From Octopus vulgaris (Eukaryota), in NCBI GenBank assembly GCA_951406725.2, contig OX597818.1:85746001-85810000 (forward strand): a stretch of 64,000 bases of DNA, in the 5' to 3' direction. Below the pieces are notes generated by a model that was given only the letters and a program-made list of their open reading frames with translations, searched no databases and was not told the DNA's origin. This document shows, one piece after another, positions 1-64,000 of the stretch; the stretch's first letter is position 1, and every line of letters begins with the position of its first letter. The translations under genes and the position numbers were made by a program.

Positions 1-9
1 GGGTGTATA

Positions 10-350
10 TCATCATTATCATCATCATTTAATGTCTGTTGTCCATGCTGGCATGGGTTGGGCTGTTTGACCAGGGCTGGCAAGCTGGAAGGCTGCACCA
101 GACTCTAGTCAGATTTGGAATGGTCTCTACAGCTTGATGCCCTTCCTGATGCCAATCTCTGTGAGAGTGTAATGGGTGCTTTTATGTGCCATTTGTGCAA
201 CACCAGTATCTGCCACAACATTGATTTTACTTGATATGCCAAAGGTCTTGGTCATTGCCTCTGTGAGGCGCAACACTTGAAAGGAGCTTTATCATATGCC
301 ACTGGCATCAGCCACTTTGCCTGCATGAGGCCCAATGCTCAAAAGGTGCA
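10..350 (-). mobile_element. SINE-like retroposon with (ATG)n tail; other copies near 10510-10680(-), 13840-14170(+), 24265-24440(-), 34550-34770(+), 41150-41420(-), 45370-45560(+)
   Basis: Recurrent 3' motif GGAAGGGCATCCAGC...CCAACCCATGCCAGCATGGA...TTAAATGATGATG. Boundaries approximate. Confidence 0.7.
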
Positions 351-990
351 AGTATATGTTTGTGTGCCTGAGTTTGCATTTCTTGTTGGTGTATGTATGT
401 TTGCTTTTGTGTTTAATTTGGTATTGATGGTGTGTGTATATTCATGAGTGTATGCTTTATTATTTATGAGTATTTGCTTTATTATATGGATTATGAGTGT
501 TTGTGGTGATGGGGGTGATATGTGTGCTTAAGCATGTGGATTTAGTATTTGTGTTTGTATGTTGGTGTATGCATGAATAAGAGAGAAAGGTTTTAGGTGT
601 GACTGTGTTTAGCGTATCTTTGAAGGTCTATGTGAGAATATTTTTAGAAGTGTGATTTTAGTTCTTTCATGTTTGAATGTATTGATTTTTGTGCATGTAT
701 TGATCTTGAATATTTGTATGCATATATGTATATATGCATGCAGACATACGTAAATATATATGTGTATGTGTTTGCTGACATATATGTATGTATGTTGGCA
801 ATATATGTTTGAATATAGGCATGCATGCAGACATACATAAATATGTATGGATTTATCTGTGTCTGTGTGTAAGTATGTTAACATGTATGCTTGTGTGTTT
901 GTATGGTTTTTGGTAATATATGAATGTGTGTCTATATATGTATGTTTTGTTGGCTATGCATGTTTGTTTATCTACATTTTATATCTTTGT

Positions 991-1211
991 TTAACCCTTT
1001 CATTATTATACTTCTGTTGAAATACATTGCTGTTACTTCAATTAATTTTTTAAATAATGAAGAAATTAGTAAAATAATCTTATCTTTATTAAGATGATGT
1101 TTTGAATGTAAATAACATGAAATTTTAATGAAAGGTTTTTAGATCACTTCAAAACAAGTTTGTATCAGAGAACCAGGGTAATCATGGGTAGATTGATACC
1201 AAAAGGTTTAA
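991..1211. mobile_element. piggyBac-type MITE family 1; other copies 1343-1961, 11460-11800, 33000-33127, 46460-46680, 59715-60060, 60370-60670
   Basis: TTAA-flanked CCCTTT...AAAGGG termini and a shared internal sequence (gttgaaatacactgc...aaataatgaagaattt...ttagatcacttt). Superfamily inferred from the ends. Confidence 0.7.
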
Positions 1212-3049
1212 AACTAATAACTATTTCATCTATGATCAACAGTGACTTTAAACCTCTTTTCATCACAGCACACTAAGTATTGTATTAAAAGTATTATAGC
1301 CAATTACCAGCTTCTTAACAGTTTTATTGTATAAGAATTAATATTAACCTCTTTGCTACCATATTTCTGTTGAAATACACTGCTATTATTACAATTAATT
1401 ATGAAAATAATGACAAATTTGGTAAAATAAATTTGTCATTATGGAATTCTGTATATCTTACTTAACATGATATTCTATAGAAAGCCAGAAAATTTCTATA
1501 AAGCACAGTCATGTATCAGTAGTAGGTGCATCCAGTTGCAGCAGTAGAATTGTTGAATCAAGCTTTCTGCTTCTTTGAGCATCATGAGGAGCAAGTATAC
1601 ACTGGATGTTTAGACAAATTTATCCTCTTCTGATATAGAAATAGTGTAATTAACAAATCACTGATGTTGCAAATAGCTGGCAGACTTGGTAAAAATTCAT
1701 TATCAGCAATAGAAACATATTATTTCAAAATAACTGTCTGTATTTCTTCTTTGATGTTGATATACTGTAGGAAACCAATTTTGTACTGTATATCCTTACT
1801 AAGTAAGATATAGAAAATGCTATTTCAATATAAAACCACTTCTATTGCTCATAACAAACTTTGCCATGCTGGTATTTGGGACAAATTAACATGAAATTTT
1901 GATAGATTTTAATTTAAGTCACTTTTAAATATAAAGTTTGTGTTGGTATCAAAAGGGTTAAGCACATACATATGACCACCGATTTCACTATTTTTTCTGC
2001 CTTCTAATTCTTCATTTTCTCTTTCTCTCTTTTTCATAGTGGTGGTATACCTATGAATGTGTATGGACAAAACTTCAGCATCATTCAACAGCCACAAATG
2101 ATAGTTTGGGTTCGTAATAAAGAATACCGAGGGGTAAGTAGATTTCTTTTTTGTTCCTTTTGCTGTACCAGCATTAGTGATATATATGTTCACATTTGTG
2201 CTTGTTCAAAACTAACTTTCAAATGGTGATGTTGTTGTCATTACCTCTGTAAACAAATAATCAACTGGCCTTGCATAATATAAGGCATGTGGAATGAGAG
2301 AACCCTAATTTGAAAAACAGATAAGGATTAGTAGCCAGAAAGGCACGTAGTTGTAAAACAATGCCATGATGATGTATTCATCTAACCCATGCTAGTATGG
2401 CAAGATGAAGATAAAGAAATGAACAAATATGTATATGTGTACACATATATGTGTGTGTGTGTGTGCATATATGTATATGCATGCATGTGTTTGCCTCTGT
2501 GTGTGTGTGTGTTGCCTTCACCTTTCATTCCTTTGAGGTCTTTAATAAAGTGGGGACCAGTTAATGTTATTGATAATAATAATTATTATTATTATTATTA
2601 TTTGTAGTAGTAGTAGTACCATCATTATTAAGGCAGCAGGCTGGCGGGATCATTTGCATATTGGACGGACTGCATAGCAGCATTTCTTTTGGCTCTTTAT
2701 ATTTTTAGCCCAAATCCTACCATGGTCAGTTTTGCCTTTACTTTCATCCTTTGGGGGTTGATAAAATAAGTACCAGCTTATAAAATAAATACTAGCATGG
2801 AGGTCAATATAGTCAACTTGCACCCTTCTCACATGTAATTCTTATTTATTCAAATTTTTCTTAATTATGCATTATCTCATAGCTTTGAAATTTTAATGGG
2901 ATTGTTTATTTTTAGAATGATATTGTAGGGTTGGTGTGAGAGGCCAGATGTGGCCAGTTTGAACATAAGAGAGAATATTTGAGCCAGATATGGCCAGTTT
3001 AAATGTTAAATAATTAAAGTTTTCTATTTGTTGTTCTTGGCACTAGCAG

Positions 3050-3295
3050 GATTGCAGTCAGATGAGAGATTCCCATTTGATCTGTTACTTCCCAAACATC
3101 ACGGAACCAGTCACCAGTGGTAACATTAATCTTCCACAAAGATTCTCCTATGGTTTCCACATGGACAATGTTACCAATCTACTGAACCTAACAGACTATC
3201 TTGGCACTGTTGAAGTACAGGATAACCCTATCTTCTCAAAGTTCACTGAGAAAGTGAAATCTCATCTCTACACCAATGAGTACCTCACTATCAAT
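3050..3295 (+). CDS. PlexA: Plexin A exon (window exon 1): IPT domain region, DCSQMRDSHLICYFP...GFHMDNV...NEYLTIN
   Basis: Acceptor tagCAG at 3044-3049 (start may be 3047 or 3050); donor GTAAGT at 3296; phase 0/0. GFxMDNV and YLTING motifs are typical of plexin IPT domains. Confidence 0.9.
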
Positions 3296-3511
3296 GTAAG
3301 TCTTTCCTTTCTCTCTTCTCTTTTCTCTCTCTCTCTCATTCATTCATATATGTCGCTTTGTGAGTTGTAGTTAAGAAGCTTGCTTCCCAACCATATGGTC
3401 TTTGGTTCTGGCCCTCTGCATTGCACTTTGGGCAAGTGTCTTCTATTATAGTTTCAGGCTAACCAAAGCCTTGTCAGTGGATTTGGTAGATGGAAACTGA
3501 AAGAGACCCAT

Positions 3512-3787
3512 TGTTAGTTAGTTAGTTAATTTTTTGGCTCAAAAAGCAAAAAAGCAAGGCCATGTAGGGGGACATGGAGTTATGTACAGGGTGGTGTTCA
3601 TGTAAAGAGTTCAGGCCACTTGTGGTCAAGGAAGACTTTGAACCGAGCGGTCGTCGGCATCTTCACCATCTCGTCCGGCAGCTTATTCCACGGATCCACA
3701 ACCTGGACGGAGAAAGCCCCTCTCCTTTGATTGAGATGAAATCGTTGCAGATAGAGCTTTTCGGAATGACCCCGCAGCCGATGTTCT
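3512..3787 (-). mobile_element. 5'-truncated CR1-clade LINE 3' end
   Basis: Minus-strand frame LRGHSEKLYLQRFHLNQRRGAFSVQVVDPWNKLPDEMV...FKVFLD matches the CR1 ORF2 C-terminal pattern; short 3' UTR ends in an (AACT)n tail at ~3512-3528. Confidence 0.85.
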
Positions 3788-4989
3788 GTGTGTGTATGTG
3801 TACACATGCCTAGTTAAAAAGCTTGCTTCCTAACCATATGGCACCTTGGGCGAGTGTCTTCTGTTATAACCCTGGACCAACCAGAGCCTTGTAAGTCAGT
3901 TTGGTAAATGAAAACTGAAAGAAGACCATCATATGTACATACATGTGTATGTATGTGGGTAAGTGCTCCTGAACCATATGGTCTTGGGTTCAATACCATC
4001 ATGTGGCACATTGGCTAAGTGTCTTCTACTGTAATCCTGGGCCAACCAAGGCCTTGTGAGAAAATTTGGTAGATGGTAACTGAAAGATGCTCATCATGTG
4101 CATATGGATATACACACACACACACACACATATACATATATATATATATATATTTATTTATATATGTATACATACATACACACATATGTTCAGAAGCCCT
4201 TGTGGCTAGTGGTTGAAGCCTGTGTACAATGAGTTTAGTGAGAACTGTTTTAGCTCACTAATCATCTGGTACCTAAAGCTGTCAGCTGAGAGAACTGGGG
4301 GTAGAATTTACCTACAGCAGCTTTGAACTCAGCCAATAAAAAAAAATTTTTTAAACTAGTGAACAAGATCATTTGTAATATATTAATGTCTTGTGATGTG
4401 AAAGATGACTAAACACTTGATTTATTAATAACCAATCAATCAATCAATATTGAATAACACTATGTAACACGATTTTTGTCCTTGGGTAGTAACTGTTGTT
4501 TTCTATTTACTTACCCCTAGAAAGTATGGAAAATGGCTTATATTTCCTTCAAACTTTACTTTTGTTATGATATCTATTCAAACCTCAAAGAATTTCTCTC
4601 AACACATGGCTATGATGCTCCTCTATAACTCATGATCAGGGATGTACATATTGCCAGCCACTAAGTGACATACACAAGTAGCTACAGTCAAGCAACTGAC
4701 TAGCAAATCTGTGGTATTGAGCAGAATGTTTGCTATAACAATATTTCTACTTCGGCACCAAGTTGTTGAATCTGTCTGAAATGTAACGGAAAGTAGGTCA
4801 ATTTCAAAACATTGATCTCCAAATCAGAAAACAAAGTTCGAAGAGGGTAGTTGTCATTTCCTTTGATTTCTAGATAGAAGCAAATAGGAAATAACACTTT
4901 CTGACCAAAGGCAAAAATAAAAATAAAAATGTTATTATTCAGTGATAATTAACATTGATATATATTTATGCTGTGTTTTATCTTTACAG

Positions 4990-5148
4990 GGACAGAATCT
5001 TAACAAAGCAGTAGATGAGGCACATGTCAGTGTCCGCATAGGTATGGGCCGCTGCAATGTGACCTCTATAGCTTCATCGCAACTGACTTGCCAGCCACCC
5101 AAAGTTCAGCCAGAAGCCATGTCAGATAGCGATTATCCCGAAGTCATT
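4990..5148 (+). CDS. PlexA: Plexin A exon 2: last IPT domain, GQNLNKAVDEAHVSVRIGMGRCNVTSIASSQLTCQPP...PEVI
   Basis: tttacAG acceptor, GTAAGT donor, 159 nt, phase 0/0; IGxxxCNVTSxxxxQLTCxPP plexin motif. Confidence 0.95.
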
Positions 5149-5222
5149 GTAAGTTCCACTTTTATACACTTTTAACCACAAATTTTTATTACAGCAGGCA
5201 TCAATCAATAATATATATATTG

Positions 5223-5271
<49 letters not shown>

Positions 5272-5456
5272 AATAAGTAACAGGGATGTCCGGGTATTTG
5301 GATTTTGCTCGCTTAACTTTGAGCTGCACGGACTATACTGAACTGGCTTGGTGCCTAATTCAACTGTTTTCTATTTGTTTCTCTCGTTATTTGCACATTG
5401 CACTCGTTTTTGCATTTCATGTTGTTTACTGTTAGTGACGTCCTGTACCCATATAT

Positions 5457-5503
<47 letters not shown>

Positions 5504-6282
5504 AATAATAAAAGTTGACTGTAGCAATGTGAAATGAAATGTTTTGCTCAAAAACACAAAACTGTGCTGGTCTGGGTATTGAAACTAGTATCTAGCTGTC
5601 ATGAGTGCAACACACTAACCACTAGGACACACACCTTCACTCACACATACGCACAACAATTAGAATGAATACACAGCTCTGCATTAGTGGACAAAGGATC
5701 TTTATTTGTGAATTAAAGCTACCATTAGTTTCATGTGGAAGCCCTTATCAATTATCAAGCCTATCACATGGATATCAATTCCATTCATATACACACATAC
5801 ACATGCGTGCGCACGCACGCGCACACACACACACACATGCATACACATACACACCCAAACAATACACATCTACATACCCAATGAACTCATAACTACTAAA
5901 CATTTTGCAAAATTCAGTATGATATAGAAATTCCCACCCTGAATGACATGCAAACAAATAAAGTTGACATCTTTACTGGCTGTTACATCTGTCCTTCATT
6001 CATCATCATTACACTCATTCATTTCATTTCTATTTTTTCCTCCTCCTTGATATTTTTGATATTATTTTTATCATATTCATTTTTTTTATTTTTCATGCTC
6101 TTTTTTTTTTTACTCATATTTTTTTAAAACATTCCTTTCTGACTTCATATTTTTACATAGTTAAAAAAAAATGCTTTCATGATTTTCTATTATGTTTTCT
6201 TTTCCAATTATTTCTATTTCCTTCTTCTAGTGTGTGTGTGTGTGTATATACATGTATGCATATGCATTTATATATATAAATA

Positions 6283-6342
<60 letters not shown>

Positions 6343-7381
6343 ATGTATATAAGCATATATGTATGTGTGTGTGTGTGTATATATATATATATACACACAC
6401 ATACTCTGAAGACATAGGGAAAGGGCAATATATTGAAAATCTAAATTTTAAAAAATGGAAACTCTACTTCCTTCCCCTCATTCCTGTACCATTCTATCCC
6501 CACCACTCCATATTATTCCTACTCTCCCATCCCTTTATCAAACTCCTCTTGAGTCCCCCCACTGCCCCTTTTACTCAAAACTGAAGGAAACAAAAGACGA
6601 ATATGACAAATGGGAGCAGGTGTTGTGTGGCGTGGAGGATGAAATTATAAGTACCTGGCATTTTGGAATTTGAAATAGATTTGAAGAATTCAGGGACTTG
6701 CATTTCACCAATACACTTCCAGATGGGGCACAATGGGTGTGAATGTGGCAGGGAATGGTGGTAGTTAGCAGGGTGTTTGATAGAAACAGAAAAGGGGCCT
6801 GTGTCCATGCAGCTGTGTTCCTATGTGTGTCAAACTTTTCTGTGTGTCCCTGCATGTATGTATGTTATATGCATGCATGTGTGTGCTTGTCAATTTGTAT
6901 ATGTGTAGTCCATGCAAGTGTGTTTGTCCATGTGTGTGTGTATATATGAGTTATGCTTTAATGTTATGTAGAAGGATAAGAAAAGGGGGAGACAAGCTAA
7001 GCTACAAGCGAGATTACTTGGAATTTTGGGAATTAGACTGGAAGTAGATGGGGTCTGGTGTGGTGCCATGCGGTTTGGGGTTTAGTCGAAGCGTAATGTT
7101 GTGTATGTGTGTGTGTGCATTGTAAAATGTGGATTGGGGTGCTGGCTAAAGTAATCAAGTTAGCTAAGGTGGGTGAGTGGATAGTGGAGTGGAGTAAAGT
7201 ATGTTTGTAATAGCAAGAAGAGAGAGAGAGAGAGAGAGTCTGTTGTTTTGGAAGACCTTTTCAAGTGAGAATAGAGAATAAAGTTGTGTTAGCTCCTACA
7301 CCCTCCACCTCATACTTTCTAATGTTATATATTCATTCATGTCAACAGTCCATGTGTATGTATATATGTGTGTGTGTGTGC

Positions 7382-7417
<36 letters not shown>

Positions 7418-7432
7418 AAGTGTGTGCATATA

Positions 7433-7508
<76 letters not shown>

Positions 7509-10500
7509 TGAACATATATATATATTATATTGTAGTGTTGGCCATGTAGATTTATGGAATGGAGCAATAAGGGATGTTATCATTGGATTGTCCGATAGAT
7601 AACGGTTTCTAGGAGAAGAGAGCAAGTCACTGAGATACATAGTCACTTATTGACTGAGGGGAAAGACAGAGAAAGATAATAAAGATAAAGTGAGAAATAC
7701 TGAGATAAAATGGAAGACAGTAAAATATATAAACCAAGAGAGAGAGAGAGAAAAGGACAATAGAAGACACAAAAATGGAGGGGCAGAGAATGATATAAAA
7801 ACAAAAGAGAATGAAATATAAACAAAAGAGAATGAAATGTGGTGTAGCTATGATTGAAGAGGTAAGCAGAGGAATGGGAAATGTTGGGAGTGTGGTCGTG
7901 GTGGAATCTTTGTCTCCTCCTCTTTCTCCTCCTAAAATGCCATTTTTCCAGAAATTAGGGAACTGGTGTGGAGATTTTTTTTTCAAGAAAGAACAATGCA
8001 AAACATGGAAACTGGCTTTGAATTGCTATTGTCTCACATTTTAAAGCCTGGTTGCACTGGTATGGATTATGGGGTTTAGTTGTGGGTTGATGGGGGTGGA
8101 TACAAATGGTATTGGTGATGGGGGTAGTGGTAATGATGCTTGTAGTTGTGGTGGTAGAAGTGGTTGATGTTGGTGATAGTGGTAGTGGTGGTGATGATGG
8201 TGGGCGGCTGATAATAGTAGTGATGAGGTTAGTGGTAGGTAATGGTGGTGGTGGTTGACAGTGGTGGCTTTGGTGGTGTTGGTGTTGATGTTATTGGTTG
8301 TAGGTGCTGGTGTGGGTGTTGGTTGAAGTGAAAAGTAGTGTTTTCGTTTATGGCATCAAAGTGGTTTCACATGTTGGTGTTGGTATTGGGGGCAGCATAG
8401 CATAAACAGTGACAACATTATCAGCAATGGATCATGATGGGTGTGGCAGCAGTAGAGGAAATGGTAGTTTTAAATTGGATATTTGATGTGGCTATGGACA
8501 TAGTGGATGACTACCAAATAAACAACACTCACAATTAAAAAAATAAAGAACCATTAGAGTTAGGACACAATAAAATATGAAAATAATTGTGGCAAGAATA
8601 GTGAGGCATTTGTGAAGTATGATGGAGATTGTTCTTAGTCATCCACCTCACAACACAAGAAGCTTCCTCTTAAATATATGGCCTTTGTTCTAGTTTCCAT
8701 TACTATAATACACAGAAGAAACTGGAATTTAGTATTGAGGATTGATTATCGTTGTGGGTGAAGTTGGACATAAATTAGTGGGAAGTGTGTTGGTTAGGGT
8801 TAATGCCTTGTGGTTGTGATTTGTAATGGAGATGGTTTGTAATAGACTAGGCACAGATATGGTTGTGTGGCTAAGAAGCTTAGTTCCTAAGCATTTACTA
8901 TAGACCCAGGGTCACCAAGGATTTGTGAGTGGATTTGGTAGACAGAAACTGAAAGAAGCCTGTCATGTATGAATGTATGCATGTTCTCTTGTCTAGACAT
9001 TACATGATGGTTGTAAACAGGTTTCACCAACATACAAGTGAGGTTGTATTTTTTTTGCCAGTCTTCTGTGAAAAATATATCTGATCATGGGAAAATATTA
9101 CTTTGCTTCGGAACAGGTGAGGATTAGTGTCAGGAAGAATATCCAGCCATAGAATATCTGTTTCAACAAATTCTATTTGGCCCTTACGAGCATGGAAAAG
9201 TGGATGTTAAATGATGATGATGATACATTTGTATGTATATGTGTGTGTATCTGCCTGTGTTTCCTTGTCTTGGTGTCATGTAACAGTTGTAAATGAGTGT
9301 CACTGCCATACAAGCAGTGTCCTTCATTTCCAGTATTCTGTGAAAACATGTTTGGCCATGAGGAAAATTATTGATTTCAAAGTTTGGCGCAAGCCCAACA
9401 TATTCAGGGGTAAATCAATTATATCGACCCCAGTGTTCAACTAGCACTTACCAACCCTGAAAAGATAGAAGGACAAAGTCGACCTCAGCAGAATTTGAAC
9501 TCAGAACATAAGGGCAGATGAAATGTCACTAAGCAATTTGCCCGGCATGCTAATGGTTCTGCTAGTTCACTGCCTTCCCATGGGAAAATATTACCTTGCT
9601 GGGAAATGGAAGAGTTAGCAATGAGAAAGGCTTCTGGCTATAGAAAACCTGACTCACTAAACACTGTCCAACCCATGCAACCATAGATAAGTGGATATAA
9701 AATGATGATTGTGGTGATGGTCATAATTGGTAATAATAGAATTGATGTTTGCTTTAGAGTTAGTTAATTAGTCCATCCACCTTACCATTTACCAGGGATC
9801 AATGGAGAATATCAGAGTTTAAACGGACAGCAATGTGTTGAAGTGTACAGGAAATCTGATACTTCATATCAGTGATTACACAAATATATACCCTGCTATC
9901 ACCATCCTGGTTTCAACACCTTTTTACATCTCTGTAATTATCATTGTTATCACATTTGTCCTTACAAAAATCATAGATGGCCAAGTAATTAGTGAAGTAT
10001 TGGTGATAGAAGGAAGTGTTGATTACTGCTAGAGTTAGGTGACAAGCTGGCAGAATCATTAGCATACCAGACAAAATGCTTAGCGTCATTTCTTCTGGCT
10101 TGACATTCTGAGTTCAAATTCTGTTGACTTTGCCTGTCATCCTTTCAGGGTTGATAAAATAAGTACCAGTCAAGAACTGGGGTCAATGTTATCAACTTCC
10201 CCTCCTCTCAAAATTGTGCCAAAATTAGAAAGAATTACAGAGAGACTGTAACCCTTACTTAGTCCACCTAATTTTAAATAGGTACCGTATGCAGAATGGT
10301 TCATCATTATAAGCTTAAGGCAGTGATCTGTTAGAATTGTGTGAGTGTCAGACAAAATGCTTTGTGATATTTCTTCTGACTCATATTCTGAGTTTGAATT
10401 CTGCCAAAGTCAACTTTGCCTTTTATTCTTCTGGAGTCAGTGAAATAAGTACCAAACTACTGGAGTTGATGCAGTTGACCAACCTCCCAAATTTCAGGCC

Positions 10501-11189
10501 TTACAACCATTATCATCATCATTTAACATCTGTTCTCCATGCTGGCATGGGTTGGACAATTTGATAGGATCAGGTGAACCACAGGGCTGCATTGTGCTCT
10601 ATGTCAATTTTGGCATGATTTCTGCAATTGGATGCCCTTCCTAACATCAACCACTCTACAGTGTGTACTGGGTGTTTTTTTTTTCCTGCCACTGGGACTT
10701 GTGGGGTTACCAAATAACTTGCAAGATAGGAAAGAAGAAAAAACGGAAAAGCCCTCATAAGTAACTGGAAGTGGGTGAGGTATTTGAGAGGGGACAGGCA
10801 GAGGTGTATTGCTATAGAGAAGATACATGTCTACTCATGGTACATTGCAGAATATCTTGAACCATATCTTAAAATTCCATACTATCTCTTGTATACCATT
10901 GTCTACAACTTGAATCATTACTCCTCCTAACCTTCACACCACCATCACCAAATCTGTTCCACAGTCCTCTTTTTCATCAAAACCATTATAAGCTTTCTCT
11001 CTCTCTCTTCTGCTCATCTTGCAGAAATACCAGTCAGAGAGTACCTGCGATAGTCACTGGTTATTGTCTCTCATTGTCTGCCTATAACATTAAAATAAGT
11101 TCCAATACCAAACTTTCCTACAAAAGATGAAACATAATTAAAATTTACCCAAACTCATTGTGTCCTTTTTTTCTTCAATTTAATTCCAG

Positions 11190-11427
11190 GTTCGAGTTGG
11201 TCGTAATCTGACCTATCATATTGGGTTCCTGCGCTATGAAGAGCCCGAAGGAACATCATTACATATGGTGATTGGCTTAGCTGTGGGTGGTGCCGTGCTC
11301 TTGTTGATTGTAATTATTGTTGTTATTGCTTACCGCGTCAAATCAAAACAGAGCAACACCATGAAGAAGCAGTTACATGAGCAAATGGACCAGTTGGAGT
11401 TAAAAGTTGCCCAAGAATGCAAAGAAG
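11190..11427 (+). CDS. PlexA: Plexin A exon 3: end of IPT, transmembrane helix (MVIGLAVGGAVLLLIVIIVVIAY, GxxxG) and juxtamembrane coiled coil (QMDQLELKVAQECKE)
   Basis: Polypyrimidine tract + ccAG acceptor, GTAAT donor, phase 0/1; matches the plexin QMDxLExxVAxECKEAFAEL motif. Confidence 0.96.
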
Positions 11428-11878
11428 GTAATATACATTTTCATACACATCTTTTCTTCCTTTAACATTGTGTAAGACTGTACCTGGTTCTATGATAGAA
11501 ATTTTATATTTTTAAGGTAGTCTAGATTTAAACATTCCTTCAAAATATCATGACAATTTATATTCCAAATACTAGTGTAATAATAGCAAAGTTATTTTTC
11601 TAAATTCTATACTATTTTTTTAATTAATTGGAATAAAAGCAGTGTATTTCAACAGAAATATGGTAATGAAAGGGTTAAAGTGATCTAAATTAAAACCTAT
11701 CAAAATTCCATGTTAATTTATGTTCCAAATATCAGGCTAATAATGACAATTATTTTATTAAATTCTTCATTATTTTCAAAATTATTACAGGTGCAGTGTT
11801 GAACCCCATGTACCTGATCATGGCAGCTTTCTTTTTATAAAAGTTGGTTGATTGTCTGTTTTGTCTCTTTACTTTTAG

Positions 11879-12015
11879 CATTTGCTGAGCTACAAACTGA
11901 CATGACAGAGCTGAATAATGATATGAGTGGCCAAGTATCAATTCCTTTCTGGGATTACCGAACTTATTGCATGAAAGTCCTCTTCCCAGGTGATAAGGAC
12001 CATCCTGTTACTAAG
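11879..12015 (+). CDS. PlexA: Plexin A exon 4: [46 protein letters not shown]
   Basis: ttttAG acceptor, GTAAG donor, phase 1/0 (G+CA = Ala); canonical start of the plexin cytoplasmic GAP region. Confidence 0.97.
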
Positions 12016-12047
12016 GTAAGACTTCTGGTTTTCTGAAATAGCTTTTG

Positions 12048-12253
12048 TACTGTATTTTGTGGCATATAAGTAACATTTTTCAGACCAAAATTTACAACCA
12101 AAACAGGTAAGTCAACTTATACACCAAAACAACATTGGAGGATCAAAAATACCATGTGAATTGTAGTAGTATTCAGAAAGATATTGGCAATGCTTGACTA
12201 TTTACATATTCACACTATATACTATGTCAACATACATACTGGAAAATATAATA
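12048..12253. mobile_element. Tc1/mariner/pogo-type MITE; second copy ~28416-28626
   Basis: Degenerate TACTGTATTTT...GGAAAATA(T/C)ARTA termini; two clearly homologous copies (ccaaaattta...gtcaacYtRtacaccaaa...ccatgtgaa). Confidence 0.6.
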
Positions 12254-12302
12254 GTTTTAAATTACACACACACACAAATATATATATCATTAAAATAATA
12301 AA

Positions 12303-12550
12303 TGCACCCTTTTAAAGCCTAGCCAGGCTCATGGGCCAGGTTTCCCGGTTTCTATGGCGTATATGTTCCCTAGCTGGGTGAAATGCCAGTCCATCGCAGC
12401 ATTACTTATTTTTGCCAGCTGAGTGGGCTGGAGCAACGTGAAATAAAGTGTTTTGCTCAAGAACACAACACGTCGCCTGGTCCAGGAATTGAAACCACAA
12501 TCTTATGATCATGGTGCTGACACCCTAACCACTAAGCCATGCGCCTCCAC
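12303..12550 (-). mobile_element. tRNA-derived SINE; related heads at 5520-5640(-), 27400-27730(-), 28782-29105(+), 38365-38692(-)
   Basis: GGCGCATGGCTTAGTGGTTAG A-box and GTTTCAATTCC B-box-like head, followed by the shared tgtgtYcttgagcaaRacactttatttcac core. Confidence 0.8.
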
Positions 12551-13779
12551 TTTTATATCATTACCATCATCATTTTAATGCCTACTTTTACTTGCTTGCA
12601 TATGCCAGACAAGAGTGAGGTAGTTTTTTTTCTACAGCCTGATGTGCTTTCTGTCACTTATTTCCCACTTGATTCTGAGTGAGGTTTCCAAATAGTCTCC
12701 TAGTCTACTGAACAATTACCAGCTTGGGCATGTTTTAAGGTGAGAACTGGAAACATTATCATTTGAGGAGCCTTTTGTTCATAGAGATCACGCAATATGT
12801 CAGGAAGCCTGAATATCTTTTCATGGTGGACTGCAAGCTAGACTCTGGCAGGAAGTCATAGCTTACAAACCAACAATGAAAGCAGAAACACTCACAGGCA
12901 CACAGATACATTAACATATATGCATGTCTGTATGTACACACACACATACACATGGACATATACACAAAAAATTTCTTCAGTTTCTGTCTTCCAAATTCAC
13001 TCACAGTATATATACTCATGTGTGTGTATGTGTGTGTGTGTAATGGGTGGTGCAGGTATAGCTGAATGATTAAGAAATTTGCTTTGCAATCATAAATATT
13101 AAGGTTCAATCCCATGGTGTGTTACCTTGTGGACAAACATCTTTTGCCAGTTTTTTTTATGAAAGCCTCTGGATTATCCAAGCCATGCTTGTAAAATTAG
13201 GCTTAAAAAAAACCATATTGAAGCCTACGGAATGAAGTTTGTCTGTGATTCAAGAGACCAATTATATTCCCTATGATGTAACATTGAGTCAGTCTGAGTA
13301 TTACATTGGTTAAGGGCACTGTGATATATCATAGCATTTAGTCCCACCCATGATAGCATGGAAGGTGGATGTTAAAGAATGATGATGAAGATTTATAGAC
13401 TGTATAATTGTAATACACTACGGTATATTAAAATAAATAGTAGTATGCATGGCTGTGTGGTTAAGAATTGTTTCTCAACTATGCAGTCTCAGGTTCAGTC
13501 CCACTATGTGTAACTGGGGTAAGTGTTTTACGTTATGGTCCCTAGCCTATGAAAGCCTTGTGAAGAGATTTGGTAGAAGGAATCTGAAAGAAGCATATCA
13601 TTTTTTACCTTTTGTGTAACCACCTTTTCTCATACTTTTATCTTTCTGATGAAGGAGGAGAGTCCTAAATGTCAAGGTTCTTTCCCCTTTTCTACATCAA
13701 AAAAAATAAATTTCTTAATATTTGTTCCTCGAGTGTTATTTACTTTTTGCGATTGTTGCCTAGTGTGTATGTATGTATG

Positions 13780-13837
<58 letters not shown>

Positions 13838-14398
13838 AGGCGATGATAAAGTGACTGAGACCTTTGGCGATATGCTGTGCTTGAGAGTACTCATCAAACC
13901 AAGTGAAATCATGAAATCTTTGTCGTAACCAATGCCAGTGTCACATAACTGACACTCGTGCTTGTGGTACATAAAAGCACCTGCACCAGTGGCACATAAA
14001 AATCCCCCATTATACTCTGGGATTAGTTGACACTAAGAAGGGCATCCAACTGTAGAAACCATACCAAGTCAGACCAGAACCTGGTGCAGCTATTGGGCTT
14101 ACCAGTTCCAGTCAAATCATCTAATCCATGCCAGCATGGAAAGCAGACATTACATGATAATGGTGATATATATATATGTGTATGTGTGTGTGTGTATACG
14201 GTTGTTGTAAATGTGTGTCACTATCATACAAGCAGTGTTATTTATTTCCACTTTTCCATGAGACAGGTAAGGATTGGTAACAAGAATGGCATCCAGCTGT
14301 ATAAAATTTTCTCAATCAAACCTGGAAAAGTGGGCAGTGAAATGATGATGATGATTATTATTATTTTTCTATTCATCATTGAAACTAATATAAGACCT

Positions 14399-14499
<101 letters not shown>

Positions 14500-16886
14500 G
14501 TGTACACACATCTTTGTTTCAAATATGTATTTATGTTTGAATAATTATACCACCAGATTCATGTATCATATCATGCTTTCACAATAATAGAATTATTATC
14601 TCTAACATACTCTCTTTCATATATATATATATAGAGAGAGAGAGAGTGAGAGAGACATATTTATGCACACACATACATACATATATATAGATAGATAGAT
14701 ATACACACACACATATATGAGAGAGAGCTACACACACACATATATGAGAGAGAGCTACACACACACACATATATATATATATAGTCGTCATCATCATTTA
14801 ACATCCGTTGTCCATGCTAGCATGAGTTGGACAGTTCGACCAGGCCTGGTAAGCTGAGAGGCTGCACCAGACATGGTTTCTATGGCTGGATGCCCTTCCT
14901 AACGTATATGTGATTATGCATAGCAATCATACAAACATAACAAATTCAACCATTTCTCCTTAGATTTAAAGAAAAAAAATTAACAACCTTATTTGGTTTT
15001 TGTCCCTTATTGGGTTCTCTTGAGGGATGTCTTCATTACTTGTCTCATCCCAGAGATTCTAGCAACCAGTTTGTTTATATACACAACAAATCTAGTATTT
15101 TCAGAAAACTGGTGCTATTGATAAGCATACTATAAGTATTTTAACACTTTATTTAATGTCAGACACCTGTCATCGGAGATCCCAGTGCACACAGTGACAA
15201 GGTATATGATATATGTAAACCTACATAGCAGGGCAGTTGTTCCCTTGACATCAAGTGATACTTGAAAAATGAGAGTCACCATCATAAAAAGCCGTGTCCT
15301 TTATTTTGCAATGTTTCATGAAAAATAAGTCCAGCCATGGGGAAATATTACCTTGCATGGAAACAGATGAGGGTTAGCAACAGGAAGAGTACCCAACTTC
15401 ATAAAAGTTTGCCTCAATGAATTCCATATGACATATGTAAGCTTCGAAAAGTGGACATTAAAATGACAAGAATGACGGTGACTGTGGATGCCTGGTTTGA
15501 GTGTTAATTACTGGTTTGGCAGTAATTTGAACCTATAATCTTTTGGCGTCAGTAATCCCATGCTCCATCTAACTAACTACTGGACACACTGCAGAAAACA
15601 TTTCCTTAATTAAGCTGAAACCATACAGCATCAACATGTACCATCACCACCACCACCACTACAAGAACAGAATTTTGTTGGTTTCACTCCACACAAGTTG
15701 AAAGCTTCCTGTTGTTCCTTGCTTATGGCTATTTTCTCTCAGAAACCATTACATTAAATTTCATTCATTATTTCCATTCACATCCACTCCTCATTTGTCG
15801 CACTCATCTGTCTTTATCATTATGCCTCCACTCTTCAACTCATTTTTCCTTCTTCTTTCTTTACTTCATTCATTATACTCTGCATTTCATAAGTTTGTTA
15901 CATCTCCCTTATATTATATTCTTTATTCTTATTCTCTCTCTCTCTCTCTCTTTATATTTTCTTCTCTCTCAATCCTCTTTCTCAGCCCCTTTTTTCTGTT
16001 TCCCATTTCTGGCAATACCTACTCTTTTCTTCTTTTCTTTCATCTCTAATCTTTCCCATTTCATCACCATCGTTGTGATCACAGGCATTTATTATCCACT
16101 CTTTCATGCTTGCACGGGTCAGATGGAATTTGTCGAGGCAGATTTTCTATGCTCTTCGTGTTGCAAGCCCTCACCTTTTTCCAAGTTAGACAACATTTCC
16201 TCTTGGCCAGATATGTTTTCTCAGAGTATTGGAAATAAATGACACTGCTTGTATGACAGTGATAATCATTTATGACTGTCACATGATGTCAAGACAAGGA
16301 GACACAAGCATATGCTCACTCACACATATATATAAACATACAAATGTCTAACTGGAAGATGGCCCTCAGCTTGACAGGAAGCATGGAATAGTTGCAAAAG
16401 TATGTCTATTTACTGCACCTATTTGTATTCAGCCAACTATTTGTATTCTATAGTTCTGCTTGTTCAAAGCTGACCTGGTGGTGGTGGTGGTAATGGTGGT
16501 GATGATGATGATTTCTTGCTTAGAAAAAGTGAAACAGTGCTATCTATATTTATTACATGTCTGTTAACCGAAATTTATACAGTGTAGGAAAATGGTTGAC
16601 TTATAATATTCCACACCCATTTCCAATTTCTAAATTGTAAAAATATAAAATAAAAAAAAAGTAAATGAAATTTCAAACGATGCAATCAAGGAATGAAAAA
16701 TATAAAAAAAAACATTAACTAGTTAAGCTAGCAGTCAGAGATGAAGAGTAGCAAGATAAAACATTCCACCAAATTTCCTTATCTCAATTTTATGCTACCC
16801 GCATCATACTAATGTTTGCAGTTATCTCCCTTCTTCACTAGAGCTCTTGTGTCTCCTTTGGCACACACAAATACACAAACACCAGT

Positions 16887-16940
<54 letters not shown>

Positions 16941-17132
16941 TATAAACATCAGTTACTATCTTCCTAATTTTCTCTCTAGTTAACTTCTCTTAGTTGTCTG
17001 GTCTGTACCATTACTATTCTTCACTTGATTTGTTATCTTTTAAAACTCTCCACTACCAACTCCATTTCAACAGTACCATCACCAGTACAGTCTCTGCTAT
17101 CAGCTCATTCTTCCTTCATTTACAGTAATAAT

Positions 17133-17190
<58 letters not shown>

Positions 17191-18575
17191 GAATTTATTA
17201 AAAAGTCTGTTTCATGAGTGAATTAGGAAAGGTAGAAAATACATGCAGGAACTATTTGTTTTATTTTTATTAATTCCTTACTTTTTAGGTTGTCACATTA
17301 GCAGAATGGTCAAGCCATTATGGAGAATGCTTTGTAGTATTTCTTCTGACATTTTACACACTGAGTTCAAATCTTGCTGAGGTCATCTATACCCCTTCAT
17401 ACTTTGTCTGGATTGACCTCGTGCCTAAGAAACCATTATAATAAGGGTGGTCAGTTAGCAGAATTGTTTATGCAACAGACAAAGCACCTTATTGTATTTC
17501 TCATAGCATTTTGTCTTCTGAGTTGAGTTAAAAAACCACCAATGTCAACTTTGCTTTTCATCTTATAAGGTAATGTACCATTCAAATTATGAGGTCAGAA
17601 GCATTAACCAACCACTTTACTACAAAATTACTGGCATTGTGCTTAAATCAGACACCACTATTATTATTAATGTATTGGGTGAGCTGGTAGAATTGTAAGC
17701 AGTATATCTTATAACTTTTCATATTCTGAGTTCAGATGGTCATTAAATTCAAACTCAGTTTGAAACCCTGAGCAAATTTTTTCTGAACCTCTGTGTCATA
17801 CAGACAGACTGGAATAAGCAGCTTGATTTAGGCAGACCTATCATCATCATCATTATTATCATTTTATTAAATAAACATTGTTTTTCCTTTCCGTGTTTGC
17901 TTGAGTCAGATGGAAGCTATTGAGACAAAATTTTCTATGGTCTGATGCCCTTCTGGTTAGCAATCCTCACCAGTTTCCAAGTGTGGCAAATATTACCCTG
18001 TGGTCAGACATGTTTTCACAGAAGATTGGTAGCAAAAGACAGTGTTTGTATGATGGTGACACAATTATCATGCAATGACAAGAAGACACTAACAGTCACG
18101 TACACACTCCATTACTTCCTATCAATATCTGAGGAAGGAATTTTTATATTCCAAAATATATTAGACTATGAATAATTAAATTATTTATAACAGTTAAGTC
18201 CACTCTTCATTGTTGTACCATTCTAGACACATTACATTTCATATATTTATATATATATATATAAATACATATTCATTGAGCTTCCACACAGTTTCCATTT
18301 ATTAAATTCACTCACAAGGCATTAGTCAACCCAGGGTTATAGTAGAAGACTCTTGCTCATTGTATTCTGCAGAGGGACTGAAACTCAAAACTACATGATT
18401 GCAAAGAAAAGTTGTTAACTACACAGCCAGGCCTATGGCTAATATCTATTACTGTTTAACCTCTCACCTTCTTATATCAGATTAGGTAGGATAATTTTAA
18501 TCATCTTTTAAATTCTGCTCATTTGCCATATTTGAAATCACTACTAAAGTTGTTGTTTAATATATTAATATATTA

Positions 18576-18607
<32 letters not shown>

Positions 18608-19806
18608 GCATGGCTGTGTGGTAAGAAGCTTGCTTCCTAACCACGTGGTTCCGGGTTCAGTCCCACTGCGCAGCACTTTGGGCAAGTGTCTTCTACTATA
18701 GCTTCAGGTCAACCAAAGCCTTGTGAGTGGATCTGGTAGATGGAAACTGAAAGAAGCCTGTCATATATATATATATAAATATAGGCACAGGCATGGCTGT
18801 TTGGTAAGCTGCAAGCATCCCAACCACATGGTTCCTGGTCAAGTGTCTTCTTCTATAGCAATGTGAATGGATTTGGTAGACAGAAACTGACAGAAGCTCA
18901 TCATGTGTGTGTGTATATGTCTGTCTGTCTGTGTTTGTTCCCCATCACCACTTGACAACTAATGATGATGTGTTTACCTCTGTGTAACTTAGCAATTCAG
19001 CAAAAGATATTGATAGAATAAGTACCAGGCTTGGAAAGATTTAACTTGAGTCAATTCATTCAACAAAGAATTCTTCAAGATGGTGCCCCAGCATGACCAC
19101 AGTCTAATGACTGAAACAAGTAAAAAAAATTGCAATGAGAACTTCTTAACTACACAGCTCTTCTTTACCTGTAACATTTTTTCTTCTCCATTTCTTATAA
19201 CCATTTAGGTATAATGATTTTAATCAGCTTTTAATTTTAAATTCTGCTCATTTGTCATGTTTGAAAAGATTGTGCTAAAAGTGTTGTTTGCTATAAAAAA
19301 AAAAATTTCACTGAGACGTCTTGCATTTTACCAGCATAGAATTACATAAAACAGTGAAACAAAAAGACATGCTTTAATTCCAATGTCCTACGTACTTGAT
19401 ATTTTCAAGTCTTCATTGAAAGTAATATCCATCATAGCTATTGGCTGTGAATATATTATAGCTGGAACCAATAGACGTTGCTATATAAATATAAGTTAAT
19501 TGGCTTCAACAAGGATGGAATTAATTTTATTCAACAGCACAATTTGTGCTTCTTTCTGATAAAGATTAAATGTCAAAATTTCTACACATGAATTATCGGA
19601 TCAAAAGATTCTGAATCAAAGAGTCATCTCCAGTTTATTGGAAAGGCCATTTTGGTCAGTACTAGTAATCAATATACTTACTAACCACACCCTCCTCTGC
19701 CGCCCTTGTGCTGCTGCTGCTCCTGATGACCTGAAAAACTTGGCTTTACTCTCTCTCACACACACATACATGCATACATATGTGTTTATGTATGTATGTA
19801 TGTATG

Positions 19807-19844
<38 letters not shown>

Positions 19845-21943
19845 TGCCTGCATACACACACACATATACATATGAAAAGAAAATCAGAGAAACTATTGTC
19901 AAGAATTTTGTTGGTAAAATTGGTAGACAGGAACCTGCTTTGAATTAATGATTCTTGATTTGATCTGAATAGTTCATTGAAAAGACGGTACTAAACTTTA
20001 TTATATTGGTCTTTTGTACAGCTTTAGTAGTTTTTATACTTTTAAACAATCTTGATACAAAAACATTTGAATCATTTTCAGCTGTATTTTCTTTTCAAAG
20101 TTTTGGAAAATTACCATCCAGTTCCTTATGGGCCTTTTAGCTAAGTTCACTGAGTTCCAAACATTCAGGCTCTTCCAAATCTGCCTCTTACCTCCCACCA
20201 TCCACCACTTATGTTTTCCTGCTTATGTTTAAACCAGACATCTGCTGCAGCAGTGTTCAGATTCTGCAGCCGGTTGGTCAATCAGAAGTCTTTTGTTGTC
20301 TCTCCTGTTTGACCAAAAACGTAGTCTTCAAGGGTTTATAAAAGAAATTCACAGGCATTGATGTGTCGCAAGCATCTTGCTTCTCAACCATATGGTTTCA
20401 GGTTTGGTTCTGCTGCATGGCACTTAGGGCATGTGTCTTCCACTATAGCCCCAGGCTAATCAAAGCCTTGTGTGTGGCTTTGTTAGGTGGAAACTGAAAG
20501 TAGCTTGTTGCAAATATATATAAAATAATAAAGTCAGGAGGTATAAAAGGTGAATTTATACTTATTTAATCATATGACTTCTGTAAGATTATCATAGTTT
20601 CTCAACCTTTTTCATGTTTGCATTAATCCATTTCTATATGGATTGATAGCCAAGCCCTTAAGAGGAGCTTTCTGTGATAGCTGCATGATGCACGGAACAC
20701 ACATCTTATACTACTCATATATTTATATATAGTGTACATATATGGGTATGTGTGTCTTTGTGTTGCATTTGTCCCCTACCAGTGTTAGTTTGTTATGTTC
20801 CCATATCTTAGCACTTCAGCATAAGAGACTGATAGAATAAGTATCAGACTTCAAAAATGTGTTACTGGGTTTGATTTGTTTGACTAAACCCTCAAGGCAG
20901 AGCCTCAGAATGGCCGCAGTCTAGTGACTGAAACAAGTAAAAGTTATAACACATCACTATCGCCACTATTTATCAAAGGAACTTGAAACGTTATAACTTC
21001 TCAAAAGGTCTACTCAGTTACCATATTAGGAACAAGGTTATTGTTACCCTTTGTGATAAGATATTCTAGATGAAGCTTAAAGAAAATTTCAAGACAGAAT
21101 TCCCTGATGTTATTGTAATCTTCTTGTTTTTGCAAATTCATAGGAGGAATTAAAGTAAACAGTACAAGCTAGTTGCTATTTTATGGTATCTATTAGCAAT
21201 TTAATAGACTTGGTGTTCTAGTCATATTCTCTGTATGCTACTAGTAATAGATTACAAACTTTTTATAGAAGGCAGTTGTATTTACAATAATAATTTTTCT
21301 CAGTTATCAGACCTGCTTTAAATTTATTACATGCATGGTGCCACCTTGATGGCAGTTAATACAAAGGGAAGGAATCATCTCCTTACAATTAGAAATTTGA
21401 AATCAAGCAGTATGAAAGAATACAAAGAGTTCTCATATATAATCATTTTTGGAATGGTGGATCTTGAACCAGATAAAGCTAAATAAATATCAAAAACTTG
21501 GCACAAGGCGAGCGCAAAGCAGGAAAGAAATTCAGAGGAAAAACTCCCATCCAACAAGTGTTTTGGCCCCTATTCCTGACACTTTATGGGAGCTAGGCCC
21601 ACCCAGGTTTTGACTCCTCGTGCTACTTTCCAAAATCTTGTCTCCACCTGGATTCAAACTTAGGTCATTTGTTTTGTGATCTTATGTTTCCAGGTCAGTA
21701 TTTCAGACCTCAAGGCCAAGCTGACCACTGAAGGAGGCAGTTCTCTTAGCATTCAAATATTAGGTTGAAAATCCCCTTGGATAAAAAAAAAATTTAATCA
21801 AAGGCTGCCTGGGGTTTGAACCCTCATTCCTTGTAAACATGACAAGTGTTCTGCCATTTGACCAAAGCACTCCTTCAAATTTCTCTGTCCACTTTAGAAG
21901 GTTTATTCTCACATGGCAAATATTGTGTGACATTAACAATATA

Positions 21944-21988
<45 letters not shown>

Positions 21989-22142
21989 TTCTGCATGTTT
22001 CAGTCATTTAACTGCAGCTGTGCTTAAAAGATTGTTTTTTTTTAGTCGAAGAAATCAACCCTAGGACTTATTCTTTGTAAGTTTAGTACTTATTCAATTG
22101 GCTTCTTTTGCCAAACTGCTAAACAAAGACACACATACATAA

Positions 22143-22189
<47 letters not shown>

Positions 22190-22863
22190 ACAAGCTTCTT
22201 TAAGTTCCCATCTACCAAATCCACTCACAAAGCTTTAATCGACCTGAGGCTATTGTAGAAGATGCTGTATATACCAAGTATCATGCAGTTGGGACTGAAC
22301 TTGAAACCACATCGCTGGAAAGAAGGCTTCTTAATCACACACCCATACCTTCTCATCTCAGTTTCTTAATGAAATCTTACATTTACACTTTAATTAGCTT
22401 TGCAATTAGATATGTGTAATTCTTTGTTTGTTTGCATTGATAGATAACAACATTGATAAATTAGATATTCAGCTGGCTGCAATCTGTTTGACATTCACTA
22501 AGTGAGGTCAAGTTCGTGTTAAATAGATTGCTATGGGAAATTTTACTGAATCAATATTACTCAGAGAATATATGAAGCTACACTAATAACATATAAAAGT
22601 CATCCTGATATTATGCATTCAGTGAAGGTCCTCTTTTTTCCCCTAATTTTTAACAAATTTTTGAAATGCAATTAGGCGCAAATATAAAACAGTTTCACTC
22701 ACAAGGCATTGGTCAACCTGGAGTTATAGTAAGACACTTGATGTAGAGTGAGATTGAACCTGAAACCACGTGATTGCAAAGCAAACTTTTTAACCACATT
22801 GCTATGCCTTGACCTATATATATAGGTATACGTTGTGTGGTGGTGGGTGGAGAACAGACAGGC

Positions 22864-22894
<31 letters not shown>

Positions 22895-22987
22895 CCCAGC
22901 ATGAAAGATGGACATGAAATGATTAAGTGATGAGAGAGAGATAGCCTGGTGTGTGTGTTTGTATAGATATGAGTGTATCTATATATA

Positions 22988-23021
<34 letters not shown>

Positions 23022-23298
23022 CACACGCATACATATATTCACACACACATATACATAAATACACACACACATGTACATACATACACAGACATTACATACA
23101 CACACATATGTATACATATACATACACACATCTACATACATACATCTGTGTACTCATACATGTATACAGACACACACACACATACACACATATATATGTA
23201 TGTAATATATACACACATGTACTTACATACATATATATATATATTTGTATATAATACATACACACACATTTTATATATAATACACACACACTCACACG

Positions 23299-23351
<53 letters not shown>

Positions 23352-24469
23352 TATACATATATCATTTTTACACACACACGTGCATAAACAGACAAAATCT
23401 CAAAGAGATCCTTTATTGAACAAGAAACTTCCTTATATTGACAATGACTGCATTATTTTCACTGTTACATAATGGATTCCTTGTTTTTGTTTCCTCTGTA
23501 AAGTAGATCTAATGTATTGTTGGTAATTTTAAACCTACATGCTATATATACACAGAACGATATTAATAGAGGTGATGGCGCCGGCAGTAATAGTGGTGTT
23601 GGGTATATACATACATACATGGTGATGTGAGACCAGGAGTGTGGTGGATGGAGCTGAAAAGCATGTCTGTGCATTAATGCATTCTTATCTGTCAGAGTAG
23701 GAGGAGGAGGGTGGTAATGGCATGGTCGCGGTGGTGGTTGTCATGGCAGGAGTGAAGAATTTTCAGTAATGTAATGATAATCGCACTGAGAAAACATTTA
23801 AGATGTTCTACAAACTACAGAGCAGATTCTTGTTATTAACCCCTCCTTTTCTCTCTCTCTCTCTCTCTTTCTCCTCCTCCTCCTCCCCTTCCTTCTAACC
23901 ATTCAGGGTAAAATATAGAGTTACTACCGTTGTTGTTGTTGTTTAGTGCCAATTTCAGCTCCGACCGAATAGACGTATATATTAAAACCATTCCATTTCC
24001 AGCTGCGATTATCCCCTCTTTAGTTTTCCATACATGGTTTATCTAAGACTACATAATTAGATGTGTTCCTTCCTTTTCCAAGACACCAAGGTGTTATGTG
24101 AGGGTAATTTTGACTGCTACATTTAACAAGTCAAGCAACAATGTAGTTACAAACAAAACAACTTCGTTAATATGATGATGATGATGGTCATTTACAATTA
24201 TCACATGTTGTCTAGACAAGGGTACGCTCACACACACACACACATTTATAAATACATATATGTATATCATCATCAACATTTAATGTCCATTTTCCATGTT
24301 GGCATGAGTTGGGTGGTTTGACCAGGGCTGGTAAGGCTAGCAGCCACACCAGGTTCCTTTGACTGCTTTAGCATGATTTCTATGGCTGGATGCCCTTTCT
24401 AATGCCAACCACTTTACATGGTGTACTGGATGCTTTTTATGTAGCACCAACAGCAGCACAAGCTAGTGT

Positions 24470-24505
<36 letters not shown>

Positions 24506-24715
24506 TCACATACTAACACACACATTTACACACACTCATGATCGGCTTTTAGTTTCTGTCTACCAAATCCTTTCACAAGGCTTTGGTCAACTCAGAGCTA
24601 CATAAAGTGCTACATAACAGAACTGAACCTCTGACCACATAGCTGGAAAGCAAGCTTTTTACCCATACAACCACTCCTGTTTCCACAAAATATTTTACTA
24701 CCTCTCTACCATTTG

Positions 24716-24945
24716 CAGTAACGAGCTGGCAGAATCGTTTGCACGCCGGGCGAAATGCTTTGCGGTATTTCGTCCGCCGCTGCGTTCTGAGTTCAAATTC
24801 CGCCGAGGTCGACTTTGCCTTTCATCCTTTCGGGGTCGATAAATTAAGTACCAGTTACGCACTGGGGTCGATGTAATCGACTTAATCCGTTTGTCTGTCC
24901 TTGTTTGTCCCCTCTGTGTTTAGCCCCTTGTGGGTAGTAAAGAGA
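24716..24945 (+). mobile_element. Young tRNA-derived SINE with Deu/Nin-like central domain; many older copies across the window
   Basis: GAGCTGGCAGAATCG...GAGTTCAAATTCC head and GCCTTTCATCCTTTCGGGGTCGATAAATTAAGTACCAG domain; CpGs are intact, unlike other copies. Domain name is from recall. Confidence 0.8.
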
Positions 24946-27900
24946 TACATTTGTTTTATTTGTACAATAATGATAGTTTCTTACATATGTACCAGACCTC
25001 AGATTTGGGAAATGTATACAGTTGGTTATTAGATCCCAATAACACACTGGTATTTTATTTTATCAACCTCCAGAAAGTTAAAAAGCAGAGTTGACAACAT
25101 TAGGATTTGAATTCAGAATGTAAAAGACCGTAATTAAATGTTACATGTTATTTTTTTTCCAATACTAATACTACCTTTTTTTTAATTACACTTTATAATT
25201 AGGCTATATATTTTTAATGGCGTCTTATCAATTAGCTTCATCTCAGTACATTACTGGTACTTTGTAAAGTTGGTGGAATGAAAGGGAAGTCAATCATAGC
25301 AAGTTGAAACTAAATACAAGCTACCATTATATCTTATTTTTCATGCACTGTTGGTCTTCCCCCATCTCTTACTGAATTCACTCTTCAATCCTACTCAGCC
25401 TTTACAGTTGCTGATCACCTTTCATAACACCCATTCCCCATCTCTCACACCCTCTCACATTTATGGTTCTTCTCTTCCCACTTACCTTGTCTTGTACATT
25501 GGGGGTCCACTCGGACACCACATCATCACTATTTTTCATCCTTTCCCTGCTCTACCCGATCACTCCTATGCCCACTTACAAAATATAAGTAACCATGTAA
25601 CTCCTCTACAGCAAGAAACTTATTCTGCTCTGGATCCTTCTTTTATAATCTAACCTATTTCCAAGCCTAAATCCAGCTCCTTAGAGTACCTAATAAAAAG
25701 CACCTAGTACACATTGTAAAATGGTTGGCATTAAGAAGGGTACTGAAGAAACTATGCCAAAACAGATATTGAGACAGGATGCAATCCTTGGACCCATCAG
25801 ATTCTGTCAAACCATCGAAACCATGCTAGCAAGGAACATTTATATTAAGTGATGATTGTGGTGGGGATTCTCCAGTTTAATATTTGATTTAATTGCCTTC
25901 ATTGTAATTATGGCCATAATTCATATTTACGGCTGTATCATCATATTAGTAGCTATAGCTGTGTATCAGAGCAATTATAATTGCAAGTCCTGACTATCAT
26001 TGTAACTGTATGTGAGGCAGTGAGTGAGCTGAGAGAATCATTAGCATGTGGGAAAAAAAATACTTTACATTATTTCTTGTAGTGTACATTCTGAGTTCAA
26101 AAGCCACCAAAGTCAACCTTCTTTCCAACTTTCTGAGAGCCAATAAAATAAAGTAACAGTTTAGTGCTGGAGTTGATCTAATTGACTAAACCCCATCTTG
26201 CAAAATTGTTGGCCTTGTGCCCAAATTAGAAACTATTAAAGGTAGTGAGCTGGTAGACTCATTAGCACACCAGACAAAATGCTGAGTGTCATTTCTACCT
26301 GCTTGAAATTCTGAGTTAATATTCCACCAAGGTCTACTTTGCCTTTCATCCTTTCAGAGTTGATAAAATAAGTACCAGTTGACTATTGAGGTCGATGTAA
26401 TCAACCCTGAAATATCAGACCTTATGCCTATAGTAGAAAGAAAGAAAAAGAAATTATTATAAGTGTATGTCACGTTTACTGTGTCACAGTTATTCTAACT
26501 ATGTGTCATCACATTGGTCTGTATGTCACATGGTAACTATGACGATAAATATGATGTACCTATGGCTCTATATAACAGCAAATCAAAGGAAAATATTTAT
26601 TTTTCCTTGATAATTTACTTGGTGGATTCTCAAAGGCTCTAAAATCAAAGAATTCAATTCAAAACTTTGAAGAATACCTCCTGTAGCTATATTTATAAAT
26701 GCTTTATGTGCTTACAACTGCAATAAGTATTGAGTGTATCAGCTATTGTAAACTTTGCGTGCCAGAATATTACCTTATATGTGTTAATTAAATTCAAAAT
26801 AGTGCTTATTCCATCTGCCATTCCTGCTATTTAATCTCTGATGTTCTTAGTGCAAAACAAGTGATATTTATCATGTTTCTCCATTTAACAATGTTTAACT
26901 GTGTGTGCAGGTGTGGTAAGAAGTTTGTTTGGCAGATGGAAACCAAATGAAACTTGTTGTGTTTGTGTGTGTGTGTGTGCATGCTTGTGAATCTGTGTGT
27001 GTCTGTGCATATGTGTGCTTGTGCATGTTTGTCTGTGTGTATGTGTGTGCTTGTGTGTGTCTGTGTGTTTGTGCATGTGTGTGTGTGTGTGTGCATGCTT
27101 GTGCACATGTGTATCTGTGCTTGTGTGTTACTGTCTCCTTGCTTTAACATCACACGGTAGTTGTAGTGGAGTGTCATGGTCATGTGAGCGATGTCCTTTT
27201 GGTTTTTGATATTCTGTGAAAACCTGTCCAGTCATGGAGAAATATTACCTTACTTGGAAACAGGTAAAGGCTGGAAATAGGAAGGACATCCAACTAGAGA
27301 AAATCTGCTTCATTTCATCTGACTCATGTGAGCATGGAAAACTGGACATTGAAATGATGATGATGATATTTAGATATATTGAAAATATTAGGGTAAAAGA
27401 GTAAAGACCACCTTTGATCTTGAATGACCATGGGATTGCACCTAGAAAGTTACCCTCCAAGGCATAAATCTGGGCAAGGTTATTTATGTGAGACCAGCAG
27501 TTTCCCATACATACCAGCCTCCCCTCTCCATGCCACCAAGGAAAAGGTAAAGGACAATACAGCATGGCACCAGTGACATTGCAACTCATTTCTACAGCTG
27601 AGTAAACTGGAGCCACATGAAATAAAAAGTTTTGCTCAAGAACACAATGCATAGACCTGTCTGGGAATTGAACTCACTACCTCATAGTTGCAAGCCTGAT
27701 GCTCTATTCACTGAGCCATGTGCATTCACACAGAAAATATTAGTGTGTCAAAATTTGAATAAATGCATCATGCAGATCACTGCATGACTGTGTGGGTAAG
27801 ATGTGCACTTTGCAACTACATGGTTTCAGATTTAGTCTCACTTCACAGCATCTTGAACAAGGGTCTTCTGCTCTAGCCTTTGGTTGACCATAGCCTTGTA

Positions 27901-28781
27901 AGCAGATGTAGTAAATAGATGCTGAAAGAAACCTGTTGTGTGTGTGTGTATTTGTGCCCCTCCTTATCTTGATATTATGAGATGATTGTAAATGAGCATT
28001 ACTGTCATACAAGGGCATTTGCCCATAGAAAATCTGCCTCAACAAATTTCCATTTGACCCTTTGCAGAGCACAGAAAACTGCATGGAATGATAATGATGA
28101 AAGTGTATTTTATGAATAAAGTGTATGGAAGGTTTAGAACTGTCAAATGCATAAGCAAAAGATCTCATAAAATAAAACACCAAATGCTTCATACCAAACC
28201 ATAAACTGACACTAGTATATTACAAAAACAATATGAACAAAAACCTGCTTATTAACAAAACACTACAAGCATGTAAACTTGATAGCAAGCTACAAATACC
28301 CAATGTAATTTATAAATTTGATTTGGTATATTGTTCTTTAGTAATTGTATCTTGTATTTTATGGATTTTTTTCTTTTTATAAGTGTAGCTAACTTTTATA
28401 TTGTTTCTGTTCTATATTGTATTTTCTGGCACACAAATCAAATTTTTGGGGGCCAAAATTTATAGCCAAAAAACAAGATAGGTCAACCTGTACACCAAAT
28501 CAACTTCGGAGGACTGAAAATTCCATGTGAAATGCAACAGGATTTGGAAAGATAGTGAAGTTGTTCGAATACTTACACATGTTTGCACTAACTGCCTCAT
28601 TGATTTTTATACTGGAAAATGCAGTAGTTTGTGATATTTATGTTCTATAGGGAAGCGTTAGAAATTGAGCATCTTATATGAGATGCAAGACTCTGCAGTT
28701 GCAAAATAAACTTCTTAATCACACGGTCATTCCTGCATCCATTTACACATATATGTATATATATTACATATACATACATAA

Positions 28782-29105
28782 GTGAAGGTGCATGGCTTAG
28801 TGGTTAGGGCATTCAGCTCACGATCGTAAGATTGTGAGTTCAATCTCCAGCGACGCATTGTGTCCTTGAACAAGACACTTTATTTCATGTTGTTCCAGTC
28901 CTCTCAGCTGACAAAAATGATTACTACCTGTATTCCAAAGGGCCAAATATGTCACACTCTGTGTCACACTGAATCTCCCAGAGAACTACATCAAGGGTAG
29001 TCATGTCTGTGGAGTTCTCAGCCACTTGCACATTAATTTCACAAGTAAGTTGTTCGGTTGATCGTACCACCTGGAACCCTCATAATCATAATTGATGGAG
29101 TGCTC
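28782..29105 (+). mobile_element. tRNA-derived SINE, near full length
   Basis: Pol III A/B boxes (TGGCTTAGTGG, GAGTTCAATCTC) plus the core shared with the 12303-12550 family. Confidence 0.75.
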
Positions 29106-29281
29106 CTATATGTTTTATTATATACATGTGTGTATATATATATATATATATATATTCATATGCACACATATGCCTTTCCCAATCAATTGTTGTCTTTTGA
29201 TGTTCCTAGTTTCCCCTATAGTAGTTTACCAATATTGTAAAAGCTTATTAATTTTTGTTTTTGTTTTATTTCTCTTTGCAG

Positions 29282-29472
29282 TACCAGCCCAACTCATCCA
29301 ATTTAAACAGCAAGCCTCTTCAGCTTTTCATGCAGTTGATAAAGAATGCAACATTCTTGTTAACGTTTATACGCACTTTAGAGGCGCACCAGTCATTTAC
29401 AATGCGAGATCGAGTCAAAGTTGCATCTTTGATCTCTGTTACCTTGCAATCAGACATGGTTTACGCCACCAG
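29282..29472 (+). CDS. PlexA: Plexin A exon 5: [34 protein letters not shown]...[22 protein letters not shown]
   Basis: ttgcAG acceptor, GTGAGT donor, phase 0/2; [10 protein letters not shown] and MRDRxxVASL plexin motifs; follows a 17.3-kb intron. Confidence 0.96.
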
Positions 29473-31391
29473 GTGAGTTGTGGGTTCCATTTTTCTTCTG
29501 CCAGGAGGAATTTTTCATGTATTGCAAATCTCTGTCTTCATAGCTCTTTCTCTCTTTTTCTCTCTCCCTCATACTTTATTCCCCCTCACTCTTCTTCCTC
29601 CTTGCTCTTCCCACTCTCTTTTCCTCCCCTCTTCTTCCCCCTCTCTTCCTACTCCTTCTCTTTATCCCTCACACTGTATTTCCTCTTTTTTCCTTCCTCT
29701 CACACACTATATTTCTCCCTCTCCCTCTCCCTCTCTCACTCTTTACACAATATTTCCTTCTCTCTCACACTATATTTCCTTCTCCCTTTCTTCCTCGCCC
29801 TCACTATATTTCCCTCTCTCTTTCTTTCTTCCCCTCTCCCTCACTATATTTCTCCTCCCTTTCTTTCTCCCTCCCTCTTTACCTCACATTATGTATCCTC
29901 ACTATATTTATCCTCACTCCTTTATCCTCACTATATTCTCCTCTCTCTTCATTAATTCTTACATCTATAATATAATTTACATAACGTCCTTCATACTTTA
30001 ATGTTATGTAATTTTCTTCATGCTGTAATTGCCACTACCAAATGATTTTCTTAAATTATCTAGACTACAAATATAAAATTTTACTGAAAAAGTAACGGTG
30101 AGCCTCACTGCACTGCATCTGAATGAGACACAACTAAGCTGAAATTACAATCCTGTGGTTGCTTGTCCTACATGTTTTATTCATGGGTTTATAACACTGC
30201 TATTATTTTAGAGAAAACTAAGCATATAATCTTTTACAGAATTACACTAAATAGCATATCTGCATCTCATATATATTTAAAGTGTTTGACTGAGAGACCA
30301 TGTGCAGTTTGTTTCTCTATAGAAACTTTAGAATAAAGTTCAAGATATATTCTTAACATTTGGGAAATAAAGCTTACTGATGCTTCTACTCAAAAGTAGA
30401 TGGACACAACAAGAATAATTGTACTGTTCTGTAAAAATTATTTGCAATCTTTAGATATATGGACACACACACACACATATATTCATTATTTGTGATGGAC
30501 ACAGTATTAGTTTAAATTAATGATTTGTATATCCTACTTAAACCATACATACTGTTGGAATCCATTTTTAAACTGCAGTATTTATCTTAAGGAAGCATCT
30601 CTTCAAGATGTATAGTGTTAAAAAACACATATGTATCAGCAGCAGGTGAAAATCAAACAGCAGCAGCAGTAACATTGCTAAATTTGGATTTCTGCTTTTT
30701 TGAGCTTCATCAGTAGCAAGTATATATATATATATATAAATATATAAATACACACACACATATATAAATGTATATAATGTATATGGTATATGAAGCTACA
30801 GGTGAGATGTTTAAGAGTTCTTAATGCTGCAGGGCTAGAGTTATTTATGGTTATTGCAGCTGGCACCTCACATGTAATTATTTGAATTTCACAGGAATGT
30901 GAAATTCAAATAATTGCTAACTGCCTAAAGTGTGTGTGTGTGTGTATGTAATTTAAGAGATTATATTGTAGGACATATCAGTGAATTTTCAAGGACAGTG
31001 GTTTAGCAGCACTCTGCTTATTCAGCCAAAAAACTGCACTGATGACCTGCCCTACTATCGTAACATGGATGGGAAGATGAGCAGCCGTAGTTAAAGAGTT
31101 CACGGAGAAGCATGTTATCTCCCCTCACATTGATGGATCGCCTGGTGACGGCAAACCAGCATCAGTGACAACAGTTCAGAACTACACTGCAAAAAGAATA
31201 AATAAATAAATTAAAATCTTACAGTTTCTCTCTGGTTTTAAAAACTAAAAATAAAAACACACAAAGCAACCTCTAATTTCTACTCCAATGCGGGCTTAAA
31301 TTCTTGAAATAATTCTAAATACTTCAGACATGTAATATATGATTCGTTAATAGACATCTCAATTTGAAACTTTATTTTCTTATCATTTCAG

Positions 31392-31469
31392 CATTCTAAA
31401 GACATTGCTGGAGGATTTAATAAAGCGTTCCATTGAAGGCAATAATCACCCCAAATTACTGCTCCGAAG
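31392..31469 (+). CDS. PlexA: Plexin A exon 6: SILKTLLEDLIKRSIEGNNHPKLLLR(R), GAP arginine motif
   Basis: Read manually (not in ORF track): tttcAG acceptor, GTAAGT donor, 78 nt, phase 2/2; NHPKLLLRR is the class A plexin signature. Confidence 0.96.
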
Positions 31470-32626
31470 GTAAGTAGAGGTGGAAGAGGATGTAATTTAG
31501 TTTTGTCCTCTGTCTATCTGTTTTCTTCTCTCTCTTTCTCTCTCTCTCTTTCTCTCTCTCTCTTTCTCTCTCTCTCTTTCTAAAATATTTACATTGTGTG
31601 TATATATACGTTTGTATTTTTGCTTTAATTGTGTAAACATCTACTTGTTTGTTGCTGTTATTTAATCCTACCACAGCTGTGGCTGTGTGGTTATGAAGCT
31701 TGCTTCCTGCCTGTGTGGTTTCATGTTCAGTCCCACTGCATGGCACCTTCTTCTGTAACTCTGGACCAATAAAAGCCTTGTGAGTGAATTTGGTAAAAAT
31801 CCTGTCACACACGCACACACATAACGTGTGTGTATGCCCTTATCTTAGCATCATGTGATGTAAATGGTCATTACTGTCATACAAATTAGATTGTTCATTT
31901 CTGAACATCTGTGAAAAACATTTTCTGCCATAGGGAAATATTACCTTGTTCAAAAACAGTTAACTGTTCATGACACGAAAGGCATCAGGCCATAGAAAAC
32001 CTGCCTTGACAAATAAATTCTGTCCAATCCAGGCAAGCATGGAAAAGCAAATATACATCATCCTGCAGTTGGAGAAGAGTGACTACTTGGTTTCTGCTTG
32101 TTAGGTTCATCAGTAGTAAATATCCTCATCTCCACATGCCAAGTTGATGTAGTTAGATAGTGTTGTTTAACTAGCTGATGTAGTTAAAGTGATAAGATCA
32201 TTGATGTCGCAATTAGCTGGGTTGGCTGAATGAAAATTCATTATTAGTAACAGAAATAGTACGAATTCAAAATTTACAATCTGTATATATATATTATATA
32301 TATATTATATATATATTCTAAGTGTACATATTATTGAAAGCCTTCTAAACTGCAGTATTCATTTTGAGAAAGTAATTCTTATGGATGTAAACAACTTTGT
32401 CATTTTTAAACAGATAAAAGCAGTGAGTTGGCAGAACCATTAATACTCCAAACAAATGCTTCATCCATTTTTGTGTTTTGAGTTCCAATTTCACCAAGGA
32501 CAACTTTGCTTTTCATCCTTTTGGGGTCAATAAAATAGACACCGCTCAAGTATTGGGATCAGTGCAATTGACTTCCCCTCCTCTCAAAAACTGCTGGCCC
32601 CGTGTCAAAATTTGAAACCATTAAAC

Positions 32627-32989
32627 AGGAGTGGCTGTGTGGTAAGAAGCTTGCTTCCAACCATATGGATGCAGGTTCAGTCCCACTACATAGCACCATG
32701 GGCAAATGTCTTTTACTATAGCCTCAGACCAACCAAAGCCTTGTGAGTGGATTTGGTAGATGGAAACTGATAAGAAGCCTGTTTTATATGTGTATCTGTG
32801 TTTGTCCCCCTACCATCGCTTGACAGCCAATGTTGGTGTGTTTACATCCCTGTAACTTAGCAGTTCGGCAAAAGAGATTGATAGAATAAGGAGTAGGCTT
32901 ACAAAGAATAGGTCCTGGGGTTGATTTGTTCAACTAAAAGGTGGTGCCCCAGCATGGCCACAGCCAAATGACTGAAACAAGTAAAAGAA
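32627..32989 (+). mobile_element. Full-length tRNA-derived SINE (CORE-like); also 51700-52093(+), 41520-41915(-), 40650-41040(+), 18607-18770(+) and many partial copies
   Basis: GTGGCTGTGTGGTAAG...GGTTCAGTCCCACTG head, ccttgggcaagtgtcttctactatagc core, internal (TA/TG)n, 3' end actgaaacaagtaaaaga. Confidence 0.85.
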
Positions 32990-33254
32990 TTAAGCTGATA
33001 ATTAATTAGAGCATAGATTAACATAAAATTTTTATGAATGGATTTAATTTAGATCACTTTAAGACAGGTCATTAGTATTATAAATCCTAGCAAAAACTTT
33101 GGGGAGATTGGTATCAAGAGAATTAAGTCTTGTAGAATATTAAAGAGATGGAAAAAGAGAGAGAGAGATGTTGCAGGTGAAAGGTGTCAATTATTAGCTA
33201 AATGTGTTCCATAGAATGATAACTAATTGCTTCTCTTTACCATTTATTTTTCAG

Positions 33255-33321
33255 GACTGAATCAGTAGCAGAAAAAATGCTTAGCAATTGGTTTACATTT
33301 TTACTTTATCGGTTCCTCCAG
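33255..33321 (+). CDS. PlexA: Plexin A exon 7: (R)[22 protein letters not shown]
   Basis: ttttcAG acceptor, GTAAGT donor, phase 2/0; nearly identical to vertebrate plexin A [21 protein letters not shown]. Confidence 0.97.
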
Positions 33322-33672
33322 GTAAGTCTGACACCAAATTCCAAATTAGGTTGTGCTTCTATTTCTTATTTTTCCCTTTTCTTCTTATCTTGTCTTCTTA
33401 TCTTTTATTTCTTATTTTCTTCTTTTTCTCATTATTATTATTATTATCATCATCAATGTTCAAGGCAGCAAGCTGACAGAATCATTAGCATATCAGGCCT
33501 AATGCTTAGTGGCATTTTGTCCATCTCTATGATTTGAGCTTAAATTCTGTCAAGACTGACTTTATTTTTCATCGTTTTGGAGTTGTTAAATAAATATCAT
33601 TTGAACTTTGAAGTCAATGTAATCAACTAATCTTCACACCCAAAACAGCTGCCCTTGTGGCAAAATTTGAAC

Positions 33673-33786
<114 letters not shown>

Positions 33787-35553
33787 GGCTGTGAGCTGGC
33801 AGAATCGTTAGCACACAGGTCAAAATGCCTAGGACCATTTTTTGCAGTTTTTATGTTCTGAGTTCAAATTCTGCCAAGAACAACTTTTCGTCCTTTCAGG
33901 AATGATGAAATAAGTACTAGTCAGGTACTGTGGGTGATGCAATGGCCTGGCCTCCTCTCCCAAAATTTCAGGCCTTGTGCCAATAGTAGACAGGATTACT
34001 ACCACCAGCACTACTACTGCTGCGGCTGCTGCTGCTGCTGATGATGATGATGATATTATTATGCCTGGATTTCATAAACTGAAATGTTTTTTGTTAAAAC
34101 TTGTGCTGCCTATATTTCCTATAAGTAATGGTTTTGTTATCTCTCTACTGTTCCACCACATACACACACACACACTCATTCATTCAAATGCAAACCAATG
34201 AAGCTTTCTTGAGCTTCTGAAATTAGCAACAAATCTCCCTCAAATCACACAATTTGCAACTTAAAAAAAAAAGAGAAAAATCAGTAAGAACAGGTTGAGA
34301 AATCTGTAGACATAAACTTTAAAATGATGAACACACACACACAAAGATATTGTCTTTTTGAGAATAGTGGATCTCAAGGCAAGTGATAAAGTCATAAATG
34401 ATATCTTAAAGGGTTTTTCAACCCAGTAATTATATGATATTTATAGTGTGCTCAAGAAGACCCATCCTGCACAACAGAGGTGTTAAGACTGCTCCCCCCG
34501 ATGAAGAGGATTGGCCTACAAAAGTCCTGGGCCATGTAAAAAATACTCATGCTGGTGGCATGTATAAGTGCTCATTCGACGCCATGTTCAAAGCACCCAG
34601 CACACACTGTAAAGTGGTTGGCATTAGGAAGGACATCCAGCCATAGAAACCAAGCCAAATCAGACTGGAACTTAGTGCAGCTCTCTAGCTTGCCAGCTCC
34701 GGTCAAACCGTCCAACTCATGCTAGTATGGAAAATGGACATTAGAGGAGAAGGAGGAAGATGATAATGATGAACAACAAAATTATTTCACATTCTTTTGG
34801 ATGTTTATAAATTCTTATGTCAATACACACACACACACACACATTCACACACACATGGTGGACTTCTAGTTTCCATCTACTTAATTCACTCACAAGACAC
34901 TGGTTGGGCCAGGGCTGTAGTAGAAGACACTTGCCCAACATGCCATGGTGTGGGACTGAACCTGGAATTGCATGGTTACATAGCAAGCTCCTTAACCACA
35001 CAGTCATACTTGTGCCTACACAATCATGCTTTTTTTTTTCTCCCCCAATTTCTACAACTACAACATTGAAAATGGAAGGTGTCAAGTATGACAACCAAAC
35101 AACACAGCATGCAGATATTTTCACACGCTTACATACTTAGACAACACACGTACACATTCACCAATATCAATTATCTAAAATCAGTCTGCTATATTTAGAC
35201 TGACACTTGAGTTTTTAATGTCCAAACAAAGTTGTCCTGGACAATTCTCTGTTAATGTCAGTAGCGACCTCCTGCCTTTCATAGCTTTCAATGAAATTCC
35301 TTTCAATGATACTGGTTGGTCAACAGAAGGGTCAGTCAAGGTTAATGTAATGCTATTCTCCTTCTCCAAGACTTTTTAAGTGGCTATCTAAAAAGGAAAA
35401 GGTGTTCAGATGGATAGAACAGACAGGATGTTTCGTGATGTTGCTGCTATTGTTTTTTCTCCACTGTCTCATTTTTATTATTTGTCTGATGTCATCCAAC
35501 CCATCCATTCCTCCTACCACCTAAATTCACAGCTGAGTGAGTGGGGGATTGTG

Positions 35554-35595
<42 letters not shown>

Positions 35596-35755
35596 GTTGC
35601 TGTATGGTAAGAAGTTTACTTCCCAATCTCATGGTTATGGCTTCAATCCCCCTATATAGCATCTTGGGCTGGTGTCTTTTTAATATTGCCCCAGGCCAAA
35701 CAAAGCTTTGTGAGAGGATTTGGTAGACAGAAACTGAAAGAAACCTGTCTTGTTT

Positions 35756-35810
<55 letters not shown>

Positions 35811-37418
35811 CCCACTCTACTGTGTCATGTTTTTTAGTGGCCTGAATTGGTTTTAGTTGATCACAATCATGGAACTGAGATCAACTGAACAAATGATATT
35901 TTTAGTGATGTACCATCTTAGCTGAAACAGTATGTCTTTTTCATATGCCTTGTTGGACCTCTTGAAAGTTGGCACACACTTGCATATTTTATATATCTTG
36001 GCACACATTTGTATATTTTATATATCTTGTCAAGCTGTCCAACCCATTCCAGGAACAGGAAATGGACTTTAAATGGATGGTACACACATACATGACAATT
36101 TTCTCTCAGTTTCCATCGACCAAATTCACTTACAATGCTTTGATTAGCCTGAAATTATAGTAGAAGACATTTGCCCAGTGTGCCATGAAGTGGGATGGAA
36201 CCTAAAGCTACGTTGTTGGGAAGCATTCTTCTTAACTACACAGCTATGCCTGTCACACATATGTATACATACACAAATATATATAATGATATGCATGCAT
36301 GTACATACAGAGATGGAATCACCTTCATAAAATACAAATGCATACAAGTATATACATGGGAACATATATGCACAGTTAAACAGATGCAAATTCATGAAGT
36401 CAGTATGCATAGGTATGTACATGTGTACACACACACACATACATGCCTGTGTAAATAAACCATGCCATGCATGTTTGTTGTTCCCACAATCACCACTTCT
36501 CTATATACTCAGGTTTCTCCCCACTATCTCCATCCTCAGTTTTACTTGACAAGGGAGTCCTTTCAGTGAATATAATTTAAGGATCACCATCTAATCATGA
36601 TAGAAATAAAAGAGGATACAGTGAAAACATTGGGTGTTGACTTGCATATATTACAAAGAAGTGACACATAGATATACAACATACAAGTAACATAATATCT
36701 ACACAACACATATTTTATGTATTTTGTTTAGTGTTATTGTTACGTTGTTGATTTTGATTCTGCTGTACTGTATAGTGTTGTTGGCTTTGTGTTGTTATTT
36801 GGTGTTGTTTTAGTTAACTTTTACAAAACAATAGTTAAAAAAAAAAATGTCAATTTTGTTACTTTTCTTGGCTGTAATTTTGACTGTGGTGACTCTTATG
36901 TTGTTTCTGATTCATTTCAATGTTGTTTTTGTTATGTTTGGCTGTTGCTGTCATTGATGAAATTGTTGTGGTATTGGTTGCAGTAGTGGTGGAAAGGAGT
37001 CAGTTCTTTAAAGAGTAGTTGTGTTAATTAACGGAATACTAATGAGGGGAAAGCCAAACATTCCCATTGAATTTCCTCCTGGCAGTTACAAACTGAGAAG
37101 AACGGTGAGGGAGTGACAGGGAGAGAGAGAAGGAGTGAATGAGAGAAAGGGATTATTTGTAGAACAGTGTAAGTGGATGAAGATGTGAGATGTTGTGATT
37201 TACTCTCCCCATCCTCTCCCCCTCCATATACTTCTTGCCTTGATGTCTTAGTTCTGCGTCATATGCCTTAACCTTATCACTCCCATCATCCATCTTATAC
37301 TCTTTCTTCAACTCTCTTCCTTTGGCATTTATGTCTATATATATATGTGTATGTGTGTGTGTAGATAGATTTTGTGTCATTATATATTGGGTAGTCATAT
37401 TTTACCAATAATAAACCC

Positions 37419-37673
37419 CCACACATTGCTTCTATATCACCTCTTATCATTATTTTTAGTCAACTAGTTAACCAATTAATCAATTAACTAACAAAGTCCC
37501 TGATTAATTGTTCAATTAATCAATCTATCAGTTGGTTTGTCAGTCTTTTCATCATCATTTTCTGACCAGAGTAGATCAATTAATTGATTGAACAATTAAT
37601 AAAGTAGTTAATTGGTTAACTAGTTAACAAATAGTAGTAATAATAAGGGGTGAAATAGAACCAGTTTGTGTGT
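37419..37673. repeat. Imperfect fold-back inverted repeat (~100-bp arms), probable MITE
   Basis: Left arm ttctatatcacctcttat...aactagttaaccaattaa...attaattgttcaat is the reverse complement of right arm attgaacaattaat...ttaattggttaactagtt...ataaggggtgaaatagaa. Confidence 0.8.
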
Positions 37674-37765
37674 TTCTTATTGATAAAATAACTTTGCTGC
37701 TATACAACATGTTTTGACACATTTTCGTATCAAAAATTTTAGCAGAACAAATACATAAATGAAAT

Positions 37766-37800
<35 letters not shown>

Positions 37801-39139
37801 TTGCTTTGAGCTATAACTGTATAATTATGAAGTTCCCTTTCCCAACTATGTGGTTTCAAGTTTAGTCCCACCATGCAGTACCTTGGGCAACCACCTCCTA
37901 CAGTAGCTCCAGGCACATCAGCACATCAATGCCATGTGTGGGAGTTTGATGGAAACTGAAAGAAGCCTGTCATATATTTAAAAAAAGCTTTGTGCATGCC
38001 TGCATGAATGTTTTACAAAAGGACTACTTGAGACTTAGATATTTTTTGCACAGATGTGGTATTGATGGGTGCTTCTAGCAGCAGGTATCCAAAGAGTTAC
38101 ATACAAACCACGGTGATACTTGCCTTCATGCCAATGAGTATTTTACCTTTCTTTGGTTACAGCCAGCCACACTATGCAGCACATAGAAAACATAAAAAAA
38201 GTCAAGTAATGCTTTAGCATTCAGATTACCCTTTCAAATATAATGCTTATTTATTCACTTTCTTTTGAATTAATCATGTTTGAGATTTACATGATGTGAT
38301 TGGTTACTTTGACATAATACAGTAGGTATGAGAGGCCAGATCTAGCTGGTCTGAATAAAATTGGTAAAAAGACCCCCCTTCGGTCATGAATGACCATGGG
38401 ATTGTACTTAGAAAGTTACCTTCCGAGGTACAAGTCTGGGCAAGGTTGTTTATGAAAGACCAGCAGTTACCCATGCTTACATGCCTCTTCTCCCCACGCC
38501 TATGGAAAGCTAAAGGCCAGTACAGCTTGACACCAGTGACATTACAACTCATTTCTATAGCCGAGTGAATGGAACAGCAGGAAATAAAGTGTCTTATTCA
38601 AGAACACAATACATAGCTTGGGCTGGAAATCGAACTCACTACCTCCTAATTGTGAGCCCAATGCTCTAACCACTGAGCCACGTGCCTTCACTTGAACATA
38701 AATCAAGCCTGAATATTGTACCTTGAACATAAAACAGGTGCAATATTTGAGCCTAATATGGCCAGATTAAAAGATAAAGTGTTAAAGTGAGGAAAGGCCT
38801 TCCACAGGACAAATTTTACTCTCTAAACAATGTTATGAATTCACCCAGAAAGGACTAGCCTACATTATTCAATGCAAACAAATTCACAGATGTTGGATCA
38901 GACTTTAGATACATCTAAACAAAAGACAGGAGTCTTTCACTCCCATCTGTTGGATGGTTTGTTCTTTTTACTGGGTTCATCCACCTTTTGGTAGGTTTTG
39001 TTTTTCATCCTGCGATGTGTCCAATGAAAACTACACTTCTTACCATGCAGGATTAGTAAGGTTGCTAGTTTAGTTGCCAACAGACCAACCATGTCACAGG
39101 TTGTATTGGTTACATATTACAAGTAGCACTGACAGACAA

Positions 39140-39433
39140 ATATATGTATTGATATGTTCATATTATATACGTGTATGTATGTGTTTATGTAATACATAAA
39201 TGTATATGCTTGTGTGTGTATATATATGAGTATTTATGTAATATGTGTATACATATGTGCATGTATGTATGCACATATATGCATATATATGTGTGTATAT
39301 GCATGTATGTGTGTATATATTCATATATACAAATGTATATGTACTTATATAAATGCATATATACATACACACACATACATAAACTATATAATATACATCA
39401 TGCATGTAAATGTGCACACATACATGCAGTTCC

Positions 39434-39484
<51 letters not shown>

Positions 39485-39577
39485 TGCATATATATATATA
39501 TATACATGCATATATATATATAGATAGATACATTACACACATTTAAAAATATTATATATATACATATATACACGAGA

Positions 39578-39635
<58 letters not shown>
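39140..39635. repeat. Compound (TA)/(TG)/(CA) low-complexity tract; similar tracts at 22860-23385, 6230-6400, 7350-7530, 26960-27130
   Basis: Directly visible; source of many spurious ORFs. Confidence 0.95.
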
Positions 39636-40454
39636 AACAAATATACTTCAATGTATCAGATATTAAATCAGCATTAGAAACCCCAAAAACAATGATGCCT
39701 CACACGCACACCTTACCCCCCACCCCTCCTCACCAATACATCATAGACATATATAGTTGTGGCAGGGGTGGGAGAAACAAACAGAAGATGGATTCTGGGT
39801 TAGGAAAAGCTAATAATCCTTCAGTTGTACGTAGCATGTTCTTAGTACTTTCTTTCTACGTAATGTGTTTTGTGTTGATGTTGTTGTTGTTGTTTGTGCA
39901 GAGCTTTTAAATTTTTTTTTTTTTTTTTCCATTTTTAAACATTTTTAACTTTGCATTGGAAAACTTCCCCAGAATGTTGTTATAAGGTTACTTTTGAGAA
40001 TAAACAACAGTTTTAAAAAGAAGAAAAAAAAAGATTTTAAAACAGATCAGCTAATACAGGAACAACAACAACAACAATAATCATAATCATAACTTTGAAA
40101 AATGAAAAATAAAAATTTTTTATTCAAATGATCAATACTATGACATAGACAACAAAAGCGGGAAATAAAACAAATACACCAACAACCACTAGTAGTAGTG
40201 GTAGTGGTGGTAGTAGTAGTAGTAGTAATAGCGGTGGTAGTAATAGCAGTGGTAGTGGTAGTGGTAGTTGTAGTTGTAGCTGTAGTGAAACAGTAATCAG
40301 AGAGTGAGAGGAGACAGAAGAGCTACCACAATAACTGCAACAAGAGCAACTACAATATGCAAAATACATTCTGAAAAATTTAGAAATTTTAAAATTTCTA
40401 CTAAAGGTTTCTTTTACATTCATTCTGTTATTTTTATTATCATTGCTTTCGTCT

Positions 40455-40524
<70 letters not shown>

Positions 40525-42511
40525 TGAAAACAAGGATAAAATCATTTGTAATTTCTGAAGAAAATATTAAAACAACTGAAAGTGGATTTATCAAAGATTT
40601 ATGTTAGATCATGGTAATTGTTTTGTTTTTTTATTTTGTTTTAATGCACAAGCATGGTTGTGTAGTTAATGAGCTTGCTTTGCAACCACACACTCTTGGG
40701 TTCAGTCTCATTGCATGGCACCTAGGATGAGTGTCTTCTACTAGAATCCGTGGCTGATAACCTTGAGAGTGAATTTGGTAGACAGAAACAGTGTGGAGGT
40801 CCATTGTATATGTATACTTATATAAATGTGTGTGTGTCTTTAAGTTTGCTCCCTCACCCCATTGCTTGACAACAGCATTTCAGTAAAAGAGACTGACTGA
40901 CAGACTATGTACTAGACTTTAAAAAAAATATTTATGATAAATATGATAAGTACTGAGATTGCTTTCTTAGTTTAAACCATTCATGGTAGTGCCCCAGCAT
41001 GGCCACAGCCCAGTGACTTGACTACGTAAATGATAAATGGTAAAATGTATTTCTGAAGCTCAAAGTTTATATGAAAGAAGAAAGCAAGAACCTTTTAAGT
41101 ATTTTCTCTTAGTCTACATGTCAACTAAGTAGGACCAGTTATTGGGAGTCATCATCATTTAGTGTCTGCTTTCCATGCTGGCATGGGTTGGCCAGTTTGA
41201 CTGAAGCTGGTAAGCTGGAGAGCTGCACCAGGTTCCAATCTGATTTGGCATGTTTTCTACAGCTGGTTGCCCTTCCTAACACCAACCACTCCAAGGGTGT
41301 AATGGGTGCTTTTTACTTGGTGCTGGCATCGGCCACAACTGTGATTTCATTTGGCTTGATGAATCTTCTGAAGCATAGCATATCACCAAAGGTCTCAATC
41401 ACTTATCACTTCCATGAGGCTCAATTAAATTTCAGAACCCGAAGTTTTGAACAGCAATATATATGAGGTGAGACACATGTCTTTCCAAAGCAAATTAGAG
41501 ACATAATCATTGTATTTAATTTATCTTTTATCTTTTTACTTGTTTCAGTCGTTAGACTGTGGCCATGCTGGGGCACTGATTTGAAGAATTTTTAGTTGAA
41601 TGTGTCAACTCCAGTACTTTATATTTTTAAAGCCTGAAACTTATTCTAGCAGTCTGTTTTGCTAAACCACTAAGTTACAGGGACATAAACATGCCAACAC
41701 TGGTTGTCAAGCAGTAGTAGGGGAGGGCAAAGGCATGCACACACTCACACACTCATATACGATGGACCATTTTTAGTTTTCATTTCCCAAATCTACTCAC
41801 AAGGCTTTGGTTGGCTCATGGCTATAATAGAAGTCATTTTCCCAAAGTGCCACACAGTGGGACTGAACCCTTAACCATGTAGTTGAGAAGTAAGCTTCTT
41901 ACAACAGAGCCACTTTTCCATACTTGCATAAGTCAGGTGGAATTTATTGAGGCAAATTTCCTATAATTAGGTGCTCCTCCTGTCACTAACCTTCACCTGT
42001 TTCCAAGTAAGGTAATATTCCCCATGACCAGACATGTTTTCATGGAAGATTGAAAATAAAGGACACCGCTTGTATGACGGTGACATTCATTTACAACTAT
42101 TACCTGAAGTCAAGGCAACCAGACAGTAACATAGACACATACATACACTTGATGTTTGTCTCATCTCATCAGATGATAGTCATCTCACATTCAACCTGAT
42201 TGTTCTGATTTGCTTTCATCTATGCATTTGCATAGATATGACTTTTCAGCTATACACCCATTGCCATAGAACATTATGAAAGATAAAACAGGTCAAGAAA
42301 TGAAATGATAGTGAGACATCTGTATGTCATTGGATTTAAGTGATAAAATCTTTAAGACATTTCAACCATGCTCTATCAACATAGTAGGTTCCAATGACAA
42401 GCATTGCAAGATGGCTGGCATTATTTTGACTGCAAGTTTTATGACAGAGCATCTTTCTCCTAGAAGAGCTGTCTTTCCTATACCTTTGTCAAAAATGACA
42501 GGAGTCTTCTC

Positions 42512-42973
42512 CAGGGTCGGATTAAGACCCATCGAGGCCCTAAGCACTTAAAAGATTTTGGTGCCCCCATAAAGGCTTATGTAATTCAAAATTTAAACAA
42601 TAACAAACCATAAAATAAATTTTTATTTTTCAAAATGAAACAAAACATTAAGAGGGAAAATAATGTTTATTTTTGTATACTTCCACTTCATTAATAGAGG
42701 ACTGTGCCAGAAAACCCTTATTTTTGCTGTTCCAAGCAATCAAAGTTTTCTCCTACATTTTAGAATTGCAAAGTCTTTGCTCAGATCCTCAAAATTAATC
42801 TTAGGTAACACATCTGCATCTATACTTAGAAATAAAGGCATCCTGAATATTATTTTAGCAACTTTAAAGTGATTTCTTTTGTACCATAAACCATTTACCA
42901 TTTCTGTGGTGCCCCTCCTTCCCTTGATGCCCTAAGCACGTGCTTATTTTATTTAATGGTTAATCCAGCGCTG
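42512..42973 (-). mobile_element. Non-autonomous hAT element (462 bp) with a transposase C-terminal remnant and a captured plexin exon fragment
   Basis: Perfect 8-bp TSD GTCTTCTC (42504-42511 / 42974-42981); TIRs CAGGGTCGGATTAA / TTAATCCAGCGCTG (11/14 match); minus strand ~42740-42832 reads FLSIDADVLPKINFEDLSKDFAILKCRRKL*, resembling hAT dimerization-domain ends. Confidence 0.9.
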
Positions 42974-44286
42974 GTCTTCTCTACTCCTGAGAAATTTACC
43001 CTGGTAGATGCTACTGTTCCTGGTCAAAACAGACCAAGGAGTAATGGTAACTAAGGGTGACACCATGCTCCCCACAACTCCAGAACTCCTGGATTGAAGC
43101 CTCACCACTGGATGCATTTTAATGTCATACCCAGGACACACACACACACTCATTTGTATACACATGACAGGCTCCTTTCAGTTTCTGTCTGCCAAATCCA
43201 CCTACAAGGCATTAGTTTGCTCAGGGCTATAGCAGAAGACACTTGCTCAAGGTACCACCCAGTGAGACTGAACCTAGAACCATGTAGGAGGGAAACAACA
43301 TGCTTACCACACAGCCATGTCATGAAATGATTGCAGGCTTGGTTTTCGACTGCACTGGTACCACTAGTGCAAAGGATTAGTGTTAACTGATTTAATCCAT
43401 ATTAGTACATAACTGGTATAAGTCAAGGAAGCCTTTCTGTGGTTGCTTGACTTGCTAGAATTAGTTGCCAAATCACCTTCAAATTGACATTGAACTATCA
43501 CAAACTTATAAAAGGAAGATATTACCATCTGGATTGATCTTTGTAAAAGCCTAAAGGGATGAAGGGTGAAAACAGCACCATCAGGATTTATTTTTGGTAG
43601 TACGAGATACATCTAGTTGCTGTTACTACTTATACTGCTACCACCACTAAGGAGCTAAGGAGTAGGACTTGGTGGAGGAAGAGGAGGTAAAAAGCAAGTC
43701 TGTGTGTGACTGCATATCCACATGAAGAAATGAAACAATGTATGTATGTGTGCATCTGGATAAATGAGTAAAAGTACATGTGTATGTCAGCACACACACA
43801 CACACACACACACAAAGACTGATGTACATATACATCAGCAAGCTAAGAATAAAAAAATATATATATAAAACAATGACAGACACAATATGGCAGATATTTC
43901 TATATTTTATGAGAAAAAGGAGCAGTCTGTCCCCACTTTTTAGGGAGAATAAGGAGTAGTCTAGGCAGATGCATAAGGGATTGAAGAGGAGAATCACCCC
44001 CCCCCCTAATAGGGGAGGAGGTACCTGAAGGAGTGAGGGTATGCACAGGAAGAATACTATTAGCATTCCTTTCTTTTCAAAGAAAGGGGAGAAAGGCTAC
44101 AACTAGAGACAAGAATAATAAAACAGAATTGCAATCTCCTCCTCATCCTCCTCTCCCTCCTCTTCTATACATCTAAATCTTTAAGGGACAGACTTGTTAT
44201 ATTTTCTTTGTATTTTATGTCTTTCAGACGGGAGTTTGGGATAGGAAGAGGCTGCAAAGGAAGAAAAGCTGAGGAACAGCTTCATA

Positions 44287-44350
<64 letters not shown>

Positions 44351-45250
44351 AAACATATGTGTATGTGTATATGTAGATGCAGAGAGACGGACAAACAGAT
44401 GCCAGGGCAGAAAGATAAAGGAATAGTCAGGCAGTTGATATTTAGATAAATAGATTGAGATATATTGAAAGAGTCAGCCAGCCATATTGAGAGGTACTGA
44501 AGTAGGGGAACAGTTTGTAAAGTATATCTATCTATCTATCTGTCTGCCTGCAAATATATGTATGCATGTGTGTATATACAAATGCACGCATGATGTATGG
44601 CTTAGCTGGTCAAAACTTTGAAGTCACTGCCAACAACATTGTTATTTAAGAATAATAAATATGTACTCTACAAAAGTACAGAGCAACTCATCAGATTAAT
44701 ATAAAATTGTTTTTATTATAACTGAACATGAAAACAAACATTAATGTGTGTGTGCGTGTAGATATATATATGTATATATATATATATATTATTTGTTTTT
44801 ATGTATATAAGTACAGGCATGACTGTGGTAACAAACTTGCTTCCCAACCACATGGTCTTAAGGTTCAATTCCATTGCATAGCACCTTCTACTACAGCCCC
44901 AAACTAACCAAAGTCTTGCATGTGGATTTGGGAGACAGAAGCTGAAAGAAGCCCAGCTTGGCACAACCTTTGCCAGCTCTTGTCAAACCATCCAACTCAT
45001 GGAAAAGACGTTAAATAATTATGGTGTGTGTGTGTGTTACTGTCTCCTTACCTTGACTTCATGCCATACTTATAAACAAATCTCATCATCCTGCAATAGT
45101 GGCCTTTTGTTTCTAATCTCCTGTGAAAACATGTCTGGTGTTGGGTGAAGGTTGGCAACAAGAATGGCATCTGTCTACAGAAAATCTGTCGCCACAAATT
45201 CTCTCCAACCCATGTAAGCTTGGGAAAGTGGATGTTAAACAATGATGATG

Positions 45251-45309
<59 letters not shown>

Positions 45310-45768
45310 TATATATATACATACCTCACACACACGTACACACATATATTTCATGTGCTGGAGACACATGAAAAGCACCCATGCCAGTGAGACATAACTG
45401 GCATTTGGTACGCTCTGTGGAGTGGCTGGCATTAGGAAGGTCATCCAATTGTAGAAACCAAGCCAAAACAGACTGGAACTTGATGCAGCTCTCTGGCTTC
45501 CCTGTTCCATTCAAACTGCCTGACCCATTCCAGTATGGAGAACAGACACTATGATGATGATGGTAATGGTGATGGTGGATGCAGGCATGGCTGTATGATT
45601 AAGAAGTTTGTTTCCCAACCATACGCTTTCAAGTTCAGTCAGAATGCACAACACTTTCAGCAAGTCTTCTAATTATAATTCTGGGCCAACCACAAACATA
45701 AAATAAGTTGACAAAGATTCCATGAATTTCTGGGTTTAACGTTTCCCTCTTTCTCTCTTTCTTTGTAG

Positions 45769-45915
45769 GACTGTGCCGGAAAACCCTTATTTTTGCTGTT
45801 CCAAGCAATCAAGCATCAGGTATCAAAAGGCCCCGTTGATGCTATCTCCAGTGAAGCTAAGTACTCCCTGAGTGAAGACAAACTGATTCGTCAGCAGATA
45901 GATTTCCGCACGCTG
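45769..45915 (+). CDS. PlexA: Plexin A exon 8: [49 protein letters not shown]
   Basis: Read manually (not in ORF track): long pyrimidine tract + tgtAG, GTGAGT donor, 147 nt, phase 0/0; KGPxDA...[14 protein letters not shown] plexin A motif. Confidence 0.97.
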
Positions 45916-46104
45916 GTGAGTACATCCAATCTATCTTTCCTTTTTACTTTCTCATTAGAAGTACCTTAACTTAGATAAGAGAAATAACATTGTGTAAGTA
46001 GCATGTGTTGTTGTACAAACCAGGTGATATTTGATTCACACTTAGTAGCTGACTGAACTTATCAACTTGTAAGATAACAAGTGCTCATTCTTAAGCTTCT
46101 ACAT

Positions 46105-46389
46105 CAGTATTTCTCAACCACTTTTTTAACTCTGGACCCTTTTGATTCTTATTTTACTTGGATGGACCCACCATTCGATTTTTAAAAAGTCAGTATATAT
46201 AATGAAATATTATTAGAAATTGCATTAAAAAAAATTGCTAAGATAATTTGTGAATTGGTCATGTATAACAAGTTTATTGCAGATAAATTTTAACAAACAA
46301 AATCTTATATGGACCCCAAGGGGCCATATGGACCCCAAAGGGCCATATGGACCCCAAAGGGCTATATGGACTCCAGTTGAGGACCACTG
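46105..46389. mobile_element. hAT (Charlie-like) MITE with three subterminal ~19-bp tandem repeats; truncated relative at ~48118-48320
   Basis: TIRs CAGTATTTCTCAAC / GTTGAGGACCACTG; TSD TTCTACAT / TTCTAGAT (7/8); repeats GGACCCCAARGGGCCATAT at 46311-46370. Confidence 0.88.
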
Positions 46390-47204
46390 TTCTAGATAAT
46401 GGTTTTCTTACATCTGATGACGAGTGTAAGAATCTGTAAGGGTAGAAATGGTATTGCTTGTTTAACCCTTGCAATACTAACATTCCTGAAACCTGCCCAG
46501 GTTATATGATACAAACTTTCTGATTTAAAATGATCTAAATTTAAACCTTCCATAAAAATCTTGTCATGTTCCAAACACCAGCTAATGACAAAGTTGTTTT
46601 ATTGAATTCTTTGTTATTTTCTAAATTAATTGAAACAATAGCGGTGTATTTAAACAGAAATGTGGTAGCAAATGGGTTAAACATGAATTCTAATCTTTCT
46701 AAGTTTTCAGCAGATTATTCACTCTTACATGCTAGTGTGTTGTACAACTTAGTGAAAGATCTATTTGTCTTTTATATTTGAGACAAACTGTGTGCCAAAC
46801 TCTACTCAAAACCATTCAGTGCTGCTACATCTTTTACAATTGTTTGTGCTGTGTCACCATCCAGCCAGTATAGTAAAAACTTTGGCCAAAACTTCCTTTC
46901 CAGAAGAGTAACCATCTTGGAGAGGTGTGGTCTGAAAGCAATGTAGCCAGAATTAGACTAAGGTGATAATTTTGGAGGGGAACTTTAGCATTGCTAACAA
47001 TAAAGTGATTCTCTTTCAGAATGACGAATATAACGTAATATAAATATTGAACTAACATTGTAATTTCAAAACGTATTAACTTCAGTTTGCTCAGGGTATT
47101 TAGTTATATTCTTTTATGTCCCAAGTTCAAATTCCACTAGGTTTGATTTTTTTTCTTTGCTTTTCATTTTAATCAATTCATAGGGCTAATTAAAATAGGT
47201 ATCA

Positions 47205-47393
47205 TTAACCCTTTAGCATTCAGAATACTCTGTTGAATTTATTTACATTGTCTTGAATTAATCATGCATAACCTCAAAGCTTCAAAATTTCGATGATGTA
47301 GGATCAGTGTGACAGACAGGATTTTGCTGGTTTGAACATAAAACAGGTAAGATATTTGGGTTGGATGTGACCAATGGAATGCTAAAGAGATAA
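47205..47393. mobile_element. piggyBac-type MITE family 2; copies at 2830-3017, 38210-38783 (SINE-interrupted), 47935-48117, 48570-48775 (inverted)
   Basis: TTAACCCTTTAGCATTCAGA start, ...TGCTAAAG end, shared internal ttgaattaatcatgcatta...tttgaacataa. Confidence 0.7.
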
Positions 47394-47523
47394 AATAGGT
47401 ACTATTAATGTTCTAGTGTTATTGCTATACACTGTACTCCTTATAAATTTATCTTCAAATGCCAGTGTCTAAATGTGTTTGCATATATTTATTCATATCT
47501 TTCTTTCTCTTATATATTCACAG

Positions 47524-47683
47524 ACAATAAATGTGTGTGACACAGAGCAGTTTAGCCAACCATATGTTCCAGTCAAAGTACTCGACTGTGACACCATCAC
47601 ACATGTCAAGGAGAAAATCATGGATGCCATCTACAAGAATGCTCCATTTAGTAGACGGCCACCCATAGAGAGCTTAGACCTTG
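47524..47683 (+). CDS. PlexA: Plexin A exon 9: Rho-binding domain, TINVCDTEQFSQPYVPVKVLDCDTITHVKEKIMDAIYKNAPFSRRPPIESLDL
   Basis: cacAG acceptor, GTAAGT donor, phase 0/1; PVKVLxCDTITxVKEKIxDA RBD motif. Confidence 0.97.
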
Positions 47684-49819
47684 GTAAGTGACATTCTTAG
47701 TGATGGATGAAACAATTCCATCAGCATAACTATATATAACCAAGTTTGTTCACTTTAGAAGTTTTAAGAGAATTGTTGTCTGTTCCCTCTTTATCTTGTC
47801 CAACTTCCTTTCTAAAGCATTTTGTTTTTAAGTGATTACCAAGAGATTTTGCAAAAATAATCCAGTAAAATTTCAATACTTTCAATTCCACAGCTGAATC
47901 CAACACTCATAGTTTCTGTTCCATGAAATTACTGTAACCTCTTTAGTATTCACATTGTTTTGAATTAATAATACATTATTTATTTCATAGCTTCAAGATT
48001 TCAGTGATGTAATTTGTTTATTTTTAGAATGACATTGTAAGGTGATCATAAACTGCATCTGGCCAGCTTAAACATAAGTCATATAGAATATTTTGGCTGG
48101 ACATGGTCAGTTTAAATCAGTAATTCTTAAACCTTTGTGTTTTTTTTGTTACTGATAGACCCCTTTGATTCCTATGTTACTCAGATGGTCCCCCTACGCC
48201 ATTCAATGTTTAAAAAGTCCTCTTTTTGTAATTAAATATCATTAGGAAGTGTATTAAAAAGAAACTTTTAAAATATTTTGTGTATTGTAGAATTTCTTGC
48301 TTGTTGATTTTAATAACAAAAAAAAAAAATGTCTTGACATATACATCTGGATCCCATATCAAAGTTGGACCTGATTGTTTTAAATATTGGTTTCAAATTT
48401 TGGTACAAAGCCATCAAGTTTGATGTGGGGGCAGTAAATCAATTAAGCTAACTTAGGCAGAATTAGAACTCAGAACATGAAGAAGAAGAAAGAAATATCA
48501 CTAAGCATTTTGCCCAGCATGCTAATGATTCTACCAGCTCACTATTTTAGATTGCTTTAAATAATACATGATTTAAACCAGCTATATCCAGCTCAAAACA
48601 TGCTGCCTGTTTTACATTCAAACTAGCCAAATCCAGCCCCTCACACTTAAACTACAGTATCATTCTTGAAAAAAAGCAACTGTATCATTGAAATCTCAAA
48701 GCTACAAGATAATATATGGTTAATTCATAACAATGTGGGTAAATAAGCATTTATAATTTGATAGCTGAAAGGTCAATGGACAAAAAACTTTTTATCCTGA
48801 ACATGCCCTTCTCAAATTGGAGTTTGTTTGCATTTTTATGCCATCAAATACACTATTTATATTTATCGTTTCAAGCTTGCAATCTTAAAGTAAAAAAAAA
48901 ATCTTCAATTAGAAAATTTGGTCTTGTAAAAGAAAACAAATTTTGATGTATCTATTCTATCAGACATTTTGCTCCAAATGATAGAATTTTGAGTGTTGTT
49001 GTCTCTCTGGTTTTGAAAATATTGGAACAAGAAATATCTTTCAAACAAAGGTGACAGAACTGAAGGAGAGAATAGTCAGACATAATGATTTAATAATGAT
49101 ATTAATAGTTAAAGTAGCTTAAGATTACAAGTTCAAACCAGAGCAAGGTTCTGTTTTTTTTTTTTTTATCCCTACAAGGATTATAAAAATAAATAACAGT
49201 AATGTTTCAGGTTCAGTTCTAGTTGTCTGATATTACTCTGGGTCTCTGTACCTAATTGAAAGATATCGATATATGTCAAAATTTCATTTTTGTTTTTGTT
49301 CTTGTTGTTTTCTTTTTTCTTTTCAGGATGAATTTTTATTGTTGTTTGTTTTACCTTACTGTGTATAATTAGACCCTAAATAAGGGGTCAGTATTATCAT
49401 ACCAAATGCTAGAAAAATCAATATTATTTAAGAACATGAGAACTTTTTAAAATTTTTTTCTGTAATTGAGTGAGCTTACGTCTTCAGAATTTGAATTCTA
49501 TTTGTCATGTTTGTTAACATGTAACCTTAGAAACTCATTCAATTCTTAATTATAAATCTTCCACAAACAAAATAACAATTGATTATGATGATGATGAGCA
49601 GCAGAAGAGAGAGCACAAGAAAAGGAAGATTTTTTTTTTGTTTTGCAATAGTGTATTAACACAATGAATTAGATAGAAAGTCATTATAAAATGTGAGATA
49701 AGGGTTTCAAACCTTATCCACCCTACAATGTTGCTTCAAATTTCATTAGAGCAACACTACCACTACAACCAACTCGACCACCACCAATTATGATCATAAT
49801 AATAATAATGATAATAATA

Positions 49820-50802
49820 ATCCTTTCTACTACAGGCACAAGGCTTGAAATTTAGGGGAAGGGGTTAAGTCGATTATGTCAACCCCAGTACTCAATTGGT
49901 ACTTAATTTATTGATCCTGAAAGGACGAAAGGCAAAGTTGACCTTGGCAGAATTTGAACTCAGAACATAGTAACAGGTGAAATACTGCTAAGCATTTCAT
50001 CCGGCATGCTAACAATTCTGCCAGTTCACCACCTTTATAATAATAATGATGATGATGATGATGAATTCAAATTTTGGCTGAAGGTCAGCAGTTTTGGAGA
50101 AGGGGATAAGTCTTAATGTTCAACTGGTGCTTGTTTGATCTACCCCAAAGGGATAAAAAGCAAAGTTGACCTCAGTGGAATTTGAACTCAGAATGTAAAG
50201 ACGGATGAAATGTCACTGAGCATTTTGCCCAGCATGCTAACAATTCTCCCAGCTTGCCACTTTGATCATCATAATAATCCTTTCAACTATAGACCCGAAA
50301 TTTTGGAAGTGTGGGGAGAATCAGTTACATCGAACTCAGTGTTTGACTGGTATTTATTTTATTACCCACCCTAAAAAAATGAAAAGCCAAGTTGACTCTG
50401 GTGACATTTGAACTCAGAATGTAAAGCCAGAAGAAATGCTGTTAAGCGTTTTGTCCAGCATGCTAACGGTTCCACCAGCTCACTACCCTGATAATGATAA
50501 TGATTATAATAATTATTCTTTCTAACTTTTAGCACAGGGCCAGCTATTTTGAGGGAAAAGGGAAAGTCAACTACATCAACCCCAGTGCAAGCTTGCCACT
50601 TTATAATTCTTTCTAGTATAAACACAAGGCCAGAAATTTTGAGGGTGGAGGCTAATCAATTACATCACCCCCAGTGCTCAAGTGATACCTATCTTAATGA
50701 CCCTGAAAGTATGGAAGGCAGAGTTGACCTTAGTAGAATTTGAACCAGAAGAATGCCACTAAGCATTTTGTCCTGTATATTGACAAATCTGCTAGTTCAC
50801 CA
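49820..50802 (-). repeat. Head-to-tail tandem array of ~5 copies of the ~215-bp Deu/Nin-like SINE
   Basis: Repeated gttgacct..agaatttgaactcagaa...gcatgctaac..ttc units separated by (AAT/GAT)n. Confidence 0.85.
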
Positions 50803-51230
50803 ATAACAATAATATTAATAATAATATAAATTTAAAAAATTTTTAGTCCCTTTACTTTGAAAACCTTGTATTTATAAATGAACACATTTGTGTGCCTGCA
50901 CAAACATACACACTCATGCATAAACACACACAGAATGTGAGAGTACTTTATAGCAAGAGGAAGTGAATACAGATCAGAGAGTTTATTTATTTATTCCTTG
51001 ATAATTAAATCTTTTCACTATTCCTTTCACTAGAAAGCTTAATTTTCTAGTAAAGCTCTGTGTGTGTATGTATGCTTGCACACACACACTTGTGTGTTTC
51101 CACTAGTGATACCTCTGTCATCCCAAGGACTACCTGTCATCATGCCTATTACAGTCAGCTCTTGTAACATCACCACCACCACCACTATGATCTAACATGT
51201 GTTGCAGCTTGATATAAGAGAGAGCAGACA

Positions 51231-51271
<41 letters not shown>

Positions 51272-53829
51272 TGATACTACTGAACGATGTAGCTTGGTTA
51301 AAGGGTAGCTATGAACTGGGATTTAAATGGATTATTGTTAATCTTTATCAGTGGAAGGATTACTTCCATTTCTTAAGAATGTTCAATCTGAGACACACAA
51401 GTGCTTCCATCATTCATGTGTGTGTGTGTGTGTATAAATGTGTATATATACATATACAACTACAAACACAAAACACATTCACTCCCATCACTCTGTGTGC
51501 TTTCTCATACTTCTATCCATTTTTCTACTTCCTTGTACATCTGCCCTCATTCCTCACAGGTGTTTTGCTTCCCAGAAAATACCATGTTAAATGAATAATA
51601 GAACACATGGGGAAAACAGGTTTCATGCTGAGATCCAAAGTTGTCCCAATAACTTGCCCAAATAACACTTCCATATAGTTTTAAAACATACATACGCATA
51701 GGAGTGGCTGTGTGGTAAGTAGCTTGCTTACAGACCACATGGTATGGTTCCGGGTTCAGTCCCACTGCGTGACACCTTGGGCAAGTGTCTTCTACTATAG
51801 CCTTGGGCCAAGGCTATAGTAGCCTTGTGAGTGGATTTGGTAGATGGAAACTGAAAGAAGCCCATCGTATATATGTATGTGTGTGTATATGTTTGTGTGT
51901 CTTTGTTTGTCCTCCCAACATCACTTGAAAACTGATGCTGGTGTGTTTATGTCCCCGCAACTTAGCAGTTCGGCAAAAGAGACCGATAGAATAAGTACTA
52001 GGCTTACAAAGAATAAGTCCTGGGATTGATTTTCTCAACTAAAGGCGGTGCTCCAGCATAGCCATAGTCAAATGACTGAAACAAGTAAAAGAGTATACAT
52101 AATAATAATACTTTTTAGAAACTAGATCTTGAAGAATTTAATTGTGCATTATTATTGGCTGGATAAGGCTAGATTAAATGCTAAAAGGTTGACCAGCTCA
52201 ATAAACTCCTTTGCATCTAACTAACCCTATCTTCATTGCTGTATGAAGAGGTTTTGGTCATTGCTATATGAAGAAGTTTAGTGTGTGACAGAGATGCTAC
52301 AAGTACAGTCACAGCAAGCTTGTTTTTTGAGCTTGGTTTGTTGTAGCTTTTGACTAAAACCTTTCAGTAATCATAAATCTAATGCCACAGCAAATTTGAG
52401 TGTGCTTATGGCTAACTGAATTATATATTCTACAGATTAAAATGTCTTTCGGAAGAGAGTCATAGTAAGAAATGAAATAGGGCAAGTGCAGAGACTTGTG
52501 GGTGTGTCCTAATCAATTTTTTTTTTTTGTTCTCAAAAGAAGATCTGAGATATCCACCTCCCTATCATCTTCAATACACGATCACACATTCTTTATTCAT
52601 CCATCTATCTACTTAACTGCCCACATTCACCCATACAAAGATCACCACTTCACCCACTTACTGGCTCCGTTTTATTTTTAATCCCATTCCCTTTTAAATA
52701 GTTTGTATGTGTGTGTGATCACCAGTTATTCAAACTATGATTGAATAACTATGAATATATTCACATGAAACCTCTGGTATTGGACTATTGAATTCTATTA
52801 ATCCACTCATGCAAGTTAAGAACTCATTTTTCCTGTTAGTCACCAATGTGTGTGTGTGTATATATATATGTGTGTGTGTATATATATATGTGTGTGTGTG
52901 TGTGTGTATATTGCATATATATGTGTATGTATGTATACATATGCATATATGTACAATATATATGTATAGATTATGTGTTTATATATATGTGTGTACGCTA
53001 TATATGTATGAATACACATAAGTATGTGTGTCTACCATCAACCATAATTCAAACTCCAATTCAATAACTGAACATATCCACATGAAACTTGTGGTATTGA
53101 ACTATTGAATTCAATTCTGTTAAATGAAATTGTTCCTCCACCCATGTGGTATTAAGGACTCATTTTTTCCATTTAGTCACTTATGTGTGTGTGTGTGTGT
53201 TTATATGTATGTATATATGTATATACACACTCAAAAACATGAATACATACACATACATACAAATATAATTTATGAGTTTATATTTTTTCTATTTCTTTTT
53301 TCTTTTACTTTGTGAGGAAAACAGTGAATATATAGTCTTCTTAGTATAGCTTTTAAGGATTGTGTGTGTGTGTGTGCTTCAGCTTCACTTTTATTCTGAA
53401 GGTCTTTGAAAAAGAGAATTCTAAAAATATTACAAAATCCTTTATTCCAAAATATTGGTAAACCTATAAATTCCAAAATGCTAAATCCTCTCAGAACCTT
53501 GTGTTTGATTTTATAGCATTTTGTCAAAAGAAAAATATTAATTTGTAACAGCAGCAGAAGTAGTAGTAGTATTTCTAGTGTTGATGTTGTTGCAAATTTT
53601 ATTACTTTTTTCTTATTATTTTTAATAATATACAAACAGGCATGGCCAAGTGGTTAAGAAACTCACCTTACAACCATCTAGTTTCGAGTTCAGTCCCACT
53701 GCACAGCATTTTGGGCAAGTGTATTTTACTATAGCCTTGTCTACTATGTAGTAGACAGAAATTGAAAGAAGCCAGCCATTTATATATATATTTATATATA
53801 TATATATACATATATTTTGTTTGGTATTC

Positions 53830-54839
53830 ATGTGCATTTTCATTCAATGGCTGCTTTCAAATCAGGGACTGTTGCAGGTTTCATAGCATAGACTTTGTCT
53901 TTTAGGTATCCCCATAATAAATAAATTTAGTGGTGTGATGTCAGGTGAACATGGAGGCTATTTAATGAAACCCATTCATCCAATCCACCTGTTTGACAAG
54001 ATCTCATCAAGGAAAGATTTAACATCATGATGGTAGTGTGGGGGTGCCCCATCTTACTGAAACTCCTTGTCTTCAAAGTCTTCTTTAATGCTTGGCATGA
54101 TAGACTGTTGTAGCAAGTTCATGTAAACAGGACCATTCACACTAGCATCAAAAAAGAATGGTCCAATTAATCCTCATGGTGATAAGCCACACCACACTGT
54201 AACTTCCGGTCGGTAAATTAACAAGGTGTTCCACCATAACATGCAGGTTTTCAGGTCCCCAGTAGGTGCAATTGTTGTGGTTAATTAATCCATTTAATTT
54301 GAATGTGGCCTCCTCACTCCACACTCCACACAAGTACCACTTGCACTACTGCACTCTTCGGTCTGGATCATCATCATTAATAGTATGGACTAATCTTGGA
54401 ACATAGCTTTTCCATTGACAATGCTTCAAAGTGCATTGGACAGACGATTTTGAAATACCTACCCCATGACTTGCTTGCTGCACAAATTTTCTTGGACTTG
54501 GGTGATATGTTTCAGTACTCCTGCTTGCTTTGTAAGTGTTGTCAATGCTCGTGGTCTTCTGGAATGCTTCTCATGGACATTCTGAATAGTTCCATCAACT
54601 TCAAAATCATCTCTAGTTCAAGTGATATAAGTCTCATTAGTGGATCTGTCTGAAACTCCCTCCTAAACAGTCCTTGCACTTCAACTGCATTTTCACACTT
54701 CCAGTAGCATTTTGGAATGAATTTCCATTGTTCAAAGCTTAGTCTGACTGCCATCTTTAATTCCAGTGGGTTTAATCTGGAAAGAAAAACGTCGAGTTAT
54801 CAGCTGTTGAAGTGTGTATACATTTTTTGGGACACCCTA
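53830..54839 (-). mobile_element. Decayed Tc1/mariner transposon, 3' end missing
   Basis: Terminal repeat reading TAGGGTGTCCCAAAAAATG on the minus strand at 54839; HTH-like MAVRLSFEQWKFIPKCYWK; [18 protein letters not shown] (WSDEA); QxDGAPPH; decayed WPPRSPDLTPL...WGYLKDKVY; several frameshifts and stops. Confidence 0.9.
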
Positions 54840-54861
54840 TATATGTATGTATGTGTGTGTA

Positions 54862-54892
<31 letters not shown>

Positions 54893-55214
54893 ATGTATAG
54901 CAACAGAAGTAGCCCTAGAACAAAATCTTTATCTATATGACATCCTTAACTTATGTGTATTGTTGAAAAGGCAGAAGCTGCAATTTTCATCTGTGTGGAA
55001 GCATGTTGTGTGTGTGTGTGTGTGCGTGTTCACCCTACCACCATCATTTGACAACCATTGTCGGTTTGTTTATGTCTCCACAGCTTAGCTGGTTGGCAAA
55101 AGAGTCCGATAGAATAATGACCAAACTTAAAACAAAACTCTGGTAATTTGTTTGGCTAAAACCCTTCAGGGCTGCAACAATCAAGACCTTGCCTCTTTAA
55201 TAGAAAGAATCATT

Positions 55215-55575
55215 ATTAGAGCAGTAAACTGGTAGAATGATTAGAACATCCAGAAAGTTGCTTTATGGAGTCAATAAAATGAAGAAACAGTCCTGTACTA
55301 GGTTCAATGTAATCAAGTTGATCCCTTACCTCAAAATTGTTGGCCTTGTGCAAAAAATTAGAAAAAGGTGGAAGAATCATTAGCATACCAAACAAAATGC
55401 TTAGCAGCATTTCATCCAAATTTACATTCTGGATTTAAATTCCACTGAAGTCTAATTTGTCTTTTATCTTTTCAGGGTCCATAAAATAAATACTAGTCAA
55501 GTATAGGGATCAATGTAATTGACTACCCCACCCCCAATAAATCTCAAGCTTTGTACCTATTGCAGAAAGAATCAT

Positions 55576-55619
<44 letters not shown>

Positions 55620-56280
55620 TTATTATTATTATTACTAAAGTGGAGACCTGACAGAATCATTAGCATGCCAGGCGAAATACTGAGTGGTATTTCATCTGCT
55701 ATGTTCTGAGTTCAAATTCCACCAAGGTCAACTTTGTCTTTCATCCTTTCAGGCTCAATGAAATAAGTACCAGTCGAGTACTGGGATCAGTGTGGTTGAC
55801 TGTCCCCCTCCCCCAAATTTCAGGCCTTGTGCCTGTAGTAGAAATTATTATTATTATTATTAATAAGGCAGCCTATTGGCAATGTTGATAACACACCAGG
55901 CAAAATGCTTAGCAGCATTTTGTCCATCTCTATGTTCCGAGTTCAAATTCCACTGAGGTCAACTTTTCCTTTCATCCTTTCAAGGTCAATAAATTGAGTA
56001 CCAGTGAAACACTGGGGTCTATATTATCGATTAACTCTCTCTCCACAACTTTCAGGCCCTGTGCCTATAATAGAAATGAATTTTTTTATTACTGAGGTGT
56101 CAAGCTGGTAGAATCATTACCCACTTAGCATATTGTCCATCTTTGCATTCTGAGTTCAAATTCCAACAAGGAACTATGCCTTTCATCCTTTCAGAGTACC
56201 AGTTGTGTACTGGAGGGTCAATGTAATTGACTAGCCTACTCCCCCAAAATTTTAGCCCTTTTGCTCATAGTAGAAAGAGT
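55215..56280 (+). repeat. Head-to-tail tandem array of ~5 copies of the same SINE, opposite orientation to 49820-50802
   Basis: Repeated agaatcattagca...ttctgagttcaaattccac...gcctttcatcctttc...gcctRtagtagaaa units separated by (TAC/TAT)n. Confidence 0.85.
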
Positions 56281-56425
56281 TACTCTGGTTGTTGTTATTC
56301 ATGAAACAGTAGAGCACATTCGTTATGGTATGAAGTTAGATTTTTCAGTTTTATAGCTTCAGCTCTTACACTGGATAGACTCGGTCTTACACTGCTGCAA
56401 GATCAATAAAGTCATTGCTATACAT

Positions 56426-56590
56426 CAGTGCTCCGCAATCTTTTTCCCTTGCGGTACACTTATATTCTTTTTAAATAGAAATATAACTACAAGTATAGCG
56501 AAAAAATGTATCATCAGGTTACACTGTGGCACACCTAGTATTGATTTGTGGCACACCAGTGTGCTGTGGCATACTGGCTGCAGAGCACTG
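56426..56590. mobile_element. 165-bp hAT MITE
   Basis: TIRs CAGTGCTCCGCA / TGCAGAGCACTG; TSD CTATACAT / CTATAGAT (7/8); subterminal GTGGCACAC repeats. Confidence 0.88.
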
Positions 56591-57755
56591 CTATAGATAG
56601 ATACTAGTAATGCAGATTTACAGAAAGACAAAAAGCCTTTGTGTTTAAACAAAATAAGTTTTTGCCTTCATTTATTTCTTTATCATCATCATCATTATCA
56701 TTATTAGGATTAGTGATTATTATTTTGGCTATTATTACAAAAACTGTAAGAACAATATATTGACAGATAGTATTTTATTCATAGTGATACAGAGACAAAG
56801 ATACACATTCTTAATATTTTTCTCTCTCACATACTCACACACACACCCAGACACACGGCTGCATATAATATCACACACACACACACGCATGGCTGCATAT
56901 AATGTCACACACACACACACACTCATGGCTGCATATAATGTCACACACATATGACTGCATATAATATATTACACACACACACACACACACTCACAAGCAT
57001 CTTAAAATTAAATAGACACTCCCCTTTCATTATATACTTTTACCTGTGCAGACACTTTGAGCCTTAAAACATATTATGCACATTGCATTTTGTTTCTAGA
57101 AATAAATCTTTCATGAACGATGGTGTCTATTTACTTTTGAGATGTCTCAGTGTGTGTGTGTGTGTGTATGTATATACACACACACACATTTCACTTAGGT
57201 GTGACTTATACACAGGGCAAAGCTAAAACTATGAAGGGAAATAATTTTGCACCAAGATTTAACACTAAATTAGGGGTGTGAATTACATACAAGTAATTAC
57301 TGTAAGATACACACCCATAAATACAACCTTGGCAGTATATTCTCATGTACACACAGCTTGCTCCTTCTCTTTCACACTCTCTACTTTTCTTCTCTACTGA
57401 CTCTCTCCACTTCTATCTCCATTTCATTCACTCTCTCTCTCTCTCACATATATCTGCTCAAATCCCAATTTGTCTCTGCTCTTGCTTTTAATCTCTCTCT
57501 CTGCTCTTTCTCTTTTCCTCACAACACTTTCTATCTTCCATCTATCTGTTTTTCTCCTCTCCCCTCCTCTTTTTTTCTTTTTTTCTCAACCTATAGGTGA
57601 CTATCTAAAACAATTTCAAAGACATGTTCCATCAATCCACAATAATTCTTTAGATCTATTCTCAATCGGACAAAGTTAGTTCCATAGATAAGGCAGTCAA
57701 AATCATAAATCAAAAATTGAATGAAGACCATCAAATCAACATCTATTCACCCAAC

Positions 57756-57795
<40 letters not shown>

Positions 57796-58884
57796 CATTT
57801 CCCTCCTTCCTTTATATCATGGAGATATTATGAAAATGGCCTAGGTAGTGTTACTAATATAGCTTCTATGCTCTTCTGTTGCCTGCAGTAAATGCACTAT
57901 CAATGTATATACACACATGCACAGCTGAATATATGTGTATTTTATTTTTACATCTGTACATCTTTATTCATCTGTGTGTGTATGTGTACACACACACAAA
58001 AATTTGAAATGTATATATATGTATATGGAGACATGTTAATATATAGATATGTTATATATGTATAAAGAAAGATATAGATATATTGGCAGAGGTACATAAT
58101 ATAAATATATATATTATATAATATATAAATATTTTATATAATATAAATACATATATATTATATAATATATAAATATATATTTATATCTATTATATAATAT
58201 GTATATATTATGTACAATATATATGTAGTATGGTACCTCAATATATTAGATTGGAGGCATTTTTTTAAATGTCTTGTTCACAGGAGTAATCTCCCTTTGT
58301 GTGTAACTCTTCTAAATGGAAATACAGTAACACTTGATGGAGGAAGGAAAGGTGTAGCATCAAAAGAAAAAAATATTAGCCCAGCATACAGACTGCCTTC
58401 ATCTTTTCCACTTTCGACCTTTGGCTTACAGAATATGTCTCAATAACCACTGATCTGATGCTAACAATTTCCTTTTCCCTTAATGCTGCTACTACTACTA
58501 CTATTCCTATCTATCTATGGCCATTTCTCTTATTAATGTCACTGCTGATACTTCTACTACTACTACTACCACTGCTGCTGCTGTTTTTGTTGCCAATGAG
58601 ACTTGCTGCTGCTGTTCCAAATATTTCTGCTGCTGCTGTTGTTGCTGCTGTATGGTGCAGAAGAAACATTTCTGTTATTACTCATTGGCAACTTTCTACT
58701 TCATACAAGCATTAAAAAAAATAATAAAAATAATAATGATATTCATTCGACAAAACCCGACCTCGCTTTCACACCCCTCTGGCAAACTGTGACCGTAAGT
58801 GAGTGCATTTTTTTCTTAACGTTCAGCTTGTCTGATAAAAGGTTTCTGTTTACCTATTGACAGTCTTATTTGCTCAACCTCCAG

Positions 58885-58988
58885 AATGGCGTTCAACCCC
58901 CAACGAGATCCTCATCCTCAATGATGAAGACGGCACCTCAAAGATCGAGGGTGACCTCAAACGACTCAATTCACTCGCGCACTACAAG
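58885..58988 (+). CDS. PlexA: Plexin A exon 10: Rho-binding domain, EWRSTPNEILILNDEDGTSKIEGDLKRLNSLAHYK
   Basis: ctccAG acceptor, GTAAAA donor, phase 1/0 (G+AA = Glu); EWR...ILxDED...KRLNxLAHY motif. The gene continues beyond the window. Confidence 0.95.
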
Positions 58989-61193
58989 GTAAAACCCATA
59001 CTCACTGCATGTCCCTTTCATCCGACTTCGTTGCTCCTCTTCATCTACATAACAAAAAAAAAAAAGAGTATGTATGTCTAACACAGAGGAATGTATGTAG
59101 TTTTCGGGAGCAAGAAAGACCCAGGAAAACTTCAAGATTGATGCCACCAGCTCGGATATAGTATAAATATCCACCCCACCCACTTTTCGCATCTATTTAG
59201 AGATGTTTTCTTTTATATTGTCTTGACGTTGTTGTCTTGGGGGTTGCTTGAATTATGTCCCCTACCGTCATCTATTTTTATCTGGAATGGTAATGACTGA
59301 AGAATGCTGGCGCTGTTGTTGATGTTGTTCTTGTTGTATATGGATCAATTCAATGTTATTGTTGTTGTTCTTTTTGTTTGTTTGTTCTTCATTTTTTTTT
59401 TTTTTGGTATTTGTCTTCCTTCTGCATGACATTAAGAATTACCTCAGGTTTTCTTCTTTTTGCATAAAAGCCTTGCTGAATTTGTCAAAATGTTTTAGAA
59501 AAATAATACAGCTTTAACCATATTGTCAAGTGAATGACTACTTGATGAGGAACTGGCATGAATTTAGGATAAGATCAGATCAGAGAGAACTTTTCAACTG
59601 CCTAACTGACTGGCTGTTTATGTCACTGACCTATCAACTAATCTACTGTGAGACTGTCTAAAACCAGGAATACAATAAGGTGATTGGTTGACAGAACAGT
59701 TGATCTAGTAACTTGACCCTGTTGATACGAACCCTTCATCTAAGGTTGCCCCTAGTTCTTCAATATAAATTCTCGGTTTTAAAGTGATCTGTATTAGAAC
59801 CTGCCATCAAAATTTTAAGTATATATTCCAAACACCAGCTTAATAATGACATTTCATTAAATTTTACATTATTTTCAAAATTAACTGAAACAAAGTGAGA
59901 ATATTTCAACTTAAATCTGGTAAAAAAAAAAAAAGGGTTAAAAATGATCTAAATCAAAACTTTGGATTGAAATTTTGTGTTAGTTTTTGTTACAAATGAC
60001 AGTTATTTTACAAAATTCTCCCTTATTTTCAAAATTAATTGAATCAAAGGCAGAAAAATAAGACATGGAGCTGAAATTGATTGACCATCACTGTAGATGA
60101 ATGCTGAATAGTCAGTAAGGTCACATATTCACTGACCAACTATGTAGCAGCTTCTACATTCAATTGAGTTATGTGACTGATTTGTTCATTAGCTGATTAG
60201 CTCTGTGACTGAGTATTGAACTAATTTAGTCACAGAAGTTAGAACAATAAGTTGATTGACCAGTTGAGAAAATGACTTATTTTTCAGCTTGACCAACACA
60301 TAAAATACCAAATATAGAATAAGTAAAATAATAATACAACTAGTTGAAGAATTCAACATTTATTATCATACACTGCTTTTGTTTCAACTGATTCTGAAAA
60401 TAATGAAGAATTTACTAGGATATCTTTACCATTCTTAAGTATTTGGAACATAAATTAACATGAAATGTTCCTGGAAGATTTCCATTTAGATCACTTTAAT
60501 CTTTTTGTTACCATATTTGTGTTGAAATACACTTTGTTTCAATTAATTTTTAAAATAATGAATTTAATAAAGTTAACTTTGTTATTGAGAAGCTGCTGCT
60601 TGGAACATAAATTAACACAAAATTTTGATGGAAATTTCTATTTAAATTACTTTGAAACAGAAAGCTCTTAAGGCCTCAGGTGGGTAGGACAGATTGGCCT
60701 TAGACTTTTTTATATCTTTTCAAACTTACCTTGACTAAGGGGTAGAAATGACTGAAAGCTTTATATAGATAATGTTCAGTGTTAGATGCGTGCGTGTATG
60801 TGGTAACAAGGATTACAAACTTATTCCTAGGGAAATCATACTGCCAAATGAACCCTTTTAGGAGGGCTTTGTTTATTCTAATGACTTTATGTTCACATAG
60901 ACTTCAAACTTTGCACACACACACACACATACCATGTTTCAATTTTTCCCATCATATTCTCATGTTAGTGTTGAAAATGTACAAATATACATATGTATAT
61001 ACATAGACACACACTGAATTTTCTTTTGAAATCTTTGATCAATAATTTGCAAGGTATTTTGTGTGTGTATGCATATATATATCTATATATATAAAGCTCG
61101 ATTATAGAATTTTAAATATATATGTATAGTTTCTCTGTATATGGTATAGTTTTGTGTGTGTATGTGTGCATGCACATGTCCGTATGCTGTATT

Positions 61194-61572
61194 GCATCCT
61201 TCCATTCAGTCATCTTCTCTGCTCACTATTCCTAAGAGGGTTGTTGGGGTAGAGACCTCAGTGCACCTCCTCCATAGGGCCCTATCTAAGCAACCAGCAT
61301 TGAACTCTCTGGCTGGATTCCCAAGAGTAACCAACTGAGGCTATGAATATTATCCAACCATTTCATTCTTGATCTACCTCTGGATCTAATGCTGGCTGAC
61401 TCAGCTTGAAGAATCCATCTTGCTGATTCTTTTTTGTGACATTTTAATCACATCTTCATAGTATTGGAATTGTGATCTCTCATTGGAGAGATCAAAGTTT
61501 GATATGGAGAAACTCCCTAAACACCGAGGTGTATTACTTATGAATATTTTCCATGAATTTTATTCATCTCCA
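61194..61572 (-). mobile_element. Degenerate RTE-clade LINE 3' end
   Basis: Minus-strand translation across a frameshift: ERSQFQYYEDVIKMS...ILQAESASIRSRGRSRMKWLDNIHSLSWLLLGIQPE...DRALWR, matching the RTE C-terminal R.RGRP...W.D...DR..WR pattern; GGAT-like tail. Confidence 0.75.
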
Positions 61573-62675
61573 AAAGAAATTTTGTTAGTTTCATTTTCAA
61601 ACCTTTAGAATTTAAAAGTTTTCTCCCTTATATACATACGTATATACATATGATATACATGTACTATATACATGTTATATGCATGTATATAAAATGTATG
61701 TGTATCTCAACAATTGTATGTACTAAATCTGTGCACACACGTGAACATTTATGAGAATAACATACTCAAGGTGCATCCTCTCCTCTGTCATTTTCTGCAA
61801 AAATGGATCCGCTTTATGCCATATCAATGAATTCTGAGTCAACTGCCTGACAATGGTTTCCATACAGTAGATAGTTGAAAAGAATCAATCATATGTCCAA
61901 TTTAAAATATCATCACACTCTTTAGAAACCGTAACAAGAGAGGTATTTGCTGCTTTTGAATAGATTTCATTTTGACATAGGGGATTTTAATTAAAATTCT
62001 AATAAGTGAGCCATTATCATTAGTTTGCTCAAGTTTCTTTGCATCAGCTCTGCTAAGATCTGAACAACCATTATTACAAGATATATGAATTATCTCTGTT
62101 ATCTAAAGACTTTATGTGGATTTATAAACCAGATAACTCCAAACATAGACTGTATTTAATTCAGAATCTCAGTACGAATGAATTTGTGGATTAAAAGCCT
62201 GAGATAAAAGAGAGAGCATGAGATTATCTGTCACAATAATTTAATAAGTTTATGCTTAATCATTGTGGAGAGAGCCCTGATTCACTCACCCCCAAACCTC
62301 GTTTCTTTTTTAAACTATTTTTCACATCTATTAGCATGTGTTGCATGATCATGTTCTTTATTTTTCTTGTTGGTACATTAGCTCTCTCTCTCTCTTTCTC
62401 TGACTGCCCCACCCCTGTACATTTTGGATACTTTCGTGTATCTGCTCCCTCACATTGATACAGTAACACACACACATTAAACAAGTGTTATCCTACAAGT
62501 AGTGGCTTTTGTTTCCAACCTGCATGCAAATATGTCCGGCCATGAGAAAATATTACCTTGCTTAGAAAATAGGTGAGGGTTGGCAACCGGAAAGGCATCC
62601 AGCCACAGAAAATCTGCCTCAAAAATTCAATCAATTCCATCTTACCCATGCAAGCATGGAAATGTGGTCATGCGG

Positions 62676-62719
<44 letters not shown>

Positions 62720-63402
62720 GTATACTATGGCCATGCTGGGGCACTGCCTTGAAAAGTCTAGACAAACAAATCAACCCCAGTATTTGTTTTTTTTTTTTTG
62801 AGTCTGGTACTTATTCTATCAGTCTTCTTTTGCTAAACTGCTGAGTTACAGCTACATATGCTAGCCAACACTGGTTCTCAAGCAGTGTGGAGACAAACAT
62901 AATCACAAAGACACACACGTGTGTGTGTATATGTACATATATATATATACACCACAGCATTCCATATAGTTTCTGTCTACCGAATTAATTGAAAAAGTAT
63001 TGGTCAGACCTTGTGCAAGCTGCTGTGCTGCAAGATTGAACATGAAACCATGTGGTTGCAAAGTGAGCTTCTTAACCACACAACATGGACCTGATCTATT
63101 TATATACATAGACTTGATCTATTTACACATGTTGATCCTATCCTTTATGCTGTCTCCTTTTCTCACTCATACACTCTCATTCTCATTGTTCCCTCCCCCT
63201 TTCATACACACCAATTTTTGTTTAGACCCTCTCCTCCCCCACACATAATACTCCTTTCTCTCACCAAACACTCTACTATGTTTGAATTATGCAATAGAAA
63301 CAACTCTAGAGTAAAATTTTTATATAACCTACTTACAATATGTGTGTCATTGAAATGCCAAAACTGCAGTTTCTGTCCAGAGAAAAATCCCTTTATAGAC
63401 AT

Positions 63403-64000
63403 AATGTGTTAAAAATAACAATATACTTCAGAGCCAAGTGAAATGAAATTTTCCAGAAGTGACCATGAGAGTGACAGATATGTATTTCACTGTTGTTGTG
63501 TCTGATCAATATCATGTACTCATGTCACTTCTGAAATGAAATCAAATCAGCATGACTGAAGTACACAGAGATAATGCATACACTATACATTAGTTTGCAA
63601 AAGTGCCACCCAAGCAGAATAAAATTCAAATTATGCAATAGAAGTAGTTTGGTGATAAAAACTTTATCCATATAATATACTTAATGTATGGTTGTCGTTA
63701 AAAAAGCCAGAAGCAGCAGGTTTTCAACCAGGAAAAATCAATTGTTTAAAAAAAAGCATTAAACTTTAAAGCAAGATACAGATTTTTCTCCTGAGCCACC
63801 ATTGCAAACCAGCTTGTAGTCTATATACTATTTCTGCATACTTCAGATTGGCTGATTCAATCTTGTTTCAGAAGTGACATGAGTATGTGCCATTGGACAA
63901 GCAACAACATTGGTGAATAGGGGATCATTCACTTAAGTAATCACTTCTAGGGTGATTTTGTTTCATCTAACTCTGAAGGATATTACATTTTTTTAACATA
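63403..64000. repeat. Element with long (~160-bp) imperfect inverted arms, reaching the window edge
   Basis: 63403-63563 is the reverse complement of 63839-64000 (e.g. tactcatgtcacttctgaaa vs tttcagaagtgacatgagta). Confidence 0.75.

What the first reader, a model, noticed from the sequence alone, without database searches (positions are those of the whole stretch)
42512..42973. hAT transposon carrying a captured piece of its own host gene's exon
Inside a TSD- and TIR-bounded hAT deletion derivative, 42698-42743 is a 45/46 match to 45767-45812: the acceptor AG plus the first 44 nt of plexin exon 8, 3 kb downstream in the same orientation. The fragment abuts the transposase remnant, sharing TCAA with its minus-strand stop codon, a possible microhomology. 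This fits templated filler capture during gap repair, as known for Ac/Ds and Pack-type elements in plants. Here it is seen at the donor locus in an animal. Match and boundaries are seen; the mechanism is inference.
Basis: partly seen in the sequence, partly recalled or inferred. Interest (0 to 1): 0.78.

Follow-up and report, generated by a model that had tools for sequence, protein, structure and literature searches.

The report
Exon scrap patched into resident transposon
One copy of a common small transposon, lying in an intron of a plexin gene, holds a 46-base copy of the start of the next exon, likely pasted in when a DNA break was repaired from nearby sequence, an ordinary accident already described in many animals.

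Summary
42512-42973 is one copy of a ~426-bp non-autonomous hAT-type family (8-bp TSD; 2,941 first-look candidates). It carries a 45/46 copy of the acceptor AG plus 44 nt of the next plexin exon, 3.07 kb downstream. The 46-mer was found only at these two places, and 0 of 142 other copies examined carry it or another traceable local single-copy insert. Contigs of two runs from different studies hold junction sequence, so an artefact is unlikely. Two corrections. TCAA is not a microhomology: only AA is shared, and the stop codon is made by the insert. The event is also not new for animals: it matches the single-copy Pack-TIRs of Tan et al. 2021 (hAT commonest, donor usually under 5 kb away, 2-bp microhomology, small mid-element gap), which they assign to transposition-independent gap filling; it is only shorter than their 100-bp cut-off. 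The break is the element's best match to the donor's pyrimidine tract (10/13), which mildly favours an intron-containing template. No effect on splicing was seen in one probable RNA run. Low interest.

The parts
42504..42511 (+). left target-site duplication GTCTTCTC
   Evidence: perfect duplications peak at 8 bp in the family (22 of 65 copies with both ends, none at 7 or 9)
42512..42973 (.). non-autonomous hAT-type element (MITE-like), member of a ~426-bp family; 4.0% from the family majority outside the break
42512..42525 (+). left terminal inverted repeat, imperfect
42960..42973 (-). right terminal inverted repeat, imperfect
42684..42696 (+). element sequence left of the break; family majority matches the donor intron's last 13 nt before the acceptor G at 10/13 (this copy 8/13, by eye, after two private changes at 42689 and 42693)
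42697..42743 (+). insert: one G, then 45/46 copy of acceptor AG plus 44 nt of exon; replaces 5 bp of the element; G>A change at 42709 (CpG type, would be Gly>Arg); 42742-42743 AA shared with the element
42743..42913 (-). remnant of a transposase C-terminus, cut short by the insert
   Evidence: indirect hAT link: phmmer hit P0005 (E 1.8e-4) carries Dimer_Tnp_hAT (E 2.5e-31); the remnant itself has no Pfam hit
42974..42981 (+). right target-site duplication GTCTTCTC
45767..45812 (+). donor: acceptor AG and first 44 nt of the plexin exon 45769-45915
33255..33321 (+). upstream plexin exon; ends in CCAG, so the AG of the insert also fits spliced mRNA

Best explanation
A copy of a common 426-bp hAT-type element lies in a plexin intron and holds a single-copy 46-base duplicate of the next exon's start, likely written in when a break in the middle of the already resident element was repaired by a brief template switch to DNA 3 kb away. 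Shown: the element, its family, the insert, loss of 5 bp, AA shared at the right junction, single copy. Inferred: one broken end paired with the donor through short imperfect similarity (T-rich element sequence against the intron's pyrimidine tract on the left, AA on the right), about 45 nt were copied with a 2-nt slip (TAG to TAGAG), and the strand rejoined the other end; no transposase needed; the insert has since decayed neutrally. It works like a small single-copy Pack-TIR.
For: 0 of 29 first aligned copies and 0 of 142 surveyed copies carry it; only two places in the genome. Gap 5-7 bp of 426 (1.2-1.6%), at 185/426, against a median gap of 4.6% and internal bias in Tan et al.. Donor 3.07 kb away in cis; 2-bp microhomology equals their median. 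The break is the only one of 413 element positions with at least 10/13 identity to the donor's intron end; random pairs 0.0005. One CpG-type, amino-acid-changing mismatch fits decay in the insert. Junction contigs in X2 and X3.
Against: Timing is not shown: 1 change in 46 fits any age up to that of the element (P of at most 1 change = 0.45 at 4%), and no outgroup with the empty element was demonstrated. The 13-nt window was chosen after looking, and the match rests on the family majority; this copy has two private changes there (3 and 1 of 135 other copies share them singly, none both). The left junction needs a 2-nt slip. My attempt to measure a background of such inserts outside this family failed.
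Confidence: 0.72

Rival explanations
1. RNA-templated patch: the break was filled by reverse-copying the plexin transcript (spliced or unspliced), like a class 2 templated sequence insertion.
For: Insert is in the same transcription unit and strand as its donor and starts at the exon boundary; its AG also matches the end of the upstream exon; small deletion, short microhomology and one extra base are the class 2 features (PMC5110952 passages).
Against: The match does not extend into the upstream exon (G where mRNA has C). Ending within 2 nt of a boundary has about a 10% chance once an exon is hit. The 10/13 match to the intron end disfavours spliced mRNA, though not pre-mRNA.
Confidence: 0.13
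2. Transposition-dependent capture: the element excised, and abortive gap repair from the sister chromatid picked up filler (Ac/Ds, P-element type), or capture happened during a local hop.
For: Insert age cannot be separated from element age; the family was once very active; filler from nearby is expected in this model too (Tan et al. introduction).
Against: Only 5-7 bp lost, mid-element, whereas excision repair predicts larger deletions near the ends; no second copy; no comparable filler in 142 copies.
Confidence: 0.12
3. Assembly or polishing artefact.
For: No raw reads were available; only short-read contigs were laid, none spanning the whole insert, and the right-junction contigs have 30 letters on the short side, one below the tool's 31-letter rule.
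Against: X3 (organism B, study P3) has contigs 42663-42727 (1 difference) and 42714-42803 (0) at depth 46-48, like single-copy flank (39-74); X2 (organism A, study P2) has 42714-42812 (2 differences). They start exactly 30 letters before the junction, as 31-mer contigs should. At most one study can be the assembly's source. The insert differs from the donor.
Confidence: 0.03

Closest known systems
Single-copy Pack-TIRs of animals (Tan et al. 2021, PMC8277862; read: parts 1-2 of 10, sections 10 and 14, search passages; supplements not read)
   Same: Non-TE host sequence inside one TIR element; hAT; single copy; donor in cis under 5 kb; 2-bp microhomology; small internal gap; exonic source; they also describe one copied from its own gene (H2BC15, intronic source).
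   Different: 46 bp, below their 100-bp cut-off (median 224 bp); starts at a splice acceptor; timing against an outgroup not shown; the words octopus and mollus- do not occur in their main text.
Class 2 templated sequence insertion polymorphisms (PMC5110952; passages only)
   Same: Break patched by a copied fragment, donor intact, microdeletion, microhomology, extra base, no TSD or poly(A) at the insert.
   Different: Those come from distant sites and are argued to be RNA-derived; this donor is 3 kb away.
Ac/Ds filler capture, Pack-MULE and Pack-CACTA (recalled, plus Tan et al. introduction)
   Same: Host fragment inside a TIR element.
   Different: Pack-MULEs are often multicopy with unlinked donors; this one shows no later movement and almost no deletion.
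Polymerase theta end joining and MMBIR templated insertions (search listing only; otherwise recalled)
   Same: Deletion-insertion scar with short microhomology and locally templated sequence.
   Different: The enzyme cannot be told from one scar.

Membership tests
hAT non-autonomous element | 8-bp target-site duplication | tested here: met
   perfect here; family 22 of 65 perfect and 27 of 65 at 7/8, no perfect ones at 7 or 9 bp
hAT non-autonomous element | short terminal inverted repeats | tested here: met
   14-bp imperfect TIRs starting CAG
hAT non-autonomous element | hAT transposase ancestry | tested here: inconclusive
   no direct Pfam hit; one of 9 phmmer hits carries Dimer_Tnp_hAT above cut-off and one below; Atlas hits uninformative; no autonomous copy identified among the copies examined
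single-copy Pack-TIR (Tan 2021) | non-TE sequence flanked by both halves of one TIR element with termini intact | tested here: met
single-copy Pack-TIR (Tan 2021) | unique parental copy at 90% or more identity, not a segmental duplication | tested here: met
   two places only, 98%; flanks of the two places unlike
single-copy Pack-TIR (Tan 2021) | internal sequence 100-5000 bp (pipeline cut-off) | tested here: not met
   46 bp; cut-off. So it works like one but would not be in their catalogue
single-copy Pack-TIR (Tan 2021) | cis donor, microhomology, small internal gap | tested here: met
   3.07 kb; AA; 5-7 bp at 0.43
single-copy Pack-TIR (Tan 2021) | insert-free orthologous element in an outgroup | tested here: inconclusive
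multicopy Pack-TIR / Pack-MULE | chimera transposed to several sites with distinct TSDs | tested here: not met
class 2 TSIP | RNA-derived template | tested here: inconclusive
   AG fits both templates; no upstream-exon letters beyond it

The most novel reading that the evidence does not exclude
The insert put a duplicate splice acceptor into the plexin intron, and with the element's own AG|GTAACA donor-like site at 42804 it forms a 105-nt stop-containing poison exon that tunes plexin levels in some tissues; or the patch was copied in cis from the gene's own unspliced transcript.
Probability: 0.08. Interest if true: 0.55.

Novelty: new member of a known kind. Interest (0 to 1): 0.2.

Why it matters
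As it stands it is one clean example, in a lineage probably not covered by the published survey, of a known repair scar, and it shows that such captures occur below the usual 100-bp cut-off. The family gives an exact pre-insertion sequence, which makes the junctions readable. It would matter more only if the duplicate acceptor changes plexin splicing or if RNA templating were shown.

Tried and rejected
TCAA microhomology: rejected. Moved chimera: not found. Family-wide capture: 143 distinct copies, 58,675 element bases, 119 near full length (3 duplicate loci skipped, other duplicates merged; 100 copies newly fetched from the 150 hits with about 4.4 kb flanks; the 29 copies have only 1.5 kb flanks and were picked by best score, so are biased against inserts). 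Inserts of 12 bp or more in 12 other copies and 10 gap segments were other repeats, internal duplications, or unassigned (17 bp in L065; 13, 46 and 285 bp in L070; 3.4 kb in L115); none matched local single-copy DNA. L050 looked like a second capture but is an element with its own inverted ends. Background control: 12 local pairs in 1.01 Mb, 7 candidate events besides this one and a tandem array; the 3 checked genome-wide were all high-copy repeats, 4 unchecked, so no background rate. No RNA holder listed on record; probable RNA run X15 showed only the spliced mRNA over the insert, and contigs drop rare forms. One search was swamped by family copies. X10 gave no cover. A local source for the left junction letters at 42646-42655 was noticed by eye and not tested. 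Earlier scan notes: two look-ups, nothing. Four paper searches listed nothing on this locus; PMC13282606 passages hold no 'captur'. Supplements were not read and could list comparable cases.

Full report
Observation. The element runs 42512-42973 between perfect 8-bp duplications, with 14-bp imperfect inverted ends. 42698-42743 matches 45767-45812 at 45 of 46, same strand. The donor is the acceptor AG and first 44 nt of an exon of the plexin cytoplasmic domain (Pfam). A genome search with the 91 nt around the insert returned two places only, the insert and the exon; that search skips very common words, but both known places were found. The genome is 2.8 Gb in 227 contigs; that it is probably an octopus is my recalled guess, named by no call.

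The element. It belongs to a family of about 426 bp with 2,941 first-look candidates. This copy is 4.0% from the family majority outside the break (median of copies 5.6%), so it is an ordinary, old copy. Eight-bp duplications are the family rule. A minus-strand frame resembles a transposase C-terminus; the link to hAT is indirect, through one phmmer hit that carries the hAT dimerisation domain.

The junctions. Against the majority of 29 copies, 5 bp (TTTGA) are replaced by 45 bp, with AA at 42742-42743 fitting both element and donor. On the left the sequence reads TA, G, AG, GAC. Genomic donor is TAG GAC, so a 2-nt slip explains it; spliced mRNA is CCAG GAC, which needs one untemplated G. The 13 nt of family majority left of the break match the donor's intron end at 10 of 13, the only such site of 413 in the element. 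This may explain both where the switch happened and why the insert begins at an acceptor. It is post hoc, and this copy has two private changes in that stretch, so it is modest evidence for a template that still held the intron.

Is it real. No raw reads were offered; contigs were laid. X3 has contigs over the left (42663-42727, 1 difference) and right (42714-42803, none) junctions at single-copy-like depth; X2, another study and label, has the right junction (42714-42812, 2 differences). The short sides are 30-31 letters, at or one below the tool's bridging rule, as expected for 31-mer contigs broken by 34 letters shared with the exon. X10 gave no cover and no positive control. The one mismatch is CpG-type and would change Gly to Arg, so it most likely arose in the insert (inference).

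Is it a habit of the family. In 142 other copies no insert traceable to local single-copy DNA was found; inserts were other repeats, internal duplications or a few unassigned pieces. That is about 5% of the family, so rare events are not excluded. A control for such inserts outside the family failed, because the three candidates checked were repeats.

Mechanism. Best reading (0.72): a break in the middle of the resident element, a brief switch to DNA 3 kb away guided by short similarity, about 45 nt copied, and rejoining; no transposase. The tiny central gap argues against repair after excision (0.12). RNA templating (0.13) is not excluded, above all from unspliced transcript. Timing is open: one change in 46 fits any age up to the element's own.

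Consequence. The insert offers AG acceptors at 42697 and 42699 with a weaker pyrimidine tract (0.65 against 0.80-0.95 at three real acceptors) and a donor-like site at 42804; the 105-nt exon would contain stops. The single probable RNA run laid showed only normal splicing, which cannot exclude a rare or degraded form.

Known. Tan et al. 2021 (PMC8277862) found 370 Pack-TIRs in 100 animals, 208 hAT, about two per 10,000 elements, 56.9% within 15 kb of the donor and mostly under 5 kb, median microhomology 2 bp, median gap 4.6%, 13.4% exonic, and assigned single-copy cases to transposition-independent gap filling. This case fits every feature I could test except the 100-bp cut-off, so it works like one without strictly entering their catalogue; the outgroup test was inconclusive.

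Verdict. Real, neatly readable, known kind. Interest 0.2.

Noticed in passing
L050 (G000:C10:16622000-16629000), 2653-3040 and 4438-4828: A 391-bp element with its own inverted ends occurs twice, 99% alike and about 1.4 kb apart; one copy is nested in a SINE-like repeat inside the hAT element. Possibly a recent local hop.
   Followed up: partly
L040 and L078 (G000:C30, about 4.021 and 4.192 Mb): Two family copies 170 kb apart share a tandem amplification of the same 215-bp internal segment (4-5 units).
   Followed up: partly
L078:3917-4223 minus strand: A 298-bp insert belongs to a young high-copy repeat, 97-98% alike, 690 first-look candidates.
   Followed up: yes
L115 (G000:C4:111141600-111150600): A 3.4-kb insert in a family copy has broken frames that look by eye like an LTR retrotransposon polyprotein (label recalled, not tested).
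   Followed up: no
L070 (G000:C19:56958800-56967800): A second small element with inverted ends and an apparent 8-bp duplication is nested in a family copy (seen by eye).
   Followed up: no
window 42646-42655: CATTAAGAGG, made by a private change at 42648, resembles the left junction letters 42689-42700 with a 2-nt gap; could be a second, very local template or chance.
   Followed up: no
window 46307-46375: Three tandem 19-bp units inside what looks like another short repeat element.
   Followed up: no
L106 (G000:C2:151331500-151340500), 443-473 and 853-883: A perfect 31-bp direct duplicate 410 bp apart; one copy lies in a high-copy repeat, the other is wedged between two repeats. A possible further local templated patch, unresolved.
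   Followed up: partly
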